Sequence record: PV730300.1
Source of the DNA: a phage
Length of the DNA: 64,000 bases
Reading direction: 5' to 3' (one strand)
Position 1 is the stretch's first letter. Each line of letters opens with the position of its first letter. The notes beneath the pieces were generated by a model. The model was not told where the DNA came from, searched no databases, and saw only the letters and a list, made by a program, of their open reading frames with translations. A program made the position numbers and the translations under genes. Positions 1 through 64,000 of this stretch are shown one piece after another.

Positions 1-20
1 CACAAGAAGAGAGAAAAATC

Positions 21-305
21 ATGAAAATCACAAAAAGCCTAACTAATTATGCAGCACGTCGCGGATTATGTTTAACCGTTGAAAACTTAGGGAAAGAAGA
101 CTTTTTGTGTTTTTGGGAGCTTGAAAATGATTGCGAGTGGATGTTTTCTTATTCTATCTGCGAAGATCAAAACGGTTGTTTGTTAACCTGTCGCGGTAAT
201 ATCTATTTACCGGAAGAAATTAAAGAAGAGTTACCAGGTACGATCATGACAGAGAGACAGCTTAAGGAAGTGATCAATTTTGTAGGGCAAAACATTAAAA
301 AATAA
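21..305 (+). CDS. hypothetical protein (94 aa)
   Basis: ORF track; ATG preceded by AGAGAAAAA; first gene of rightward array. Confidence 0.45.
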   Translation: MKITKSLTNYAARRGLCLTVENLGKEDFLCFWELENDCEWMFSYSICEDQNGCLLTCRGNIYLPEEIKEELPGTIMTERQLKEVINFVGQNIKK

Positions 306-306
306 T

Positions 307-336
307 TTGACAGTAGGCAAACAACGTAGTAAAGTT
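307..336 (+). promoter_or_regulatory. sigma70-like promoter (TTGACA-N17-TAAAGT)
   Basis: TTGACA at 307-312, TAAAGT at 330-335; followed by leader hairpin GAGCGGCGG...CCACCGCTC at about 346-369. Confidence 0.45.
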
Positions 337-390
337 TATTACATAGAGCGGCGGAATGGTCCACCGCTCACAACAGAAGAGAAACAAATC

Positions 391-561
391 ATGATCCCGA
401 CTATGTTTTATGTATCGCGCAAAGGTCACAATATTTTTTGGTCTGAAGATTTAAATGAAGCTATGACGTTTGCCCGTGATCGTGTTGCTATCGGTGGCGT
501 TAACATCACTGTAACCGATGAAAACGGCATTGAATACTATAACGGCGACGATGAAGAGTAA
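391..561 (+). CDS. hypothetical protein (56 aa)
   Basis: Track ORF 307..561 starts at a TTG that is the promoter -35 box; ATG at 391 follows GAGAAACAAATC. Confidence 0.4.
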   Translation: MIPTMFYVSRKGHNIFWSEDLNEAMTFARDRVAIGGVNITVTDENGIEYYNGDDEE

Positions 562-608
562 TTAATAAGGCGGGGGAGTATTCCCCGCCGTCAATAAAGA
601 GGTAAATC

Positions 609-878
609 ATGAAAATATCATTAGACGTTGCAATCAAGGCCATCGAATCCGGTTACATCCTGGTAAAAGATGATAAGGCTAAAATTGTGCACCACGTTAA
701 CAAGGAAACAGGCGAAAGCATGATCACATATAAAGCCGCCTATCTTCTCCAATCAGTAGCAGATCCGCGCGTACAGCGCCAGGTGACGGCGGCTATTGCT
801 AAAAAATTATGCGCTTTACAGGGTACAAGCTTTAACGAGATCGCCCCGTGTTTTGTCTGGTCAAGCTTGAAAAAATAG
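609..878 (+). CDS. hypothetical protein (89 aa)
   Basis: ORF track; RBS AAAGAGG upstream of ATG. Confidence 0.5.
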   Translation: MKISLDVAIKAIESGYILVKDDKAKIVHHVNKETGESMITYKAAYLLQSVADPRVQRQVTAAIAKKLCALQGTSFNEIAPCFVWSSLKK

Positions 879-906
879 TTTGACAACAGCCAATAATCTG
901 ATAAAG
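879..906 (+). promoter_or_regulatory. sigma70-like promoter (TTGACA-N16-TAAAGT)
   Basis: Same box architecture as promoter at 307; leader hairpin GGGCG...CGCCC at about 917-940. Confidence 0.45.
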
Positions 907-959
907 TGTACTACATAGGGCGGGGCAATAAGGCAACGCCCATTAATGAGGGTAAAATC

Positions 960-1064
960 ATGTTAGAGAAAATTTTCACGGTTGTAATAGTGGGCCTGGC
1001 GTTATCGGTTGGAGTGGTTGCAACTATGGCTAACATGATCCTATCTTCCCACGGTATCGGTTAA
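960..1064 (+). CDS. small hydrophobic peptide (34 aa, MLEKIFTVVIVGLALSVGVVATMANMILSSHGIG)
   Basis: Own translation; RBS GAGGG 8 nt upstream; below ORF-track size cutoff. Confidence 0.35.
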   Translation: MLEKIFTVVIVGLALSVGVVATMANMILSSHGIG

Positions 1065-1074
1065 GGTGAAACAA

Positions 1075-1290
1075 ATGATCACGAATAAGACAGGTAAAAC
1101 GGAATTTTTACGCGGCTTGCAAGTTGGTAAACCTAAGATCTGGCATTGTACTAAATCCGCGCATAATGAAATGAAAGATTTTACCGCTACTTTACAACGT
1201 GTTAAAATATCTATCACACAGAAAAAAGCCTTGTTAGTAGTAGAAAACGAGATCCCGCAAACCATTATCATTGTTGAGCGTACAGCATGA
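1075..1290 (+). CDS. hypothetical protein
   Basis: Track ORF 1066..1290 (GTG); ATG at 1075 after AAGGTG. Confidence 0.4.
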   Translation: MITNKTGKTEFLRGLQVGKPKIWHCTKSAHNEMKDFTATLQRVKISITQKKALLVVENEIPQTIIIVERTA

Positions 1291-1673
1291 AAACAGAAAA
1301 CATTAACGAAATGATCAACGGTTATATAGAAGCTTTTGTTTTTGCAGAAAGTGCAAGCTATTACAATGGCGACTATATCCCGGATCTGGCGAGGTTTGAT
1401 CTTTCTTCTCAAGCCCTGGACCGTATCGCGGACGATGTAACCGCCTTTATTAATGCTAATCTTACCGCTATCTTTGAGGCAATGAGCAACGGAGCAACAG
1501 CCAACCAGATCGGGAATGATTTACATTTCACCCGCAACGGGCACGGCGTAGGTTTTTGGGATCGCCCTGAAATATATACCCCTAACACGGCGAACCGCCT
1601 AACCAGTGCCGCCGAGGTCATGCCGGACGTGTCGGCTTACATTGGTGAAGATAATTTGATTTATATAGAATAA
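1287..1673 (+). CDS. hypothetical protein (128 aa)
   Basis: ORF track; ATGA overlap with upstream ORF. Confidence 0.5.
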   Translation: MKTENINEMINGYIEAFVFAESASYYNGDYIPDLARFDLSSQALDRIADDVTAFINANLTAIFEAMSNGATANQIGNDLHFTRNGHGVGFWDRPEIYTPNTANRLTSAAEVMPDVSAYIGEDNLIYIE

Positions 1674-1679
1674 AAAGTA

Positions 1680-1708
1680 TTGACACCGATCCCCAATATG
1701 TTACTATT
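1680..1708 (+). promoter_or_regulatory. sigma70-like promoter
   Basis: TTGACA at 1680-1685, TACTAT-like -10; leader hairpin GGCGGGA...TCCCGCC at about 1718-1739. Confidence 0.4.
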
Positions 1709-1762
1709 TACCACGTAGGCGGGAAAATGGTTTCCCGCCAGGTAATCAAAAAGGTAAACATT

Positions 1763-2152
1763 ATGCGCAACCTGGTTTCTGTTTCTAACGTTGAAAAATT
1801 TCAATCCTTGCAGGGTATCGTTAACAACGTAGCGCCTTTTTTAGTCAAAGGCTTGATTGTAAAGATGAAAAATAAACATCATACGGCATGGTCTGCTTAT
1901 TGCTTTGATAATGATGAAAAAGCGGCTGAAATGATGTTAAATATGCTTTTGGATAGTGTAGAATCATCTTTACCGGAAAACATCGCAGAAGAGATCACCT
2001 ATCGTTATAATACGGCGATCACCTTTCAGGAGGTTGCACAATTCAACATGCTGGACGATGACGAACAACAAGATCAGGAAATGTTTTGGGAGTACGCGGA
2101 TCGTCAAGCGGCTTTTGATGAAAAGTTAGCGATGTATTATAACGAATATTAA
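1763..2152 (+). CDS. hypothetical protein (about 129 aa)
   Basis: Track ORF 1727..2152; ATG at 1763 preceded by AAAAAGG. Confidence 0.45.
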   Translation: MRNLVSVSNVEKFQSLQGIVNNVAPFLVKGLIVKMKNKHHTAWSAYCFDNDEKAAEMMLNMLLDSVESSLPENIAEEITYRYNTAITFQEVAQFNMLDDDEQQDQEMFWEYADRQAAFDEKLAMYYNEY

Positions 2153-2170
2153 TACACGGTAAAAGAAAGG

Positions 2171-2194
2171 GGGCGCACAAAGCGCCCTTTTTTG
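2171..2194 (+). terminator. rho-independent terminator (GGGCGC-ACAAA-GCGCCC + T-run)
   Basis: Perfect 6-bp GC stem followed by TTTTTT. Confidence 0.6.
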
Positions 2195-2626
2195 TATTCT
2201 TTTTTCACGATGGAAACAACACGTAAAGAATAGGCGTAAAGGTGGCGTAAAGGTGGCGTAAAACCATCTAAAACCGACTGTAACCGCTTAAACAAGGTGG
2301 CAATGATTAATCACCTTACCAGGATGAAAAAGCCGTTATAAAGCTATCTAGAGCGTTTAAAGCACATGGGAAATAATTTGCTTTTTATCTTGCCTTTTAT
2401 TCTGCTTTTGATTATTATTATGGAACGGGCGGCACCTGGGGACAGGTGAAGATAATCACCGGAAGATCCCGCTATATATCGATAGCTAATACCTATCAAA
2501 CAACAAAACATCAAAGAGATAAACTATCAAATCTTTACAATCCTACATATTGACCGATAAATCACAACAGTTTAATATTGTTTTTAGAGGGTAGAACATA
2601 CCCAAAACGAAAACAGGAAAAAGAAA

Positions 2627-2863
2627 ATGAAAGAAGTCATGATCCTCAAAAAATCACCTATTTTACGTGGTGGCTTTATCGCTTACTCCGATGATCTGTT
2701 AATTGCAACGGTTGCAAAAATACTAAAATCAGAAGAGGATAGTAAAAACGGCGTTTATCGTATCTGTTTCACCCGTGGGAAGTTGCAAGGTAAGATCGCT
2801 TATGCTTTTGATTTACAAGATGTAAACGATAAAATATGCGCTGTTATTGATTATGCGAAATAG
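2627..2863 (+). CDS. hypothetical protein (78 aa)
   Basis: ORF track; isolated ORF inside otherwise non-coding region. Confidence 0.35.
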   Translation: MKEVMILKKSPILRGGFIAYSDDLLIATVAKILKSEEDSKNGVYRICFTRGKLQGKIAYAFDLQDVNDKICAVIDYAK

Positions 2864-2927
2864 TTAATTTTCTTATTGACACCGGATCTACTCAATATAT
2901 GAAGCGTTATAATTGACAACAAAACAA

Positions 2928-2955
2928 GGGGGCGCACAAAGCGCCCTTTCTTTTT
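2928..2955 (+). terminator. rho-independent terminator (second copy of GGGGCGCACAAAGCGCCC hairpin)
   Basis: Near-identical hairpin to 2171-2194 followed by T-rich tract. Confidence 0.5.
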
Positions 2956-4537
2956 GCCCGAAAAATGTTGATAGCTTTCGCCTATGAAAAACCGACACAG
3001 AGCAAAACTGAATAAATCACGGTATCAAGCTAATCAACCATCAAATGAATAACCATACACCCCAGGGCAAAAGGCCGTCAGAGAGCTATTTATAGCGTTT
3101 AAAATCGATCAACAGCCAACAACAAACCATCAAAAACACCCTTTTACCTCCTTTCTAGTGCAATGATAACCATTATCATCTACCCATGATTATCTATGCA
3201 ATATAAGCGCATAGTTATAGTGTTGATAATAGTTCGCAACAACTAACCAACAAACAACATAAAACAATAAGCAAACTAATCATAATCAAAGGAATAATAG
3301 CAAGATGATTGATAACGGCAAACAATTAAACCGTGATGAATAGTAAGCAAAATAACGATAACACGACAAAACAACCAACTAACGAACAATAACAAACGAA
3401 ACCATTAAAATAATAACTATTGCCATAATAGTAACTGAATGAAATCATTACAAAACAAATCATTCCCAGGATCATCATTAGCACGCTATGCCGGACACAT
3501 AGCGAGCTAATAATAAGCCAACTACACCCCAACAATCATAACCATCGGTGATGGTTATTTCTTGTTACTGCGTAGCTTGCAATAATTGCAAGCGTAATGA
3601 CGCTTACACTTATTGCGCTGGCTTATTATTAGCATTATATGTAATTACCAAGATCATAACATTAGCGCAATAACAATAATCATTGTAATGGTTACAATAT
3701 GAAATCATTAGCAAGATGAATAATTGCACGTAGCAACATGAGCGAATAGCGACAGGTTGCATAGTGTGCACATAATAGAATAAAAGTCAATAATTTTGGG
3801 GGCGAAATGTTACCGCCAGGGGCGGGAATGTTGAGCACTAAGAAAAGAGATAAACCTTAATCATGGGGGGCGTAAATATCCGAGGATTGCCAACGGCGAT
3901 CCGGTAGGATGTTGAGCAAGTTCTCTTAAACGTAAATAAAATCAGAAAATTCTTGATTTATTTTAGTTTTTATGTTAATAAACGTTTAAATAATAATCAT
4001 TCTCATATAGATAATAGTCTGCTTGTCATGAGCGGGATCGGTTGACATTGTTCCGTCATATGATGAAGTTGCCAAACCATTGATAAATAAGTGTTTGTGT
4101 GATTTATAATCAAATGGCCCACCTTGTCGCTATGTTGGTATGAGCCTTGCATAAGTCATTGAATACAAATGATAATTATTCTCATTCGCATGATATTTGG
4201 GAATTGTCGCTGCGTGGACCTGACGGCCCGAAAATTCGCGTTAAGCACTTCTTACGTATGCGCCATGATTTTTGCCATATTATATTGATTCTATTAGATA
4301 TTCTTGCCATGATTGCCATGAAACAGGGTGTCCCGAAATAATCTCTCCCCGTAGATATTTTGGGTTACTTTTTATACAAGAGTAGGGTGTCAAAAATAAT
4401 CGGTATATATGGGATAATTGATAGGAATCCCCTATGATAATTCGATTGTAATTCCCTGAGATTGATCGTATGATGTTGGTAGATGTTAGTGATTGATGAT
4501 TGCCATGAAAGATGGCTAACGATGAGAGGAGATTATC

Positions 4538-4942
4538 ATGCAAGAGAGTAAAAATGTTCCGTTGAGCAGTATAGTATTGCTTCGATTCTACAAAGCATGG
4601 ATGGCTGATCACTTCAGTATGGATCGCACGAAGAATGGTCTGTGCAATTGTCTTATCAATTTCCTAGCCTCAACACTGCAACCTGAAAATCCGACAGAGG
4701 ACCAATGGATAACCTACTTGAAGGTGCGTAATAAGATTGTAAGAGAGATGAAATCTCAATTCATTTGTGCAAACCTGTCTTATGTCTTTCCATTTAACAT
4801 GGGATTCAAAGATTACGAAGACGAAACCAGATACAAAAGATGCCATGAAAATCCCCTCCGTGTGCAATGGGTGGAGGACAGAATTCAAGATTGTTTGAAT
4901 AATTATGAGGAGGTGTTATGCGAACAAAACAAGTCTCATTGA
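4538..4942 (+). CDS. hypothetical protein, member of 6-copy paralog family (GLCxCL / PFN / HxNxxRxxWVKD motifs)
   Basis: ORF track; RBS GAGAGGAG; shares motifs with ORFs at 4918, 8176, 11505, 14349, 15654. Confidence 0.55.
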   Translation: MQESKNVPLSSIVLLRFYKAWMADHFSMDRTKNGLCNCLINFLASTLQPENPTEDQWITYLKVRNKIVREMKSQFICANLSYVFPFNMGFKDYEDETRYKRCHENPLRVQWVEDRIQDCLNNYEEVLCEQNKSH

Positions 4943-5283
4943 GTAGTACGATGTTGTTGATGTTTTATAAAAGGTGGTTGGAAGGAGATACCTCCCTTAA
5001 TCTCACAGAGCACGGGTTGTGTTTATGTATTAATCATTTTGTGCGAAGTCATTATGCAAAGGATGTGCACAGTCCCAGATGGTATGATGACATGGTGAAC
5101 AGTTTGTTATATGAAATGCGCAAGCAATTTGAAGAAGCTGGTCTTAGTGCTATTAATCCATTTAACAAAGTATATGCAGATTACTTCCTTGAAGTTGAGA
5201 ACAAAATGTGTCATCTGAACCCGCTTCGCATTCAATGGGTGAAAGATCGTATTGAAGATGCAAATAATGCTTGCATTGAATAA
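4918..5283 (+). CDS. hypothetical protein, paralog family member
   Basis: LCLCI, NPFN, CHLNPLRIQWVKDRI motifs shared with 4538 ORF. Confidence 0.55.
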   Translation: MRTKQVSLSSTMLLMFYKRWLEGDTSLNLTEHGLCLCINHFVRSHYAKDVHSPRWYDDMVNSLLYEMRKQFEEAGLSAINPFNKVYADYFLEVENKMCHLNPLRIQWVKDRIEDANNACIE

Positions 5284-5342
5284 AAATGTCTGTATGATGG
5301 TTTGCATACCGCGCATAACAGATAGCCAATGAGGAGATTGAA

Positions 5343-5552
5343 ATGTCAAATATGAAAACTGTATCCTTGTATTTAGCTAACACTGATCGTGTGCACACCC
5401 TTGCTAACGCAAGTCGTGTACTCGTGCAGTTCCGAAACTTCGCACCGTCCGTTGTGACGGGTAGTGAAACGTGTGTGATCGATTTCATCAATGAATATTT
5501 CTACGGGAATCCTGTTGCTCGTCACTTCGTGGAGAATATGAAAGATGCATAA
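5343..5552 (+). CDS. hypothetical protein
   Basis: ORF track; RBS GAGGAG. Confidence 0.45.
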   Translation: MSNMKTVSLYLANTDRVHTLANASRVLVQFRNFAPSVVTGSETCVIDFINEYFYGNPVARHFVENMKDA

Positions 5553-5775
5553 CATGAAACGCATGAAAATTCGTATTGAGAATGATGGTGGTTATAAAGG
5601 ACTTATCCATGCAAAATTTCCACTTGTGTTGGAAGCTACGGTGGAATACAGTGGGCTTGCTCATGTGCGATTCTCGAAGATGATGGAAGTGCAGGAGTGG
5701 TTTTGGGACGAGATAGATGCACGAGAAGGGGAAGATTATGTTTTCTTTCCTCACGAATATGAAATTGTCTATTAA
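5545..5775 (+). CDS. hypothetical protein; paralog of 8886..9107 (shared EWFxxExxxxEGxDYVFF C-terminus)
   Basis: ORF track; C-terminal similarity to 8886 ORF. Confidence 0.5.
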   Translation: MHNMKRMKIRIENDGGYKGLIHAKFPLVLEATVEYSGLAHVRFSKMMEVQEWFWDEIDAREGEDYVFFPHEYEIVY

Positions 5776-5778
5776 AGG

Positions 5779-6027
5779 TTGTGTGCAATGATCACACCAC
5801 AACAGAATGAAGCAGCAATGGATCTTCTTGATAGTTTGTATTTCGATAATTGGTACTCTGAATGTGAATGGATGAATATGCAAACTCTGAAAGAGAAAAC
5901 AGAAGCGTTGATTACAGTAGATCAATTTCTTGCAGAGACGGAAAGAATGAACTATGATATGGCATCTCGCGCACGACGCGTTTCCATTTTCAATAAAATG
6001 TTAGCATTATGGGGAGGTAGAAAATGA
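5779..6027 (+). CDS. hypothetical protein
   Basis: ORF track. Confidence 0.45.
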   Translation: MCAMITPQQNEAAMDLLDSLYFDNWYSECEWMNMQTLKEKTEALITVDQFLAETERMNYDMASRARRVSIFNKMLALWGGRK

Positions 6028-6485
6028 GACAATTCACTATACTGGCAGCTTATGTGCAATGTGTTCACGATTATGTTAGTGCTCATATAGGTTTGCTGGA
6101 AGTTAATAGTAAAATTGAAGGCAATGTGGGTACTGTCTATGTGCAACATACTTTATCTATCGTGCCGTTTAAAGTGTTCAGTGTTGTAGCTGCCGATTAC
6201 AATCGTGTAGATGTGTGTTTCTTGGATCATAATTTTCGTAACGCACTAGATAATATCGAAGATTATCTTCCCGTGAAACCTTTGTCATTTCCACCGAGTC
6301 GTGCAAATAATGTAGTGACAAACCTTAATGAAAGGAATGTGGCTATGCACAAAAAAGTCCGTCAACTGAAAATGCTGATGGAAATGCAAGAAGAGATTGA
6401 AAAAGAACTGAAAGAAGATTTTGGTATGCTTCCAAAAGACGCTTTGAAATGGTATGATGAACTAGGAAGAGAAAGTTATGAATAA
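6024..6485 (+). CDS. hypothetical protein (153 aa)
   Basis: ORF track; ATGA overlap. Confidence 0.5.
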   Translation: MRQFTILAAYVQCVHDYVSAHIGLLEVNSKIEGNVGTVYVQHTLSIVPFKVFSVVAADYNRVDVCFLDHNFRNALDNIEDYLPVKPLSFPPSRANNVVTNLNERNVAMHKKVRQLKMLMEMQEEIEKELKEDFGMLPKDALKWYDELGRESYE

Positions 6486-6672
6486 AGGAACTACTGTATA
6501 TTTAGTAACAAAGAATACCCCAGGCTGGAGCCAATGCAGCACTGTCCCTTACAAGATCTGTGCAACATTAGAACTAGCACAACGTGCAGAAGCAGAAGTG
6601 GATGCCATGCGATACAGCTACGGTGAAATCATTCCTTTCACTCTTGAACAAGAAGGAGCATACAATGTTTAA
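6478..6672 (+). CDS. hypothetical protein
   Basis: ORF track. Confidence 0.4.
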   Translation: MNKGTTVYLVTKNTPGWSQCSTVPYKICATLELAQRAEAEVDAMRYSYGEIIPFTLEQEGAYNV

Positions 6673-6763
6673 AGAAGGTCATGTCTACCGTTTCCAGGAT
6701 GAAGTTTATAAACGTTTGGTTGTTGCTACCATCGGCGTATCTTTTGTTTAAAAGGGGAATGTT

Positions 6764-7201
6764 ATGTTTAAAGTTAATGCTGTTTACTGTTTCAAAACTA
6801 AAGCTGCCCGTGAAGCTTTCTCTATGATCTCTGATGAAAATTTCAAAATGGCAGCTTTGATTGAAGGGTCTTGTTTTCGCGTCGAAGATGTTAGTGAATC
6901 AGGCTCTGTTTGCTCATTGACTTTATTGGACAGCGGGGATATTATTGAAGCTGGACAGTATCCGTTCAGGAGTTGGGAGATATTGTTAGCTCGCGGAGAG
7001 CGTAACTTTTTTATGTGCGTGTCTGCGGGTGAAGTTGTGAAAGAAACTAAGGATGTTTCTGTTTACAATTCTGAATTTATAAGTTATAGTGAGTATCAAC
7101 ATCTGGAAGGCATTGTTGGTCACTTGTTATCTCTGATTGACGTTGAATGTGACCTGCCTGAATCATTGAAAGAAGAGTTGAAAGCATTAGATCTGTTATA
7201 A
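6764..7201 (+). CDS. hypothetical protein; C-terminus LIDVECDLPESLKEELKALDLL shared with 7528 ORF
   Basis: ORF track; RBS AAGGGGAA. Confidence 0.5.
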   Translation: MFKVNAVYCFKTKAAREAFSMISDENFKMAALIEGSCFRVEDVSESGSVCSLTLLDSGDIIEAGQYPFRSWEILLARGERNFFMCVSAGEVVKETKDVSVYNSEFISYSEYQHLEGIVGHLLSLIDVECDLPESLKEELKALDLL

Positions 7202-7228
7202 TGTTTCGCACAACGAAAGGAGAATAAG

Positions 7229-7528
7229 ATGAATCTGACCGAACAGTTACGCCGTATTGCAAAAGAAGCTTCCTTCAACTTCCCTGTTGAAGAAGTGATC
7301 GAGACTTGTTTTGCTGAAGCACGAGCGGGAAACTCTTCAAGAAATTTCACGCCATCCGATTTTGGTCTGGATAACTCCCCTACTCACCCAGGGGAAATCT
7401 ACAATCAGGTGAAATGGATGGATGAAGCAGTAGCAATTCTTCGTGAGCGTGGGCTTGTTGTTTATAAAGAAATGGACCTAAACGGAGCATACGAGTGGAT
7501 CACTATTGATTGGTCCGAGGTGAAATAA
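7229..7528 (+). CDS. hypothetical protein
   Basis: ORF track; RBS AAAGGAG. Confidence 0.5.
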   Translation: MNLTEQLRRIAKEASFNFPVEEVIETCFAEARAGNSSRNFTPSDFGLDNSPTHPGEIYNQVKWMDEAVAILRERGLVVYKEMDLNGAYEWITIDWSEVK

Positions 7529-7740
7529 TGGTTCTTGAACGTTATGACATTGAAGAAACGAGCAAAAACCCTTTTGCATCTTATCGTTGCATCGTAGAGG
7601 TTGACGAAGGGGATTATGTGTTGTATGATGATTACCAGAAGTTAGCCGAAGCCACCTCTTGGTTGGTTTCGATGCTGGATGTGGAGTGTGATCTTCCGCC
7701 TTCACTGAAAGAAGCACTTGAAGAGCTTGAAATTTTATAA
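7528..7740 (+). CDS. hypothetical protein; paralog of 6764 ORF C-terminus
   Basis: Track ORF 7510..7740 (GTG); ATG at 7528 after GAGGTG. Confidence 0.45.
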   Translation: MVLERYDIEETSKNPFASYRCIVEVDEGDYVLYDDYQKLAEATSWLVSMLDVECDLPPSLKEALEELEIL

Positions 7741-7751
7741 GAGGAGATCGT

Positions 7752-7985
7752 ATGAAAGGTAACAAGATGAAAGTTAATCAAGTGCCGAGCGCATACACCT
7801 TGTGGCTTGCGCGAGCGTTACACCAGACGATCAAAAATCCTAAGAAGCCAATGAAGAGCGGGAAGAAGTTTATGTCTAAGGGCAAAACAACCTTTGGCTT
7901 CACTCGTATGTCTGTTAAGATGAAAAGGCTGGGGTACAAGCCAAACTACGCTCGTTACCCTTCTGAATACAACTGGTTTGACTAA
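7752..7985 (+). CDS. hypothetical basic protein
   Basis: ORF track; RBS AGAGGAG. Confidence 0.45.
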   Translation: MKGNKMKVNQVPSAYTLWLARALHQTIKNPKKPMKSGKKFMSKGKTTFGFTRMSVKMKRLGYKPNYARYPSEYNWFD

Positions 7986-7998
7986 AAGGAGAAAGATT

Positions 7999-8175
7999 AT
8001 GGCTACTTTTCAACAACTGAAAGATGTTTCACGTTTAGTAAGAAAAATCCGAGAAGCAGACGCTGCTGTGCGGAATGCATTAACGCCAGCAGAGCGTGAA
8101 GATCTTGAAGAGGAGGTGAAAACAGCCGAGAATGCTTTTGCTGTGTATCTTTCAACACTGTATACAGGAGGTTAA
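7999..8175 (+). CDS. hypothetical protein
   Basis: Track ORF 7978..8175 (TTG); ATG at 7999 after AAAGGAGAAAG. Confidence 0.4.
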   Translation: MATFQQLKDVSRLVRKIREADAAVRNALTPAEREDLEEEVKTAENAFAVYLSTLYTGG

Positions 8176-8490
8176 ATGTCAGAAGAACTTAAAGAATTTT
8201 ATCAAGCATATCATAACTGGCTGTTAGCTGGTGCTCCAGATAATAATCCTTTCTGGCATGATAAAGGATTATGTAGTTGCCTCTACCTTTGGACTGGAGG
8301 TTATGATGATCTAAATTATGAAATGCAAATGCAATTCCGTGAGGCAGGATTGTCTGAAGAATACCCGTTTGATGACGGAGACTGGTTTAAATATGATTTT
8401 GCACAAAGAAACGGGCTATTGCATTTGAATGCTGCCCGTATAAAATGGGTAAAAGATCATGCTACACAGGAGGATGTGCAATGCCAATAG
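8176..8490 (+). CDS. hypothetical protein, paralog family member (GLCSCL, YPFD, RIKWVKDH)
   Basis: Motif sharing with 4538 family. Confidence 0.55.
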   Translation: MSEELKEFYQAYHNWLLAGAPDNNPFWHDKGLCSCLYLWTGGYDDLNYEMQMQFREAGLSEEYPFDDGDWFKYDFAQRNGLLHLNAARIKWVKDHATQEDVQCQ

Positions 8491-8681
8491 TGTTTAGTTT
8501 CTTGATAATTGTTATGGTTGTTCTTTTCGCGGCATGGCTTTGGGATTTTGACCCAGGAGCAGCGCAGCAAAGAGCTACAGACTGGAAAGAACAATGTATT
8601 GTGCTCAAACATGAACGAAATGCGGAGAAATTTCTTGACCTGGAGTGTGATCGCCTTGTAAGATACAAGCAAGATAAATAA
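8480..8681 (+). CDS. small membrane protein
   Basis: Track ORF 8445..8681; ATG at 8480 after AGGAGG; hydrophobic N-terminus. Confidence 0.4.
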
Positions 8682-8695
8682 CCTTGAGGTGCAAA

Positions 8696-8884
8696 ATGGT
8701 AATTGAGATTAAACTTGAATATGCTGGGGCTGTTGCCCTGATCGCACAAATGTTGGGAGCAAAGATTGAAGAAGTGTGTATCAATGCCTGGAGTGTAGAG
8801 ATTAATGTTCCTATGGATAACATTGCTAATCGCTTGCTGGTGGCAGAGTGTGAACGCACCAACATAATCTACAAAGGAGCATAA
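8696..8884 (+). CDS. hypothetical protein
   Basis: Track ORF 8684..8884 (TTG); ATG at 8696. Confidence 0.4.
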   Translation: MVIEIKLEYAGAVALIAQMLGAKIEEVCINAWSVEINVPMDNIANRLLVAECERTNIIYKGA

Positions 8885-8885
8885 T

Positions 8886-9107
8886 ATGAAAATTAGAGTT
8901 TGTGATGTATTGGGTTATGTTGGTTTTGAGAATGTTCAGATTCCTTTTGTTGTTGAAGCACATCTTGTTAGCGATGATATGACAACATTCTTTGTTACGA
9001 TAGAAGAAATGTCCAAAGTTGAGGGATGGGAGTGGTTTGAAGAAGATGTTTGGGAAGGTTGTGATTACGTATTTTTCTCTGATGAAGTGAATGTTCTTTC
9101 GGAGTAG
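8886..9107 (+). CDS. hypothetical protein; paralog of 5545 ORF
   Basis: ORF track; shared WEWFEEDVWEGCDYVFFSDE-type C-terminus. Confidence 0.5.
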   Translation: MKIRVCDVLGYVGFENVQIPFVVEAHLVSDDMTTFFVTIEEMSKVEGWEWFEEDVWEGCDYVFFSDEVNVLSE

Positions 9108-9109
9108 GT

Positions 9110-9316
9110 ATGTCTTGTTTTACGAAAGCAGTATCCATATGTAAGAAACAGTATGAAAGTGATTACGGAATATTTAATATTCCAGCAGATCATACGGAGT
9201 ATTGTTCATGTGGTGGCAGAATGAAGAAAACAGTGATTTATGCGGATAATGAAGATGAACTTGTTCCGGTTATGGTTTGCAAAGCTTGTCATTCTGTTAA
9301 AACATTAAAAGCGTAA
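9110..9316 (+). CDS. hypothetical Cys-rich protein (possible zinc ribbon)
   Basis: ORF track; CxC...CxxC spacing. Confidence 0.4.
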   Translation: MSCFTKAVSICKKQYESDYGIFNIPADHTEYCSCGGRMKKTVIYADNEDELVPVMVCKACHSVKTLKA

Positions 9317-9411
9317 GGAGTCGGGACACCCGACGATTGGAGCTAAAAATTTTGCGTACAACCCTTTCCGCCCAACAGGGGCGCGTCGGGTAAATAAAGA
9401 GGAGAGTTTAT

Positions 9412-9810
9412 ATGAAAAAGATCATCGTAGGTTTATTGTTACTCATTGCATCACTAGGAACAGCAAATGCGTCTCAAGTTTATGAGTGTGTGTCAGAGGT
9501 GGTTGTTAAAAATCTGAAAGGTGAAGTGATTTCTGGTCCTAAGAAAATGGCTTCTGTTGTCATTAATAAAGATAACTCTTTTATCCTTAAAAATTCAGGT
9601 GGTGCTTTGATGAGTGGCATTCTGCAATACACAGGAGAAAAAAGTAAAGATGGTAGTGCTATGTATGGTTCACAACAGTTTATTGGCACTACTAAAGTAG
9701 TAATGATGCGCACAGAGTATCGAGACACTTTGGCTTGGTTTGCATTTCTAAAAAATGATAAAACAATAACGAATGTTCTTACTCTAGAAGCTGATTGTAC
9801 GCAACGATAA
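9412..9810 (+). CDS. secreted protein with N-terminal signal peptide
   Basis: MKKIIVGLLLLIASLGTANA signal-like N-terminus; RBS AGAGGAGAG. Confidence 0.5.
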   Translation: MKKIIVGLLLLIASLGTANASQVYECVSEVVVKNLKGEVISGPKKMASVVINKDNSFILKNSGGALMSGILQYTGEKSKDGSAMYGSQQFIGTTKVVMMRTEYRDTLAWFAFLKNDKTITNVLTLEADCTQR

Positions 9811-9820
9811 GGGGGTATTT

Positions 9821-10267
9821 ATGACTAAAGTGCGACATTATGCTGTAAACTGCAATGATGTTTGGCGTTTGTGTCCTGATGATCCGACAGAAGGCACATT
9901 TGTAAAATATGAGGATTATAAAGAGTTATCGGATGCTGTGATCGCATTGTTAACCGATATCCGTTCACGTTATCCAGGACAAGATTTCACTTGCCCTCAC
10001 ATCAAACTTCTTGCTTGTCTGGTAGAAGGTGAGAAAGAAGTGGAAGATGGCTTCAAGCGTGTAGAGTATCAAGGTGAAATTTTAGAGGTTCCTGAATTTG
10101 TTAATTATATTGCAACAGATTCGAGTGGCGAGCGTTATGGCTACAGCCATAAGCCAGAGATTCCTGATTGGATTCCCGCTTGGAGATATTCCGTTAGTAC
10201 CGGAGACTATATCTTCCTTGGTGTAGGTAGTAGTAAGGATTGGCGGTTCTCTTTGACAGAGGTTTAA
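9821..10267 (+). CDS. hypothetical protein (148 aa)
   Basis: ORF track; RBS AAGGGGG. Confidence 0.5.
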   Translation: MTKVRHYAVNCNDVWRLCPDDPTEGTFVKYEDYKELSDAVIALLTDIRSRYPGQDFTCPHIKLLACLVEGEKEVEDGFKRVEYQGEILEVPEFVNYIATDSSGERYGYSHKPEIPDWIPAWRYSVSTGDYIFLGVGSSKDWRFSLTEV

Positions 10268-10271
10268 TAAT

Positions 10272-10535
10272 ATGGAAGAAACATTGCCAGCAGCATATCG
10301 TTTGAATGATGAGCGTATTTGGGAGTGGACCGACGTTTCTTGTTTTTACCCTGAAATAGTTCAATATTGGCGAGCGAAAGGGTGTGTTGTAGTTATCAAC
10401 CCTTGTGGACCAGTAGATGAAGATTGCTTGTATCTCGATGGGAAGTGGCACAGTTATTGTCGCTGGCCTTTTGAGTGGATGTGTAAAGAAGATCTCCCAG
10501 AGGGTTGGGAGTATCCAAAAGCAAATAGGAGATAA
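10272..10535 (+). CDS. hypothetical Cys/Trp-rich protein
   Basis: ORF track. Confidence 0.45.
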   Translation: MEETLPAAYRLNDERIWEWTDVSCFYPEIVQYWRAKGCVVVINPCGPVDEDCLYLDGKWHSYCRWPFEWMCKEDLPEGWEYPKANRR

Positions 10536-10536
10536 T

Positions 10537-10899
10537 ATGTCTAAAGATTTTGTTGAAGTATTTGTCAAAGATGAAGAAACTGGTTTAGGCACGGATTTCA
10601 TTTGTGAAGAAACTTTTAAGCGTGAACAAGAAAAAGCTATTCTTATGCACCGCTATGATCATGCACTAGAACAATGGAAAAATGCAGAACAAAAATGCAA
10701 AAACCTTTACGCAGAAAATAGAAAACTACAAGATCAAATGGAGTTGTTAGCTATCAGTTTACGATCTCTCATTTTGGCTGTAGAAGATGGCTTTAAAAAT
10801 CCAGATGGTTTTCCTGTGAGCGATATTGAACATGATTTGTATCTTGCTCGTGGTGCTTACTTTTATGTTAAACAGAAGTCTGTAGAAGGAGAGAAATGA
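10537..10899 (+). CDS. hypothetical protein (coiled-coil rich)
   Basis: Track ORF 10417..10899; ATG at 10537 after AATAGGAG. Confidence 0.45.
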   Translation: MSKDFVEVFVKDEETGLGTDFICEETFKREQEKAILMHRYDHALEQWKNAEQKCKNLYAENRKLQDQMELLAISLRSLILAVEDGFKNPDGFPVSDIEHDLYLARGAYFYVKQKSVEGEK

Positions 10900-11072
10900 T
10901 GGAAGAAAAACTGGAACGTATTATCGAGTTAGCCATGTCTATTGGCTACGACGATTGTTTTCTCCAAACCATTGGAGAATCAGAGAAAGATTACGACTCT
11001 TGGGTGAAAGAGTTGGAAGAACTCAAAACTTCCTTGATTGCTGACTTTGCTGAAGCAGAGGAGGATGAATAA
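10896..11072 (+). CDS. hypothetical small acidic protein (58 aa)
   Basis: Own translation; ATGA overlap with upstream and TAATG with downstream gene; below track cutoff. Confidence 0.35.
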   Translation: MMEEKLERIIELAMSIGYDDCFLQTIGESEKDYDSWVKELEELKTSLIADFAEAEEDE

Positions 11073-11299
11073 TGTCGGATTATAACTGGTATGAACTTGA
11101 AGCTGTTTGTCAGTTTTATGATTCAATAGTTCTACGTGATCCAATCTGTCAAGAATTAAGTCGCCGTGCAAGTGCATTGGCAATCCGTGTTAAAATAAAT
11201 GGTTGGGACGCAGATCTGGAAAAAGAATTGGAATTCCTTTTGGAAACAACTCGTGTCTTCCGTAAAGTATTCCCTCAATGGTTTAAGATGGAGGAATAA
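11072..11299 (+). CDS. hypothetical protein
   Basis: ORF track; RBS GAGGAGG. Confidence 0.5.
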   Translation: MSDYNWYELEAVCQFYDSIVLRDPICQELSRRASALAIRVKINGWDADLEKELEFLLETTRVFRKVFPQWFKMEE

Positions 11300-11301
11300 T
11301 C

Positions 11302-11514
11302 ATGTGGATTGTCCGTCTTAAGTATGATGGCAAGTTTCCGTGGGAGAAAGATGTTTGTGCCTGTGATTCGGCAGCACATGCCAAAGCAGCGGGTCAGGCA
11401 GTAGTTGACATGTATAACAACACTTCCGTTGATCCAGAAATGGGAGGTGTTACAATGAGCATGTTCACTTACTATTCTTTTGAGGTTTACTATCATGAAG
11501 GAGAGTGGAAATGA
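11302..11514 (+). CDS. hypothetical protein
   Basis: ORF track. Confidence 0.45.
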   Translation: MWIVRLKYDGKFPWEKDVCACDSAAHAKAAGQAVVDMYNNTSVDPEMGGVTMSMFTYYSFEVYYHEGEWK

Positions 11515-11831
11515 GCGAAGAACTATTAACATTTTACCGCACGTATTTGGCATGGTTGGAAGCTGGTGCTCCTGAAGGTGAACCGTTCACCCGTTGCACA
11601 GGATTGTGCTCGAACCTCTATGATTTTTACGATATAGGGGAAAACGAACGATACGAACCTGTACTGGATGAAATGCATGAGCAGTTCTACCGCAAAGGTT
11701 TGGTTATGGTGTTGCCTTTCAACAGTAATTTTGGAAAGTACACCTTAGAAGCGGAAAGAAGCCGTTGTCATTTGAATGTGGATCGTGTGAACTGGGTAAA
11801 AGAACGTGTAGCAGAAGAAATAATTGGTTGA
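11505..11831 (+). CDS. hypothetical protein, paralog family member (GLCSNL, LPFN, RCHLNVDRVNWVKER)
   Basis: Motif sharing with 4538 family. Confidence 0.55.
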   Translation: MEMSEELLTFYRTYLAWLEAGAPEGEPFTRCTGLCSNLYDFYDIGENERYEPVLDEMHEQFYRKGLVMVLPFNSNFGKYTLEAERSRCHLNVDRVNWVKERVAEEIIG

Positions 11832-11856
11832 CAGAAGGATCTGTCTTTGTCATAAT
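11828..11856 (+). promoter_or_regulatory. sigma70-like promoter (TTGACA-N17-CATAAT)
   Basis: Upstream of 11886 CDS. Confidence 0.4.
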
Positions 11857-11885
11857 CATCTCATCGAAACAGAGAGGAGAAAATC

Positions 11886-12299
11886 ATGAAACAGTTTATC
11901 TGCACCCGTTCCACTAACAGTGATATCCTTGTAGGTAAGGTTATCAAAGGAGAACTCTTCCATGCAAACGGTAAGAAATATATTCTGCTGAAAGATTCTT
12001 TCAACGGGGAATATCCGCGCTGCACTTTCTTCAATTACAACACTCCGTTTGCTTTAGAAGGAGATGCTTGGGAATGGGCTGAACTCAATCCTTGTTGTGA
12101 GGAAGAAGAATCTATGTTCTTAGGTTTAAACGTTTACCGTGTAGATTACACCATGTGCGGAGCGGAACATTCTGTTCGCGTAGAAGCCGAATCCAAACTA
12201 CAAGCACCTTTCAAGGCGGGATTGACTTTGGGTCATTGTTTGGCAAACATTGAAGATGTTGTGATCCAAAGGGTTGTTTTAGAGAAAGAGGCTATTTGA
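11886..12299 (+). CDS. hypothetical protein (137 aa)
   Basis: ORF track; RBS AGAGGAGAA. Confidence 0.5.
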   Translation: MKQFICTRSTNSDILVGKVIKGELFHANGKKYILLKDSFNGEYPRCTFFNYNTPFALEGDAWEWAELNPCCEEEESMFLGLNVYRVDYTMCGAEHSVRVEAESKLQAPFKAGLTLGHCLANIEDVVIQRVVLEKEAI

Positions 12300-12351
12300 C
12301 AGAAGACGGCACAATATTTAAATATAAAGATTAACCACAAAGGAGATAGAT

Positions 12352-12651
12352 ATGCAAGTTGAAGACCTGATCAAAATTTTGAATGAAGCCAAAGAGAAAG
12401 GTGCTATCAAGGACTGGAAACGTGAAACAAGTGAAGACCTATCTCACTGTTGCCGAGAATTTTACATCGAAGGTATTGCTGACGATCATTATATTATCGA
12501 ATGGTATATCAACTTAATGACTCTTAAGCACGGTTCGTTTGAGGTTTGGTTTGATGACATTGATGTAAATGGTTTTCATCCTGGCTATAAAATCGCTATG
12601 CAGTTGTCTTATCGTAGAGAAGTTGTAGCACATTTGGGTTTACATAATTAA
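12352..12651 (+). CDS. hypothetical protein
   Basis: ORF track; RBS AAAGGAG. Confidence 0.5.
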   Translation: MQVEDLIKILNEAKEKGAIKDWKRETSEDLSHCCREFYIEGIADDHYIIEWYINLMTLKHGSFEVWFDDIDVNGFHPGYKIAMQLSYRREVVAHLGLHN

Positions 12652-12661
12652 GGAGAAAAGA

Positions 12662-12985
12662 ATGCAAGCAGTTGTTAACGAAGCTATTATGAACTTATCC
12701 TTCTTGTTAGCTGGTTTAGGAGGTGTTCTCATAGGTTTGGCTCTTATCTGGTGTATTCGTCGATTAATCGGGTACCGACAAAAAGGTGTTTCATGTTTTG
12801 TATCTTACAATTTTACAACTGCTTACAGCAATGAGGTTGGATCTGGCAATGCTCAAGCATTTTTACCAACATATCCTCCTACGGTGGAAGATATTCGAAA
12901 CTTGGAAGTAGAACTTATGGGACTAAGTGATAACTATACATCTCTCGTTATTCAAAATATTTTTCGACTAAAACAGGAGGCGTGA
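12662..12985 (+). CDS. membrane protein (N-terminal TM helix)
   Basis: ORF track; hydrophobic segment LSFLLAGLGGVLIGLALIWCI. Confidence 0.45.
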   Translation: MQAVVNEAIMNLSFLLAGLGGVLIGLALIWCIRRLIGYRQKGVSCFVSYNFTTAYSNEVGSGNAQAFLPTYPPTVEDIRNLEVELMGLSDNYTSLVIQNIFRLKQEA

Positions 12986-13198
12986 ATGAAGGCACATTAC
13001 CCTCATCCCTTTGATCCTAAAAACAAAGCCGTAATTCTTCGTCAGTGGCAACGGGTTTGTCGTACTAAATGTCCAATTAATAGCCAACACGATGTGGACA
13101 AGGACTATCTTGGGACATTTGTTGAATACACTTACATAGACAAAAACAAGCGTAAACAACATGTCGAGGAATACTGCTTAAGAGTAGAATGGCTGTAA
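12986..13198 (+). CDS. hypothetical protein
   Basis: ORF track. Confidence 0.45.
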   Translation: MKAHYPHPFDPKNKAVILRQWQRVCRTKCPINSQHDVDKDYLGTFVEYTYIDKNKRKQHVEEYCLRVEWL

Positions 13199-13210
13199 AT
13201 AATAAATACC

Positions 13211-13239
13211 TTGACAAGTGTTTATTCGTTTTGTAAAGT
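13211..13239 (+). promoter_or_regulatory. sigma70-like promoter (TTGACA-N17-TAAAGT)
   Basis: Same -10 hexamer as promoters at 307 and 879; upstream of recombinase gene. Confidence 0.45.
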
Positions 13240-13268
13240 GAGAATACAGCAATGGTTTAGGAGTGGTT

Positions 13269-13940
13269 ATGAAAAAGTTTGTTGTTTACAGTCGTCTTTC
13301 TAAACAGAAAAAAGGTGAGGCACAATATGGTATGGAGAGCCAAGAGAACGATATCCGTTACTTCTTAGACTCTGTGCCTGATGCGGAAGTTATTGGTCAA
13401 TTTTCTGAATACTATTCGGGTAAGGGCGATTGGAAGCAACGTAAAGAACTGGTTAAAGCGGTTGAAATGTGTAAAGCTACCGGAGCAACTTTATTGGTAG
13501 CTAAAGTTGACCGCTTGGGTCGTAACAACGCCTCCGTAGCAACTCTTCTGGAGATGATCAATGTTAAGATAGCCATCATGCCAGACGCAGATAAAATGGT
13601 TATACAGCTTCTATCTGTTCTGGCTGAACAAGAAGTTAGAGGTATTGCTGATCGTATTAAAAAGGGTCTTGCTGTAGCAAAAAGTAAAGGTGTTTTATTA
13701 GGTAGTGCTAATCCTAAAACTGCCGCTGCACGTAGAAAAGGAAAAATGGAATACAACTCTGTTAAAGCAGATGCTTTTGCAGAGACATTCCGTGAACGCT
13801 TGGAGATCCTTAGAGATTTAAATACACCTTACAAAACTATTGCTGAAAAATTCAATAGTAAGAAAATAGCAACAGCACGTGGTGGTAAATGGGATGCTAA
13901 AACTGTTTCTCGTTTGTGTGCCAGACTTAACATTAAATAG
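13269..13940 (+). CDS. serine recombinase (resolvase/invertase family) with C-terminal HTH
   Basis: YSRLSKQ catalytic-Ser region, VAKVDRLGRN, EQEVRGIADRIKKGL motifs typical of small serine recombinases. Confidence 0.65.
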   Translation: MKKFVVYSRLSKQKKGEAQYGMESQENDIRYFLDSVPDAEVIGQFSEYYSGKGDWKQRKELVKAVEMCKATGATLLVAKVDRLGRNNASVATLLEMINVKIAIMPDADKMVIQLLSVLAEQEVRGIADRIKKGLAVAKSKGVLLGSANPKTAAARRKGKMEYNSVKADAFAETFRERLEILRDLNTPYKTIAEKFNSKKIATARGGKWDAKTVSRLCARLNIK

Positions 13941-13948
13941 GAGAGGAT

Positions 13949-14359
13949 ATGAAACAAGAAAATGAATCTGTAGATCACTTAATCATGCTGTCAGCCCTTT
14001 TTGCCGGATGGGACGTATTTTTTGAAAATTTGTTCAATTCTGCTACAGATGGTTCCGATTTTATGCGGCAGTTTAAACGACGAACTGTTGAGGACTATGC
14101 TTTCTATTCAGGTCGGATTGAAAAAGGTTACGAAGATACAAATACAACACTCACCATTAAAGTTTTAGATGTGATGTTTAGTGTTATAGATGCTATCGAC
14201 GAAAGTCTTCCGATCCTAGACAATTGTAATACGAAAGCCTATGTTTACAAAATAGCTCGTGCTTATGTGTCTGCAAACAGTTGTCTTCTTTCCACCCAGA
14301 TTGCCGTGAACAATCTTGCCAACTTGTTTGATGAAGGAGAAACTTTTTATGACAATTGA
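13949..14359 (+). CDS. hypothetical protein
   Basis: ORF track; RBS GGAGAGGA. Confidence 0.5.
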   Translation: MKQENESVDHLIMLSALFAGWDVFFENLFNSATDGSDFMRQFKRRTVEDYAFYSGRIEKGYEDTNTTLTIKVLDVMFSVIDAIDESLPILDNCNTKAYVYKIARAYVSANSCLLSTQIAVNNLANLFDEGETFYDN

Positions 14360-14714
14360 TTTGAAGTGTAAGAGGATTCTTTTAGATTTCTATAATAATT
14401 GGTTAGAACACCTCCGTCTTTTTCCAAGAGAAAGTGGTTACGCTGATGTTGGCTTATGCCGAGGTCTACGTATGTATATAAGTGATGAATTTCGGGCCGA
14501 GCATTCTTTAGCATATTCTGTTTATGGTATGCAATTAGCCAGTTTTGAAAACGCTGGTTTAGATACAACTTTCCCATTTAACACAGCAAAATCTTTTGAG
14601 CAAGAGTGTAAGGAAAAACGTTGCATGTTTAATGAAAAACGTGTACAGTGGGTTAAGGATCAAGTTAAACAATTGGAACAAGAGTTGGATTTCTTTTATG
14701 ATGAGGCAGAATAA
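14349..14714 (+). CDS. hypothetical protein, paralog family member (GLCRGL, FPFN, RVQWVKDQ)
   Basis: Track ORF 14316..14714; ATG at 14349 after GAAGGAGAA. Confidence 0.5.
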   Translation: MTIDLKCKRILLDFYNNWLEHLRLFPRESGYADVGLCRGLRMYISDEFRAEHSLAYSVYGMQLASFENAGLDTTFPFNTAKSFEQECKEKRCMFNEKRVQWVKDQVKQLEQELDFFYDEAE

Positions 14715-14986
14715 TGGATAGACAAACCTTAAAAACAATGGCAGATGCTACTAATTCCCCGTACTTTGAAAAAGTAAGTAAATTGGTAGCTCAAGCCGCA
14801 GAGGAAGGATATTATAACATAAACATCCACAACCCAAGTCTTATACTAGAAATGCCAAGTGATAAGAAGATGCAAGAAAGTATCTGTGAAGGTATTGTTA
14901 GTTACTGGCGCGAGCGTGGGTGTGGTGCAAACATGGCTTTAGACAGTGCAAACATTGTAAGATATATAAATATTTCTTGGGGGTGA
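14714..14986 (+). CDS. hypothetical protein
   Basis: ORF track. Confidence 0.45.
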   Translation: MDRQTLKTMADATNSPYFEKVSKLVAQAAEEGYYNINIHNPSLILEMPSDKKMQESICEGIVSYWRERGCGANMALDSANIVRYINISWG

Positions 14987-14990
14987 TTTT

Positions 14991-15602
14991 ATGATTCAAT
15001 GCACTCATATCCAAATTACTTGGAGAGATGAACTTTACCATTTGGGACAATTTACTGTAGGGGAAACATACCCTATCATTAAACATAATCCTAACATCGT
15101 AAACTTTGACAGGATGGTTCTTGTTGAGGATGATCTAGGTCAAACTTATTCTTTAGATCTAAAATGTCCGTTTTCTTACGGCTACGATTGGATCGTTACT
15201 TTTGAAGACGTGGAGGAAAATAAAACAATGAACGAAAAAAATTCTTGGTATTATCGTTGTGAACTGCCGCCAGTAGGTGAAAAGGTTATCTTTGTTCCTG
15301 ACTTGGAAAGATATTCTTGGGACAGTTCTTATTCTATTCCTAAAGAAGGCACCGAAGTTGAAGTTATTGCACATCGCACAACTTCGCATGGTAACGATGT
15401 AGCAGTTGTTTTCTGGGATGATGAAGGCGCTGCTTGTGCAGGTGGCTTTGTTGCAGGTAATTTTGAACCCCTGCCAGATCCTTTGAAGGAGGCAATTTTA
15501 GGCGTAGCTTCTTTTGGACTCTCTTACACGTCTGCACAGGAGATCGTAGAAGGTATTTTAAACGGTACCGTTCCAAACGAAATTTTCAAACAGATTAAAT
15601 AA
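14991..15602 (+). CDS. hypothetical protein (203 aa)
   Basis: ORF track. Confidence 0.5.
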   Translation: MIQCTHIQITWRDELYHLGQFTVGETYPIIKHNPNIVNFDRMVLVEDDLGQTYSLDLKCPFSYGYDWIVTFEDVEENKTMNEKNSWYYRCELPPVGEKVIFVPDLERYSWDSSYSIPKEGTEVEVIAHRTTSHGNDVAVVFWDDEGAACAGGFVAGNFEPLPDPLKEAILGVASFGLSYTSAQEIVEGILNGTVPNEIFKQIK

Positions 15603-15608
15603 CAGTTG

Positions 15609-15633
15609 CACCCCGTTCTTCGGGGTGTTATTG
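15609..15633 (+). terminator. rho-independent terminator (CACCCCG-TTCTT-CGGGGTG + T-rich)
   Basis: 7-bp GC-rich stem directly after 14991 CDS. Confidence 0.5.
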
Positions 15634-15653
15634 TATACGTAAAGGAGGAGATA

Positions 15654-15992
15654 ATGTATTACACTGAAGACTACATACTGTATAACTTTTTTAAAGGCTG
15701 GTTGAAATGGGCTGAACAAGCTCCTGTCGGAGATTGTGTTTTTCCTTGGGATTCTCGTCAAGGTTTGTGTCGTTGTTTGGAAGATTGGCTTATAACCACA
15801 AACTACAACTCAGAAACTAAGAAATCTACATCACAAAGACTAAAAATGTTATTTGAAGAAGATGGTTTAGATCCGATTTATCCTTTCGGTGAGGAAAGTT
15901 TCCACAATGGTCTTTTCCTTGGCACTCAACATTATGATAAAGATCGTGTAGATTGGGTAAAAGAAAAGGTAGCACAGTATGAATGGGGTTAA
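15654..15992 (+). CDS. hypothetical protein, paralog family member (GLCRCL, YPFG, RVDWVKEK)
   Basis: Track ORF 15606..15992; ATG at 15654 after AAAGGAGGAG. Confidence 0.5.
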   Translation: MYYTEDYILYNFFKGWLKWAEQAPVGDCVFPWDSRQGLCRCLEDWLITTNYNSETKKSTSQRLKMLFEEDGLDPIYPFGEESFHNGLFLGTQHYDKDRVDWVKEKVAQYEWG

Positions 15993-16182
15993 GAATTATC
16001 ACCGCTGGTTAGAAAGCTATCTTAAGAAATGCGAACTTGGTGTTCCAGGTTATACTTACGACACGGACGAGATTCTTGATGAAATGGAAGTTTGGTTTAA
16101 AGAGCCTCGTGAACTATTGGCAAATATTCTAATGGCTTGGGATGGTACGGCACAAAGCATCGAAGGAGGTAGAAATGAGTAA
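15979..16182 (+). CDS. hypothetical protein
   Basis: ORF track. Confidence 0.4.
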   Translation: MNGVKNYHRWLESYLKKCELGVPGYTYDTDEILDEMEVWFKEPRELLANILMAWDGTAQSIEGGRNE

Positions 16183-16326
16183 GAAATTGTTTAATATTCG
16201 TGAGAATCGTGATGGATCGTTCTCTGTAGTCAATGAATTTAACGTTTCGGTTGGGACTTTTATTACTAAACGTCAAGCAGAACAAGTAAGAGATACTTTA
16301 AACAAGTAAGTTTTTAAGGGGGACTT

Positions 16327-16746
16327 ATGTTAGGTAAGATCAAAGCTTTTTTCAAACGTATTATTGAAGGAAGTCCAACAGAAGGTGCATTAGGAAGATC
16401 TCTAACAGGAGAACCACTTGCCATAATTTCTATCAGTCGTCATGGTGGATATTCCATTCGACAAACACCTTTAGGTATAGAAGGTAGTATGCTTTCTTGG
16501 ACAATATCTCAAGTTGGTGATAACAGACTTGCAGCTATAGCATTGCTTCGTGGGGAGTATGACTATTGTTTATCAGCATCTTGTAAAAAGCACCTCATAG
16601 AGCACATTAGAGACAGAGTAGAAAGAGAAGGCGGATACTTCTTCGAAACTAAGAGAAACGAACAAGGAACTCTTGACTTCACTAAGGTTTACTGGGACAA
16701 TCATACTCGTCAAACTGTTGAACAACTTCTGGAGGAAAGATGTTAA
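16327..16746 (+). CDS. hypothetical protein (139 aa)
   Basis: ORF track; RBS AAGGGGGA. Confidence 0.5.
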   Translation: MLGKIKAFFKRIIEGSPTEGALGRSLTGEPLAIISISRHGGYSIRQTPLGIEGSMLSWTISQVGDNRLAAIALLRGEYDYCLSASCKKHLIEHIRDRVEREGGYFFETKRNEQGTLDFTKVYWDNHTRQTVEQLLEERC

Positions 16747-16949
16747 AAGCTTTTGCTATATACTCTACTGTAGGATTCTTTTATTGGATTATAGTTATTG
16801 CCGGATGTTGGTTAGGTTCTTGTGTTGTGATGGGAGAATGGTTAACATACAACGTATTTGAATGGGATGTAGTTTGTAGATCATTACTTGTTATATGGAC
16901 TGCTATTGTTTGTTGGATAACTGTTAGTCTAACATTAGATCTATATTGA
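16740..16949 (+). CDS. small membrane protein (2 predicted TM segments)
   Basis: ORF track; hydrophobic. Confidence 0.4.
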   Translation: MLKAFAIYSTVGFFYWIIVIAGCWLGSCVVMGEWLTYNVFEWDVVCRSLLVIWTAIVCWITVSLTLDLY

Positions 16950-17309
16950 TTAATAGATGGTAGATAGATGATCATAGTTTATCTACCTTCACTTACGTTT
17001 CATACCTCACTATCGTGAGTAACATGAAACATTATTATATAGAAATCTACTACTCGCTATCGCTCGTAAACATATGTTTAGGGTACCATATTTTTTTGAA
17101 AAAGTCAATGCTGATTCACCTATCAATTATCTGTTTAAGATAAGTCTTACCTATCAATCTAACTCTTAACTAGTATTGCACCTATAGTCAGACTATTCCT
17201 ATAGTTATTAACCCTCTTCTTCTATAGAATGTAATTAGATCCTTGACAAACTCACAAAACCTGTGTTACATTGTGTCTCACAGGTGAATAATACCAAACA
17301 GGAGGAAGA

Positions 17310-17525
17310 ATGAGTTCCAATTTTCTATACAAAGCAAAAGATTCACGAGATGGAGAGAACCATTGGTGGTTGATCACAGAAGATGGTGTTATCATCCTAC
17401 CGTGGGACGGAGAGACGAAAGTTCAAATACTAGAGAAAGTAAAAGGTGTTAGTTTTAATGTTAGTCATGACATAACAACTTTCAAAGCTTTTGCTATGAA
17501 TCCTAGTCTTGTTGCCGAATGGTAA
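17310..17525 (+). CDS. hypothetical protein
   Basis: ORF track; RBS AGGAGGAAG; promoter-like TTGACA at 17243. Confidence 0.5.
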   Translation: MSSNFLYKAKDSRDGENHWWLITEDGVIILPWDGETKVQILEKVKGVSFNVSHDITTFKAFAMNPSLVAEW

Positions 17526-17537
17526 TCCAGGAGAAAA

Positions 17538-17757
17538 TATGACTAAAATGTATGCAGCCGTTGATAAGCTGGATGGGTCTGATTCTGTTTTTATTTTGAA
17601 TAAAATGGGTGTCTTAGTTTATGCCCGAACTTCTCAAAATGTAGAACACCAAGTGGAAGCAGCACAAATTTTAGAGCAAATAACCCCTCCATACCTATAC
17701 TCAAATGTTGAGCGTTTTAACGATGCACTTGGTTTGACGTTAATAGCGGAATGGTAA
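17538..17757 (+). CDS. hypothetical protein (C-terminal AEW shared with 17310 ORF)
   Basis: Track ORF 17509..17757; ATG at 17538 after AGGAGAAAAT. Confidence 0.45.
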
Positions 17758-17957
17758 TAATGGCGAAAATGTTGGAAATTGATAATGTCGTAACAATCAC
17801 TACGTCCATACCTTGTCCTCCTATGCCTTGTCCCTATTGTGGTGGTGCAAGATATGTTATGGCGGATGTAGGTCAAATTTACGAGTGTAACCCGTGCAAA
17901 ACCACAGGTTATATCCAAATAGAATCAGAGGAGAAACACTATGAGCCAAAACGCTAA
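17751..17957 (+). CDS. hypothetical zinc-ribbon protein
   Basis: CPYCGG...CNPCK motif. Confidence 0.45.
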   Translation: MVIMAKMLEIDNVVTITTSIPCPPMPCPYCGGARYVMADVGQIYECNPCKTTGYIQIESEEKHYEPKR

Positions 17958-18390
17958 AGAAAAAGAAGTAATCACGGTAATCCGTCAGATGGAAGGTGCC
18001 GAAAACAATGCTTTTGTTACTAAGATTCTTCTTAACATCTTTGAAGATGTTATTTTAAACAATCCTGGTCATAAAGATTATCAGTATGATGTTATGATGG
18101 GTGCTTTGCTTGAAATTAACAAAAACACTTTTGCTGAATATGAGCAACACATGCTTTTACCAGAGGAAGATCAGGATTATTTGTTATCTGGTGCTTTAAG
18201 TGCACAAGAAAATTTCTACCACGTTCTTAATATGGCTTATGCAGATGAACTTGCTGTTTCCCTTGAAGAGCGGATTCAAATGGTTCGTGACGTAATGAAT
18301 GAACAAATCCAAGAAGTTGAAGATCTGGTAGCAGAGCCTTTAGCAGAAATTCGTGCAGCTATTGAAAAACAAAAAGGAACTCAATCATGA
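17941..18390 (+). CDS. hypothetical protein (149 aa)
   Basis: ORF track. Confidence 0.5.
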   Translation: MSQNAKEKEVITVIRQMEGAENNAFVTKILLNIFEDVILNNPGHKDYQYDVMMGALLEINKNTFAEYEQHMLLPEEDQDYLLSGALSAQENFYHVLNMAYADELAVSLEERIQMVRDVMNEQIQEVEDLVAEPLAEIRAAIEKQKGTQS

Positions 18391-18554
18391 TGCAAGTAGG
18401 TGATGTTGTTTGTCTTAAAGGTGCAAACAAACAAATGACAGTAATAGAAAGTTATGGTGAATCTTGTAAAGTAACTTGGTTTGATGAAAACGGGGAGTTG
18501 CAACACGCTATATTCGATCAAAAAGCTTTGAGGAAGGTTGAAGAAAAAGAATGA
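18387..18554 (+). CDS. hypothetical small protein (55 aa)
   Basis: Own translation; overlaps stop of upstream gene; below track cutoff. Confidence 0.3.
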   Translation: MMQVGDVVCLKGANKQMTVIESYGESCKVTWFDENGELQHAIFDQKALRKVEEKE

Positions 18555-18814
18555 GCCATCCGTCAATATTTTTCTGTTTTGTAGATCTTGAAAACGAGTC
18601 TTTAATCGTTGATAGTGAGGGTTACTTCACTTATTGGGAATCCGAGCACGAAACTATAAGTGTAGTGAAAGAAATTATGCAAACCAATCCAAACCTACCA
18701 GCGCATAAGTACGGTATTGCAAAAGTGTTTGTTACTAAAACAGAGTACACAAAAGAGCGAAGCACTTTGTACCATAATATTGAAGTGATTCACTATTTCA
18801 AAGATGTTATTTAG
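18551..18814 (+). CDS. hypothetical protein
   Basis: ORF track. Confidence 0.45.
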   Translation: MSHPSIFFCFVDLENESLIVDSEGYFTYWESEHETISVVKEIMQTNPNLPAHKYGIAKVFVTKTEYTKERSTLYHNIEVIHYFKDVI

Positions 18815-18822
18815 GAGGTTAT

Positions 18823-19431
18823 ATGGAAGAGAAGATTTGGGATGGTAAAGATCCTTTAGAAGTTGGACACGTAGCGCGTGTCAAAAAATCTACTACAGGT
18901 CCTGGTTTTTCTGGTTTGTATCATATACCAGAAGAAGGTCAGCACGTTACAATTTTGGCTCGTGACAAACAAAACGGAGCAACGCCTGTGTGGATTGTTC
19001 GTTGGTATGACAAAGATCTTAACATTTGCTTGTCACCTATTATGGCTCATTTGCTGGAAGCCCCTTGCTCTGAAGAAGCTCTAATTTTTGTTTCGGCTTT
19101 TCAGAAAGCCACAGGTTTAACATTAGATGTAAAAGATGTGCAAAAAGCACTTGACATTATTGAGGAAGACAACGATACTACATCTAACGACGAACTGGTT
19201 GAAGTTACAATATTATCTTCAGCAGATATCCGAGAGATTGAGAATTGTGATTTTCCAATCACATTTAAAATGTCGCAGAAAGACATACAGTCATCTGGAA
19301 GTTGTTTTGGCATACCTCGTTGGTTTTTTGATTCTATCAAAAATTCTACTACAGAGGGATCAGACTATGATCAAGATGACATGCTTTGGTTCTTAAAAAA
19401 CCGAGAGATTGTTCTCTCACCACTTAAGTAA
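18823..19431 (+). CDS. hypothetical protein (202 aa)
   Basis: ORF track; RBS AGGAGG. Confidence 0.5.
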   Translation: MEEKIWDGKDPLEVGHVARVKKSTTGPGFSGLYHIPEEGQHVTILARDKQNGATPVWIVRWYDKDLNICLSPIMAHLLEAPCSEEALIFVSAFQKATGLTLDVKDVQKALDIIEEDNDTTSNDELVEVTILSSADIREIENCDFPITFKMSQKDIQSSGSCFGIPRWFFDSIKNSTTEGSDYDQDDMLWFLKNREIVLSPLK

Positions 19432-19549
19432 GGAGAAATAATGGTTTCATTTATCGTAGGTGTAGTTGTAGGCTATCTTATTAACAAATATCAAGACGTT
19501 ATTACGGCAAAAGTAAAAGACATTTTAGACTCATCTAAATAATCTATCA

Positions 19550-19580
19550 AAGCTGCATCTTCAATAGGTGCAGCCTTTTA
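19550..19580 (+). terminator. rho-independent terminator-like hairpin (GCTGCA...TGCAGC + TTTT)
   Basis: Inverted repeat followed by T-run. Confidence 0.4.
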
Positions 19581-19594
19581 AAAGGAGATATGGC

Positions 19595-19768
19595 ATGACT
19601 AAACGCACTGATTTTAAATGTATGCATTGTGGGAAATCTTTTGGGGATCATCAAGCTCGCACATTCAACTGTCCACGTAAAGGTCGCGGAAATTTTAAAG
19701 GTTTTAATCCCGCACATGTTTATTCTCCAGATTACGATAAGCCAGAAGAAGAAAAATTTGTTATTTAA
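19595..19768 (+). CDS. hypothetical zinc-finger protein
   Basis: Track ORF 19568..19768; ATG at 19595 after AAAGGAGAT; CxxC...C motif. Confidence 0.45.
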   Translation: MTKRTDFKCMHCGKSFGDHQARTFNCPRKGRGNFKGFNPAHVYSPDYDKPEEEKFVI

Positions 19769-19780
19769 TAAGGAGGTCAT

Positions 19781-20062
19781 ATGGAACTCGTTCAAGAATT
19801 GTATAATGCTTTAGGAGCAAAAGGAAAAGATTGGCCCGAACATGCGCTTATTGCTATAAGAGACTCCGATGGTGAGATTAAGTTTTCAAGCGTAAGTAAA
19901 GAGCACATCGTAGAAACAAAACTGGGTATTTACATGCGTGGAACTTATTGCTTATTCAACACCAGAATGGTAGAAGCCCCTGTTATCGAGGATGGAACAA
20001 AAGGTTGCCCCACAATCGTAACAAAATCCGAATATGAGAAGTTTTTCTACGCTAAGGCTTGA
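19781..20062 (+). CDS. hypothetical protein
   Basis: ORF track; RBS AAGGAGG. Confidence 0.5.
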   Translation: MELVQELYNALGAKGKDWPEHALIAIRDSDGEIKFSSVSKEHIVETKLGIYMRGTYCLFNTRMVEAPVIEDGTKGCPTIVTKSEYEKFFYAKA

Positions 20063-20107
20063 CACAGAAACAATACTATAGGATAGTGATCCTATCGTAG
20101 CAATAGA

Positions 20108-20131
20108 ACCCGCTTCGGCGGGTTTTTTCAT
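20108..20131 (+). terminator. rho-independent terminator (ACCCGC-TTCG-GCGGGT + TTTTTT)
   Basis: Seen directly; tetraloop hairpin plus T-run. Confidence 0.6.
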
Positions 20132-20153
20132 ATCTGTAGCAATAGGAGGTCGT

Positions 20154-20384
20154 GTGTTAAATAAAATCGAAGAAGGTTGTATGGCATTTTTGGTAGATAA
20201 CCCGTTTCCCTTTATGGTTAAGGTCCATGTAGGAGAGTATTTAGGTTATGACGAATGGGATTGTAGTATCAATAGTGAAATGCACCACTACCAACCAACA
20301 ATACTTAAGACGGATCAAATGGCGCGTATTACAGTAGAGGATGAATTGATCATTGAGTTATACGAGAGAGCACTACACAAGTAA
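20154..20384 (+). CDS. hypothetical protein
   Basis: ORF track (GTG start); last gene of rightward block. Confidence 0.4.
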   Translation: MLNKIEEGCMAFLVDNPFPFMVKVHVGEYLGYDEWDCSINSEMHHYQPTILKTDQMARITVEDELIIELYERALHK

Positions 20385-20426
20385 GCTAGAACCCACCTAA
20401 ATCGAACAGAGACGCTCTAAAATAGA

Positions 20427-20455
20427 AAAGGCACCCACTTGGGTGCCTTTGTTTT
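20427..20455. terminator. bidirectional terminator at convergence of rightward and leftward blocks
   Basis: GGCACCC-ACTT-GGGTGCC hairpin flanked by T-runs on both strands. Confidence 0.55.
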
Positions 20456-20726
20456 ATTCTTCGTTAGATTGCGTCTCAGACGCGTTAAATTCGGTTTCAG
20501 TACAACTTGCTAGGTAACTTATATTTTGCATCACTACAACTACAGGTGTTTGAAGTTTATCTTCTAGCCCCGCAGCCACTTGAGCCAAGGCATTATCAAT
20601 ATTTGATTTCCTAACGCCTGTTCCATGTCCTGTTGCCAAGTAAAGATTACCTTCCCCTTTTTGCGTAGCATTAGCAAAGTAGTAAACGTAATGTGCAAGG
20701 TAGTAATCACGGATTTCTTCAGTCAT
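20454..20726 (-). CDS. hypothetical protein (90 aa), last gene of Sir2 operon
   Basis: ORF track; RBS AGGAGAATAAA. Confidence 0.5.
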   Translation of the reverse strand: MTEEIRDYYLAHYVYYFANATQKGEGNLYLATGHGTGVRKSNIDNALAQVAAGLEDKLQTPVVVVMQNISYLASCTETEFNASETQSNEE

Positions 20727-20746
20727 TTTATTCTCCTAATAAGAAA

Positions 20747-20760
20747 GGGGCCGAAGCCCC
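20747..20760 (-). other. conserved intercistronic hairpin GGGGCCGAAGCCCC (copy 1 of 3)
   Basis: Identical 14-nt palindromic hairpin also at 32853 and 37139. Confidence 0.5.
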
Positions 20761-20769
20761 TTGAGTGGT

Positions 20770-21585
20770 TTATTTGTTTAAGTGGTCTTCGACCATTTTA
20801 ATGAAACCTTCATTGCTGAAGGCTGTTGCAGCTTTTTCTCGGTAAACAAAAACTCCACGATCTTCATAGAGAAGTGTTTCTTCGTAATTAACTCCAGGGT
20901 TAACTACAACCATTTTTGTACCCATACTAAGCGCAGGGAATAATTCCCAATTAAAATTGATAACTTGGTTTGAACATCCTACTACTACAACCAAATCTTG
21001 CATGGTCAAAGTATCGAACAAGTGAGCCATATCTGCATACAAAGGTGCAGCCTCACCAAAAAATACAACATTAGGCTTCACCCAGTTATAATCATCTATG
21101 TTTATACTATTGTAACCAATATCTACCAGTGTTTTGTAATCTCCAGGATGCATACGGTAAACTACTTCAGGGAGATATCCGTGCACGTGAATAACAGAAT
21201 CTCTGTCTACACCTGCTCGCTCTAGTAGATCATCAACGTTTGTTGTCAAGTTTACTATTTGGTTAGGATATTCCTTAAACCATTTTGCTATTTGAATATG
21301 TGCAGCATTAGGTTGTACATCTTTAAGTTCAACACGCCTTTTGTTATAAAATTCGTGTGTTTTGGCATACAAATCCATACCGTTCTCGTCTACACCACCG
21401 ACCACCGGAAGATCTGGAGATGTTCTAACACGATAACCTGCCTGGAAAGCTCCAATATCGCAGACCTCTTCTAAATCATATTCTTCCCATAAGGCACGAC
21501 CACTATCGGTGTCTGTTCGGAATGTTCTAATCCCACTATCTGCACTTAAACCTGCACCGCTTACAAAAATCACTCGTCTTGGCAT
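20770..21585 (-). CDS. Sir2-family (sirtuin-like, NAD-binding) protein lacking the zinc ribbon
   Basis: GAGLSADSGIRTFR, NVDDLLERAG, HVHG, VVVVGCS motifs; no CxxC pairs; RBS GAGGAGG. Confidence 0.7.
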   Translation of the reverse strand: MPRRVIFVSGAGLSADSGIRTFRTDTDSGRALWEEYDLEEVCDIGAFQAGYRVRTSPDLPVVGGVDENGMDLYAKTHEFYNKRRVELKDVQPNAAHIQIAKWFKEYPNQIVNLTTNVDDLLERAGVDRDSVIHVHGYLPEVVYRMHPGDYKTLVDIGYNSINIDDYNWVKPNVVFFGEAAPLYADMAHLFDTLTMQDLVVVVGCSNQVINFNWELFPALSMGTKMVVVNPGVNYEETLLYEDRGVFVYREKAATAFSNEGFIKMVEDHLNK

Positions 21586-22073
21586 TCTTCCTCCTCATAA
21601 TCATCATAATCTTCGTCATCCAAATCGTACACTTCATCTTGAGAATAACTCACTTCAAAGTAAATATCAAACTCCGCAAACAAACGTAGAATGTTGGACA
21701 TGCTATAATAAGTATCGTAGGCAGATTCAGCTTCATAGTAAACATAAAGCAAATGGTTAGCCTTATCATCTTCCAAATATTTCCCGTCTGCATACGCATA
21801 GTCTGCATATGCTTTACCTGCATCTTCCACAAGAGAACGATCAAGCAGAGTAGGAAACGGTTTCTCTTTTTCTTTTAGTTTGCTCACCAACCAGTGTGCA
21901 ATATCATGCCAATCTGCATCCTCTCCGCTGAAGCAGCTTGCAACTTCGCCAAACTTGGCATCTCCTAAGTCCCCGCTGATAGTGATCATGGTTGAACTAT
22001 TGTAACCACAAGTTTCGCAATTTGAACAACTGTTGTGCACATGAATTTCTACTTGAAACATATTTCCTCCCAT
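21570..22073 (-). CDS. hypothetical protein with N-terminal Cys cluster and polyacidic C-terminal tail
   Basis: ORF track; CSNCETCG; C-terminus DLDDEDYDDYEEEECQDE. Confidence 0.5.
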   Translation of the reverse strand: MGGNMFQVEIHVHNSCSNCETCGYNSSTMITISGDLGDAKFGEVASCFSGEDADWHDIAHWLVSKLKEKEKPFPTLLDRSLVEDAGKAYADYAYADGKYLEDDKANHLLYVYYEAESAYDTYYSMSNILRLFAEFDIYFEVSYSQDEVYDLDDEDYDDYEEEECQDE

Positions 22074-22119
22074 AAAAGAAAAGCCCCCTGAAACAGGAGG
22101 CTTTGTTCAGATGCTGGCA

Positions 22120-22773
22120 CTATACCAGACTTTGTAGGTATTTGTCAAGGGCTTCTTGATCTCCTTGACAAACATAGCAACGGAAGTCTTGAGCCGAAGG
22201 TTGTTTATTTTCATCCCAGTCCCAATAAACATTACCCTTATAACGTGAACCAGGAAACTCAAAAGAGGCTGTATGTGTAATGTATCCTGGGCCACCAGTG
22301 AAATCACAGAATGAGAATTGGGGGTATGCCGCCTTTACTGCCTCAATAAACCAAGCTTTACGATCTAAAGCTTCATTGATGCTATATGCATGTCTCTCCA
22401 TTTCTTCCCACGTTTTCCAGACACTTCTTTCATCAGGAGAAAAGACAAGCCATTCTGGAAGGTAGAGAGTGTCATAGTAATCATCATATTCGATCTCGGA
22501 GGCGCACGAAGCTGACTCCTCCAGTTTTGAGTAATCAAAAGCAGAATATACCCACCAACCATCTTCCAGTAAGGCTTTGACAGGGACGAAGCCTTTATCA
22601 GCATATTGATCGAATTGTTTGACACGGTGGCTTGTGCAGTCTTCAAACTCACATTCTAAACGATATGCACCTTTTCGACGAGCCTCAAGACCGTGTGTAC
22701 TGAAAATAACAACACTTCCTTCACCATCATTACGATCTACTTGATAAGCAACTACTGGTTTTGAATTTGACAT
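22120..22773 (-). CDS. hypothetical protein (217 aa)
   Basis: ORF track. Confidence 0.5.
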   Translation of the reverse strand: MSNSKPVVAYQVDRNDGEGSVVIFSTHGLEARRKGAYRLECEFEDCTSHRVKQFDQYADKGFVPVKALLEDGWWVYSAFDYSKLEESASCASEIEYDDYYDTLYLPEWLVFSPDERSVWKTWEEMERHAYSINEALDRKAWFIEAVKAAYPQFSFCDFTGGPGYITHTASFEFPGSRYKGNVYWDWDENKQPSAQDFRCYVCQGDQEALDKYLQSLV

Positions 22774-23456
22774 TATTTCTCCTTATCTAGAAGATTGTTA
22801 GACAAAAACACGGCACGAGCAAAACCACGAGCGGTTAGGGATCTAAGTTGTTTTGTTTTTGCACTAGCTCCACCTAAGCTTTTCCAACCCCAGAAGCAGC
22901 CTATATGATCTACTGGTTTCTTCACTGGTTGAACAAAACCATTGCCGTGCCAAATACAAGTTTTCTTTGTATACCCATCACGGGTAGGCATTTTAGGATG
23001 AAAGCTTCCTTCCTCTTCAAACAAATACCCACCATATTCATAAGGATCAAAGTAAAAATCGGGTTTACGCCATAAGGTTGAAAGTTTACCTACTGGGTTC
23101 TCAATCATCCAAGGAACATTATATTTGTTACCCAAAGCTTCCACTACACGAATATTAGCTAAAGCTTCATCTAATTCCTCTGTGCTACGTTCGTGTTTGC
23201 TACCACTACCTGCTAACATAGTGCAAGGTGGAAATCCAAAAATAATATCGGGTTTAGGTATCCCATGATCTTCAGGGTTGAATGTAGAATCTATCCAGGC
23301 ATTCACATAGGTTATGTTTGGGTGCTCCATCCTAACCTCGTATTTACCGTGGTCCCCTTCGTCAGCGTTCACACAAAAACACTTGTGACCTGCTTCGGCA
23401 TAACGTAACACCATGATCCCAGATCCGTCAAACATAGACAAAACTGTTTTACTCAT
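22773..23456 (-). CDS. cytosine-C5 methyltransferase-like protein (compact, no target-recognition domain)
   Basis: LSMFDGSG (motif I-like), FGFPPCT (PC motif IV-like), IENPVG (ENV-like motif VI); ATG at 23456 after GGAGGGG. Confidence 0.5.
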   Translation of the reverse strand: MSKTVLSMFDGSGIMVLRYAEAGHKCFCVNADEGDHGKYEVRMEHPNITYVNAWIDSTFNPEDHGIPKPDIIFGFPPCTMLAGSGSKHERSTEELDEALANIRVVEALGNKYNVPWMIENPVGKLSTLWRKPDFYFDPYEYGGYLFEEEGSFHPKMPTRDGYTKKTCIWHGNGFVQPVKKPVDHIGCFWGWKSLGGASAKTKQLRSLTARGFARAVFLSNNLLDKEK

Positions 23457-23862
23457 TACCCCTCCATTTAAGACAAGCCATAACTTTACGCCAATCACTT
23501 TCTGTAAGAAAAATCTCGTTTGCTTTCTTCCACAAATCTAAATCGTGAAGGGTTGGAATACGATATGTTAGTTCACAGAATCTATGCTCTTCTTCTGTAA
23601 TATAACCAAAATGCAGAGCCACATCGTGAAACCAACACCAACCATGCATCTCTCGAACAACATGGTCATGCTGAGACATTGTTTTATGCCGTAAACCTAA
23701 CCAACAAGGAACAGATACTTTAGTAGTCTTTAATCTGTGATTAACAGTATTAGAGTATTCAATAATAGCTGTCAGTTTCAATCGTGCTTTTTCTAAATCC
23801 TCATGGGTCACTTTGAAATAACTTTCTGAAAGATATCCACACATATTAATAACCTCCTTCAA
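23449..23862 (-). CDS. hypothetical His-rich protein
   Basis: ORF track. Confidence 0.45.
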   Translation of the reverse strand: MKEVINMCGYLSESYFKVTHEDLEKARLKLTAIIEYSNTVNHRLKTTKVSVPCWLGLRHKTMSQHDHVVREMHGWCWFHDVALHFGYITEEEHRFCELTYRIPTLHDLDLWKKANEIFLTESDWRKVMACLKWRGNE

Positions 23863-24787
23863 AAGGCTTAACTACATGTTGATTAGCTTTAAAACGTTCA
23901 ACATAGTCGTTTTCACCCATGTTTTCATATAGCTTAGTAACAACATAAAAGTTTTCCCAAGCATACTCCCTAAACCAACCACTAGTGATGGATGTGCAGA
24001 CTTTAGATAAAGCCATTATAAAACTTTGCTTAGGGGTTGGACCTCCGATCTCTCCACCGAAAGGAATTTGTGAACGTTCCAAAGCCAAAACACACGCTTC
24101 TTCATAAACACCTAATAGGCGCACATGTTTTGGTTGAGCAAAAAACTTTTCTTTGCTGGTCATAACTTCACTTCCATCTTTCATATAAGATTTATATGCT
24201 GGAGCATCCATTACCGCGATTGCTTCATGGATAGAATCATGATCATAAACATACGGAACCTCATCACCTTTAAAGAAGTCTTTACTTTTTACGTTTAAGT
24301 TTGGATGAGAGTAAGTGTATGTTTCTTTCTCACGCAACTCATAAATACTCTTAAGATTTTCTGGGATCTTTGCGCCCAGTGACCGCATGAAATGAATATC
24401 TTTCATAGTTTTAAAGAAGTGAGGACTATCCTTTTTAAAACGATGACTCATTTTAAGAAGGTAGAGCACATCTAAAGGAGCAACAACATGTCCAGCGTAA
24501 GTTCGACGAACATCCTCAGAATCTTCACAATAACTAATCAAAGCTTCTGTGCTATCTCCTTGAGAAGCAATATCGTATTCCAAATGTGCACCAGCTATCA
24601 TTTTGACATGGCCTTTGTTCCCTTTACGTTCTACAAGTTCAACAAACTCATCTTGAGAGAACATTTTTGATAATTCTTCCCACTCTTGTTCTGTACACAG
24701 GTAATCTAAATCTACACAAGGGCGATACAAGTCTTTTCCCATGTCCATAGCATGAATTTGCAATGCACGGCTACCAATTAACACCAT
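23846..24787 (-). CDS. putative nucleotidyltransferase-fold protein
   Basis: N-terminal IGSRA...VDLDYL resembles GS...DxD NTase signature; tentative. Confidence 0.35.
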   Translation of the reverse strand: MVLIGSRALQIHAMDMGKDLYRPCVDLDYLCTEQEWEELSKMFSQDEFVELVERKGNKGHVKMIAGAHLEYDIASQGDSTEALISYCEDSEDVRRTYAGHVVAPLDVLYLLKMSHRFKKDSPHFFKTMKDIHFMRSLGAKIPENLKSIYELREKETYTYSHPNLNVKSKDFFKGDEVPYVYDHDSIHEAIAVMDAPAYKSYMKDGSEVMTSKEKFFAQPKHVRLLGVYEEACVLALERSQIPFGGEIGGPTPKQSFIMALSKVCTSITSGWFREYAWENFYVVTKLYENMGENDYVERFKANQHVVKPFEGGY

Positions 24788-24851
24788 AATATTTCTCCTC
24801 TATTGGTTGATAGGTTAAGTTTATCAAGCTTCCAGATTCCTGTCAATAAAA

Positions 24852-24872
24852 AACCCGCCGAAGCGGGTTATT
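24852..24872 (-). terminator. rho-independent terminator (ACCCGC-TTCG-GCGGGT + T-run)
   Basis: Same hairpin sequence as 20108 terminator, here oriented for the minus strand. Confidence 0.5.
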
Positions 24873-24877
24873 ATTTA

Positions 24878-25150
24878 CTAACACATTGAGGAAGAAGAGA
24901 TCCAAACACCTCTTGTGGTTAAACCATTTTCATCCAACTCTACACCATAATCTTCACAAATGAAATCAATATAGTGATCTGCGGCTGACGTTCCTGTAGG
25001 GTAATAAGTTTCTCCGTTACCGTAGTCACCTATCCAAGCTTGTTCCTGAAACTGTTCACAAAGTTCTTCAATCTCCTTACGAAACTTTCTTTGTGCTTGT
25101 TCCATCTCTTTAACTTTCTTTTTTATCAGCAGTTCGCCTTCAGACTCCAC
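24878..25150 (-). CDS. small acidic protein, W-x-SSS-C C-terminal family (member 1)
   Basis: C-terminus GVWISSSSMC; helical N-terminus. Confidence 0.5.
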   Translation of the reverse strand: MESEGELLIKKKVKEMEQAQRKFRKEIEELCEQFQEQAWIGDYGNGETYYPTGTSAADHYIDFICEDYGVELDENGLTTRGVWISSSSMC

Positions 25151-25159
25151 AATCTCTCC

Positions 25160-25378
25160 TTAACAGCTACTACTGTGCCAAACGCCTTGAGAATTAACGA
25201 CGAAACCATCATCACCTTCGCCATAACAAGAAGAGGATTGCCAATCTTCAAAACAGATTGCGTCATTTTCTAAACTAAGACCAAAACCAGCATCTTCAGC
25301 TTCTTTTGTAAGTTCGTCCACTAAAGCCATAATAGCTTGGGCTTTTTCAGTTAATTCTTCAACATTACGATCACTCAT
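25160..25378 (-). CDS. small acidic protein, W-x-SSS-C C-terminal family (member 2)
   Basis: C-terminus GVWHSSSC plus internal EDWQSSSC; start at MSDRNV (TAATG overlap). Confidence 0.5.
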   Translation of the reverse strand: MSDRNVEELTEKAQAIMALVDELTKEAEDAGFGLSLENDAICFEDWQSSSCYGEGDDGFVVNSQGVWHSSSC

Positions 25379-25692
25379 TAGTATTTCTCCTCTGGTTGGA
25401 AAACTGAACGACAAGCCCACATACTAGCTTCTTTTAAATGTTTAATAGCACAACGGATTTGATCAATACGTTCGTATGCAAGATCTAATTCTTTTTCTGT
25501 GCCGTCAAAAGACCCATGATATGCTTCACAATACTCTTCCTCTAAAGCTTTGAAGATTAAACCTAAACGCTCTTCTGCATCTTTAATAGCGTTAACCTTG
25601 CCAATCTTATCGTCAGTATGCGCCTTATAACCTTTGATATCTTCGATTCCCACTTTACCCCCTATTAACAACTTAAAGAAGATGGATGCCAA
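25378..25692 (-). CDS. hypothetical protein
   Basis: ORF track; start uncertain. Confidence 0.4.
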   Translation of the reverse strand: MASIFFKLLIGGKVGIEDIKGYKAHTDDKIGKVNAIKDAEERLGLIFKALEEEYCEAYHGSFDGTEKELDLAYERIDQIRCAIKHLKEASMWACRSVFQPEEKY

Positions 25693-25862
25693 TTTGTCCC
25701 AGTATTCTCATTTTCATCTTCTGGATCATAATAACCACCCATCCCATATTCAGGGGAGAAACGGAAACCTTTACCAGTCTCATCTGCTAACTGCTCTGCT
25801 TCCGCTAAAGCCTCATAAGCTGCTTTTACGGCTTCTTCTACTGTTTTAAACTTGGTCGTCAT
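25665..25862 (-). CDS. small acidic protein, W-x-SSS-C C-terminal family (member 3)
   Basis: C-terminus TNWHPSSLSC. Confidence 0.5.
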   Translation of the reverse strand: MTTKFKTVEEAVKAAYEALAEAEQLADETGKGFRFSPEYGMGGYYDPEDENENTGTNWHPSSLSC

Positions 25863-26136
25863 AAAATTTCTCCTCTCCTAAAGACATGTTGACATGAAAT
25901 GCACGATATGTAAATTCGTTGTCCGTTGTGTTTGAATAAAACTCAAATTGAACAACACCGTCTTGAGAAGACAGATACATGCCAATTTGAACTGTTCCTT
26001 CTGGTACCAGGTAAGCATACTCTGGACGTAGTGTTACATTGTAAAAATAAAGTTCCCCAACACCCATTTCATCCCAAGCTTCCCAAGCGGTAACGAAGTT
26101 ACTTTCAAAACTTGTTACTGATCCGAACTCTGCCAT
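25846..26136 (-). CDS. hypothetical protein
   Basis: ORF track. Confidence 0.45.
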   Translation of the reverse strand: MAEFGSVTSFESNFVTAWEAWDEMGVGELYFYNVTLRPEYAYLVPEGTVQIGMYLSSQDGVVQFEFYSNTTDNEFTYRAFHVNMSLGEEKFYDDQV

Positions 26137-26627
26137 AAAACCTCCTCAATCTTGTAGTTTGACTCCATCTCCAACACATTTCCACGAACGTCTCTCCGAA
26201 GAAAGGCATAAGCTTTATTAGGTATTGTAGACTCATATTTAACCATATCTGGCACAGCAAAAGATACTACTACTCCTGCTGGGCTTCTGTCAAGAGCCTT
26301 ATTAATATTTCTAAGGATATCGTTAGCCAAGATTTCTGCCAATTCTCCAAGAACAGTTTCGGTTATATCTTTATATCCCATTAAGTATTTGTTGATATCT
26401 TTCATCTCTGTATTGTTCAGAGTATAGTCCAAAGGATAGAAATTCAAAGCGGAGTCACTTTTATGTGTCCACATGAAATGCACCCGATCAGAGCAGAATC
26501 GTAACCCTCTGTGAAGAATATCTTCTACAACAGGGAGAATTTCTTTTGTTACATCATTAACCATGTTGTAATCTAAGATTTCTGCCAAGTTTGTTCTTTG
26601 TTCACCACGTTTACGTTTAGGAATCAC
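26115..26627 (-). CDS. hypothetical protein (170 aa)
   Basis: ORF track. Confidence 0.45.
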   Translation of the reverse strand: MIPKRKRGEQRTNLAEILDYNMVNDVTKEILPVVEDILHRGLRFCSDRVHFMWTHKSDSALNFYPLDYTLNNTEMKDINKYLMGYKDITETVLGELAEILANDILRNINKALDRSPAGVVVSFAVPDMVKYESTIPNKAYAFLRRDVRGNVLEMESNYKIEEVLWQSSDQ

Positions 26628-27198
26628 TTGTTATTGCCCTCATTACCAAAGGTCGTAGAAAATCGTAAATCTCTTGTTTTGTTTTCCCACGAATGTTTAA
26701 ACAAGGAACATTATTGGCTTTAGCTATCTTCCAAGCCGTAGCTGTTCCACCTTTTGCATCTCCATGTTTATCAGCATTAGCACAAGCCAACAAGAAACAT
26801 GATGGAGCAGGATTCTCCAAATCTCTACCTAACACTTGATGCACATTACGTTGGTGCAATTTTCTAGCACCCTGCTTAAGCTTTTCATAGGCTGGGTGAA
26901 CATCTTTGATCCATTGCACAGAGATAGCATAGTTCATTGTATCTGGTTTTGCAAGAACAATAACATCCCCTGGAATCTGATTACCTTTGAAATTTTCCCA
27001 AGGAACATAAATCTCCTTGTTAGTAGGATTTTCAGACTCTTGGACACCTGTTTCAAAAGCAGAATCACTACCCTCTGCCTTCCCAGACCTTAATTTAAAC
27101 CCAAGGTTTGAAAGCCATTTCCCTATGCCTACCATCAAAGCCCACTCTTCTTCGGATATGTCTCTACTTCCAACTCCCGTATAGAACAGTTCTGCCAT
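26617..27198 (-). CDS. DprA/Smf-like (SLOG superfamily) Rossmann-fold protein
   Basis: GVGSR...SGKAEGSDSA motif pattern; start at MAELFYTG after GAGGTG. Confidence 0.45.
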   Translation of the reverse strand: MAELFYTGVGSRDISEEEWALMVGIGKWLSNLGFKLRSGKAEGSDSAFETGVQESENPTNKEIYVPWENFKGNQIPGDVIVLAKPDTMNYAISVQWIKDVHPAYEKLKQGARKLHQRNVHQVLGRDLENPAPSCFLLACANADKHGDAKGGTATAWKIAKANNVPCLNIRGKTKQEIYDFLRPLVMRAITSDS

Positions 27199-27205
27199 AA
27201 TCACC

Positions 27206-27514
27206 TCAACAAGTAATTTCAAAAGGTGTATACGGTTCCGTATTTCTCATGATCCAAGGACTGCTAGGATTGCTCGGATCATAAGGACCAAAAGGTTTTA
27301 TGGTAGGTTGTGTTTCTTTCTTCTGAATCTCTTCAAAAATACGACGAAGTTCAGAATATTCTTGATCCACCATAAGATTCGGTGCATCTGATTCTACAGC
27401 TTGTAGGTTATTTTCCTTAAAAACAACCTCACGAACAAGATTAACATCCTCTGTTTCTAAGATAACTTCTTTACGGATATTACCTACACTTTGAATAATT
27501 GTAATCTTATACAT
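27206..27514 (-). CDS. hypothetical protein
   Basis: ORF track. Confidence 0.45.
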   Translation of the reverse strand: MYKITIIQSVGNIRKEVILETEDVNLVREVVFKENNLQAVESDAPNLMVDQEYSELRRIFEEIQKKETQPTIKPFGPYDPSNPSSPWIMRNTEPYTPFEITC

Positions 27515-28257
27515 TAATCCTCCTCAAGAGTTGAATAAAATTGAAGACCACCGTCCATATCGAAATAAGCAAATGTTAAGTTATTATTGAACACAGATCC
27601 AGTATCCATATAAACACGATTCGCATTGATAATAGGTGTTTTTACATAAGAGTGTCCATGAAACACATAATCCACACCCATCACAACAGGAAGTTTCATT
27701 CCCTCTTTAGCACAATCCACCATATCTCTGTCCCACATAAGTGCTTCAGCAAAACGGTTTTCCTGTGTTTTTGTCATCTTCAAAATGTATTCTGGAATAT
27801 CTGTTACAGGGAGATATTCCAAAGAAGATGGATACCCACCATGAATAAACGCAAGTTTCATGCCTCTGTAGTTAACAATGAGAACAACAGGTAAATCTTC
27901 TGTCATCATTGCTAAGGCTGTAGCTCCTTCTTCACCACATTCTTCAAGGACCGTATATCCTCCATTTTGATACCAACACTCGAAGTAGCTACGATCTCCT
28001 TCCAGCATACCTTTAATCATCATGTCTTCATGATTTCCACGAATAGCATAGCGATGGTGTTTACGAGTAAATTCTAAAACACAACGAAAGTTTTGCTTTC
28101 CACGGTCAGTAAGATCTCCTAAAGATACAACTACATCTGTATCTCGGATACCTAACTTTGCCTTTCCTTTTTCATACAAATTATAACAACCGTGTAGATC
28201 TCCGATTATAAAAAGATCTTGATCGCTTTTAACAGTAATTTCTCTGTGTATGATCAC
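27514..28257 (-). CDS. Ser/Thr protein phosphatase (lambda-phosphatase-like metallophosphatase)
   Basis: GDLHGC, GDLTDRG, GNHE, GHS motifs. Confidence 0.7.
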   Translation of the reverse strand: MIIHREITVKSDQDLFIIGDLHGCYNLYEKGKAKLGIRDTDVVVSLGDLTDRGKQNFRCVLEFTRKHHRYAIRGNHEDMMIKGMLEGDRSYFECWYQNGGYTVLEECGEEGATALAMMTEDLPVVLIVNYRGMKLAFIHGGYPSSLEYLPVTDIPEYILKMTKTQENRFAEALMWDRDMVDCAKEGMKLPVVMGVDYVFHGHSYVKTPIINANRVYMDTGSVFNNNLTFAYFDMDGGLQFYSTLEED

Positions 28258-28583
28258 TTATCCTCCTCAAAATCTAAGAAAATAAAAATATTCACCTTTC
28301 CTTCAATCTCTTGTTCTAAAACAAGATCGGCAAATTCTGCATAAGCTTTCTCTTCAACTTTTTCAATATGTTCTGCGGCATCTTTAAAAGGCGTATCCCC
28401 ATCCACCTTTACTAATAAGAAAAGAGATCGCATTTCGACGTTTTTACTGTTACGAGGAAGGAAATCTACAGCTTCAACAATTCTCCAACCCAAATAGCCA
28501 GGGGTTTTATGAATCTCCCCTAAATACTTTTCTAAGATTTTACGACCCTCGTCGATAAGGGCTTGTTCTGTAGTAATTTCCAT
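28254..28583 (-). CDS. hypothetical protein
   Basis: ORF track; ATGA overlap. Confidence 0.45.
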   Translation of the reverse strand: MEITTEQALIDEGRKILEKYLGEIHKTPGYLGWRIVEAVDFLPRNSKNVEMRSLFLLVKVDGDTPFKDAAEHIEKVEEKAYAEFADLVLEQEIEGKVNIFIFLDFEEDK

Positions 28584-28593
28584 TCCTTCCTCC

Positions 28594-29184
28594 TCAAATT
28601 ATTAACGAAACCGCATGACTAAATCTTGGTTCAGATATAACCTCTGCTACAGTCACATATGTATCGTGCAGCCAAAAAGATTCTACTCTACAAACACAAA
28701 TACCGTTGATAATGAAATCTACACAGGATTTATTATTTTCGCACACCTGTTGACTATAAACAACCCCTAAAGAGTCATAAAGTGATCTCACTGTTGCTAC
28801 CATTTCATCTGTTTCGTCTTCCTGTGAAACAAAGAAAACGAATACAGACAAGTTGTTAGCGAAAGTACTGCTATTCTCTACTTCAACCGACTTACAAGGT
28901 AAAAAGGAGTAATATTTACCGTTAGGTATCAATTTCGCCTCAACCTGGTTAAGTATGCTTTGAGATGGTTTTGTTACATAAAAAAGATTTTCTGTTGGGT
29001 TTTCAACATTGCTCCTTACTATGCAACGAGTGGGGTTCGAAGGATCAAAAACATGATCAAAATCGACACACACAGGTAAGTTAACAACTTTAAACTTTTT
29101 GCTAAGAATGCTTACTGCTGTAAAAATCAAACCAGCATTTATTTTGCCAGTGAAAGTTGAACGCATAACTACTCCTCGGATCAT
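28594..29184 (-). CDS. hypothetical protein (196 aa)
   Basis: ORF track. Confidence 0.45.
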   Translation of the reverse strand: MIRGVVMRSTFTGKINAGLIFTAVSILSKKFKVVNLPVCVDFDHVFDPSNPTRCIVRSNVENPTENLFYVTKPSQSILNQVEAKLIPNGKYYSFLPCKSVEVENSSTFANNLSVFVFFVSQEDETDEMVATVRSLYDSLGVVYSQQVCENNKSCVDFIINGICVCRVESFWLHDTYVTVAEVISEPRFSHAVSLII

Positions 29185-29375
29185 TCTACCAAAGAGAATT
29201 CCGCCTCTTCCAGGTAGATTACAGACCTTGTTGCATGATATTTAACGCTCCAGAAATTACCTTCGCGCCGTAAAAGTATCTCATTCACATCAAGATTGCT
29301 TAGAAAAACCATATAACTTAAAGCTTGTTGACGCGTTGAGAATTGTTTCTCTAAAAGTTCTTCTCCGCTCTGCAT
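29181..29375 (-). CDS. hypothetical protein
   Basis: ORF track. Confidence 0.4.
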   Translation of the reverse strand: MQSGEELLEKQFSTRQQALSYMVFLSNLDVNEILLRREGNFWSVKYHATRSVIYLEEAEFSLVE

Positions 29376-29421
29376 AATCCCTCCCTAAAAATACTCCCTC
29401 CGAGAAGGGAGTATAAGTATA

Positions 29422-29625
29422 TCACGTAGTTGTTATGTTGTCTTCTTGGATACCAGAATCCACTTCTGCAAACATATCTTCTGCACTGTAATTATTTCCA
29501 GTCCAGCGTGATAGAAGGATAGCACCAATCTCTTTTGCATGAGATTCAGACTCCGCATAAACGTTAGTCCCAGTATCACCTTTTTTCTTTTCATGTGCAT
29601 AAATGCAGTAATAATTGTAAACCAT
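29422..29625 (-). CDS. hypothetical protein
   Basis: ORF track. Confidence 0.4.
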   Translation of the reverse strand: MVYNYYCIYAHEKKKGDTGTNVYAESESHAKEIGAILLSRWTGNNYSAEDMFAEVDSGIQEDNITTT

Positions 29626-29861
29626 TAGTCTTCCCAGTCATTGTCCTCGGTAGAGTGAACCAAAGCTCGCACGATGCCGCCATAATCTACTGCTTGGTTT
29701 GCAGCATGTTCGGCATAAACTTCAATGGCTTTTTTGAAGAAAAGAGCAGTAGCTGCTTCAATATTATCCATTTCGCCATCTACGTCAGTAGAAAGTGAAA
29801 GGTTGAGGCTTTCATCTACTTCATCAAAATCAATAGCCACTGTCATAATTAGTTTACCCAT
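29625..29861 (-). CDS. hypothetical acidic protein
   Basis: ORF track. Confidence 0.4.
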   Translation of the reverse strand: MGKLIMTVAIDFDEVDESLNLSLSTDVDGEMDNIEAATALFFKKAIEVYAEHAANQAVDYGGIVRALVHSTEDNDWED

Positions 29862-29873
29862 AGTTCACACTCC

Positions 29874-30383
29874 TTAAACAAAATAAAATGGTTGAGAGAG
29901 GCCCAAACGATTCTTTGGGTCGTATACATACCAAGCGTATGCTGTCTTATCTGTTCCACCTGCAACAAACGAAGGCCGTTCTGAAAGGACTATAAGGTTT
30001 GTTGGTGGATTCTTTTGATGGAACTCTCGTCGTTTCTTTGACTCCAAGAAGCCCAACCGAAGAAGATAAATACAAACATCCGCCTCTTTTAAGCTCTTTT
30101 CCAAGAACTCCATTGCTAACTTGAATGGAGGATTTGTGATTATAATGTCGGGACGATTTTCCCATTCATGACTAAAATAATCTTTACCTTCTTCAAGTTC
30201 ACAATATTCTGAACCTTCAGGAAAATGGCGATAAATCGCTTCAGCTTCACCTCTGCAAGGTTCTGCAAAAACCCAACCTTCTTCCTTTAGATTTTTGAAA
30301 TCTATAACACTAAACAAACTATTGATTGCTTTTTGCGGTGTCGGATAATAATCGCTCGTTGGGCGATCATAATCTAATGCCAT
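29874..30383 (-). CDS. small amino-methyltransferase-like protein (NPPF motif)
   Basis: FAEPCRGEAE (motif I-like) followed by DIIITNPPF (motif IV); only 169 aa. Confidence 0.4.
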   Translation of the reverse strand: MALDYDRPTSDYYPTPQKAINSLFSVIDFKNLKEEGWVFAEPCRGEAEAIYRHFPEGSEYCELEEGKDYFSHEWENRPDIIITNPPFKLAMEFLEKSLKEADVCIYLLRLGFLESKKRREFHQKNPPTNLIVLSERPSFVAGGTDKTAYAWYVYDPKNRLGLSQPFYFV

Positions 30384-30801
30384 CTAAAATCTCCTCTTTT
30401 GTAATATTATCCAACTCTTTAAAGGATGAAATCTCATTTAATAATCCTATTTGATCAGCCTCTAGAGGATAAGTGTTTTTATCTGTTTTTCTAGACAGAA
30501 TATCTTCAACAAACTTATCAATAGCCAAAGAAGAATCATAAAATTTTAAAAGTTGGTAATCCATAGGAGATATTTTGTCATCTCTTAGAAATATTTCTAA
30601 CATGTTTTCAGGAGTATCGTGGTTTAGTTTATGTTCACCAAAAATATTAACTTCGTAAACATCTTTGCCAAACCAACGTTTTTTCTTTTCAACAGTATAG
30701 GTTTTTGCCACCAGACCATCTAAACAGTTTCTTGCCCTCTTACATGTTTGACGGTAAGAGTGGATAGCGCCTTCAACAAACTTAGCAGGAACTTGTAACA
30801 T
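30367..30801 (-). CDS. hypothetical protein
   Basis: ORF track. Confidence 0.45.
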   Translation of the reverse strand: MLQVPAKFVEGAIHSYRQTCKRARNCLDGLVAKTYTVEKKKRWFGKDVYEVNIFGEHKLNHDTPENMLEIFLRDDKISPMDYQLLKFYDSSLAIDKFVEDILSRKTDKNTYPLEADQIGLLNEISSFKELDNITKEEILDGIRL

Positions 30802-30846
30802 TATTAATCTCCTATGTTTAAGAAATGCCCCCGAAGGGGCAGTTTG

Positions 30847-31539
30847 TTAAATAGCGGTTCCTTCGAAATCCGCCACATTTACGAGATTAATATTTTCAGA
30901 TTTAGAAGTCAAGTTGTTTTCTGCAACAGATTTTTCTTCAGTATCCGCCTCGTTACCTGCCACGTTACGAGGTTCTTCTTCACCGTAGGGATTACCGAAT
31001 TTCAAAAGATTGATCAATTCTTCTTTGGAGAAGTTTTCTAAATCATCATCTGTTAATTCAATAATCTCGTCTTGTTCTTCAATAAATGTTTCACCACCAG
31101 AAAAAGCATCTCGCTTTTTAGCTACTTCCATAGCCTGTTCTGGTGTTGCTCCTGCATCAAGAGCAGCTAAAGCAAAATCTGACCCGCTTCCTACCGCATA
31201 ATATTCTTCATCAATCGGATATGCACGTGTTGGGTTGTTACCTTCATGCAGGAAAATACGTCCGTCTGGATGAACAACAAGTGCAATAAACTCTTCATCT
31301 TCTTTGTCTGGATCAGAGTGAATCATCAAACCAGGGACAGCATCACGTGCTGCTTCGCACTGTAGGTTTTGTTCAAACCATTGAAAGAAAGAAAGCACGG
31401 AGGTCAGACGACCAGCACCACCTACAAGGTAATCTCCAATTTTTCGGACCTTTTTGAAATTAATAGAATCTACACGTCCACCGAAAGTTACCTTACCGTC
31501 ACTCAAAATCTTATTTTTGGTTGCAATAATTGTCGTCAC
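30847..31539 (-). CDS. HslV-like Ntn-hydrolase peptidase with acidic C-terminal extension
   Basis: GTG start then TTIIA (Thr2 nucleophile position), KKVRK, GGAG, AVGSGSDFALAALDAG align to HslV; RBS GAGGAGG. Confidence 0.6.
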   Translation of the reverse strand: MTTIIATKNKILSDGKVTFGGRVDSINFKKVRKIGDYLVGGAGRLTSVLSFFQWFEQNLQCEAARDAVPGLMIHSDPDKEDEEFIALVVHPDGRIFLHEGNNPTRAYPIDEEYYAVGSGSDFALAALDAGATPEQAMEVAKKRDAFSGGETFIEEQDEIIELTDDDLENFSKEELINLLKFGNPYGEEEPRNVAGNEADTEEKSVAENNLTSKSENINLVNVADFEGTAI

Positions 31540-32042
31540 TATTCTTCCTCCTCTGTTAATGTTTTAAGAACCGCTTTCCCGCCATTCACATATTTGCAGA
31601 TGTATTCTATCGCACGTAGTGTCTCTTTGTCAACAAAAATTTGATCAGACGTTGCGAGCGGGTTATTAAGAAGATCACTGCAATCACGAACAAGCAGTGC
31701 TTTCTTATTAAACAAATTACTTAAGAACAGTAACTTCGCCTCTTCTTCTGTTATGTGCAGAAGGCTAGGATCGGAGCCAGCTATTCCTATTATACAATCA
31801 AACAAGCTTTCTTTACTATCAGAAAGTTCTTGAAAATGGTTTAAAAGCCAATCTTCTCCTAGACACCAACATTTAAACATTTCCAGTTTATCTCGGAGGG
31901 TCATATTCTCTAAAGTAAGAGCAATCTCTTTTTCAATATGGTTTACACAAATTTGACGAAATTCGTTAGGTTTTACGAGTCCCGTTTGATAGCACTCATC
32001 TATACCGCTTCTTCCGATAGCTATTGTTGCTACACCCATCAA
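31539..32042 (-). CDS. hypothetical protein (167 aa)
   Basis: ORF track. Confidence 0.45.
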   Translation of the reverse strand: MMGVATIAIGRSGIDECYQTGLVKPNEFRQICVNHIEKEIALTLENMTLRDKLEMFKCWCLGEDWLLNHFQELSDSKESLFDCIIGIAGSDPSLLHITEEEAKLLFLSNLFNKKALLVRDCSDLLNNPLATSDQIFVDKETLRAIEYICKYVNGGKAVLKTLTEEEE

Positions 32043-32074
32043 TCCTCCTTATAAATGGCTTCCCTGCCATGTTA

Positions 32075-32833
32075 TTAAATAAACACTTCAGTAATCAGTT
32101 TAGACAAACGTCCACGTTTATTATCGTCCGTTGTCAGTTCAACGTATCCAATAAAATCTACAATTGGCTCACGAACACCTTCTTCATTTTCTGGATACAA
32201 AAGTTCCAAAATTTGATGCAGACCATTACTACGTTTTTTAATTGCATATGTCTGGCGAACATCGCCTAATACAATAACATGCGTATTAATACCTGCACGT
32301 TCAATAAGAAGTTTAAGTGTTTCTGTTGACATAAGTTGTGCTTCGTCAATAATGACGATTGTATTATCCAGGGTAGCCCCTAACAAATAGTTAGGAATAT
32401 TCAATTCGATCTTACCTGATCCAATATCGTTTTCCAATTTGTTGGCTGTCATGAATTGCTGGAAAATACGTTTTGTAGATTCATAGTGTGCTGCTAGTTT
32501 ATCTGTTTTATCCCCCGACAAGAAACCAATCTGATCATCTCCGACTTCAGTAGGGTTCTTGATAAAAAGTAGTTTACGGAAGTCTCCTGAGCGAAGCATC
32601 TGCAAAGCTTTCCATAAAGCAACAGAGGTTTTACCAGTCCCTGCCGGAGCATTTACAACAGTCAGATCATTCCAAATCATGCTTTGAACAATCTTATTTT
32701 GGTCCCCTTCAGGCATAAATTCATCTAAACGGTAATCGTCATTACCTACCGCTTTTGCTGCATAACGGCTTTCAATCTTTGCTGAATTAGCCAGTTTCTG
32801 CCGTTGTGTTTTAGCTGCGGTTTTATTTCCCAT
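32075..32833 (-). CDS. phoH: PhoH-like ATPase
   Basis: NAPAGTGKT Walker A, VIIDEAQ Walker B-like; ATG at 32833 after AAAGGAG (track start 32884 overlaps lysozyme). Confidence 0.75.
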   Translation of the reverse strand: MGNKTAAKTQRQKLANSAKIESRYAAKAVGNDDYRLDEFMPEGDQNKIVQSMIWNDLTVVNAPAGTGKTSVALWKALQMLRSGDFRKLLFIKNPTEVGDDQIGFLSGDKTDKLAAHYESTKRIFQQFMTANKLENDIGSGKIELNIPNYLLGATLDNTIVIIDEAQLMSTETLKLLIERAGINTHVIVLGDVRQTYAIKKRSNGLHQILELLYPENEEGVREPIVDFIGYVELTTDDNKRGRLSKLITEVFI

Positions 32834-32850
32834 AGTAGCACTCCTTTTAG

Positions 32851-32868
32851 AAGGGGCCGAAGCCCCTT
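32851..32868 (-). other. conserved intercistronic hairpin AAGGGGCCGAAGCCCCTT (copy 2 of 3)
   Basis: Between lysozyme stop and phoH RBS. Confidence 0.5.
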
Positions 32869-32870
32869 TA

Positions 32871-33371
32871 TTAGTTGTAAGCATCTAAAGTTCCAGAAGT
32901 CAGAACTTTAATTACTCGTTCAGCACGGTTTGGCGTCTGGCTATACCATCGGCTTTTACGCATGTTTTTACCTGCTTGAGTATAATATGCATTGCTGATT
33001 AAAGTCAAGCTATTTTGAAACCCTTCAGCACCTTTTAACCCCAACTGGAAAACCATGTTGATTATTCCCAATTTACGAGTATCACTAACCTTATCATAGA
33101 TTGGTGATAAGATAGTACTGTTTTTTATGTCTCTCTTCACTTTTGCAACATCGTCAGCAAAGATTTGACGGGCTTCTTTTTCTGTGATAACTCCATTAGT
33201 CTTACGACCAAGAAGATTATCTAAGATTTGAATAGCCTTTGCTTTATCTTTTATTTTAGTCAGAAGGTGTCCTATGCCGACTGTCCAATAACCAAGATGG
33301 TCTTGATAAACAGTAAGCTTCAGTCCTTCATCGACTCGTAGCATATCAAACTCATCTACTACTTTAGCCAT
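32871..33371 (-). CDS. T4-type lysozyme (endolysin, glycoside hydrolase family 24)
   Basis: DEGLKLTVYQDHLGYWTVGIGHLLTK and RWYSQTPNRAERVI align closely to T4 lysozyme. Confidence 0.85.
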   Translation of the reverse strand: MAKVVDEFDMLRVDEGLKLTVYQDHLGYWTVGIGHLLTKIKDKAKAIQILDNLLGRKTNGVITEKEARQIFADDVAKVKRDIKNSTILSPIYDKVSDTRKLGIINMVFQLGLKGAEGFQNSLTLISNAYYTQAGKNMRKSRWYSQTPNRAERVIKVLTSGTLDAYN

Positions 33372-33533
33372 TTACTTCCTATTCGTCGTCTCCTACTCCG
33401 TGATCCAACTCGTTAAACAACAGATGTTCTGGAGAAGTTTCACGTTTTGGTTTCGTTTTCTTTATGTTGGACTTCAGCTCATTTGCCAAAGCACGAGAAA
33501 AGATCTTACGTTTCTGTTTACTTTTCATAATTG

Positions 33534-33794
33534 TTACTCCGCAATTTGAGCCATGAGATCACGCAGTTCGGTAAAACCGCCTACGTATGTTACCTCCCCG
33601 TTCACTTCAGACAGAATTTGTGGAAATGTGCGTGGAGGAACTCCGGTAAGATCAACAACTGTTTTAGTCATTGATTCTAAATCGTAGTCTTGGTCAAGAC
33701 TTAAATATTCAAACTGTTTATTGCGCATAGTCAATAGTTGTTTTGACATTTCACAAAATTGACAGTTAGGTTTACCAAAAATTACAAATTCCAT
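33534..33794 (-). CDS. glutaredoxin-like protein (NrdH/NrdC-type redoxin)
   Basis: CQFC active-site motif, about 86 aa, adjacent to RNR genes. Confidence 0.6.
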   Translation of the reverse strand: MEFVIFGKPNCQFCEMSKQLLTMRNKQFEYLSLDQDYDLESMTKTVVDLTGVPPRTFPQILSEVNGEVTYVGGFTELRDLMAQIAE

Positions 33795-34636
33795 TACCTC
33801 TCCTTATTAAGTAATACTGCTAAAGACTGTTCAATACCTTTATTTAAATCTGATTTTGTAAGATAGTGACTGGTTACTAGTTGTGACTTCACCGGACGTG
33901 CTGCTGGAGCATTATAGGTTGAAGCTGATACCGCCGATATCTTAACAGGTTCTGGCATCTGTGTCAAGATCTTTTCCGCAAACTCCGCCCAAGAAATAAG
34001 ATGGCTTCCTGCAAAATGGTAAGTCTTAACAGACCTTGACCAACCTGTTTTTAATACTTCAAAAATAGCTTCTGCTAAATCTGGAGCATATGTTGGACAA
34101 GAGAACTGATCAGCAACAATAATAAAATCACGTTGTCCATCATTATAGCGAGACAACATGGTTTTTAGAAAGTTATTTCCAAATTCGCTATATACCGAGG
34201 CTGTTCGAATAATATATGCATTTGGGTTAACTCCTCGCACCATTTTTTCACCAAGTTCTTTCGTATACCCATAATTGTTTATTGGGTTAGGTGTAGTATC
34301 TTCAAAAATAGGATGAGAATAATTAAAAATATAGTCTGTAGAAATATGCACAAAATCAATTTTAAGTTTGCTGCACACTGCCGCAATATTTGCAGGTCCA
34401 TACGCATTAACAGCCAAAGCAGTAGCAAAATCATGTTCTGCTTTATCTACAGCCGTATAAGCAGCGCAGTTAATAACACCGTCTACATAATCTTCAACAA
34501 TAGCGTTTCGCACAGCTTCAAAATTTGTAATATCTACACGTTCTTTAGGATAAATTAAAGATACGTTTGAAGGAACCACTTTACGTAAAGCTTGTCCCAG
34601 TTGTCCATTACCACCCAATACCAGATATGTTAGCAT
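33794..34636 (-). CDS. rmlD: dTDP-4-dehydrorhamnose reductase
   Basis: VLGGNGQLG, AAYTAVDKAE, STDYIF, YGYTK, NNFLKTML, DQFSCPT align to RmlD. Confidence 0.8.
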   Translation of the reverse strand: MLTYLVLGGNGQLGQALRKVVPSNVSLIYPKERVDITNFEAVRNAIVEDYVDGVINCAAYTAVDKAEHDFATALAVNAYGPANIAAVCSKLKIDFVHISTDYIFNYSHPIFEDTTPNPINNYGYTKELGEKMVRGVNPNAYIIRTASVYSEFGNNFLKTMLSRYNDGQRDFIIVADQFSCPTYAPDLAEAIFEVLKTGWSRSVKTYHFAGSHLISWAEFAEKILTQMPEPVKISAVSASTYNAPAARPVKSQLVTSHYLTKSDLNKGIEQSLAVLLNKER

Positions 34637-35196
34637 ACACCCTCACTACGCAACTGTTGAAAAGATTTAGCCATTGCATCTTTTGTTGATAAGATAGGTT
34701 TAAAACCTTCGTCAAAAATCATATCGAAGCCCCAATCGATCCCTATGTCAGGATCATCCCAACGTAAACTTTGTTCGCTAGAAGGGTCGTATGGAGTTGT
34801 GCATTTGTATTCAAAGATAGCGTCCATACTCAAAACTATAAAACCATGTGCCAAACCAGGGGGAAGCCAAAACTGCGTATGGTGTCGTGCACTAAGAACA
34901 ACACCGTCCCAAGCACCGTAAGTTGGACTATCTTTACGTAAATCTACAGCGAAATCCAATACTTCTCCACTTACACAACGAACAAGCTTACCTTGCGGGT
35001 TATTTGTTTGAAAGTGCATTCCTCGCAAAACACCGAAGTTTGATTTAGACATATTATCTTGAACGAAAGTTTGTTTACCAATGATATCTTCGTATTTTTG
35101 TTCATTGTATGTTTCTAAAAAGAAACCACGATCATCTTTATAAACGTCTGGTTTGATAATTACCGCACCTTCAATTTTTGTTTTTTCTACTTTCAT
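34630..35196 (-). CDS. rmlC: dTDP-4-dehydrorhamnose 3,5-epimerase
   Basis: DDRGFFLETYN, FVQDNMSKSNFGVLRGMHFQ, GKLVRCVSGEVLDFAVDLRK align to RmlC. Confidence 0.8.
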   Translation of the reverse strand: MKVEKTKIEGAVIIKPDVYKDDRGFFLETYNEQKYEDIIGKQTFVQDNMSKSNFGVLRGMHFQTNNPQGKLVRCVSGEVLDFAVDLRKDSPTYGAWDGVVLSARHHTQFWLPPGLAHGFIVLSMDAIFEYKCTTPYDPSSEQSLRWDDPDIGIDWGFDMIFDEGFKPILSTKDAMAKSFQQLRSEGVC

Positions 35197-35205
35197 TTTC
35201 TCTCC

Positions 35206-35532
35206 TTACCAGACATGTTGAGAAATAATAGTTTCCGTTTTAATGTTATATTTTTCAAGTAGCTCTGCATAGGCTTCTTTTGCATTCTCATTTACTTTCT
35301 CAAGATCTACAGCTACGCTTCCTTCTCCGCCTTCTAAATAAATACCATATATGCAATAAGACTCATCAGCATCGTAGAAAGGAGAGATGCGACTTAAGTC
35401 AAGACCTTCTTGTAAGAACCAGTTAAAATCTCCGTCAAATTCTTCTTCAATTCTAGGGTCTTCTCCTACAGCCTCTTCCCATTTATTAAAAGGTGCACCC
35501 TGTAACATACGCCATTCGATATCAATACCCAT
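35206..35532 (-). CDS. hypothetical acidic protein
   Basis: ORF track. Confidence 0.45.
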   Translation of the reverse strand: MGIDIEWRMLQGAPFNKWEEAVGEDPRIEEEFDGDFNWFLQEGLDLSRISPFYDADESYCIYGIYLEGGEGSVAVDLEKVNENAKEAYAELLEKYNIKTETIISQHVW

Positions 35533-35707
35533 TTTTCATCTCCTCCTCTTCTTGAGCAGCTTTAATAATTGCTTCATAAATATCGTAAGCAATGCCTCCA
35601 CAACATCTAGCTTCGAAAGCTATTGCTTCTGCAATGTGATCTGTTAATTCTCGTGGAATACGGACATACTCTTTTTCATTCTCCATCTTCCACCTCTTCT
35701 TTTTCAA
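35522..35707 (-). CDS. hypothetical small protein (possible ribbon-helix-helix)
   Basis: ORF track; EYVRIPRELTDHIAEAIA resembles RHH N-terminus. Confidence 0.35.
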   Translation of the reverse strand: MKKKRWKMENEKEYVRIPRELTDHIAEAIAFEARCCGGIAYDIYEAIIKAAQEEEEMKNGY

Positions 35708-35821
35708 AGACTACTACTCGTCCCTCACCATGACAATTCAGGCAAGGAAATGTTACCATAATTTCCACTTCCATCTGTCCAGTCCCACCGCACACAGGAC
35801 AAAAAATAAGTTTTTCAGCCA

Positions 35822-36031
35822 TTATTCCTCCTTAATTATTTCAAACTTGGCAACACCGTTTACAATAATATGACCACAAGACATAACTCCTAGCCAAGGA
35901 TCGCCGTTTTTCTTCGGGCGTTTACCGAATACATCACAAAAACCATTCTTCATTTCGGAGGCTTCATAAGAAGCCCCTTTGTCAAAAACGTCTTTGAATG
36001 TGTCGATTATACCAACACATCTCAAAATCAT
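35822..36031 (-). CDS. hypothetical protein
   Basis: ORF track; ATGA overlap with nrdB stop. Confidence 0.4.
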   Translation of the reverse strand: MILRCVGIIDTFKDVFDKGASYEASEMKNGFCDVFGKRPKKNGDPWLGVMSCGHIIVNGVAKFEIIKEE

Positions 36032-37116
36032 TAGAAGTCAAGCTCCTCATCATCAGAGAGATCTTTGTTAGCTGAATTCAATTTGTAATTAGTTAACTGA
36101 ATCTCTTGGGCTGCTGACTGAATCAAATCAGGATTCAACCATTTTTCCATCCAAGCTAAAGGACTATGTTTAGGTGCTTTAAACTTAGCTTTCATTTTCA
36201 ATCGACGATAAATAGGAGCAGCATTGAAATAAACCCACTGTTTAGACAATTCGGCGTTAAGACCTACAATAAAACGACCTTCACTAAACAGGTAGTCACA
36301 CCACTGTTCCTCTTGTTCAACAACAGTGTCGAGGATCAAAGTCAACTCTTCAATATTGTCTTCGTAAATTTTACGCCAAATTGGGTCATGCATCAATGCA
36401 TCAATTACAGCATAATCCATCTTAACATGCAAGATTTCATCTAACATAATTTTCTGGATCAGTTTACAAGCCCCAACAAACAGTTGTTGTTCTGCCATAG
36501 CAAAAGTAGCAGAGAAGGAAGATATAAACTGAATACCTTCTAATCCAATCAGGGCTACCATCCCTTTAAGAATCAGCAGTCGAAGTTCATCGTTAGCTTC
36601 AATCAATCCTAGAGCATACTTATGACCAGCTTCTTCCAACTGACCCATGATATCAGCAATGATACCCATACGATTGAAAATTTTATCATTAATCATAATC
36701 TGATTGATGACTTCGATTGGATCTGGAGTACATTGACGGATTATTTCAGAATACGTTAACGCATGGAGAACTTCCATTTCACTCTGCTTCATCATCATAG
36801 CACAGGCTTCATTGTTACTCAAGAATGGAGAGAACAAAGTGATGATTGATTTTGCAAGAGAATCATTTTCCCATTGGAACGATAAGTTTTTAATCATAAC
36901 ATCATAGTTGTTTTTAGAACAAGCTACGAAATCTTTACGTGTCTGATCCAGATTGACTTCATTCTCATCCCAATCTTGTGCTTTTTGAAGTTTGTAGAGT
37001 TTGTGCATTTCTGGATAAGTTACGTTAACAGAATCAAAGATCCCTAATTGTTCCCCTAAAAATACTGGATATTTTCCTGTTTTGTAAACTTCATTGTGTA
37101 AATTAATTGCTGCCAT
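36031..37116 (-). CDS. nrdB: ribonucleotide reductase class Ia small subunit
   Basis: Length 361 aa; N-terminus and helical core resemble E. coli NrdB; adjacent to nrdA. Confidence 0.8.
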   Translation of the reverse strand: MAAINLHNEVYKTGKYPVFLGEQLGIFDSVNVTYPEMHKLYKLQKAQDWDENEVNLDQTRKDFVACSKNNYDVMIKNLSFQWENDSLAKSIITLFSPFLSNNEACAMMMKQSEMEVLHALTYSEIIRQCTPDPIEVINQIMINDKIFNRMGIIADIMGQLEEAGHKYALGLIEANDELRLLILKGMVALIGLEGIQFISSFSATFAMAEQQLFVGACKLIQKIMLDEILHVKMDYAVIDALMHDPIWRKIYEDNIEELTLILDTVVEQEEQWCDYLFSEGRFIVGLNAELSKQWVYFNAAPIYRRLKMKAKFKAPKHSPLAWMEKWLNPDLIQSAAQEIQLTNYKLNSANKDLSDDEELDF

Positions 37117-37133
37117 TTAAAATTCTCCTCAAT

Positions 37134-37155
37134 AAAAGGGGGCCGAAGCCCCTTT
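37134..37155 (-). other. conserved intercistronic hairpin AAAGGGGGCCGAAGCCCCTTT (copy 3 of 3)
   Basis: Between nrdA stop and nrdB RBS. Confidence 0.5.
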
Positions 37156-37184
37156 ACGTTTACCCTTCTTCACCTGTTCTCCTA

Positions 37185-39428
37185 CTACATTTTACAGGCA
37201 CTACACCCTTCGTCTTCAGAATCTTCTTGTGCTAAAGAGTCTGCTGATTTTGTTCTACTATTAAGGTAATACAATGACTTGCCACCCAGTCTGGCAAAAT
37301 TCAGAATAAACTGCATCTCAGCTTTCACTGATAAACGTCCACCTACCAATTTAGAATAATCTAGCCAAGAATCACAAGAAATTCCTTGGTCCGTGAACTT
37401 GGTAAAGATACCATACATTTCTGCAAGATCTTTAGCCGGAGTATCCCAGGCGGATTGGTAGAACATTTTCAGTTTTTCGTAGTCTGGAACAATAAATAAT
37501 ACACTACCTTTCTGACTTTGTTTATACATAATAGTATCACGAACAGGATACAGAGAGTTAGTAGTATTGCTTACCAAACTGCTGGACTCATTAGGTGCAA
37601 TAGCAGCCAAGACACTGTTACGGATACCACCTTGTTCAATGATTTCAGCACGTAAGCCTTCCCAGTCCATTTTAAGATCAAAATTACCGATACTATCTAC
37701 TGTTTTAGCATAAGTGTCAATTGGTAGCCAACCTTGAGGCCATTTGGTTTTATCGATCCATTCCGCATTACCTTTTTCCTTAGCCAGACGCAGAGAGGCT
37801 TTTGCCAACCAAAAGTAATGACGTTCTGCAAGTTCATGCATTAATTTTTTAGCATAAGCATCTGAATAATTTACAAAATTGCTTGCCAAGTAATGCGCTA
37901 AGTTTGTAATACCTACACCAATAGATCTACGTGCTTTAGCAGTTATTTCGTTATGTTTAAATGGATAATCCATTGTTTCAATAACGTTGTCAATTGTCAA
38001 TACAGTGTAGTATGCAACATCCTCATATTCTTCAGGTAATACACGACCAGCAACAATAGAAGATAAGAAGCATAAAGCCAATTCTTGATCTTCTGTATTC
38101 TCACCAGTAAAGAGATCCGGCATACTGTGGAAAGCTTTAGTTGGTAAGAAGATCTCTTGACACAGGTTTGATTGATATACCGTATCCAGGAAAGGTGTAT
38201 GGTTGTTAACGTTGTCAGCAAAGAACATGTAAATACGTCCTGTTTCTGCACGTTGAACAATAATCTCTGTCAGAAGATCACGAGCCTTAACAAATTTTTT
38301 CTTAATGCGACGACGGCTTACTTTGTCATAAACTGCATCAAACTCTTCTTCACTTTTATACAAAGCTTCATAAAGTTCAGGAGCATCATCACAACTAACT
38401 AACATCCAGTCTTCGTTTTTTGCTGCTCGACGCAAGAACGAACGGTTAACAACAATAGAATAATCTAGTTTATCCACTCGTTTATCTATAGGTGTTGTTG
38501 GATTCTTCAGTCGAATCAGATCGTCGAAGTCTGGTTCAAGTATGGTAAAGGTAACTGTAGCACTACCTCCACGGCTTGCTTGCTTTGAAGCTCCAACACT
38601 ATCTTCCATCCATTTCAGATACGGAAGAAGACCACCGTGAATAATACGATTATTCTTAACACCTTGACCTGTGGCACGAGTTTGAAGATTAACACCAATA
38701 CCTGCGTTATTCAACGTATACTCATGAGCTAAGTAATTAGCAATGGCTAAAGACTCTGCTGTATCGTCTGCACGGAATAAACAACAAGACGCACTTCCTT
38801 TGATCGGAGTTCGTAGAGTTGTCAGATACGGCGATGGCAGATTAATCTTAAGATCGCTAACATAAGTATAAAGTTTTTTAATATCTTCTATACGGCGTTC
38901 TTTTGGTTGGATCTCCATAACCTTCATTGCGACACCAATGAAAAGAAACTGTGGAGACTCATGCACCACATCGTTTACTGCATCTCGAATAAGATATTTA
39001 TCCACCATTTGACGTAAAACAGAATAACCATAAGTTAGATTTTTATTATGCTTTACAATCTTACCGATTTCTTTGATCTCTTCATCAGTATAATCCATTT
39101 TAGCCCAATGACCACGTTCTACCATATCATGATAAAAGGTATTCAGTGAAGGGATACTGTGGTATCCCCCATGAGCCTGTTTGTAAATCATACCCAGAAG
39201 AAGTCTTCCTGCCATATCACTGTAAGCTTGTGTTTTCTTGTCAATACACGCTGCAATCATTGCTTTATGCAGATCACGTGTAGACACACCGTCATAACAC
39301 CGCTTCACAGCTTCTAATTCAATTTCAGACCAGTTTAGTTTACCTGCTGCAAATTCAGACCACTTGCGAAGTTTTTCTGGGTTAAACTCCTCTGTCTTAC
39401 CATTAGATTTAGTTACAAAACGAATCAA
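37185..39428 (-). CDS. nrdA: ribonucleotide reductase class I large subunit
   Basis: 747 aa; ATP-cone-like N-terminus; C-terminal CSACKM redox tail; TTG start after GGGAGGAG. Confidence 0.85.
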   Translation of the reverse strand: MIRFVTKSNGKTEEFNPEKLRKWSEFAAGKLNWSEIELEAVKRCYDGVSTRDLHKAMIAACIDKKTQAYSDMAGRLLLGMIYKQAHGGYHSIPSLNTFYHDMVERGHWAKMDYTDEEIKEIGKIVKHNKNLTYGYSVLRQMVDKYLIRDAVNDVVHESPQFLFIGVAMKVMEIQPKERRIEDIKKLYTYVSDLKINLPSPYLTTLRTPIKGSASCCLFRADDTAESLAIANYLAHEYTLNNAGIGVNLQTRATGQGVKNNRIIHGGLLPYLKWMEDSVGASKQASRGGSATVTFTILEPDFDDLIRLKNPTTPIDKRVDKLDYSIVVNRSFLRRAAKNEDWMLVSCDDAPELYEALYKSEEEFDAVYDKVSRRRIKKKFVKARDLLTEIIVQRAETGRIYMFFADNVNNHTPFLDTVYQSNLCQEIFLPTKAFHSMPDLFTGENTEDQELALCFLSSIVAGRVLPEEYEDVAYYTVLTIDNVIETMDYPFKHNEITAKARRSIGVGITNLAHYLASNFVNYSDAYAKKLMHELAERHYFWLAKASLRLAKEKGNAEWIDKTKWPQGWLPIDTYAKTVDSIGNFDLKMDWEGLRAEIIEQGGIRNSVLAAIAPNESSSLVSNTTNSLYPVRDTIMYKQSQKGSVLFIVPDYEKLKMFYQSAWDTPAKDLAEMYGIFTKFTDQGISCDSWLDYSKLVGGRLSVKAEMQFILNFARLGGKSLYYLNSRTKSADSLAQEDSEDEGCSACKM

Positions 39429-39444
39429 CTTCTCCTCCCTATTA

Positions 39445-39687
39445 TTAATGCATATTCAAAACATCTACATCATAACCGAACTTCATTTCATTAAAAAGTC
39501 CATTAGCATATAGAAAACCTTCAAAATGAGTTATGTCATCAAACCCTTTTGCTTTTGCTCGACGGTCTGCTTCTTGTCTTTTAGGAGATAAACGTTTTGA
39601 AGTGTCTAGAATTACAGTTACATTACAACCAACAGTTTCATCAAAATAGACTTCGATTTCACAGCCTTCATATTTATTATCAGTCAT
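39445..39687 (-). CDS. hypothetical protein
   Basis: Track ORF 39445..39699; start likely MTDNKY. Confidence 0.4.
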   Translation of the reverse strand: MTDNKYEGCEIEVYFDETVGCNVTVILDTSKRLSPKRQEADRRAKAKGFDDITHFEGFLYANGLFNEMKFGYDVDVLNMH

Positions 39688-39695
39688 TGTCCCTC

Positions 39696-40106
39696 TCATT
39701 GATTAGTATCATCTGCTTTCGCAGGATCATAAGAGTTACCGAAATCATCCATCTTAATATGTGACGCACCCCAACCTGTAAATTCTTCATCACCAAAATG
39801 AAAAATATCATTTTCTTGGTAGATTCGTTTAAAACCACAATTAGGTGAAACAGGGAAAGTGAAAAGCGTTGTATTTGCAAACACTACTCGCTTATCGTTA
39901 TTGCTTCGGATATTCACATTACGCTCAACAGAATAGTGTGAATCTTCAGCCATACCCAGCATTACAAGCGACGCTCTAATAACAGCATTTTGTTTCTCGT
40001 GTGGGATATTGCCATTGTGTTTATTTGATTCTAGTTTCCAGATAGGGGTAGACATTACAGTAGACATGCTTACGGTAGCCCAAGTTGTAGTATTTACTAA
40101 TGACAT
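39696..40106 (-). CDS. hypothetical protein
   Basis: Track ORF 39696..40139; start likely MSLVNT after AAGGAGAAAAT. Confidence 0.4.
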   Translation of the reverse strand: MSLVNTTTWATVSMSTVMSTPIWKLESNKHNGNIPHEKQNAVIRASLVMLGMAEDSHYSVERNVNIRSNNDKRVVFANTTLFTFPVSPNCGFKRIYQENDIFHFGDEEFTGWGASHIKMDDFGNSYDPAKADDTNQ

Positions 40107-40204
40107 ATTTTCTCCTTCGTTTTGAATGGGAGGACTCACCTCCTCCCAGTATTGTGCTATATTATACTAAAACTAATACTAAAGTCAATAACTATTTAAA
40201 CAGA

Positions 40205-41203
40205 TCACCATTTAGTATGATTTGTTAAAAGTTGACGATGTTGAATCCAGCCTTTGAAATTGCCAGACCAAAACTTACCATTACGATCTACATGGGTAAT
40301 ACCTGGTTCCCAAGAGTTAAAATCCCAAGGAGCATTGATAAACAAATCTTCAAAACAGTTCTCTCCATATTGTTCGCATGTTTCTTGCATTGGAGTGGCT
40401 TGATGTTCAAACGGAGAAGCATGAACCTTGCGCCCAGTCAGCAAACGACCATAGATATCTAAAGCTTTATCTTTAGTTGCATTCAAACGACGATAGCTAA
40501 CCTGTGCACAACACGAAGCTGAAATAGCTTTGGCTTCTTCCAAAGTAAGCACAACAACTTCTCCAGATTCATCTTGAACGTAGTATCCACCAAAAACAAA
40601 ATGATCGTCACCTTCTGTGCCAATATTATCATAGAAATGGTCTACATAAGGTGTGTGCCATTGCCCTGGTTTCAGCACCTCTGGTGTAGATTCTTCATAC
40701 TCTTTGTGCATATCTTTAGCCAAAGCTTCGATAGTAGGATCGGCTTCTTTGTCATCACGTAGCCACCAGAAATTTTCATATTCTGTTGCTGTCAGAACTG
40801 TTTTAATTCGTTGGAAAGGTTCTAGAAGACGGTTTGCAACTTGTTTGTGGTACCCTGCCAAAGAGAATTCTTCTGCAAAACGTGCTGCACTAAGCGCGGC
40901 AAGATCCCACCACTCTTGAGCAGTATAACCTGCATCAATAAGAGCGTCATGATCAACACCTTTATCCTGCATACCAGGTTGGTTAGCCCCAAAACGATAA
41001 GGACGAGCAGGTTGATTTCGCACCATTTCAATCAGTGTTTTAACAGGTATAGCACGGCTAGAAGCAGCATTACGACTGAACAGGCGGTGAGTCATCAATT
41101 CTGAATGAATAATACGTGGATATTCTAGTTCAAAAGTTACAATCTCTTTTCCGTCTTCAGTGATGGAATGCGCAATAATACTAGCCGAAATCTGTTTTGT
41201 CAT
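40205..41203 (-). CDS. thyX: flavin-dependent thymidylate synthase (ThyX)-like protein, atypically long
   Basis: THRLFSRNAASSRA matches the ThyX RHRxxxxxxxS signature region; 332 aa; RBS TAAGGAGAA. Confidence 0.6.
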   Translation of the reverse strand: MTKQISASIIAHSITEDGKEIVTFELEYPRIIHSELMTHRLFSRNAASSRAIPVKTLIEMVRNQPARPYRFGANQPGMQDKGVDHDALIDAGYTAQEWWDLAALSAARFAEEFSLAGYHKQVANRLLEPFQRIKTVLTATEYENFWWLRDDKEADPTIEALAKDMHKEYEESTPEVLKPGQWHTPYVDHFYDNIGTEGDDHFVFGGYYVQDESGEVVVLTLEEAKAISASCCAQVSYRRLNATKDKALDIYGRLLTGRKVHASPFEHQATPMQETCEQYGENCFEDLFINAPWDFNSWEPGITHVDRNGKFWSGNFKGWIQHRQLLTNHTKW

Positions 41204-41212
41204 TTTTTCTCC

Positions 41213-41821
41213 TTAGTTTTTAAAATTGTTCAAAGTGTTAAAAACATCCAAACATGTTAGCCACTGATCTTCTAAACCTGTGATCACAACATTTGGTTTT
41301 TTCTTTAGTTCTTCTAGATGGTTATCTTTATAAGGCGTATTAAAATATATTTTAACCACTTCATCTGGAAAATATAGTAGGTTATCAGCCCTGTCATCTA
41401 TTGCTATATCACAAGGCAATAAGTATTTTTCTTTCGTAGCAAAAAAGCCGTTACCAGATCCTTTGCTAAAATCAATCGTATCTAACGTTCTTAAAACATG
41501 CTTATGTTTAGAACTTAAGTGACCACCTTTTGTCACACTTGCGATCAAAAGATTGCTACCTTTCCTTGAAACATACTTTAAGAAATCCGGCATACCTGGA
41601 ACAAAACCCATTGTATCATAGAGATGAGGATTATCCAGAAATCCGTAAGGATCTATATTGAACTCCTCCCTGAAACCAGGAAAGTAGTTGGTAAGATCAT
41701 AGTCTGCATTTTTTGTGAATGTGTCTATCTTAACACCAAGTCCACTAATCTTATTCAACCATTCTAACCAAGCAACATCTAATGGAGCCACAACTAAATC
41801 CCAATCACATACTATCTGCAT
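41213..41821 (-). CDS. HAD-superfamily hydrolase, possible 5'(3')-deoxyribonucleotidase
   Basis: N-terminal CDWD (DxD) and IAIDDRADN (motif IV DD). Confidence 0.4.
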   Translation of the reverse strand: MQIVCDWDLVVAPLDVAWLEWLNKISGLGVKIDTFTKNADYDLTNYFPGFREEFNIDPYGFLDNPHLYDTMGFVPGMPDFLKYVSRKGSNLLIASVTKGGHLSSKHKHVLRTLDTIDFSKGSGNGFFATKEKYLLPCDIAIDDRADNLLYFPDEVVKIYFNTPYKDNHLEELKKKPNVVITGLEDQWLTCLDVFNTLNNFKN

Positions 41822-41857
41822 AAAACCTCCTCTCTCTTTTAGTATAGTTATCTTATA

Positions 41858-42433
41858 CTAACTTTCAATTTCCTGCAATAGGATTTTGACTATTTGTTTA
41901 CGGCGTTTTGCTACTGTGCTTTCAGGTTCTATTTTACGCTTCTTCAACCAAGCCTTATCTTTCTTAGCTCTACACAAAGCTATCGCTTCTTTTTCAGCTT
42001 TTGCTTCTTCAAAAGATATGCCTTGCTTGTCTGCATAAGCAAGAATAGAGTTGCACAATTTACAAACCATTCGCAAATCTTCTTCTTTCACATAGATCAA
42101 ACGGAAAACAAAAAGAGGGATATCATCAAAACATTGAAGTTGTTTTGCTGCGTGAATATGATCCACTTGGAAGTCTTTCATTCCTCCTCTATGTCCACAT
42201 ATTTCGCACTCACAATTCCAAACTTGTTTTGGTTTTCCAGTTTTCTTATCTATCATTACATTGCCGTCTTTATCTACACGATCAACTTTAAAACGCCTTG
42301 CATTGATAACCTTAATTTTATTAGGGTGTCTCATCCATGCTTTTCTAAAGCATCCCCTAAGATAAGTATAAAATTCAGCTTGTGTTTTCCAGGGTGTTCC
42401 TTCACCCCACATTATTTTTGGTTCACCTGCCAA
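41858..42433 (-). CDS. HNH endonuclease (free-standing, homing-type)
   Basis: CECEICGH ... QVDHIHA ... CKLCN HNH zinc-finger nuclease pattern. Confidence 0.6.
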   Translation of the reverse strand: MAGEPKIMWGEGTPWKTQAEFYTYLRGCFRKAWMRHPNKIKVINARRFKVDRVDKDGNVMIDKKTGKPKQVWNCECEICGHRGGMKDFQVDHIHAAKQLQCFDDIPLFVFRLIYVKEEDLRMVCKLCNSILAYADKQGISFEEAKAEKEAIALCRAKKDKAWLKKRKIEPESTVAKRRKQIVKILLQEIES

Positions 42434-42656
42434 TATTGCTCACCTTTTTAGCTGTATATTCCCCTGGTGGGATATTGTGTTTAAAAAACAAAAGGCGGTC
42501 TAACCCAGCCTTGCACATTGTTTCTGGAATAGTCAAAGTTAGTAAAAGTTTATCACCTTTTCGGTTGAATATTTTATAAACTTCTCCTGCTCCATATTGT
42601 TTAGTATTACTCGCCACTAATACGTTCCTTAAGTTGTTTAATAGCTTCGATTGCAT
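42423..42656 (-). CDS. hypothetical small protein (start uncertain)
   Basis: ORF track; overlaps both neighbours, true start probably internal. Confidence 0.25.
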   Translation of the reverse strand: MQSKLLNNLRNVLVASNTKQYGAGEVYKIFNRKGDKLLLTLTIPETMCKAGLDRLLFFKHNIPPGEYTAKKVSNIGR

Positions 42657-43002
42657 CTACATAAGAAGAGTTATACATGTGTTTCAGTGCTACTCGTACT
42701 AAAGGATCTTTTGTGAAGAAATCAATAAGAAGCATAGCTTGATCATGTTTAGCTGCATTTGTCATAGATGGATAATTTTCACGAACCATATACGTGTTAT
42801 TTTGCATAAGGGTTCTTTCTAGTTCAATACAATGAATAGCTTTATCTAGGTTAATCTGACGTTCACCTTTGATACGTGTTGCGTATTTTGCCAATTTGCA
42901 AAAACAAGGTGTGCCACCAACCAAATAAGCTAGTTCAATAGGTTGCATTGCCATTTTTGTGTAGTGATCACCGTCAACCTGATTATCAAAAGCATTAGAC
43001 AT
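42607..43002 (-). CDS. DUF3310-like phage protein
   Basis: N-terminal QVDGDHY...MQPIE motif as recalled for DUF3310; unverified. Confidence 0.35.
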   Translation of the reverse strand: MSNAFDNQVDGDHYTKMAMQPIELAYLVGGTPCFCKLAKYATRIKGERQINLDKAIHCIELERTLMQNNTYMVRENYPSMTNAAKHDQAMLLIDFFTKDPLVRVALKHMYNSSYVDAIEAIKQLKERISGE

Positions 43003-43258
43003 AATTTTCCTCCTGAATTCCTACTGCGCCGTCTTCTGGGTAGTCTGTATAATAAGCTACCCTACCTTGATAGATAACATCACCATCGCTATTGTAGATT
43101 GCTGTATCTTCTTGAATTGTTATTTCAACGTCAAGTAAATCTGGGTCTTTCTCGATGGTATAGTTCAAACCTAACATTTCAAACAGTTCGAAAATTTCGT
43201 TACCTGTTAATGTAATGCTCATATTTCCTCCTTTTATTGTGGTTAGCAGAGTATACAC
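42995..43258 (-). CDS. hypothetical protein
   Basis: ORF track. Confidence 0.4.
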   Translation of the reverse strand: MYTLLTTIKGGNMSITLTGNEIFELFEMLGLNYTIEKDPDLLDVEITIQEDTAIYNSDGDVIYQGRVAYYTDYPEDGAVGIQEENYV

Positions 43259-43308
43259 TAATATAAAATTTTTGTCAATAAAAAAGGGAGCAATAAGCTC
43301 CCTGATTA

Positions 43309-44268
43309 TTAGATTCCAATAATAGTTGCTGCTCGTTTATCCTTGGATCTGGTGTTTGCTCTACTACGTGACAAACCTCCACAAGATTCACAACGAATGA
43401 TATCGAAAGAACTTACCGCAGTGTGGTATTGCTTACCAGTAACAACGTGAACATGATCACTTCCGCAACGAGAACAACGGACTTTCTCATCTGGGTAATA
43501 AGCGGATAAGTTAGGATGTTGTGGAATCCACGGAAGGATTTTCATATACAAATCACGGAGTGAAACAACATCACCATCGTTGTAAATCTGCATACGTTCA
43601 AAAGCATCACGATCACCTTCACAACATGCTTTCCATAAAGGGAACCCCTCGTTATCCAGTTTTTCACTCTCTGTTTCGAAATATGCTCCCATTTCTTTAA
43701 GGGAGTTGGAAGGAAGTGCAAATTGTTTCTTAGCTGCCTTCAATGTATCAACAACTACATAATTAGAAGGAGGAGCCATATCGTGATATGCAAATCGTTG
43801 GTTAATGTATGCACGGTCAAACTTATACCCGTTGTGTGCCACAACTACATCTGCCTCATTCAGAAGGTTCCAAAGATCTTGGCAAAGCTCCCAATCATCT
43901 GTATGATCAATATCAAAAAGAGGATAAGAAGACAAATTCTTACCTTCCACTTCACCAGTATACAGATCAGCAGAAGAATAAGATAACAAATAACCTCTGC
44001 GAATTACCTGGTCTGGAGAAATGAAGGCTTTGAATCGACGGAAAGTATATGCAATCTCTGGTGCAGTTTCAACATCAATAATTTTAATAACTGGTTGTTT
44101 CTTTTTAACGGGTTCTTGTTTACTTCCACTGAAACGTGCAAGGAAATCATTTACTGTGCTTTTTCTTGTTGGGCTACCTAAAACAATTGCTGCAATATTG
44201 CGAGAAGACATACCCTCTGCACTCATACTAAGGATATCTGCTTTCTGCTCTTCTGTTAATCTGCTCAC
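43309..44268 (-). CDS. DnaQ-like 3'-5' exonuclease with N-terminal HTH and C-terminal zinc ribbon
   Basis: IIDVETAP (Exo I), VVAHNGYKFD (Exo II), YNDGDVVSLRDLY (Exo III); CSRCGS...CESCGG. Confidence 0.55.
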   Translation of the reverse strand: MSRLTEEQKADILSMSAEGMSSRNIAAIVLGSPTRKSTVNDFLARFSGSKQEPVKKKQPVIKIIDVETAPEIAYTFRRFKAFISPDQVIRRGYLLSYSSADLYTGEVEGKNLSSYPLFDIDHTDDWELCQDLWNLLNEADVVVAHNGYKFDRAYINQRFAYHDMAPPSNYVVVDTLKAAKKQFALPSNSLKEMGAYFETESEKLDNEGFPLWKACCEGDRDAFERMQIYNDGDVVSLRDLYMKILPWIPQHPNLSAYYPDEKVRCSRCGSDHVHVVTGKQYHTAVSSFDIIRCESCGGLSRSRANTRSKDKRAATIIGI

Positions 44269-45371
44269 TCTGCCTCCTGTTGTGAGATGTATGACTGAAG
44301 CATACTCTCAAATGTTGTATCGTCATTATCCCAGCGTTTCATGTATACCAACTGGAAAATTGTTTCTATCCATTCATCTGTTGTCATATGGACTTCTTCT
44401 CCATCCCAAGAAGTAAAATTAACACCATCTGGGAACCACGAGTAGTAAGTATCTTTAACTGTTTGGAAAAGCTCTGCTTGAGTTTTACAAGCTGAAAGAA
44501 GATTAAAACAAGTAATATCTCCAAACTTAATATCAAAATCTTGATAAGGTCGAATACTATCTGTTTTATCTCCCATTAGCATCTGATATGCTAACCAGTA
44601 ACTGCCCCAACCTTTAACTTCTTTCTTTTTACCTTTATCTACGATCCATATATCGCCAATAGACTCGTCAATAAGAATTATATCTGGATTTTTAAATACT
44701 CCATCCTCTTTGTAGAAATTAAAAAGGATACTAGGAGTATGTAAACTATCTTTATCTATAGACACTACGATATAAGAAAATTTACCCGTCCTTTTATAAT
44801 CTTTATAACCTTGGAAACCATACTTCTCTAACTCATCATCGGCTTCTATTACAGTAACAACATCACCATTGTGGAACTCCACAAGATAATCTTTGGTTTC
44901 TGAAAGCTGAAGTGGTTTGATATCTAATCGTTCAGATTTATATTCTACAGGCATTTTGAAGGCGTGTCTGAAAGTTTTTCCTACGCCAATAACTCCGCAA
45001 TATTTTTCTAAACGTAGATGTTTTAGAATACCTAAGACTTTTGTTTTAGCTGCTTGGAAGGTGTGTCCGATATCTTCTGGCGGGTATTGCTTATCAATGA
45101 TTTCGAACTCTTCCTTTGTGAAGGGACGTTTGTTTTTGGAGGCTCTTTCTGCATTTGTATCTCCTAGCCAACCTCCAATTTTAGTCTTGCTTTTACCCCA
45201 AAACTCTGTCTTATTTTTAAATTCCTTTTGAGCACCTGAAGGGATGTGCTTCGCAATGATTGTTCTTTTCTCTAATGCAGATGCTGCTTGGAAAGCGATC
45301 TGATCATAATCAATTGCAGCTATTGTTTCTTCGTTGACATATAAATGAAGATCTTCAGGTTTAATTAAAAT
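44265..45371 (-). CDS. rnh: T4-type RNase H / flap endonuclease (5'-3' exonuclease) with no canonical start codon
   Basis: IAAIDYDQIAFQAASA and GDKTDSIRP align to T4 RNase H; reading frame open from stop at 45396-45398 with no ATG/GTG/TTG until 44954; 5' end approximate. Confidence 0.55.
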   Translation of the reverse strand: MLIKPEDLHLYVNEETIAAIDYDQIAFQAASALEKRTIIAKHIPSGAQKEFKNKTEFWGKSKTKIGGWLGDTNAERASKNKRPFTKEEFEIIDKQYPPEDIGHTFQAAKTKVLGILKHLRLEKYCGVIGVGKTFRHAFKMPVEYKSERLDIKPLQLSETKDYLVEFHNGDVVTVIEADDELEKYGFQGYKDYKRTGKFSYIVVSIDKDSLHTPSILFNFYKEDGVFKNPDIILIDESIGDIWIVDKGKKKEVKGWGSYWLAYQMLMGDKTDSIRPYQDFDIKFGDITCFNLLSACKTQAELFQTVKDTYYSWFPDGVNFTSWDGEEVHMTTDEWIETIFQLVYMKRWDNDDTTFESMLQSYISQQEAE

Positions 45372-45395
45372 ATAACCGCTAATATTTCCCCCTAA

Positions 45396-45605
45396 TTATT
45401 CATCGTCATCCTCTGTTGAGAATGTTTTAGTATACGGACATTGACGACTTTTCGGGATTGCTATAACTTCATCTTGGTTAGCGTTAGAATAGTAGCAATA
45501 TTTTGTATTGCCATTAACTTCAGAATCAGACAAGATTAAAGTAATTTGACCTGCTGCTACTGTGAAACTAAAAGCTAAAAGAACGACTGTCAGAATCTTT
45601 TTCAT
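45396..45605 (-). CDS. small secreted protein (signal peptide)
   Basis: MKKILTVVLLAFSFTVAAG signal-like N-terminus. Confidence 0.45.
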   Translation of the reverse strand: MKKILTVVLLAFSFTVAAGQITLILSDSEVNGNTKYCYYSNANQDEVIAIPKSRQCPYTKTFSTEDDDE

Positions 45606-45677
45606 AACGCCTCCTAAAAAGCCTACCTCATTAAGTAGGTAGGCATAATATCATAACTAATCCCGCAAGTCAAGAAC

Positions 45678-46556
45678 TTATTTAAGGATTGTTGCTTTGG
45701 TTAAATCTTCCATCAGACCTCGAATCTCATTGAAGCACAGAAGGACTGAAGCTTCAATACTACCTTCTTCGTCTGCAAAATATTTCGGAAAACGTAGTTT
45801 AGAAAGTTTAAACTCTTTATCCACTACAAAATCTACAACACCATCATATTCAAGACCGATTGCAACCACATCTTTACCATCTTCTTTTAGTTCGACAGCT
45901 TTAGACTCGTATAGGGATTCTTTACTCCAAACAACAACGCCCTCGCTATCCTCCATTTTGATATAATTTCCGAGAGTAATACGATCTGCTTCGTGATTCT
46001 CCAACAATTCGCCAAAACCTTTTACAATAGCTTCTTCGTGCACACTAAAACCTACCGAAGGGAAAGTCCCCAGAACGGAACGGAGGAAAGAAGTAATCTC
46101 TTCTGCAACCTTTTTACTTCCATTAAGAACATAAAGAAGATTCGTAGTTTTATCCAAGACAACATAGTTAAAGAAATCTTCAGGTTCTGTTTCAGGCAAT
46201 AGTGCAAATTCAATATCTTCCTTCATCGCTTTGACTACTTCTTTATCGACATAAAACTCTTTACCTTCGCTCTCCATGTCCTGACGCATTTCTTCTAGAC
46301 GTTCATTCAGAATACGTTTAACTTTCTTTTTATCTACCTTCTTCACAGATTGACCTACATTAAGCAGTTCAAGATCTGAAAACTCTTTTACAAATTTAGA
46401 GTCATCTTCGAAACGAACAAGACCGATAGTGTGTGACTGGGAGCCTTCTGCTGTTACAAATTCCAGAGGAATATCTGTAATGCTGTTAAGGGATGCTACA
46501 GAAGCATTGTCACCAACAACCATAGGCAGAGCGGATTTAAAAGATTTTACAAACAT
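45678..46556 (-). CDS. rdgC: RdgC-like recombination-associated protein
   Basis: DKTTNLLYVLNGSKKVAEEITSFLRSVLGTFPSV aligns to the RdgC [33 protein letters not shown] region; similar length. Confidence 0.5.
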   Translation of the reverse strand: MFVKSFKSALPMVVGDNASVASLNSITDIPLEFVTAEGSQSHTIGLVRFEDDSKFVKEFSDLELLNVGQSVKKVDKKKVKRILNERLEEMRQDMESEGKEFYVDKEVVKAMKEDIEFALLPETEPEDFFNYVVLDKTTNLLYVLNGSKKVAEEITSFLRSVLGTFPSVGFSVHEEAIVKGFGELLENHEADRITLGNYIKMEDSEGVVVWSKESLYESKAVELKEDGKDVVAIGLEYDGVVDFVVDKEFKLSKLRFPKYFADEEGSIEASVLLCFNEIRGLMEDLTKATILK

Positions 46557-46612
46557 GTTTCCTCCTATTTAATACATCTCACATTACCGCCCATAAAGGG
46601 CGGCTTACAACA

Positions 46613-47338
46613 TTACTTGTTAATAATACCTGCAATATTAGGTTTAATGAAACCTGACCACTTCATGATCTTACCTTTATCATCAAAGAACACATACACT
46701 TTCTGTTTTTCATTATAAACAGCATGAACACCAGTGTATGCCCCTTCTGGACGATTGGCATTTCGTTCTTCAATTGCAGCACATTCTTGTGCAATGGCTG
46801 AATCGATATCTGAAGTTTTCCAAGTTTTCAGCAACTGTTGTTTAGTTGGATACTTGGAATCATTGCTTTTCAATACCTCTTTAATAACTTTCTTTTCTGG
46901 ATATTTTGAACGGATTAGAGTGTCACGAGACATACGCATAATACCCGCAGCCATTAGCGCCATTTGAACTGGCTCTGTAAATGTTTGTTCCAAAGCATCG
47001 AAATCGGTATACACAGTTGGAGTAAAAACATCGCCTACAGCATAGTCCAAGAAATTCATCGTATGTTCTTCACCAAAGAACATGTAAGTCAGATAACTGG
47101 ATACTACAAAAATATCCGCTGCTGCATCCAAGAGTTCTACATGATCGTTTACTTTCGCGGCTGTTTCATACTCTTTAAGCTCTTCACGAACGAACCCGAT
47201 TTGGGACATAAATAGCTCTTGAGTGAATTCAGGTTGTTCGCCACCTCGTGCTTTGGCATTCCAATCAATCACGTGCTTTGCTGCATTTTTGAAAAATTCA
47301 GTATCGAATTTAATATCTTTAAAAAAATTCTCGATCAT
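46613..47338 (-). CDS. MazG-like all-alpha nucleotide pyrophosphohydrolase (putative)
   Basis: EExxE...ExxD acidic helix pattern VREELKEYETAAKVNDHVELLDAAADIF. Confidence 0.4.
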   Translation of the reverse strand: MIENFFKDIKFDTEFFKNAAKHVIDWNAKARGGEQPEFTQELFMSQIGFVREELKEYETAAKVNDHVELLDAAADIFVVSSYLTYMFFGEEHTMNFLDYAVGDVFTPTVYTDFDALEQTFTEPVQMALMAAGIMRMSRDTLIRSKYPEKKVIKEVLKSNDSKYPTKQQLLKTWKTSDIDSAIAQECAAIEERNANRPEGAYTGVHAVYNEKQKVYVFFDDKGKIMKWSGFIKPNIAGIINK

Positions 47339-47347
47339 TATAACTCC

Positions 47348-47608
47348 TTATTTAAAATAGCTTTCTAGAAAGTTGCTAATATTTACTACAGTCTCACCCA
47401 TGTAAATTCCTGCGAAACCGAAAACAAGCATACGTGGAATATTGAAATACCATTTATCCGCCGGAAAAGATGCCAGAATTACAATAGCAATTGCTATCAA
47501 CATCATAAGAATTGTTGCTAAGATTATCATAAAAATGCCTCCAGGTATTTTGCACAATGATAAGCTAAGAAACAAGAAACTACCGCATACCCAACTCCAG
47601 ACATACAT
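47348..47608 (-). CDS. small membrane protein
   Basis: ORF track; hydrophobic; overlaps next ORF, start may be internal. Confidence 0.35.
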   Translation of the reverse strand: MYVWSWVCGSFLFLSLSLCKIPGGIFMIILATILMMLIAIAIVILASFPADKWYFNIPRMLVFGFAGIYMGETVVNISNFLESYFK

Positions 47609-47721
47609 GAATCAATCGCAACACATATGGTTCTTTTCTTTGAATTCTTAGGAAAGTTTTCAGAAGCATTCATACAATAAAAAGAAAGCACACTGAAAAC
47701 GATTAAAATGGCTAAGAACAT
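47527..47721 (-). CDS. small membrane protein
   Basis: ORF track; hydrophobic N-terminus. Confidence 0.4.
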   Translation of the reverse strand: MFLAILIVFSVLSFYCMNASENFPKNSKKRTICVAIDSCMSGVGYAVVSCFLAYHCAKYLEAFL

Positions 47722-47730
47722 TTTTCCTCC

Positions 47731-48846
47731 TTATTCTGCTGGTTCCCAAGTGCCTGGGATCATTTCTCGGATACGAACACCAACAGGTTTTGTTGGAATA
47801 CCTTCATCTGAAAATTCTTCATACTCTATTTCAACGAACTGATTAATCAAGGTAGAAGCATTCTCTGCTTTACGATAATTGATAGTCTCATGAGCATCTT
47901 TACGCATTAAGAATTCGACTACTTTACCATTTTCCATCTCACCTGTCAACACTCCATCGCCATTTTTATCACTTTTTGAATTTATTACTTTAACTTCAAG
48001 CGTATGACGAGGCTTACGTTTAATAACATCATAAGAACGTTTATCAAATTCGTAAACTCCGTGAGCATTACGATATACTACACCTTCAGCTTTCTCAAGT
48101 AAAGCTTTTTCATAGAAAGCATCAAACTGTTCTTGGTTTTCAATATACTCTGTATGAACTACACAAATAAGCTCATCAAGACCATAATCCTCCACTACTG
48201 CCTTAAGAGCAGTAAGAACATCAACACGTTTTTCAAACGGTAGATCTGGAACTGGAATATCGTATACGTAATAATTCAGCAAAGGTGTATTTGCATTATG
48301 CTTCTTCCAGGCACTGTTAATTTGTTGCAGACTAAGAACACCTAACCCAGCAAACACTTCACCATCAAGAGGATGACCAACAACTTCACTAATAAAGTTT
48401 GGAATACCTTTCCAATGAGGTGGCAGGTTGTACACTTCCCCAGCTTTTGATAAACACTCCCCTTTCATGTTAATCATAGAACGTAACCCGTTCAGTTTGT
48501 ATTGTGCATAACCAGGGAACACAACCCTTTCAGGATAATCTTTATAATCCTGGCATTTCATTGGTGTGGAAGGAACATGGTTTTCAGCTTCTTCTTTTGT
48601 TTTATAATAGCCATTCTTTAACTGTTTTGTCCATTTGGCAAAAGCTTCAAGTTCAGCTTGTTCTTCCGGTGTTGTTTCATTGGAACGACCAATGTTTTTT
48701 GCTTCTGCTGTATAAGATTTTTCTGTGATTTTTCCACCTACCCTTCCATGAGCTACAGTAACAACTGCACCATCTGTATACACTGTCCACTGTTTAAGTT
48801 TTCCTTTTGAATCTTTACCATACAGCGTTTGATTTGTTTGTTGCAT
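47731..48846 (-). CDS. ATP-dependent polynucleotide ligase (DNA ligase, or Rnl5-like nick-sealing RNA ligase)
   Basis: Motif I KLNGLR, motif III LDGEVF, motif IV EGVVYR, motif V DVIKRK; ATG at 48846 after GGGAGG. Confidence 0.65.
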   Translation of the reverse strand: MQQTNQTLYGKDSKGKLKQWTVYTDGAVVTVAHGRVGGKITEKSYTAEAKNIGRSNETTPEEQAELEAFAKWTKQLKNGYYKTKEEAENHVPSTPMKCQDYKDYPERVVFPGYAQYKLNGLRSMINMKGECLSKAGEVYNLPPHWKGIPNFISEVVGHPLDGEVFAGLGVLSLQQINSAWKKHNANTPLLNYYVYDIPVPDLPFEKRVDVLTALKAVVEDYGLDELICVVHTEYIENQEQFDAFYEKALLEKAEGVVYRNAHGVYEFDKRSYDVIKRKPRHTLEVKVINSKSDKNGDGVLTGEMENGKVVEFLMRKDAHETINYRKAENASTLINQFVEIEYEEFSDEGIPTKPVGVRIREMIPGTWEPAE

Positions 48847-49067
48847 TAGTCCTCCCACTTAAAAACTGAAATTTTCAATCTGTTACACACTTCATCCAAA
48901 TCTGCGTCGAGTAACGTTGTAGATGTTGCCAACATATAATCAATACTTGTGAAACCTTGCCCTTTGGCATAGTCAAGCATATCTTCATACATATCTTCAA
49001 GATCACCGTCATCAAAAGTAGCTAGAAAATCCTCGTCTCCGCTACGAACATAAAATGCAGTACTCAT
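48846..49067 (-). CDS. hypothetical acidic protein
   Basis: ORF track; TAATG overlap with ligase start. Confidence 0.45.
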   Translation of the reverse strand: MSTAFYVRSGDEDFLATFDDGDLEDMYEDMLDYAKGQGFTSIDYMLATSTTLLDADLDEVCNRLKISVFKWED

Positions 49068-49255
49068 TCTTCTTCATCCCAAGATTCAAAAGCACAACAA
49101 TCATCGGTTTCTATAATACCAACACGTCCGCAGGTATTGCAAGTGATTTTATCCCCGTAGAATAAATAATTTTTATCACCCTCTGTGTTTACAGTTATGT
49201 CATTACTACCACAAGGGCAAGTCAGCCAACCAACAACAACGATATCTTTTTTCAT
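49064..49255 (-). CDS. hypothetical zinc-ribbon protein
   Basis: CPCGS...CNTCG. Confidence 0.45.
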   Translation of the reverse strand: MKKDIVVVGWLTCPCGSNDITVNTEGDKNYLFYGDKITCNTCGRVGIIETDDCCAFESWDEEE

Positions 49256-49264
49256 AATCCCTCC

Positions 49265-49591
49265 TTAAGCGTTAAGTTCGTTGTTGAGTTCGTAAATCTC
49301 TTCTTGAAGAGCATCAATCTCTTCCTCCAAACGGGAGATCTCTTCTTTTAGATATACCATTTCGGATTCTTTCTCTTCTAATTCATTTTCAAATTTTACT
49401 TTATTAGCCTCATTTTCATAATGCAGTTCAGCGTAATCATCACGCATTTGTTCAATAAGATGAATCAGAGACAAGATATAATTGTCTCCCGTTTCATCAC
49501 GCCACTCTTCACCGTGACGGAGAACGGTAATTCGTCCAGTATCTTCATCTAAAATTGTCTCATATTTACGATCATCTGTATAAATCTGCAT
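49265..49591 (-). CDS. hypothetical coiled-coil protein
   Basis: ORF track; heptad-rich C-terminus. Confidence 0.45.
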   Translation of the reverse strand: MQIYTDDRKYETILDEDTGRITVLRHGEEWRDETGDNYILSLIHLIEQMRDDYAELHYENEANKVKFENELEEKESEMVYLKEEISRLEEEIDALQEEIYELNNELNA

Positions 49592-49600
49592 TATTTCTCC

Positions 49601-50005
49601 TTATTGAAGTTTAAGTGAACCACGAAGACGTTTCTCTTGCTGATCACGGATATATTGTGGAACCTCGTGAATTGAATCATTACCGTGCCTATTTTCAACA
49701 ACTAAAGAGATAACTTGATAACCAAACTCTTCAGCAAGAGCTAGGTAAGGTTTAAGTTCTTTCTCTGTGGTTGAAGTATTAGAAACAATAATCTTGTTAA
49801 GATTAGATGCCATAGCATCACGAACAATACCCTGACACCATGCGTGTGCTTTACCTACATTTTCTGGCTTCCAATCGTAAACACCACTTTCTGTGTAATG
49901 ATATTGATCTGCCTCACAGATAGGCCAATAACCTTCAGAAATAATTTCTGCTACTGTAGATTTACCAGCACCTGAAACGCCACGTAAAATGATAAGTTGT
50001 TTCAT
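49601..50005 (-). CDS. P-loop kinase (polynucleotide 5'-kinase-like)
   Basis: ILRGVSGAGKST Walker A at N-terminus, 134 aa; directly downstream of RNA ligase. Confidence 0.6.
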   Translation of the reverse strand: MKQLIILRGVSGAGKSTVAEIISEGYWPICEADQYHYTESGVYDWKPENVGKAHAWCQGIVRDAMASNLNKIIVSNTSTTEKELKPYLALAEEFGYQVISLVVENRHGNDSIHEVPQYIRDQQEKRLRGSLKLQ

Positions 50006-50938
50006 TTATCCTCCAAAAAAGTTTTCGATTTTTTCACGTCGCTCTTGCTGATTTAAAGCAGCCCATTGAGTCTTCGTAAAATTATTTCGAATCCATTCTA
50101 ACAAAGCGTAATATTCTTCGTCAACCATTTGCTTGGCATTTTTTGGATTATCCCAAATCAGATCCCACTTTTTATCTCCACCACGCATAAGAAACTTCTT
50201 AGTAAGATAGTGTGGTGATTTAATTTTTAAAAGTAAGTTGAACGGATAGTTTGTTTCACGAACTACAAACCCTTCGTGTTTACAATGTTTAGACATTTCA
50301 ACCACATCTGAAAATTTAATCATCGGATAAACTTCAGGACGTTTAAATTTTGTAATAGATGCAATCCCATCAAGCACACCTTCAGGTAACATAAAACTTG
50401 TCCCATCAGGATTTTGAATTCTGGCACCAATTAAGTATGCACCTGGTTCTTCTTCGACAATATGCGGATCAGAAGGATCACAGATTTCAAACAGGAAAGT
50501 TGCTTTTGCACTCTCTGCCCATTTGATGAAATGTTCTATGTCATCGCACTCTGAAACAATATGATTCTTTGCAATACTTGCAAAATCTGATTCAAGGCTT
50601 CCTGTTGTCGATACAATAAGTTGACCTTTATATACACCTACAGAGGCCATAAAACCATTTACTTTACGAACCACATCTACAAGTTCATCCGCTGGTAGAT
50701 CTGTGCCATTCTCAAAACGATTAAAAATCTTAGTGAAAGGCCAAATAACAACATTGTCATCAGCATCAACAACGATTCCGCGACATTCTAGAAGACGAGA
50801 ATCAATGCTCCATAAGTTATCCCAGAAAACTTTGTTCTTATACTTAAGAACAGATAGACCAGAATACTCTCCTTCTTTATATGTTTTCTTATGAACTAAA
50901 CCTTTTTCAACCAAATCGTCGCAATTAAATTTAGTCAC
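50006..50938 (-). CDS. rnlA: RNA ligase, T4 Rnl1-type
   Basis: LLECRGIVVD and KVNGFMASV (motif I) align to T4 Rnl1 LECRGIMF / KEDGSLVST; GTG start after AGGAGAG. Confidence 0.75.
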   Translation of the reverse strand: MTKFNCDDLVEKGLVHKKTYKEGEYSGLSVLKYKNKVFWDNLWSIDSRLLECRGIVVDADDNVVIWPFTKIFNRFENGTDLPADELVDVVRKVNGFMASVGVYKGQLIVSTTGSLESDFASIAKNHIVSECDDIEHFIKWAESAKATFLFEICDPSDPHIVEEEPGAYLIGARIQNPDGTSFMLPEGVLDGIASITKFKRPEVYPMIKFSDVVEMSKHCKHEGFVVRETNYPFNLLLKIKSPHYLTKKFLMRGGDKKWDLIWDNPKNAKQMVDEEYYALLEWIRNNFTKTQWAALNQQERREKIENFFGG

Positions 50939-50939
50939 A

Positions 50940-51491
50940 TTACTCTCCTTTGATTATTTTGTGATGGTCTACAGTCACGATATCTCGTTTACTCATCATA
51001 GAAATTATCTCATCAAAATGCAAGATTTTTCCGTGTGCATCCCAACCCACATCTAACATTTTACCATAAGCTTCATCAGGGAAAGATCCGTGGGAATGCC
51101 CGTGTAGCATGATTGATCCACGACCTTGTTTATTCCAGGAGGCTATAGGGTAATGGCTTAAGACGAAGAACAGCTTCTGATATTTCACTTCGTCATAATA
51201 CACCACTTCTCCATACTCTGCAAGCACTTCTCGGTGTTTGCTGTAGTCATGGTTCCCAACACAGTAGGTGATATCTCCTTGGAGACGGGAAGCAATTTTA
51301 CGGGTATCTTCTTCAGTTCCGAAACAGAAGTCGCCCAAATGCCACATCTTAACACCAGGAGTAGTAGCACATTTGTTCCATGCTTCGATCAAGGCTTCTG
51401 TCATGTGGTCCATATCTTCCCACGGACGATATTCAGGAGCAAACTCTCGAATACGTTTATGCATAAAATGCAAATCGCTTGTAATAAACAT
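50940..51491 (-). CDS. calcineurin-like metallophosphoesterase (candidate RNA 2',3'-cyclic/3'-phosphatase)
   Basis: SDLHF, LGDF, VGNHD, HGHSHG metallophosphatase motifs. Confidence 0.7.
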   Translation of the reverse strand: MFITSDLHFMHKRIREFAPEYRPWEDMDHMTEALIEAWNKCATTPGVKMWHLGDFCFGTEEDTRKIASRLQGDITYCVGNHDYSKHREVLAEYGEVVYYDEVKYQKLFFVLSHYPIASWNKQGRGSIMLHGHSHGSFPDEAYGKMLDVGWDAHGKILHFDEIISMMSKRDIVTVDHHKIIKGE

Positions 51492-51847
51492 TAGTATAAT
51501 CCCTCGCTAAATAATTCATGGTCGTGACCATTACGCTCATGGTCGATCTGGTCAGCATTTTCCGCGATGATGTAAGCATCCGCACGACTCCACCAATTGT
51601 AATACTGATCGATAAAGCCTTGATTATCTGGTGTGCACAAAGTTTTGTTGATTACACCTGCTTCTTTCAACACGTTTAACTGTGCATATAGTACAGGATT
51701 TGCATGTCGAACACAAGGAATAATTAATTCTTCACCATTATTCAAAATATACTTATTCGCAGCACAGACGATAACACGTTGCGCATAATGGCCCTCACCA
51801 ATCCAGGTGAGAGGTTGGTAACAAATGTTCTGATCAATACTACTCAT
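51491..51847 (-). CDS. hypothetical protein
   Basis: ORF track; ATGA overlap. Confidence 0.45.
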   Translation of the reverse strand: MSSIDQNICYQPLTWIGEGHYAQRVIVCAANKYILNNGEELIIPCVRHANPVLYAQLNVLKEAGVINKTLCTPDNQGFIDQYYNWWSRADAYIIAENADQIDHERNGHDHELFSEGLY

Positions 51848-51858
51848 TAAATTTCTCC

Positions 51859-52215
51859 TTAATAGTGAACACGAATCATTTTAATACCATAACGCAGCAT
51901 GGATTCTTTTGCAAGCATGAATTTATCCCCAGCGGCGGGATTAGAAGTATGCACGAAAATGGTAGGTGAACCAAAGCAAGGTTTACCAAACGCCAGAAGT
52001 TCTTCCAAACGCAAGAAAACATCATACCCGTCTTGATCAGAATCTTCACCCAAATCGTTGTCAAAATGCCACTCGTCTACAAAACGATAACCCTTCTGCA
52101 CCTCATTCATGTAACGAGAGGCAAGAAGTTCCTGTGAGGTTTTAAACCAGATTGCATCTGGACAACCATAATCTTTTGGATCACGTAAATCATCAAGCCA
52201 AATAATAGTACCCAT
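51859..52215 (-). CDS. hypothetical protein
   Basis: ORF track. Confidence 0.45.
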   Translation of the reverse strand: MGTIIWLDDLRDPKDYGCPDAIWFKTSQELLASRYMNEVQKGYRFVDEWHFDNDLGEDSDQDGYDVFLRLEELLAFGKPCFGSPTIFVHTSNPAAGDKFMLAKESMLRYGIKMIRVHY

Positions 52216-52225
52216 ATAACCTCCT

Positions 52226-52696
52226 CTAAGCTGGCATTATTAAAAAAGAACTCTCCACTTCAAAATGCCAATCATCCACAAGCCCTGATTCCCAATCCTT
52301 CTCTTCATGGAAAGAGCAAATCCAACGGTACATACCTGGCGGTGTATTCTCAACATCTTCTGGCAACCCGTAATCCAAAGCTGTCAAACCGTTCTCTGTA
52401 AAACTAGGATGGAGATTAGGAGCTTTCAATACAGAAACCATGCCTCCAACATCTACAGCCACAATCCACTCTGTCATGTATGGGCTGTCATATTGAGGCT
52501 CATCAGAACCTACCTCAACAGCCTCTGTGCGTAAGATGATAATAGCCTGCTCTGTGATTGGGGCTTTGACAATATACCCGTGGTCCTCAAAAAGATCGAT
52601 AACCTCGAACTCATCACCGTTTTCGATACCATAGCTCTTATTCAAAGAGATAAACTTCGGGTTATCATCGTAAGCTTTAGTTACTTTAATTTTCAT
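52226..52696 (-). CDS. hypothetical protein (156 aa)
   Basis: ORF track. Confidence 0.45.
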   Translation of the reverse strand: MKIKVTKAYDDNPKFISLNKSYGIENGDEFEVIDLFEDHGYIVKAPITEQAIIILRTEAVEVGSDEPQYDSPYMTEWIVAVDVGGMVSVLKAPNLHPSFTENGLTALDYGLPEDVENTPPGMYRWICSFHEEKDWESGLVDDWHFEVESSFLIMPA

Positions 52697-52917
52697 TTTT
52701 CCTCCTTCACTTTAACCTCAAATTCTACAGGCTTGCCCTCAATGTAAAAACACTGATACTCTGACTTATCATCCTCATCACGAGGCCAAGTTACCAAGGA
52801 GTTATAGCAATCTTCTGGTGCTTTGAAGATGTTTTTAGTCTCCACAGTAACATTCCCATTAAGTGTTGCCAATACCACCCAACCAGCTACAGGGATCATA
52901 GTGTCTCCACTTTCCAC
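52693..52917 (-). CDS. hypothetical protein
   Basis: ORF track. Confidence 0.4.
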   Translation of the reverse strand: MESGDTMIPVAGWVVLATLNGNVTVETKNIFKAPEDCYNSLVTWPRDEDDKSEYQCFYIEGKPVEFEVKVKEEK

Positions 52918-53078
52918 GTTTTACCATTATCAACCAAGGTCTTTGCTACAGCATACTCCTTCCCATTAATAATGAAATAATAAACTATAAAAGATTTTCC
53001 GATTGTTACTGTCTTAGTAACCTCTACGCGTTTAACACCTTGCATGTATTTCGCCTTACCGGAATAGAGTAAAATCAT
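52896..53078 (-). CDS. hypothetical protein
   Basis: ORF track. Confidence 0.35.
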   Translation of the reverse strand: MILLYSGKAKYMQGVKRVEVTKTVTIGKSFIVYYFIINGKEYAVAKTLVDNGKTWKVETL

Positions 53079-53356
53079 TTTGCATTCCTCTTGTTGTTGA
53101 TAACATCCATAGTAGTATATGGTTTATTAGTGCCATGATACTCTAGAATCATTGGAGAGCCTTCTTGCACTACTTCAAAAATACCATAAACAGAACTTTC
53201 AGCAAATACCATTTGCTTCGTGCCTTCATCGTTTACAACGAGAGAAAACTTCTTGCCTGTCCCGTTGAGGATCTCGTATTTCTTGCCAGCAGTGAATAAT
53301 CCAGAGTACCACTCGTTATCTGTTGCTTTTACACACTTCAGGAAAGTCTTGATCAT
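53075..53356 (-). CDS. hypothetical protein
   Basis: ORF track. Confidence 0.4.
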   Translation of the reverse strand: MIKTFLKCVKATDNEWYSGLFTAGKKYEILNGTGKKFSLVVNDEGTKQMVFAESSVYGIFEVVQEGSPMILEYHGTNKPYTTMDVINNKRNAK

Positions 53357-53706
53357 TTCTTTTTGCTCCTCTTTTTAGATTTCTCATACAAACCTAACAC
53401 AGCCGCTTCTTTTGCACAAGTAGGAACTGAAGTCATTCCTCTTCTTTTTGCTTCTGGTAGTTGCAAAGTCCATATTCCCCACCAATAAATTTGGTCTGCC
53501 GTGAGTGGTTCAGCCATTGGATCTGCCTCCTGCTCCTCAAGACGTTGCAACGCTTCTTCAATCTTCTCGATTGGTGTGTCAAAGACGAATGCCTCCGTAT
53601 CAAATTTATCTTTCTTAGGAACTGATTTGGCTACTTTGAGAACCTCGTTTTTCGGTTTCTTAGTAACGTTCTTTGGCTTTGATAACTTCTTCGGTGTTTT
53701 CGCCAC
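53353..53706 (-). CDS. hypothetical Lys-rich (putative nucleic-acid-binding) protein
   Basis: N-terminus and C-terminus Lys-rich (KKLSKPKNVTKKPK, KKRSKKK). Confidence 0.4.
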   Translation of the reverse strand: MAKTPKKLSKPKNVTKKPKNEVLKVAKSVPKKDKFDTEAFVFDTPIEKIEEALQRLEEQEADPMAEPLTADQIYWWGIWTLQLPEAKRRGMTSVPTCAKEAAVLGLYEKSKKRSKKK

Positions 53707-53899
53707 TTACTACCTCCATACGATCTAAAAAGTCATTCACAAATCTCCAGTAACGTTGACCTGTTCTAAGATCTTCATAGATAACCACAGGATCAAACAC
53801 TTTAGATATTCCGGCAGGTTTTGGAAATTCCACTACTGTATATAAACCACCTTTTGCTACACAAGAATAGGTTACGCCTGTAATTGGATAGTTGCTCAT
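53660..53899 (-). CDS. hypothetical protein
   Basis: ORF track. Confidence 0.4.
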   Translation of the reverse strand: MSNYPITGVTYSCVAKGGLYTVVEFPKPAGISKVFDPVVIYEDLRTGQRYWRFVNDFLDRMEVVSGENTEEVIKAKERY

Positions 53900-54090
53900 T
53901 TCTTTACGTACTCCATGATTGGGGTATGGTCGCCAGTAAGCGTAACACGGCTGTAGGACACATCTTGTGTCTTCAGTGTATCAATCCACTCTAAGAAGTG
54001 TTCTTTCGCTTCTGTGTAGTTCTGTGTGCCTTTAACAACGTGTATACCATCTAGAGTTACACGGAATACCATTTGAATAACGTCTTTCAT
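53896..54090 (-). CDS. hypothetical protein
   Basis: ORF track. Confidence 0.4.
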   Translation of the reverse strand: MKDVIQMVFRVTLDGIHVVKGTQNYTEAKEHFLEWIDTLKTQDVSYSRVTLTGDHTPIMEYVKK

Positions 54091-54284
54091 TTCTTACCTC
54101 CTTTGTTGTCAAAATAACTTACCAGAACATCGTGAACCACACACATGGCAAAAATCAGAACAATTGTTGTCAGGACTGGATTCTCACTAATTAGTGCTAT
54201 CATCTTTAACCACCTCCAATTGCCTTTCGAGTTTGACTTTGTTTGAGAACTGATAATGACACAACTTACATTGCATGTCAACAA
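54087..54284 (-). CDS. small membrane protein (start uncertain)
   Basis: ORF track; overlaps upstream ORF. Confidence 0.3.
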   Translation of the reverse strand: MLTCNVSCVIISSQTKSNSKGNWRWLKMIALISENPVLTTIVLIFAMCVVHDVLVSYFDNKGGKK

Positions 54285-54510
54285 TCTGATCGTGATTTAA
54301 CCCTACAATTTTAACTTCCTTTGCACCATCCCACTCCAAATACTCAAAGCCATCCAAATGATTACTCTTGTCCAACAGGAATGCTATCTGCTGCCATTCA
54401 ATCTGAATGTCATTTAAATGATATGCTGCACAGAAGATATCCTCATAGTAAAAGACGATCATTGTCATTGCTTCGTCCAGCACAACTACCTCTTGTCTTG
54501 TAAATCTCAT
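54187..54510 (-). CDS. hypothetical protein, first gene of leftward block
   Basis: ORF track; RBS AGGAGG. Confidence 0.45.
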   Translation of the reverse strand: MRFTRQEVVVLDEAMTMIVFYYEDIFCAAYHLNDIQIEWQQIAFLLDKSNHLDGFEYLEWDGAKEVKIVGLNHDQIVDMQCKLCHYQFSNKVKLERQLEVVKDDSTN

Positions 54511-54719
54511 TCTAGCCTCCTAAACGCGTCTCTGACGCACTTTTTATATATAAGATGATAAATCACCTTACCTAGTAAGTGAACTTGCTCTACGAGCCTC
54601 TTATGAAGCTTATGTTATAGGTTATACTATTGCTACCTGTTTAAGCAAGGTTTTTGCACACAGAAAATAATTTTTAATAAAACTCTTGACTTTTGTGTTC
54701 GAAGTATGCTACCCTAGAA

Positions 54720-54975
54720 ATCTATTAACGAGCGCAGCGAGTTAAGGTTTTAGGTTGTTGATGTAGTACTCTGTACTCAAGTACTGTACTCCGTACTAGA
54801 TTAATAATTATTAAATATTAATAATAAATAATTATTAGATCTAACAAACAGGTACAGTGTATCAGAACTGGTACGTACAGATCAACTTCTATCAATTAAA
54901 AATAAAATAATAAATTATTATAAATAATACTTGATCTATAGATCAGTATGAAGTACAGTACGGAACATCTTAACA
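54720..54975. promoter_or_regulatory. divergent control region with GTAC-rich imperfect inverted repeats flanking an AT-rich palindromic core
   Basis: Five GTACT repeats at 54764-54799, AATAATTATT palindromes, GTACAGTACGG arm at 54950-54965. Confidence 0.4.
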
Positions 54976-54991
54976 AGAATGGAGGTGTGCA

Positions 54992-55177
54992 ATGATTAGT
55001 GAGAATCCGTGCAAATGGCATCATGTGCCTATTAAAGATTGTATGTCTTGTAATCCACGTTCTATTTATAACATTGCATCTTATGATGATGACAATGTGT
55101 TAGACGATGATGAAGGCTGGGAGGATTTGGATTGGACTGGTTATGAAACCAAAAAGGATAAAATTATTCCTAGTTGA
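54992..55177 (+). CDS. hypothetical acidic protein
   Basis: ORF track; RBS GGAGG. Confidence 0.45.
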   Translation: MISENPCKWHHVPIKDCMSCNPRSIYNIASYDDDNVLDDDEGWEDLDWTGYETKKDKIIPS

Positions 55178-55214
55178 CTTAAGATATCCTTCGTGCTAAA
55201 CTAGAAGTGAGGAG

Positions 55215-55466
55215 ATGCCGATCACTCCCCATTTGGGGTTCGAAGGATATATGCAAAATAGCTTTTATTTTAGGTGCCGTGCTTGTAATAGGCATTTGAC
55301 AAACCACTCCAGACGTGATAAAAATGGAGTCATCAAGGAATCAGACCTCTGTTCTATTTGCACAGGTTTGGCTTTTGATGATAGTCCCGAAAGGGTTTAT
55401 CAGCATCAATGTATAACAGACGTTCTCGTGTCAAACTTGGTAGAGGACGAACAACTAACAGATTAG
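55215..55466 (+). CDS. hypothetical Cys-rich protein
   Basis: ORF track; CRACN...CSIC. Confidence 0.45.
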   Translation: MPITPHLGFEGYMQNSFYFRCRACNRHLTNHSRRDKNGVIKESDLCSICTGLAFDDSPERVYQHQCITDVLVSNLVEDEQLTD

Positions 55467-55474
55467 GAGGAACA

Positions 55475-55723
55475 ATGTCTCTATTAGAAAAACACGTGTT
55501 TGAAGATGGTAACGGCAATGCAGTTTTTCTTTTCCATCCAGAAAAATACACATCTGAAAACAATGGTACAACTTCTATTGTAATCACTAAAGATGTTAAA
55601 GTTATTGATTTCTTGGCTCTGATGCGAGAGATGGATCTTGAAATTAATACTTTTAACGCAGAAGCTTTGGTTGTTGCTCTTCTGGAAAAGAAAGATAGTG
55701 AAGAAGTAGCAGAATATGCTTAA
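55475..55723 (+). CDS. hypothetical protein
   Basis: Track ORF 55409..55723; ATG at 55475 after AGGAGGAACA. Confidence 0.45.
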   Translation: MSLLEKHVFEDGNGNAVFLFHPEKYTSENNGTTSIVITKDVKVIDFLALMREMDLEINTFNAEALVVALLEKKDSEEVAEYA

Positions 55724-55730
55724 ATAACTA

Positions 55731-55759
55731 TTGACAAACGTATCCTTCATATGTTAGGA
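55731..55759 (+). promoter_or_regulatory. promoter (ACTATTGACAA box) upstream of tRNA cluster
   Basis: TTGACA-N17-TTAGGA; box ACTATTGACAA repeated at 56318 and 57288. Confidence 0.45.
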
Positions 55760-55969
55760 TACGTTCATCAAGTGTGGTAACAGGGTCGTTGACTTTTGTT
55801 AAGAGGGGCTTGCACTGCGGTAGTGTTAGAGACTACTTCTTCAGAGGTTAGCTACCAAAGAGGAAAAGGAATAGTCTCGGCTCAAGAACTTTTACGCTGA
55901 AAGTTGGGCTTGGTCTTAGAGAATGTAGCGGTTCTCTACAATCGTCAGCGTCTCTGTTACCACATTTAT

Positions 55970-56044
55970 GGCCCTGTAGCTCAATGGGAGAGCTGTCGGC
56001 TCATAACCGATAGGTAGCTGGATCGAAACCAGCCAGGGCCACCA
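55970..56044 (+). tRNA. tRNA-Met (anticodon CAT; could be lysidine-modified Ile2)
   Basis: Manual cloverleaf: 7-bp acceptor GGCCCTG/CAGGGCC, loop CTCATAA, encoded CCA. Confidence 0.65.
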
Positions 56045-56046
56045 AC

Positions 56047-56121
56047 GTCTTTATGGTGTAATGGATAGCACAGGAGTCTTCTAAACTCTTAGTCAAGGTT
56101 CGATTCCTTGTAAAGACACCA
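56047..56121 (+). tRNA. tRNA-Arg (anticodon TCT)
   Basis: Manual fold: loop CTTCTAA, T-arm CAAGG-TTCGATT-CCTTG, CCA end. Confidence 0.65.
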
Positions 56122-56317
56122 GAACATTTTAACATGAATTAGCTCAAGTGATTTGAACCCACTACTGATCATGGTGGCAGAGAATGAGGCAAGTATGTCA
56201 GACATTATAAACAAAGGCCACGGTTATATTAGAAGACATAAATGCTCGAAGAGCACCGTTCGTTGAGAACGGGGGTTGGTGGAGTCACCATTCATGGTAA
56301 AATGTTTTAAAAAACTA

Positions 56318-56346
56318 TTGACAACTAACATTATTTTATGTTAGAT
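56318..56346 (+). promoter_or_regulatory. promoter (ACTATTGACAA box) internal to tRNA cluster
   Basis: TTGACA-N17-TTAGAT immediately upstream of tRNA-Ser. Confidence 0.45.
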
Positions 56347-56355
56347 TATAAGTAT

Positions 56356-56446
56356 GGAAGGGCAAATCGACGTGGCGACGAAAACGGTCTTGAAAACCGC
56401 CGAGCTTGAAAGAGCCTTGGGAGTTCGACTCTCCCTCCTTCCGCCA
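56356..56446 (+). tRNA. tRNA-Ser (anticodon TGA), type II
   Basis: CGGTCTTGAAAACCG anticodon arm matches E. coli tRNA-Ser(UGA); long variable arm; G73; CCA. Confidence 0.6.
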
Positions 56447-56451
56447 GATTA

Positions 56452-56537
56452 GGTAGATTGGTGAAATGGTAGCCACGACAGTTTGCTAAACTGTAGTCGG
56501 AAACGGCGTGTAGGTTCGAGTCCTACATCTACCGCCA
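56452..56537 (+). tRNA. tRNA-Ser (anticodon GCT), type II
   Basis: Acceptor GGTAGAT/ATCTACC, loop TTGCTAA, long variable arm, G73, CCA. Confidence 0.6.
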
Positions 56538-56667
56538 AGTTCTTTTTAATATAGCTTACTTTAATAGAGTAAACTTTCGGCAGATGGCCCCCACCATCTT
56601 ACCGATAACTCATAGTTAGTGGTGTGAACACTGGCTATTTTAAAAAGAATTTAAATATTAGTATTTA

Positions 56668-56755
56668 GGTGAGTTAATTCCGTAGGGGTAGCGGGGCAGA
56701 CTGTAAATCTGTTATCATTGCGATTCGGGTGGTTCGACTCCATCACTCACCACCA
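56668..56755 (+). tRNA. tRNA-Tyr (anticodon GTA), type II
   Basis: GCAGACTGTAAATCTG anticodon arm as in E. coli tRNA-Tyr; A73; CCA; D-arm atypical. Confidence 0.55.
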
Positions 56756-56761
56756 AATTAA

Positions 56762-56847
56762 GATGAGTTGGCTGAATGGTTTAAGCGGCGGACTGTTAAT
56801 CCGTGTTCGAAAGAACGATATAGGTTCAAATCCTATACTCATCGCCA
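56762..56847 (+). tRNA. type-II tRNA (long variable arm, G73) with GTT anticodon (Asn codons); identity uncertain
   Basis: Perfect 7-bp acceptor, loop CTGTTAA, variable arm GTTC-GAAA-GAAC, T-arm ATAGG-TTCAAAT-CCTAT, CCA. Confidence 0.55.
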
Positions 56848-56852
56848 GAATT

Positions 56853-56932
56853 ATGGACTTGTAGAGTTAAGGTAAACCCCCAGTCGCCAAGAGGCTTCTG
56901 AAATTGCAGGTATCGAATCCTGCCGAGTCCCA
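56853..56932 (+). ncRNA. tRNA-like element, isotype unresolved (possible degenerate tRNA)
   Basis: Acceptor-like GGACTTG/CGAGTCC and T-arm-like GCAGG-TATCGAAT-CCTGC but no canonical anticodon arm found. Confidence 0.25.
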
Positions 56933-56937
56933 GCTTT

Positions 56938-57012
56938 GCTCCTATAGTATAATGGCTATTACAACGGTTTTGTAATCCGTGGATCTCTGTTCGATTCAGA
57001 GTGGGAGCACCA
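56938..57012 (+). tRNA. tRNA-Thr (anticodon TGT)
   Basis: Acceptor GCTCCTA/TGGGAGC, loop TTTGTAA, T-arm CTCTG-TTCGATT-CAGAG, CCA. Confidence 0.6.
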
Positions 57013-57287
57013 ACACAACATTAAGAGCACTGTGATTGATCGTCGTATCCTGTGCACAAGGTCTGTTCGAAAGACAGTGTTCTTAGTATTGTGTTGATCA
57101 CACAAAAAGAGTTACCTGAAACTTGACCGGAGTAGGGTTGGATGGGGCAAAAGAAGAAGCGGCTCTCCCATCGACAGCAACGAAGAATAATATTTGACTT
57201 TGGTTTTGTATTATTTTAAGTTAGCTTACCGAACGTAGGGCTAGTCACCCAATGGGATACTCGTCACTGTCCCACTCAATAAAACTA

Positions 57288-57317
57288 TTGACAACCAATA
57301 GTAAAATGTAGTATAGT
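57288..57317 (+). promoter_or_regulatory. promoter (ACTATTGACAA box) internal to tRNA cluster
   Basis: TTGACA-N18-TATAGT upstream of tRNA-Gly. Confidence 0.45.
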
Positions 57318-57328
57318 AAAGATGTAGG

Positions 57329-57402
57329 GCGTTCTTGGTGTAGCGGTAGCATTCCGTCCTTCCAAGTCGGCGGCACGAGTTCGATCCTCGTAGAACGCTC
57401 CA
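57329..57402 (+). tRNA. tRNA-Gly (anticodon TCC)
   Basis: Loop CTTCCAA as in E. coli tRNA-Gly(UCC); T-arm ACGAG-TTCGATC-CTCGT; CCA. Confidence 0.6.
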
Positions 57403-57499
57403 AATTATTTAATAAAGGGTTGCCAGAAAACTTTCTCTTTTACTCATGGTTTTCTCCTTCTCTCACACCTCTTCTGGTTGCCCTTCATTAAATGATTTA

Positions 57500-57575
57500 T
57501 TGGTTTGTAGTGTAGTCCGGTAGCACACGACACTTTGACTGTCGTAGGTTTGGTTCAAATCCAGACAGACCAGCC
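57500..57575 (+). tRNA. tRNA-Gln (anticodon TTG)
   Basis: Anticodon arm CGACA-CTTTGAC-TGTCG; T-loop TTCAAAT; CCA. Confidence 0.6.
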
Positions 57576-57580
57576 ATATA

Positions 57581-57657
57581 ACGGAATTTAGCTCAGTTTG
57601 GTAGAGCATACGCTTTGGGAGCGTAGGGTCGCAGGTTCGAATCCTGCAATTCCGACC
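57581..57657 (+). tRNA. tRNA-Pro (anticodon TGG)
   Basis: Acceptor CGGAATT/AATTCCG; arm TACGC-TTTGGGA-GCGTA; T-loop TTCGAAT; CCA. Confidence 0.65.
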
Positions 57658-57663
57658 AATTTA

Positions 57664-57737
57664 ATGTTTCGTAGTTCAATGGTAGAACCCACGACTGATA
57701 ATCGTGAGACACAAGTTCGATTCTTGTCGAAACAACC
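57664..57737 (+). tRNA. tRNA-Ile (anticodon GAT)
   Basis: Acceptor TGTTTCG/CGAAACA; arm CACGA-CTGATAA-TCGTG; T-loop TTCGATT; CCA. Confidence 0.65.
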
Positions 57738-57741
57738 AGTT

Positions 57742-57811
57742 TCCCGTTAGACTTACAGGATAAGAGTTCCACAGCTTATTGTGATGCTGGTTCGAATCCA
57801 GCACGGGATAC
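57742..57811 (+). ncRNA. tRNA-like element, isotype unresolved
   Basis: T-arm GCTGG-TTCGAAT-CCAGC and acceptor-like TTCCCGT/ACGGGAT but anticodon arm not resolvable by eye; no CCA. Confidence 0.3.
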
Positions 57812-57816
57812 CTAAT

Positions 57817-57895
57817 AGCGGGATAGAGGAGTCTGGTCGTCCTCGCCAGTTTCATATGCTGGAGATCATCGGTTCGAATCCGATTCCCGCCTCCA
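57817..57895 (+). tRNA. tRNA-Met-like (anticodon CAT) with A1-C72 mismatch
   Basis: Arm CCAGT-TTCATAT-GCTGG, T-arm ATCGG-TTCGAAT-CCGAT, CCA; first acceptor pair unpaired. Confidence 0.5.
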
Positions 57896-58012
57896 AATAT
57901 CGCTTGCCAGCGGTATCTTTGAAGACCTTGCCTGGTTCCTTCTAAGATGGAGGGGTGCGACTCCTTAACGCACAATTATAATAAAGCATTTCAACTTAAC
58001 AGTATTTATTAG

Positions 58013-58038
58013 CCTCCTTATTGGAGGCTTTTTGCTAC
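58013..58038 (+). terminator. rho-independent terminator after tRNA cluster (AGCCTCC-TTATT-GGAGGCT + TTTTT)
   Basis: Seen directly. Confidence 0.6.
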
Positions 58039-58102
58039 CTATTGAATAAAACTTGACTTATTATTTTTTATATGTTAAGATAAAGTTTAGGAGGATTTTA
58101 TT

Positions 58103-58399
58103 ATGCCTAAACTAAAACGTGGTCGTGGAAGACCAACAGCCGAAATGCAACAGATTTACGCAATGGATGCGGCGCAAGCAAGTGTAAAAGAATTATTTGC
58201 AGAGCATTATTTAGAAGCTATGCGGTATATTGTTGAACTTGTTAATGATAAGGATGCAGCAAAACCTCTCCGCTTCCAAGCAGCTAAAGCTATTAAAGAG
58301 CAAGTAGAAGAATGGTTAGAAGAACATTATGAAGCTATGGAAGAAGAAACCCCTGCCGTGCAGAATACAGATGACGTTCCTAAAAAGATCGTAATCTAA
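58103..58399 (+). CDS. hypothetical DNA-binding protein (AT-hook-like KRGRGRP N-terminus)
   Basis: ORF track; RBS AGGAGGA; position upstream of terminase could fit a small terminase subunit but no motif support. Confidence 0.45.
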   Translation: MPKLKRGRGRPTAEMQQIYAMDAAQASVKELFAEHYLEAMRYIVELVNDKDAAKPLRFQAAKAIKEQVEEWLEEHYEAMEEETPAVQNTDDVPKKIVI

Positions 58400-58760
58400 T
58401 CCCTCTCCTCTCTTGGGGCTTTGCCCCCTCCTCCTTGTTATTTTTAACACCCCTCTCCGAAAGGTTAGGGGCTTTTTATTTTTAATGCTTGCAATTATAT
58501 ATCATTTTATGATAAGATCAGATATGAGGAGGATAAAATATGCGCAATTTTGTAGTTAAAAATGATTTTAACCGTTCTTCTTATCATAAAGATAAAAAGA
58601 ATGATTACACACGGGCTTGGAACTTAGAGGAAGAACTTTATGATGACAGAGAAGACTTGGGAAGAGATCCTAGCGGAGGCTCAACCAATGGAAGTGAAGA
58701 AGATAGTTAACAACGCCCCTTCTCTTCCTAAAATAAAATTTTATGAGGAAGTAGAAGATA

Positions 58761-59153
58761 ATGAATCTAAAGACTAAAACTGTATTAAGTTTTGTTTTAA
58801 TTGTTGTTCTTATTCTTGCCGGAATGTTTGCTTATAACAAGATACGTGAGTCTGGCTACAAAGATGGTGTTGCCTATCAAACGCAAGTATATCAAGCAGC
58901 CCAAGCAAAAGCAAAACAAGATTTCGATGTTCTTCAAAAAAGAGCGGATGAAGAAAGAGCATTATTAAATACTCAAATAAACAACTTGTCTAAAAACAAT
59001 GCACAATTAAAAGCAGATTTAGAGAAGAAGAAACAAACGATCAATGAGGATACAACGAATTATGCAAAAACTAATTCTGGCAGTATGTCTTGCTTTGCCC
59101 CTAATGATGACGGGTTGTTCATCATCAACAAAAGTTTCCCCAGTTCTTATTGA
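58761..59153 (+). CDS. i-spanin (Rz-like): N-terminal TM anchor plus periplasmic coiled coil
   Basis: TM segment TVLSFVLIVVLILAGMFAY then charged coiled-coil; overlapped by lipoprotein ORF in another frame. Confidence 0.55.
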   Translation: MNLKTKTVLSFVLIVVLILAGMFAYNKIRESGYKDGVAYQTQVYQAAQAKAKQDFDVLQKRADEERALLNTQINNLSKNNAQLKADLEKKKQTINEDTTNYAKTNSGSMSCFAPNDDGLFIINKSFPSSY

Positions 59154-59388
59154 TGAGTGTAAGGCTGTAGCCATAGAAAAGGTTAAAGGTCCAGATTCGG
59201 ATTTGATGGATAAAGTATCGACACCTGTGCCATACACTAAAAATCAAATTGCAAAAGGGGTTAGTAGATCTGAAGTTGTTAACAACCAAACTCAAAACAA
59301 CGCTCTTTGGGAGCAAGATAGACGAAAGGTTTTAGGTTTACAAACATATATTAAAACACTGCAAGAAAAAGGTATTATTGCTGAATAA
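59062..59388 (+). CDS. o-spanin (Rz1-like outer-membrane lipoprotein), overlapping i-spanin
   Basis: Signal peptide with lipobox LMMTGC; starts inside 58761 ORF in a different frame. Confidence 0.5.
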   Translation: MQKLILAVCLALPLMMTGCSSSTKVSPVLIDECKAVAIEKVKGPDSDLMDKVSTPVPYTKNQIAKGVSRSEVVNNQTQNNALWEQDRRKVLGLQTYIKTLQEKGIIAE

Positions 59389-59397
59389 GGAGGGAAT

Positions 59398-61473
59398 GTG
59401 GCAAAGAAAAAGGCAGCAGGTAGTTTAGCTGGAGTAGATATTGAAGTAAAGGCTCAACCAGGTAAACAGACTCTTGCAATGGATTTAATGCCAGAAGTTA
59501 TGATTTATGGTGGTGCCGCTGGATGTGTTTCTGCTGAAACGGAATATCTTACAAAAGATGGTTGGAGACAGATTAGTGAATATTCGGGAGAGGATATTTA
59601 CCAATACAACCCTAAGAATAAGCGTTTAGAATTGGTAACACCTTATTTTGTAGAATACGATTTAAATGGAGATAACCTATACAGAATAACAAATGGTGTA
59701 GGATTGTTCCAAGAACTTAGTATGGAACACCGTTTTGTATTCTATAAGAAAAAGAAATCAAAGAAACATTTCGAGATTCTTGTAGGAGATCTTATTGCAT
59801 TACAGCAAATAGGAAAACCCCTTCAAGGTTATGTAGAAAATCCATTCGGTAAACGTGTTCCTTTTAACATACCTGGTAAAAAGAGCACTTACTTAAAAAT
59901 ACACGAGGTTATTTCAACAGATGATAAGAAATATTGTTTTGAGACTCCAAGCAGTTATATTGTCTTTAGACGTGGCGATCACTGCTTCGTTACTGGGAAT
60001 AGCGGCAAGTCTCGTCTGCTATTGCTGAAAGCTTTAAAATACGCCTACAAAGACCCTTTGTTTGGTGGAATACTTTTCCGTAAGAACACCACTGCTCACC
60101 GTAAACCAGGGGGTCTGTTTACAGAAGCAAAACGTTTGTATCTTCCTTTACAACCGCACGTAAAAGAAAGTACAATGGATATCATTTTTGAAGCCACTGG
60201 TGGCGGAACCCTCAAATTTGACCATTTGGAAAACGATAACGTAACCGCAGAAACAAACCATCAGGGTACACAGTATTCAATGGTAGGTTTTGACGAGTTA
60301 ACCCACTTCACACAGTATGAAATGCTCTATCTTCTGGGACGTATGCGTTCAGAGTCAGAAACAAGTTTCATGTTGTGCACATGTAACCCTGACGCAGATA
60401 GTTGGGTTTTGAATTGGGTGTTACCTTATCTTGATGAGGGTGGTTATCCTAGAGAAGATATGTGTGGTAAACAAAAATATTTCATCATTGTTAACGATGA
60501 ACCTGTTTTTGCTGACACACCTGAAGAACTGAAAGAAAAATATCCAGAAAACTGTTTCATGGAAAACCCTAATACAGGGGAGACAGTTGTTATTGAACCA
60601 CAAACTTTCGTATTTATTGGTGGGACAATATTTGATAACCCAGAACTCATTAGGCTTAACCCTAATTACTTAGCACAGCTTAAATCACAAACAGCGATCA
60701 AAAGAGCACAGCTTCTGGACGGTTGTTGGTTTGCACGTATCCAGAAAGAATCTTTCTTTCAACGCGAATGGTTACATAAAATATCTTATAAAGATGTTCC
60801 TAACAATCTTAAACTAATGCGAGCATGGGATAAAGCTGTTTCAGTTCCTACAGAAACTTATCGTTATCCAGACTATACAACATCTGTCAAAATGGGTAAA
60901 GACCAAGATGGTAATATCTACATCTTTGGCGACTATGATTATGATGCTGTGGATGAGAAAAGTAAAATTTTCGGAAGGTTTCGAAGACTACCTGGGGAAA
61001 GGGATAACCTGATTCTAAATCAATGTAAGATTGATGGACCAGAAGTTACAGTAGTTCTTCCTAAAGACCCATCTGGTGCTGGGACAATAGAATATACAGA
61101 GTCTGCAAAGAAACTTATTCTAGAGGGTTTTGTTGTTAAACCAGATGCTATGCCAGGCAACAAGAAAAAGCTTCAGCGTTTTATGCCTTTTAGTAGTGCG
61201 TGTCAAAACGGTTTTGTTTATATTGTTGAAGACTCTTTCCCTAATGTGGAAACTTTAACCCACTTTTATAAAGAATTGGAATCTTTCAATGGTGAAAGAT
61301 CTACAGCCACTATTAAAGATGACATTCCCGATGCTGCTGCCTCTTGTTTTAATACTCTGTCAAAAGAGAATACTTTCAAGGCAGTAGCTATCCCTACAAC
61401 AACAAATGCTCCTACAGGATACAGTAGAATGAACAGCGGATTTCACCAACCGTATAGTGTCCGTAAAAGATAA
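59398..61473 (+). CDS. terL: terminase large subunit (intein-containing precursor)
   Basis: Walker A GGAAG|SGKS split by intein; Walker B MVGFDELTHF; C-terminal nuclease-like domain; followed by portal. Confidence 0.8.
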   Translation: MAKKKAAGSLAGVDIEVKAQPGKQTLAMDLMPEVMIYGGAAGCVSAETEYLTKDGWRQISEYSGEDIYQYNPKNKRLELVTPYFVEYDLNGDNLYRITNGVGLFQELSMEHRFVFYKKKKSKKHFEILVGDLIALQQIGKPLQGYVENPFGKRVPFNIPGKKSTYLKIHEVISTDDKKYCFETPSSYIVFRRGDHCFVTGNSGKSRLLLLKALKYAYKDPLFGGILFRKNTTAHRKPGGLFTEAKRLYLPLQPHVKESTMDIIFEATGGGTLKFDHLENDNVTAETNHQGTQYSMVGFDELTHFTQYEMLYLLGRMRSESETSFMLCTCNPDADSWVLNWVLPYLDEGGYPREDMCGKQKYFIIVNDEPVFADTPEELKEKYPENCFMENPNTGETVVIEPQTFVFIGGTIFDNPELIRLNPNYLAQLKSQTAIKRAQLLDGCWFARIQKESFFQREWLHKISYKDVPNNLKLMRAWDKAVSVPTETYRYPDYTTSVKMGKDQDGNIYIFGDYDYDAVDEKSKIFGRFRRLPGERDNLILNQCKIDGPEVTVVLPKDPSGAGTIEYTESAKKLILEGFVVKPDAMPGNKKKLQRFMPFSSACQNGFVYIVEDSFPNVETLTHFYKELESFNGERSTATIKDDIPDAAASCFNTLSKENTFKAVAIPTTTNAPTGYSRMNSGFHQPYSVRKR
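59524..60000 (+). mobile_element. mini-intein (159 aa) inserted in the terminase P-loop
   Basis: Starts CVSAETEYLTKDGW (block A), TxxH-like SMEH (block B), ends DHCFVTGN followed by +1 Ser; excision restores GGAAGSGKS. Confidence 0.7.
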
Positions 61474-61476
61474 TTG

Positions 61477-61505
61477 TTGACAAAAGTCACTTTAAAGTGT
61501 ATTAT
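61477..61505 (+). promoter_or_regulatory. sigma70-like promoter (TTGACA-N17-TATTAT) upstream of portal gene
   Basis: Seen directly. Confidence 0.4.
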
Positions 61506-61574
61506 AACTAGATAGGTGAGGTTGTATATAATACAGCCTTGCCTTAACGATTTTATACCTGACTGGAGGAACAA

Positions 61575-63140
61575 GTGTCAACAGGAAAAAGAACGTACAC
61601 TAAAAAGTCAGAATACTGGGACAAAGGTGCTGCAAATAAAGCTGCTCTCTCTCCAACAAAAGAAGCAGAGAAAGAGAAAACGTTACTCCTGTCACCTGAA
61701 ATAGGAACGATCGGATTAAACTCAATCAAAGCATTTACGAATTTCATGCAACCCTATGAGACTCGTTTCCCAGAATGTATTCGCACTTTTAAAGAGATGG
61801 GTGAAGACCCTGATGTAGCTACTGCTCTTGACGCTACATATATCTTTGTAGATAGAGCATTCTTTGATTTCAAGATAAAATACAATGTAAACTCGGCAAA
61901 GTCAAGAAAAGCTGCTAAGTTTATTGATTACATGTTACGCAATATGCAAGCCCCTCTACGTCAATATGTTAGATCACTTTTGACATATAAGCAATATGGT
62001 TTTGCATTCGCAGAGAAAGTTTATGAGTTGGATGAAGATCCTAAAAGTCCTTACTTTGGGTATTGGCGATTGACCAAATTGGCTTTTAGACCACAAGACA
62101 CTCTTCACATGGCTCAACCTTTTACATATTCGGCAGACGGACGTTCTATTCTATCTGTTAACCAGAATATCACCAATACGATGTTAGCTCCAGGTAATAC
62201 AACTTTAGAAACGGGTATTAAAGAAATTCCTTTCAGTAAAGTTTTATTTGTTGGTAGCAACATTACAGAGAATAACCCATTAGGAGTTAGTCCGCTGTTA
62301 GCTGTATATCGTAGCTGGCGTGAAAAATCTCTTATTCAGGAATTTGAGGTTATTGGGGTATCTAAAGATTTAGGCGGTATGCCAGTTCTTAAGGTTCCAA
62401 GTGACATTCTAAACAGGGCATCTTTAGATCCTGCGGGGGATGAAGCACAATCTCTTCGAGTTCTCCAAGCCAACATCGCTAACCTGCACTCTGGTGAGCA
62501 AGCCTACATGGTATTGCCTTCAGACGTTTATGAAGGTACAGTGATGCGTCAATACGATCTTGTATTCCAAGGTGTTGATGGCACGGGTAAACAGTTTGAC
62601 ACTCAAGCACTAATCAAACAACGCAAACTGGATATTTATAACCGCTTTGGTGCGGGTGTGTTGATTATGGGTGATGGTGATGCAGGAAGTTTTGCGCTTT
62701 CTGACAACAAACAAACACTATTGTCTCATTTTATTGAGCGAGATGTAGATATTGTTGTAGAAGCTATAAACTCTCAACTGATCCCTCAAACACTACGACT
62801 AAACAATATCTTCCTTTCTGATGAAGATATGCCTAAGTTTGTCAGTGGTGAAATGGGTGATCCTGATATTGAAGTAAATGCTAAAGCTATTCAGCAGTTG
62901 GTAGCCTCTGGTGCAATACCTTTAACCCCAGAAGTTATTAACGAGTTCCTTGAAAAAATTGGTTTTGAATATCGCATCCCTGACGATATTGTTGCCAATA
63001 AAGAAAAATTCTTTGAATTCATGGATAACTATATGCCTGACAAAACTTCACGATCAGGAGATGGTTTAGCTACAGCGGGAACTGGAACGTCTGATACTGT
63101 TTCTGCTTTAGATCCTTCAGCACAAAACCTGTCGAATTAA
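61575..63140 (+). CDS. portal protein (putative)
   Basis: 521 aa ORF immediately downstream of terL and upstream of prohead protease; GTG start after GGAGGAACAA; call by size and synteny. Confidence 0.6.
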   Translation: MSTGKRTYTKKSEYWDKGAANKAALSPTKEAEKEKTLLLSPEIGTIGLNSIKAFTNFMQPYETRFPECIRTFKEMGEDPDVATALDATYIFVDRAFFDFKIKYNVNSAKSRKAAKFIDYMLRNMQAPLRQYVRSLLTYKQYGFAFAEKVYELDEDPKSPYFGYWRLTKLAFRPQDTLHMAQPFTYSADGRSILSVNQNITNTMLAPGNTTLETGIKEIPFSKVLFVGSNITENNPLGVSPLLAVYRSWREKSLIQEFEVIGVSKDLGGMPVLKVPSDILNRASLDPAGDEAQSLRVLQANIANLHSGEQAYMVLPSDVYEGTVMRQYDLVFQGVDGTGKQFDTQALIKQRKLDIYNRFGAGVLIMGDGDAGSFALSDNKQTLLSHFIERDVDIVVEAINSQLIPQTLRLNNIFLSDEDMPKFVSGEMGDPDIEVNAKAIQQLVASGAIPLTPEVINEFLEKIGFEYRIPDDIVANKEKFFEFMDNYMPDKTSRSGDGLATAGTGTSDTVSALDPSAQNLSN

Positions 63141-63168
63141 AAATATTTAATATTTTTTAATTTTTCTA

Positions 63169-63197
63169 TTGACAAAACAACAAATATCCTGTAGACT
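63169..63197 (+). promoter_or_regulatory. sigma70-like promoter (TTGACA-N17-TAGACT)
   Basis: Seen directly; upstream of 63234 CDS. Confidence 0.35.
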
Positions 63198-63233
63198 AAG
63201 ATTTATGGGATATCTGTTTTTAAGAGGTTTCAA

Positions 63234-63713
63234 ATGGAACTCAATAAAGATACACTGTGGGAACTCTTCAAAACCTTCGCTGGTTTTAAAGAGAATTCTG
63301 AATCCCAACAAGATTCTATACCATCTCAAAAACCTGAAACTTTAGTCAAACAAAATAAATTTGATGAAGAAAAGATGCAGGTTATTGAGGTCTTGTATTG
63401 TCCACCTGAAGAAGACGATCTCCACGGAGAGCGCATGTCTGATTTGGAAATCAGGAAGATGGTTGACAACTTCAATGAGAATATTACCAACATTAGCGGT
63501 AATCTTGGTCACATGAAGAACACCGATAAGTTTTCTCCAATTAAAGCTTGGGTAAATGAAGTCGATTGTTACATTGGTGACGAACTCGTTGTGGAAGGAA
63601 CTCCCCTCGTTAAAATCCAATTCAACGACCCTGAATTATATCAAGCTCGTAAAGACGGCGTTCTTAAAGGTTTGAGTATAGGCGCAATGGGCGTTAAAGT
63701 CAAGAAGGACTAA
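63234..63713 (+). CDS. XkdF-like prohead protease / scaffold-associated protein (putative)
   Basis: EDDLHGERMS ... GLSIGAMG pattern recalled from XkdF-like family; position after portal. Confidence 0.45.
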   Translation: MELNKDTLWELFKTFAGFKENSESQQDSIPSQKPETLVKQNKFDEEKMQVIEVLYCPPEEDDLHGERMSDLEIRKMVDNFNENITNISGNLGHMKNTDKFSPIKAWVNEVDCYIGDELVVEGTPLVKIQFNDPELYQARKDGVLKGLSIGAMGVKVKKD

Positions 63714-63716
63714 TCG

Positions 63717-64000
63717 TGGCAAATACATATTTAACTAACGTAGACTTTTCAGGAAAAGCTACGGAAGAGTCACTAGGTGCTCATATTGCTTACACTTTTG
63801 ATTTTCAAGGTGGAGCGGCATCTGGTTATAATACCCCCCTTTTATTTAAGTCAGACGGATCTCCAGACATAACTTTTGAAAAGTTAGAAGCTCTCACTAA
63901 AATGGGAGAAGATGTTACAGAGTTACGTAAAAGCTATATCCAACAAGTGATGGATCGCATTTCTGAAAAAGTGCGTGAAAAATTTGAAGCTGGTTGGGAT
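63717..64000 (+). CDS. hypothetical head-module protein (partial, continues past window end)
   Basis: GTG-initiated ORF open to end of window. Confidence 0.35.

Follow-up and report, generated by a model that had tools for sequence, protein, structure and literature searches.

The window, by which we mean the whole 64,000-nt stretch of sequence record PV730300.1 that was analyzed, has 38% G+C and belongs to a Phapecoctavirus-like E. coli phage; the region shares 99.5% identity with Phapecoctavirus coliphages, among them nieznany and tuntematon. It carries a tRNA cluster framed by sigma-70-like promoters at 55731, 56318, and 57288 and by a terminator-like site at 58011, all of which are consensus matches only. 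The gene under study and its annotated surroundings are as follows:

56318–56347, plus strand: putative sigma-70-like promoter (TTGACA, 18 nt, TAGATT, the second hexamer preceded by TG; consensus match only)
56668–56755, plus strand: tRNA-Tyr(GUA), the immediate upstream neighbor (Rfam tRNA model, 39 bits; annotated as tRNA-Tyr in related phages)
56762–56847, plus strand: long-arm (type II) tRNA-Asn(GUU), 86 nt with encoded CCA (ARAGORN, Rfam, minimum-free-energy fold, and covariation)
56938–57012, plus strand: tRNA-Thr(UGU), the first true tRNA downstream (ARAGORN and Rfam)

A tRNA-like RNA lies directly downstream of tRNA-Asn(GUU), ahead of tRNA-Thr(UGU), and two tRNA-Ser genes lie 225–400 nt upstream. 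The initial annotation had placed two ordinary tRNA-Ser genes next to tRNA-Asn(GUU); both genes lie further upstream, the adjoining gene is tRNA-Tyr, and one of the two (56356–56446) is atypical, as it received no ARAGORN call and its sole Rfam match was to tRNA-Sec with 37 bits, below the threshold of that family. The promoter at 56318 is likely to be the start of a transcription unit that would run Ser-Ser-Tyr-Asn-(tRNA-like RNA)-Thr. About 5 kb upstream of tRNA-Asn(GUU), the phage encodes an RNA ligase of the Rnl1 family along with a P-loop kinase and a metallophosphoesterase, which likely form an RNA repair cassette. With the entire tRNA as query, blastn found no full-length relative in 5,426 complete E. 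coli genomes, ruling out a copied host gene as its origin. The lone blastn match in these genomes was a chance stretch of 35 nt in yobD. Public records of related phages label the gene as a plain tRNA-Asn.

ARAGORN predicted a tRNA-Asn(gtt) of 86 nt at 56762–56847, and the Rfam tRNA model (RF00005) matched it from end to end with 62.0 bits (E = 2.3e-12), compared with a gathering threshold of 29 bits. The model assigned GUU as the anticodon and took the extra 12 nt as an insertion in the variable region, and the minimum-free-energy fold is a cloverleaf with a 4-bp variable stem. From the 5' strand of the acceptor stem to the variable region, the gene reads GATGAGT-TG-GCTGAATGGTTTAAGC-G-GCGGA-CTGTTAA-TCCGT-GTTCGAAAGAACGAT, and it continues as ATAGG-TTCAAAT-CCTAT-ACTCATC-G-CCA. 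Its parts are the following:

56762–56768, plus strand: 5' strand of the acceptor stem (GAUGAGU), which pairs with ACUCAUC at 56837–56843 in 7/7 perfect pairs, beginning with G1-C72, A2-U71, and U3-A70
56771–56786, plus strand: D arm with a 3-bp stem (GCU/AGC, with C11-G24), G13-A22 unpaired, and G18 and G19 in the loop
56788–56804, plus strand: anticodon stem-loop GCGGA-CUGUUAA-UCCGU, with the anticodon GUU at 56795–56797
56805–56819, plus strand: variable arm of 15 nt, with a stem formed by GUUC (56805–56808) and GAAC (56813–56816), a GAAA tetraloop (56809–56812), and unpaired GAU (56817–56819)
56820–56836, plus strand: T arm AUAGG-UUCAAAU-CCUAU (sequence, Rfam fold, and covariation)
56844–56847, plus strand: discriminator G73 (56844) and encoded CCA, read from the sequence

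Each element of the cloverleaf in the initial annotation (7-bp acceptor stem, CTGTTAA loop, 15-nt arm, T arm, and CCA) was found where it had been placed, and neither ARAGORN nor the covariance-model fold moved the anticodon away from GUU. The anticodon loop has 7 nt and carries U33 and A37, in keeping with an Asn anticodon. What sets the tRNA apart is its variable region, since bacterial tRNA-Asn is expected to have a short type I loop of 4–5 nt. Long variable arms in bacteria are by textbook account limited to the tRNAs for Ser, Leu, Tyr, and Sec.

We assessed the conservation of the arm in an alignment of 20 divergent homologues. Standard pairs occupied 99% of the alignment cells, versus 33–44% when the pairing partners were slid. 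All four pairs of the variable stem (4/4) had changed on both sides among these homologues, and 7/7 pairs of the acceptor stem covaried. For example, the variable stem is GUUC/GAAC in the window and GAAC/GUUC in Justusliebigvirus alia, a full compensatory swap, and RNAalifold independently predicted the same helix. This pattern of substitution indicates that the variable arm is under selection. Relative to the window, the one Phapecoctavirus variant retrieved, Ro121c4YLVW, has just two differences, each at an unpaired position.

Counts of geometry and identity were made on 65 distinct family members, in which the variable region is 11–19 nt long (mode 15) and has a stem of 3–4 bp, a loop that is usually 4 nt and often GNRA or UUCG, and 3–4 unpaired bases on its 3' side. 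At least three unpaired bases 3' of the arm were present in 58/65 long-arm tRNA-Asn and in 23/28 phage tRNA-Tyr, compared with 6/68 phage tRNA-Ser (Fisher test, Asn versus Ser p = 1e-22; Asn versus Tyr p = 0.5). The geometry of the arm is Tyr-like, not Ser-like. The arms of phage tRNA-Ser are mostly 16–23 nt long with 5–7 bp and 0–1 unpaired 3' bases, a size and orientation that the window tRNA, with its 15 nt, 4 bp, and three unpaired 3' bases, does not share. The window phage's own tRNA-Ser(GCU) also has an arm of 15 nt with 4 bp and a GAAA loop; expressed as unpaired 5' bases, base pairs, loop nucleotides, and unpaired 3' bases, this arm is 1/4/4/2, versus 0/4/4/3 in tRNA-Asn, and the D arms of the two tRNAs are of equal length.

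The likeness to bacterial tRNA-Tyr covers the arm (3–4 bp, a 4-nt loop, and about three unpaired 3' bases) together with G34 and U35, whereas the discriminator is G73 instead of A73 and U36 replaces A36, the sole difference between GUU and the GUA anticodon of tRNA-Tyr. Apart from these shared anticodon bases, arm geometry alone matches tRNA-Tyr, and there is no clear sequence ancestry. We compared the nearest neighbors of the D arm, T arm, and acceptor stem among 853 non-Asn tRNAs from the same loci and found no consistent donor isotype: the best non-Asn D arm for the window belongs to a T5-like tRNA-Cys, and across the family the nearest isotypes vary among Cys, Ser, Lys, Val, and Tyr. The attempt to demonstrate an origin in tRNA-Ser or tRNA-Tyr was therefore dropped. 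An intron or mobile insertion in the variable region was ruled out as well, as the hairpin is just 10–12 nt long and covaries, and the tRNA is otherwise of standard mature length.

Next to the fold, the nucleotides expected to specify the amino acid match those of Asn. In E. coli, Asn identity consists of the GUU anticodon and G73 and can be moved to the body of a different tRNA (PMC9976931). The window tRNA has this complete set (G34, U35, U36, and G73), and G73 was found in 65/65 distinct homologues, although the search pattern did not require it. A comparison with the host tRNA-Asn, which the initial annotation had suggested as a check, showed that bases 25–43 (56786–56804) are identical to E. 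coli asnT, which favors a structurally unusual tRNA-Asn. Compared with the E. coli genes asnT/U/V/W, with which it shares GUU and G73, the window tRNA has a variable region of 15 nt that includes a hairpin in place of one of 5 nt, a 3-bp D stem, and G1-C72/A2-U71 in place of U1-A72/C2-G71; most metagenomic members of the family have U1-A72, as E. coli tRNA-Asn does. Because the full E. coli Asn identity set is combined with an anticodon arm exactly as in the host tRNA-Asn, the tRNA is most likely charged with Asn by the host AsnRS. G73 is also an antideterminant against TyrRS and LeuRS (PMC9976931).

To determine how widely the long-arm form is spread, we used both sequence and pattern searches. 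A blastn search with the 86-nt query returned 226 GenBank phage records matching at least 80% of the tRNA, and a long-arm tRNA-Asn(GUU) with G73 could be read in at least four cultured phage lineages:

Stephanstirmvirinae: long-arm tRNA-Asn in the window phage and in Justusliebigvirus alia
Vequintavirinae: long-arm tRNA-Asn in Seunavirus SalP219 and Mydovirus VLCpiM5b
Demerecviridae: long-arm tRNA-Asn in Tequintavirus SP15, an Epseptimavirus, and a Novosibvirus
Straboviridae: long-arm tRNA-Asn in Jiaodavirus phiKp_22

The pattern used for scanning fixed the Asn anticodon arm, required a long gap before the T arm, and left G73 free, so that the pattern itself accounts in part for the conservation of the anticodon arm in the metagenomic set. 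It matched 88 uncultured viral contigs, and its short-loop counterpart matched at least 120 loci in viral contigs. Across 185,579 cellular genomes (one per species), only 21 stretches matched, of which about half are long-arm tRNA-Asn by ARAGORN, most of those in tRNA clusters. Cellular examples include the tRNA arrays of Micromonospora and Verrucosispora, which hold 30-plus genes. Long-arm tRNA-Asn is far more common in viral than in cellular sequence, and its genes form a coherent, horizontally spread family found in large virulent phages and tRNA arrays. The gene is already known to annotation pipelines, but we found no description of a class II or long-arm tRNA-Asn, and no paper that remarks on the shape, in the literature outside subscription journals.

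Several relatives and analogues help to place this tRNA. The tRNA-Asn of Kuttervirus Maynard is 75 nt long and short in the variable loop, and its D arm of 15 nt with a 3-bp stem is as in the long-arm form; its T stem is identical to that of Justusliebigvirus alia, and in the variable region it departs from alia only in lacking the 10-nt hairpin. The tRNA-Asn(GUU) of T5 resembles that of the window in that it is encoded by a phage, decodes Asn, has G73, lies in a large cluster of tRNA genes, and is followed by a homologous tRNA-like RNA (“rna3” in T5). Unlike the window tRNA, it is 78 nt long, its variable loop is short, and it has a heavily mutated, mismatched anticodon stem; the window phage has kept the host anticodon stem exactly and has a variable arm added instead. 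Other Demerecviridae (SP15, the Epseptimavirus, and the Novosibvirus) have the long-arm form. A class II shape joined to a class I-type anticodon is also known from the nev-tRNAs of nematodes, which are charged with Leu in vitro (PMC3333845, PMC4300185), and from bacterial allo-tRNAs, whose amber suppressor forms insert Ser or Ala (PMC5389517). Those tRNAs have the identity of a class II tRNA (Leu or Ser), whereas in the window tRNA, judging from sequence, the identity elements match the amino acid of its own anticodon: discriminator and anticodon are those of Asn, and Ser acceptor elements are not conserved. In addition, its acceptor/T branch is of the standard 7/5 type, compared with 8/4 or 9/3 in allo-tRNAs.

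Taken as a whole, we consider it probable that the gene encodes a working phage tRNA for AAC/AAU codons, with Asn as its most likely amino acid and with an added hairpin, and that it is no Ser-inserting recoder. A short hairpin of 4 bp with a GNRA tetraloop, followed by three unpaired bases, gives this tRNA-Asn a Tyr-like long-arm shape. During infection, the tRNA would provide Asn-tRNA that either supplements the host tRNA-Asn pool or takes its place. Such a role would fit an AT-rich phage genome with frequent Asn codons (47.9 per 1000 in the long ORFs of the window) and a host tRNA-Asn that is a target of defense tRNases. A long arm could get in the way of AsnRS, because class II synthetases approach the tRNA from the side of the variable loop, as in AspRS-tRNA complexes.

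The initial annotation had left two readings side by side, a tRNA that is serylated while reading AAC/AAU and a structurally unusual tRNA-Asn, and the Asn identity set and the invariant G73 favor the latter. We regard it as unlikely that SerRS serylates some or all of this tRNA, so that AAC/AAU would partly be read as Ser. SerRS ignores the anticodon and uses G73 and the acceptor stem together with the tertiary shape and the size and shape of the arm (PMC9976931), and the window tRNA does share G73, G1-C72, U3-A70, C11-G24, and a long arm with a GNRA loop with bacterial tRNA-Ser; G73, being common to Asn identity, does not discriminate. The phage's own tRNA-Ser(GCU) shows that an arm this short can belong to a tRNA-Ser, and the T5-like and Jiaodavirus homologues do carry G1-C72/G2-C71. 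These two pairs show absolute conservation among E. coli tRNA-Ser (PMC9976931), but the window tRNA has A2-U71 at the second. In the family, positions 1–2 vary freely (UC 23, UG 17, GG 13, and GA 6 among 65 members) while G73 and GUU never do, and a GG start is found in 13/65 long-arm tRNA-Asn versus 61/68 phage tRNA-Ser from the same loci. The Tyr-like junction of the arm and the Asn anticodon arm also separate it from tRNA-Ser. Furthermore, AsnRS would compete for a tRNA bearing the full Asn identity set, and with Asn at about 4.8% of phage codons, appreciable insertion of Ser would damage every phage protein.

Long arms on other isotypes bear on the same question. In the same phage loci, long-arm tRNAs for Thr(UGU), Trp, and Cys have A73 (with G1-C2), G73, and U73, respectively, which are the discriminators expected from the E. 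coli identity sets. As these tRNAs keep their own discriminators, the arm was evidently acquired independently of Ser identity.

Slightly less likely than serylation, in our view, is a decoy that takes no part in translation and instead mimics host tRNA-Asn to soak up or inhibit defense tRNases or tRNA-binding toxins. The anticodon arm matches that of the host target exactly, down to its CNG motifs and AriB site, a tRNA-like RNA of unassigned function lies directly 3' of the gene, and competitive inhibition of AriB by overexpressed viral tRNAs was raised as a possibility by the PARIS authors (PMC12409363). A decoy would not call for the invariant G73, the CCA, the covarying acceptor stem, the elbow of G18G19 and T loop, or the 7-nt anticodon loop, all of which suit charging and use on the ribosome, and the rescue from P2 OLD by a phage tRNA-Thr is apparently not competitive inhibition (PMC12445682). 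The least likely of these explanations is that a harmless hairpin insertion, for example by slipped duplication, arose in an ordinary or degenerating tRNA and has no selected role. Variable loops do tolerate insertions: an Azoarcus tRNA-Asn has a long variable region that apparently came from tandem duplication, and engineered hairpin-tagged tRNAs are still active in translation (PMC7590224). A neutral hairpin is hard to reconcile with persistence in many uncultured phage lineages as well as four cultured ones, with compensatory changes in 4/4 stem pairs, with the strong bias towards GNRA/UUCG loops and the conserved 3–4 unpaired 3' bases, or with the excess of the long-arm form in viral sequence.

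If the tRNA is an Asn-charged decoder, the hairpin itself may serve in counter-defense. Host tRNA-Asn(GUU) is cut by PARIS AriB between positions 40 and 41, and co-expressed tRNA-Lys, tRNA-Thr, and tRNA-Asn of T5 rescue cells from AriB (PMC12409363). Host tRNA-Asn is also a substrate of P2 OLD, whose cuts fall after C28 and C40 within paired CNG motifs (PMC12445682). The known escapes of phage tRNAs come from point mutations of the anticodon stem or loop (eLife 2023, PMC12409363, PMC12445682). Substitutions of this kind are absent from the window tRNA, whose bases 25–43 equal those of asnT and which keeps the AriB site and both CNG motifs (C28 and C40) exactly; some homologues combine the long arm with U28-A42 (the SP15 group) or C31-G39 (SalP219). 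The variable helix leaves directly at position 44, beside the strand that AriB and OLD cut. Also present together in the window are tRNAs for Tyr, Asn, and Thr(UGU), all known targets of defense tRNases (PMC12409363, PMC12445682, PMC11555353). We infer from the targeting of host tRNA-Asn, the helix at position 44, this trio, and the putative repair cassette that a role in counter-defense is plausible, and we tentatively suggest that the arm shields the tRNA from AriB, P2 OLD, or other tRNA-binding toxins. The arm may alter the hinge near positions 40–43 of the anticodon stem such that a tRNase or toxin would dock poorly, leaving the determinants for AsnRS untouched.

Besides Asn, Thr(UGU), Trp, and Cys, long arms were found on Glu and Ile(UAU) tRNAs of phage loci. 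It is possible, though doubtful, that long arms are a recurrent, selected structural shield or tag on all of these phage tRNAs, Asn above all, and one that would spare the determinants of the cognate synthetase. We know of no nuclease that targets the Trp, Cys, Glu, or Ile(UAU) tRNAs, and shielding from AriB and OLD can therefore not be the whole story. Stabilization of the tRNA core is the main alternative role for the arm. Two published observations concern other phage tRNA-Asn: one study included the long-arm tRNA-Asn of SP15 solely as a negative control (PMC11555353), and phage Bas34 (SelmaRatti) is reported to encode a tRNA-Asn but to depend on that of T5 all the same (PMC12409363).

What hundreds of genome annotations list as a plain tRNA-Asn is in fact a tRNA with a long variable arm, whose gene is conserved, covaries, and is widely distributed among phages. 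Should the tRNA be serylated, it would represent natural, virus-driven ambiguous decoding. If the arm protects against tRNA-cutting immunity, it would be a new form of counter-defense, distinct from point mutations in the anticodon stem and loop. Charging with Asn, which we favor, would mean that a long arm is tolerated by AsnRS, an enzyme of class IIb, which would be useful to know for tRNA engineering, and tRNA class would be more plastic in viruses than in cells.

Long variable arms were also found on phage tRNAs with anticodons other than Asn, at the following loci (L-numbers are handles for the phage contigs and cellular genomes compared):

L016 4406-4492 and L057 8998-9084, long-arm non-Asn tRNAs on T5-like phage contigs
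L035 4387-4473, L013 9032-9203 and L039 206-290, long-arm non-Asn tRNAs on phage contigs
L020 9355-9446, L034 7444-7538 and L084 12394-12488, also L125, L131, L184, L193, L199 and L202, phage tRNA-Ile(UAU) with a long variable region

The non-Asn tRNAs in the first two rows comprised Thr(UGU) with A73, Trp(CCA) with G73 and Cys(GCA) with U73, as well as Glu and Ala; in each case the discriminator is what we take to be the one expected for the tRNA's own amino acid. The tRNA-Ile(UAU) genes were 92-95 nt long, with a variable region of 21-25 nt carrying a recurring CCAGAT(T/A)AG-type motif. This long, motif-bearing region was present in 6 of 22 tRNA-Ile genes from an independent sample of viral loci, and tRNA-Ile(UAU) of this form appears to be a second class of long-arm tRNA that recurs in phages.

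Matches to the long-arm Asn pattern (a fixed Asn anticodon arm and a long gap before the T arm) were also obtained in cellular genomes:

L099 797-6206, L100 1531-5503 and L103 2815-7960, arrays of >30 tRNA genes in Micromonospora and Verrucosispora chromosomes
L098 4397-4857 and L105 5498-5796, tandem matches on contigs of Saprospiraceae metagenome-assembled genomes
L116 114-200, Azoarcus tRNA-Asn with a 16-nt variable region

Among the genes of the Micromonospora and Verrucosispora arrays is a long-arm tRNA-Asn of 90 nt, in which the variable stem has 6 bp and the first acceptor pair is U1-A72. The Saprospiraceae contigs carry two to three tandem matches (spaced 128 nt apart in L105) that adjoin an ordinary tRNA-Asn and were not called as tRNAs by ARAGORN. 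In the Azoarcus gene the variable region looks like a tandem duplication of ATCCGTAGGTC; mutation of this kind is one way in which a long variable region could arise.

The surroundings of the long-arm tRNA-Asn in the window contain the following features:

49601-51491, minus strand, kinase, ligase and metallophosphoesterase, three neighboring genes
56356-56446, plus strand, tRNA-Ser(UGA)-like gene whose D arm is unusual
56668-56755, plus strand, tRNA-Tyr(GUA), weak Rfam score (39 bits)
56854-56931, plus strand, tRNA-like RNA directly 3' of the tRNA-Asn gene
56938-57012, plus strand, tRNA-Thr(UGU)

The protein-coding trio, separated from the tRNA cluster by some 5 kb, encodes a P-loop kinase (AAA_33, E = 2.7e-10), an Rnl1-family RNA ligase (RNA_lig_T4_1, E = 9e-15) and a metallophosphoesterase (Metallophos_2) whose 24.3 bits fall slightly under the Pfam cut-off of 27 bits. 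Named only "ATPase," "hypothetical protein" and "phosphoesterase" in one public record, these genes together look like a T4 Pnkp/Rnl1-type cassette for heal-and-seal repair of tRNA. The anticodon stem of the tRNA-Thr(UGU) is cut short by a U31-U39 mismatch; of the two features reported to make phage tRNA-Thr resistant to the defense tRNase P2 OLD, one is a shortened anticodon stem (PMC12445682).

ARAGORN called neither the tRNA-Ser(UGA)-like gene, whose sole Rfam match was a sub-threshold tRNA-Sec (37 bits), nor the tRNA-Tyr(GUA) in the window. At the corresponding place in the Justusliebigvirus phage alia, a tRNA-Ser(UGA) is both called by ARAGORN and annotated in the record, and the D arm of the window gene is similar to that of T5 tRNA-Ser(GGA). 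The tRNA-Tyr(GUA) is annotated as a pseudo-tRNA in one related record, and its minimum free energy fold is not a cloverleaf.

The tRNA-like RNA has a stem resembling an acceptor and a hairpin resembling a T arm, without a normal anticodon arm (fold z-score = -3.2). Two sequences could be aligned with it. One is T5 "rna3," which is listed in the annotation as a putative tRNA-like stable RNA and likewise lies 3' of the T5 tRNA-Asn; the other is the spacer at the equivalent place in alia. Given this pairing and these alignments, the tRNA-Asn gene and the tRNA-like RNA therefore appear to form one module that moves between unrelated phage families.

Follow-up and report, generated by a model that had tools for sequence, protein, structure and literature searches.

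Two tRNA-shaped elements without an anticodon loop in the tRNA operon of a Phapecoctavirus are probably non-decoding RNAs

RESULTS AND DISCUSSION

Two elements in the tRNA operon of this phage, called A and B here, encode predicted tRNA-shaped RNAs in which the anticodon loop is missing. We consider it probable (about 0.6), from sequence comparisons, that they are tRNA-derived, non-decoding RNAs that are under selection for their acceptor/T-arm fold and are excised together with the tRNAs. Both lie in the window, the 64-kb stretch of phage DNA (PV730300.1) that was analyzed, and all features described below are on its + strand. A sequence-only reading had pointed to two segments with acceptor-like and T-arm-like stems and no canonical anticodon arm, and folding and alignment to the tRNA model gave the same result. 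The positions that it had assigned to these segments, to a spacer, and to a CAT tRNA were off by only 1–3 nt.

The tRNA operon belongs to Phapecoctavirus (phAPEC8-like E. coli myophages), and the elements are all inside this cluster. The 3′ CCA is encoded by all tRNA genes of E. coli. It is also encoded by each of the 12 true tRNAs of the cluster (12/12), and A and B are the sole exceptions. The tRNA-Thr(UGU) gene (56938..57012), the tRNA-Gly(UCC) gene (57329..57402), which is the first gene 3′ of a promoter called P3, and the closely packed tRNA-Gln(UUG), tRNA-Pro(UGG), and tRNA-Ile(GAU) genes (57501..57738) are ordinary according to both ARAGORN and Rfam. A gene pair for an RNA ligase and a metallophosphatase is found about 5 kb from the A/B cluster. 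Some annotators have marked neighboring genes of the cluster as 'pseudo'.

Structure of elements A and B

Element A (56855..56930) was defined by folding, the tRNA model, covariation, and conservation. It has an acceptor stem of 7 bp (56855-61/56924-30) and a T stem of 5 bp (56906-10/56919-23) that closes an 8-nt T loop, UAUCGAAU. The D region is degenerate. The central hairpin (56880-56901) consists of a stem, 56880-83/56898-901, around GCC-AAGA-GGC, and it has no 7-nt anticodon loop. The 3′ end is GAGUCC-CAG, and CCA is not encoded. An intron-containing or permuted tRNA was ruled out for A by inspection, as the sequence cannot form a 7-nt loop flanked by 5 bp.

Element B (57741..57810) was defined by folding, the tRNA model, covariation, and its homologues. 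Its acceptor stem (57741-47/57803-09) has 6 bp and a U1xU72 mismatch, the D region is UAGACUUACAGGAUAAGAG, and the T arm, GCUGG-UUCGAAU-CCAGC (57786-57802), is canonical. The position of the anticodon arm is taken by a 5-bp stem with the tetraloop CUUA (CACAG-CUUA-UUGUG, 57770-83). The element ends in ACGGGAU-ACCU, that is, A73 followed by CCU, again with no encoded CCA. The best match to a covariance model of B, at 42.8 bits, was the tRNA-Arg(CCT) of phiEB49, and Lys tRNAs came second; the closest true tRNAs are Arg(CCT) and Lys(UUU), which points to a tRNA ancestry.

The sequence-only reading was not refuted by tools that resolve the segments as ordinary tRNAs: ARAGORN called neither A nor B, and in the 2.5 kb scanned neither was among the Rfam results at the gathering score or at E ≤ 10. 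With lax filters, the Rfam tRNA model (RF00005; gathering score, 29 bits) scored A at 19.2 bits and B at 24.6 bits, and the anticodon arm was skipped in both. The minimum free energy z-scores were −2.9 and −2.8, respectively. The Rfam families for tmRNA, YrlA, mascRNA, and tRNA-Sec had no match on A or B.

Like canonical tRNAs (RF00005), both elements have an acceptor stem, a D region of the UAG..GG..A type, and a T arm, and B also has the UUCGAAU loop and a G18G19-like GG. They differ from them in lacking the 5-bp/7-nt anticodon arm and the CCA, and the acceptor/T-arm unit matches the canonical one only in part: the acceptor stem of B has 6 bp with a 1:72 mismatch, and the T loop of A has 8 nt instead of 7. 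Because the middle arm is sealed by a loop of 3–6 nt and no CCA is encoded, A and B cannot read codons, and amino-acid acceptance is unlikely.

Conservation and distribution

All nine Phapecoctavirus loci examined had both A and B, including those from which Asn, Tyr, or Pro genes had been lost or in which they had been replaced. When the helices of B were compared between Phapecoctavirus and Vequintavirinae, four pairs had changed on both sides, no change broke a stem, and 95% of the alignment was paired (approximately 40% with the partners slid). In A, four pairs had also changed on both sides and 98% was paired; the sole broken pair in the two elements is a terminal one. These alignments are shallow, with two alleles of A and three clades of B, so only a small number of independent events underlies the compensatory changes, and for related sequences the shuffle control makes the covariation look more significant than it is. 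The divergence of A between genera was 65%, and that of seven of the nine flanking true tRNAs compared was 62%–76%.

Within the genus, the polymorphisms in the sampled loci fell in loops, linkers, and tails or exchanged one standard pair for another, G.U and A-U in B and C-G and U.G in A. The sole exception was a G-to-A change of the window itself, at 56901 in the central stem of A. The capping loop of B varied in length among relatives (CUUA, CUA, UAU, UCU, and 7 nt in phiEB49) with the stem kept, and the variation of B within the genus was three to four times that of the neighboring tRNAs. G18 was missing from one variant of B and from the second allele of A. The G.U pairs of the A and B helices are workable only in the + strand RNA; a role for the elements at the DNA level was ruled out, since these pairs make the helices strand-specific.

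Element A exists as two alleles, which are swapped as a cassette. The second one is carried by about 35 Justusliebigvirus genomes, in which its copies were 100% identical. Homologues of B were found in some Vequintavirinae and in the siphophage phiEB49, that is, in three unrelated coliphage groups in all, and in all three groups B lies 2–3 nt 3′ of a tRNA. In the phiEB49 copy, CCA is encoded and the loop, UUAACAA, has 7 nt; ARAGORN called this copy tRNA-Val(AAC). Covariance models run on the loci found neither A nor B in Sichuanvirus and no B in Justusliebigvirus, and no further copies in the loci of these two genera or in the 64-kb window. That sister genera manage in this way speaks against a selected role of the elements. 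Pattern scans with the D region and T arm of B in IMG/VR, metagenomes, and GTDB returned only Phapecoctavirus-like contigs and phiEB49, with no bacterial counterpart; apart from a single chance match inside a coding or tmRNA-bearing contig, the scan with A in IMG/VR gave nothing beyond the two alleles already known. Around 130 deposited coliphage genomes carry elements of the A/B type, either unannotated or under spurious ORFs, and our literature searches found no description of them.

Alternative explanations

It is rather unlikely that the two elements are defunct tRNA genes heading for deletion, with a conservation that reflects close kinship and the survival of the most GC-rich helices. 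A neutral pseudogene would have its stems and loops hit alike and no compensation, and neither A nor B has this pattern. The eight pairs (four in each element) that changed on both sides kept their pairing, and no internal stem is broken between lineages; such compensatory changes indicate that the elements are not products of random decay. Moreover, the divergence of A does not exceed that of most true tRNAs in the comparison, both elements are kept in the nine loci while real tRNAs disappear, and the anticodon-less form of B is common to two phage subfamilies and underwent later compensatory change. Pseudogenes would nevertheless fit several features of the region. Further tRNA remnants occur in the spacers (repeats D6 and D10), which indicates that decay is ongoing elsewhere in the cluster; its modules are freely gained and lost; and Sichuanvirus, which has no B, carries only a weak cloverleaf-like sequence at the position of A (z-score −0.4). 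The missing CCA, the relaxed loops and elbow, with a constraint looser than in true tRNAs, and the 'pseudo' flags on neighboring genes point the same way. From the earlier proposal of degenerate tRNAs or other small RNAs we therefore retain the tRNA-derived, non-decoding character and not simple degeneration, as the helices are kept by compensatory changes.

Selection on the fold might also act only in cis, either because A and B serve as punctuation for RNase P or processing or because a misfolded insert would disturb the maturation of the flanking tRNAs; they would then have no function in trans. We regard this as possible, although on balance doubtful. It agrees with a constraint that is confined to the helices and with the distance of A and B to true tRNAs, which is always 2–7 nt. 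The long spacer hairpins likewise start exactly at the CCA ends of tRNAs, and this suggests that the cluster is shaped by processing needs. However, the other tRNAs of the cluster abut with 2–6 nt and need no punctuation, and a role purely in cis would not account for the fact that three unrelated phage groups acquired B. That A, B, or both are decoding tRNAs with unorthodox anticodon loops, such as frameshift or suppressor tRNAs, is highly improbable. The B copy of phiEB49, with its 7-nt loop, CCA, and tRNA-Val(AAC) call, is what speaks for it, but the loop of the window's B has 4 nt and A has an extended hairpin, close relatives differ in the length and sequence of the loop, and both elements lack a U33/purine-37 context and CCA and score below the tRNA threshold.

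Possible origin, processing, and role

If A and B are non-decoding RNAs selected for their fold, as we propose, they would be transcribed as parts of polycistronic tRNA precursors, with the promoter at 56318 serving A and that at 57288 serving B. RNase P could recognize the 12-bp acceptor/T-arm helix and excise them as it does tRNAs, exonucleases would trim their 3′ ends, and the processed molecules may accumulate as L-shaped RNAs of approximately 70–76 nt, their stability, processing, and 3′ ends being predicted.

The closest analogue appears to be RNA C of phage T4 (species 1 RNA, rnaC), which shares with A and B the location in the operon, the acceptor-like closing stem with a T arm, and the lack of an anticodon arm. 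Like A and B, RNA C and RNA D of T4 are inside a phage tRNA operon and adjoin true tRNAs, and in rnaC an acceptor-like end stem, ACGGAACG/CGUUUCGU, is set on the canonical T arm CCGGG-UUCGAAU-CCCGG. The 139 nt of rnaC include a 44-nt 5′ extension and a large interior; A and B differ from it as predicted cloverleaf derivatives of the size of a tRNA. The distinction between them was made by length and interior; the T4 RNAs have no Rfam family. The functions of RNA C and RNA D are still unexplained (PMC3014915).

Several other RNAs mimic the acceptor/T-arm half of a tRNA and have no decoding anticodon arm, among them the tRNA-like domain of tmRNA, YrlA/Y RNA-like molecules, mascRNA, and the 3′ tRNA-like structures of plant viruses, and these are recognized by tRNA-processing enzymes. 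A and B resemble them in this mimicry without a decoding arm; they differ in that their 5′ and 3′ ends pair as an ordinary 7-bp acceptor stem in a molecule of tRNA size, and Rfam matched none of these families to A or B, even at E ≤ 10.

In the current view, phages use their tRNA genes as weapons when they compete with the host for its tRNA pool, and RNAs that resemble tRNAs, do not decode, and are selected for their structure would be a further type of participant. With about the same limited probability as a role only in cis, A and B might be tRNA mimics that occupy a host or phage protein which reads the acceptor and elbow and not the anticodon. It seems unlikely, though worth stating, that they form an undescribed class of anticodon-less phage tRNA mimics, spread horizontally and acting in trans as decoys or inhibitors of host acceptor/elbow-binding proteins. 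Such a class would span Stephanstirmvirinae, Vequintavirinae, and Drexlerviridae, with T4 RNA C as a distant functional cousin, and its candidate targets would be defense toxins that modify tRNA ends, processing enzymes, and modification enzymes. Evasion of tRNA nucleases has been proposed for phage tRNAs (PMC10264068), and decoys, if this reading is true, would complement the nuclease-resistant tRNAs and RNA-repair genes of the phage. As T4 RNA C has been puzzling for about 50 years, A and B would also be useful as a relative of it that is tractable, and they matter for annotation, as such elements are overlooked or masked by spurious ORFs in the coliphage genomes mentioned above.

The CAT tRNA

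The gene at 57817..57895, the second CAT tRNA of the cluster, is probably an initiator-derived tRNA-Met(CAU) variant, as judged from ARAGORN, an Rfam tRNA score of 50 bits, and comparison with E. coli tRNAs (metZ, metT, and ileX, with the sequences taken by coordinate). It encodes CCA, and the unpaired first acceptor position noticed earlier was recovered as A1 opposite C72 in the ARAGORN drawing. The earlier remark that A1-C72 differs from the bacterial initiator pattern holds in the literal sense. The role of the tRNA, which had been called unclear, is now better constrained, because the remaining molecule is initiator-like, although the missing three G:C pairs leave room for doubt. Its identity is 69.6% to metZ (74% outside the anticodon arm) and 51.9% to the elongator metT. 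The 1:72 mismatch is conserved, as AxC in the window and as UxC in Justusliebigvirus and Sichuanvirus.

With the E. coli initiators (metZ/W/V and metY) it shares CAU, a non-Watson–Crick 1:72 position, the formylation determinants G2:C71 and C3:G70 together with G4:C69 (acceptor AGCGGGA/UCCCGCC), A11:U24 in the D stem GAGG/CCUC, and the D loop AGYCUGGU; the variable loop, AGAUC, is presumably that of metY. The canonical initiator differs in having CxA at 1:72, A73, three consecutive G:C pairs at 29-31:39-41, and the loop CUCAUAA. The phage tRNA has U73 in all Stephanstirmvirinae copies, a single G:C pair at these positions (A29:U41, G30:C40, U31.G39), an anticodon stem CCAGU/GCUGG (UAAGU/GCUUA in Sichuanvirus), and the loop UUCAUAU. 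An efficient initiator function is disfavored by the missing G:C triplet and the missing A73. The acceptor end seems to keep the features for formylation and EF-Tu exclusion, and the anticodon arm may have been remodeled, plausibly as an escape from initiator-tRNA nucleases such as enteric VapC. This raises the question of whether nucleases specific for initiators can be evaded by an initiator, or a formylatable Met-tRNA, of phage origin, and of how such a tRNA passes IF3 proofreading.

Spacers and internal promoter

The hairpins and the promoter-like box that had been read in the spacer 57013-57328 were supported by folding, repeat analysis, a promoter scan, and the relatives. The spacer (approximately 300 nt) folds with a z-score of −2.2. 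It had no ORF of at least 60 aa, so a coding reading was rejected; a 107-aa CDS of Justusliebigvirus at the equivalent position is unrelated in sequence. A long hairpin (57011..57096) with arms of 23 nt (57011-33/57074-96; repeats I2 and D10) starts at the CCA of tRNA-Thr and carries a T-arm-like remnant (57062-79) at its apex. It is 99% conserved within the genus, and Sichuanvirus has a hairpin at the equivalent place. The non-coding spacer that follows (57101..57287) has blocks in common with Sichuanvirus, including a stem that covaries from GGG/CCC to GAGA/UCUC.

The predicted sigma-70-type promoter P3 (57288..57317; TTGACA-18-TATAGT, 11 of 12 matches) ranks first among the sigma-70-like sites of the region and is conserved in relatives. 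It lies within a phage box, AAAACTATTGACAAC (repeats D3 and D5), that also occurs at 55720 and 56307. In the 300-nt spacer, structured RNA would close one transcription unit, and the promoter of the following unit comes after it.

Between tRNA-Gly and tRNA-Gln, the spacer S4 (57403..57500) folds with a z-score of −5.7 into a stem of about 23 bp; the loop that it encloses is conserved, rich in C and U, and about 38 nt long. The loop is nearly invariant across three genera and the stem covaries, and S4 is a candidate small RNA.

The tRNA operon and its relatives

Megablast showed that 55800-58100 matches about 70 full-length genomes of Phapecoctavirus, phAPEC8-like E. coli myophages of the Stephanstirmvirinae, with 95-99% identity. 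The tRNA operon lies where two divergent gene blocks meet, replication and nucleotide-metabolism genes running leftward and lysis, terminase, and structural genes running rightward. ARAGORN found 10 tRNAs on the + strand of 55970-57895, to which Rfam added two more, Tyr(GUA) (56668-56752) and, below threshold, a Ser(UGA)-like gene (56356-56442). Three sigma-70-type promoters share the box AAAACTATTGACAAC (first hexamers at 55731, 56318, and 57288) and, together with a terminator at 58011-58029, bound the transcription units.

The two genes missed by ARAGORN are probably real though non-canonical tRNAs. Ser(UGA), 56356-56447, matched the tRNA-Sec model at 37 bits and bears the annotation tRNA-Ser-TGA in the related phage ASO2A; Tyr(GUA), 56668-56755, scored 39 bits on the tRNA model and carries a 'pseudo' flag in one GenBank record. 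Small structured modules make up the cluster as a mosaic. Many relatives have a structured insertion of ~88 nt between tRNA-Gln and tRNA-Pro (comparison loci L002, 2277-2369, L015, and L016), which is absent from the window (57577-57581) and longer in phiWec188. ABPW7 and phiWec188 have ~110 additional nt after element A, and ZCKP1 carries an 800-bp insertion. The Sichuanvirus locus L031 (Klebsiella phage phi1_175008) contains at 2584-2655 a clean cloverleaf with encoded CCA that ARAGORN did not call and that adds another odd tRNA-like gene to the subfamily; its 'anticodon' loop has 9 nt (CCUCCAAAA) and its D arm is of the 6-bp/3-nt form. A further element bearing a T arm lies at 290-380 of the same locus. 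In ASO2A (L032, 17047-18532), adjoining genes annotated as RNA ligase (Rnl1-like) and metallophosphatase lie ~5 kb upstream of the cluster on the opposite strand, neighbors reminiscent of the T4 Rnl1/Pnkp tRNA-repair system.

Two tRNA-like elements without an anticodon loop

The sequence-only reading had described two possibly degenerate tRNAs, a structured spacer, and a second CAT tRNA in this cluster, and all of these were present when re-checked. The first two, element A (56855-56930) and element B (57741-57810), did not turn out to be ordinary tRNAs: neither was called by ARAGORN or at the Rfam gathering score, and Rfam did not report them at E<=10 over 2.5 kb. Submitted alone, which relaxes the Infernal filters, both stayed below the tRNA-model cut-off of 29 bits, A with 19.2 and B with 24.6; the alignment took in the acceptor, D, and T regions and passed over the anticodon arm as a local gap. 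Thermodynamic folding of both elements and their homologues gave an acceptor stem, a central hairpin, and a T arm (z -2.6 to -3.9). Neither encodes CCA, in contrast to the true tRNAs of the cluster (12 of 12). A and B are real elements with a tRNA-like fold that lacks a decoding loop and CCA. About 90 GenBank records leave the stretch without a feature, or occasionally with a spurious 'hypothetical protein'.

Both elements, embedded in tRNA transcription units, were present in all nine Phapecoctavirus loci, including genomes that lack the Asn, Tyr, or Pro genes or have others in their place. Among the sampled loci, polymorphisms within the genus fell in loops, linkers, or tails or exchanged standard pairs, and the only pair-breaking one was the window's own G-to-A at 56901. 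Because of their G.U pairs, the helices are specific to the + strand RNA.

Two alleles of A are known, the window's in Phapecoctavirus and another in Justusliebigvirus (phi92-like), which is 66% identical to it and 100% identical across ~35 genomes. Four base pairs are altered on both sides: 2:71 (G-C to U-A), 3:70 (A-U to G-C), and one each in the T stem and the central stem. U6.G67 is replaced by U-A, and the sole pair lost is the terminal 1:72. In A, 98% of cells are paired, versus 15-55% with the partners slid. As its central arm, one allele has a 22-nt two-step hairpin and the other has UCUAGA-AUUU-UCUAGA. Between genera, A has diverged (65%) to a similar degree as seven of the nine flanking true tRNAs compared (62-76%); SerGCT and the CAT tRNA are ~97% identical. 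In phage arall, a Phapecoctavirus-type A (96%) is flanked by Asn and Thr genes of the Justusliebigvirus type (100%), and A therefore moves between phages as a discrete cassette.

Some Vequintavirinae (A7_1, LTH01, UPEC06) and the siphophage phiEB49 carry homologues of B, always 2-3 nt downstream of a true tRNA. The D-region UUAGRCUUAYAGGAUAAGA and the T arm are near-invariant, and compensatory changes occur in the acceptor and T stems (3:70, C-G to U-A; 2:71, U-A to G-C; 49:65, G-C to A-U). The central stem is retained under a variable cap: Phapecoctavirus variants have CUUA, UUUA, or CUA, Vequintavirinae have UAU or UCU above a 7-bp stem, and phiEB49 has the 7-nt UUAACAA. The next matches of the B covariance model were the adjacent tRNA-Arg(CCU) of phiEB49 (42.8 bits) and then Lys(UUU) tRNAs, and the D arm aligns as an ordinary one (loop ACAGGAUA) with a weakened stem; this makes B a tRNA derivative.

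Possible roles of elements A and B

A would be co-transcribed with tRNAs from the promoter at 56318, and B from that at 57288. RNase P recognizes a stacked 7+5-bp helix plus a T loop, and because A and B present this unit, the enzyme may cut their 5' ends. After 3' trimming, they could build up as stable L-shaped non-decoding RNAs.

We give a probability of roughly 0.3 to A and B being tRNA mimics or decoys for a protein that reads the acceptor and elbow. Arguments for this reading are that B has spread horizontally, that the central hairpins diverge, and that cassettes are exchanged; it also fits the nearby annotated ligase and metallophosphatase pair and the view, now current, that phage tRNAs serve counter-defence (PMC10264068). 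The most far-reaching reading, in which they are trans-acting anticodon-less tRNA decoys, is unlikely. A purely cis constraint on operon processing is about as likely as the mimic.

Neutral decay is only slightly less likely than either. The double-sided changes show that selection has kept the helices. On the other side, the depth of comparison is shallow (two alleles of A, three clades of B), B varies 3-4 times more than the neighboring tRNAs, one variant of B and the second allele of A have lost G18, and the T loop of A has 8 nt. Covariance-model searches found neither element in Sichuanvirus, which has only a weak cloverleaf-like sequence at the position of A (z -0.4), and at the position corresponding to B (tRNA-Phe/tRNA-Leu) Justusliebigvirus has an unrelated structured spacer. 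Other spacers hold tRNA debris: 56155-56176 is a tRNA remnant, being 86% identical to the tRNA-Ile(GAU) anticodon arm, and a resemblance to the T arm of Thr is seen at 57062-79. A and B could still be relics under weak cis constraint.

Their closest known object is T4 RNA C, annotated in the T4 tRNA region, in which an 8-bp acceptor-like stem is followed directly by a canonical T arm (CCGGG-UUCGAAU-CCCGG), without an anticodon arm. In Rfam it gave only a 17.5-bit tRNA-Sec-like match, and its role is still unknown (PMC3014915). A and B are best grouped with such stable tRNA-like RNAs from the tRNA operons of phages, which are known as a kind but still unexplained.

Structured spacers

The spacer between tRNA-Thr and tRNA-Gly (57013-57328) contains no ORF of 60 aa or more. 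A + strand hairpin with 23-nt arms (57011-57096) begins at the tRNA-Thr CCA and is 99% conserved within the genus; Sichuanvirus has a hairpin at the equivalent place. The following 190 nt include blocks common to Sichuanvirus, among them a covarying stem (GGG/CCC to GAGA/UCUC), and a + strand promoter, TTGACA-18-TATAGT (57288-57317, 11/12 matches), closes the spacer. Phages of the rV5 type reportedly rely throughout on sigma-70 promoters like those of the host (PMC3606486). In Justusliebigvirus, a 107-aa ORF (VOG5717; L003, 2786-3109) takes the spacer's place; it was rejected as a counterpart because the sequences are unrelated.

Other spacers have the same build, with long hairpins that begin at a tRNA CCA (56123, 56537, 57403). 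Long inverted repeats, I4 and I3, which start at or beside a tRNA CCA, close the spacers 56122-56317 and 56537-56652, and the leader (55770-55967) carries inverted repeat I1 with 35-nt arms. The tRNA-Gly/tRNA-Gln spacer (57403-57500) is a strong candidate for a small RNA. Its ~23-bp stem (z -5.7) bears a CU-rich loop of ~38 nt (AGAAAACUUUCUCUUUUACUCAUGGUUUUCUCCUUC) that is near-invariant in Phapecoctavirus, Sichuanvirus, and Justusliebigvirus, with covarying stem arms; UCUCCUU in the loop resembles the anti-Shine-Dalgarno sequence. One Vequintavirinae phage has a CU-rich-loop hairpin at the matching position.

The second CAT tRNA

Compared with three E. coli tRNAs, the CAT tRNA at 57817-57895 shares most with the initiator metZ (69.6% identity; 74% without the anticodon arm), less with the elongator metT (51.9%; 55%), and least with ileX (45.6%; 47%). 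The first CAT tRNA of the cluster (55970) is of the Ile2 type, given its resemblance to ileX (73.7%) and its C4:G69 and C5:G68. The second has the initiator hallmarks G2:C71, C3:G70, G4:C69, and A11:U24. Its 1:72 position is unpaired, AxC in the window and UxC in Justusliebigvirus and Sichuanvirus, so the mismatch is conserved and the base is not. It differs from the bacterial initiator in lacking the three G:C pairs (stem CCAGU/GCUGG), in U73 instead of A73, and in the loop UUCAUAU instead of CUCAUAA. The Sichuanvirus counterpart has the anticodon stem UAAGU/GCUUA, with compensatory changes.

Related phage tRNA-Met genes have A11:U24 together with an anticodon stem of the form CCAGN and a 1:72 pair that is weak or missing (A1-U72 in Erwinia phiEa104, U1-A72 in Klebsiella Sugarland, C1xC72 in Sinorhizobium NV1.1.1); that of Vibrio nt-1 has the same D and anticodon stems, with an acceptor stem drawn irregularly by ARAGORN. 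The window's CAT tRNA thus belongs to a widespread phage lineage. According to Winther and Gerdes 2011 (cited in PMC10264068), enteric VapC cuts the initiator tRNA within its anticodon stem-loop, and a variant that escapes VapC would be expected to combine an initiator body with an altered anticodon arm, as seen here. In some relatives, a third CAU tRNA, whose D arm (GAAGCUGGCGUUUC) is unusual, closely precedes the initiator-like one (L005, 3816-3891; L031, 2392-2467).
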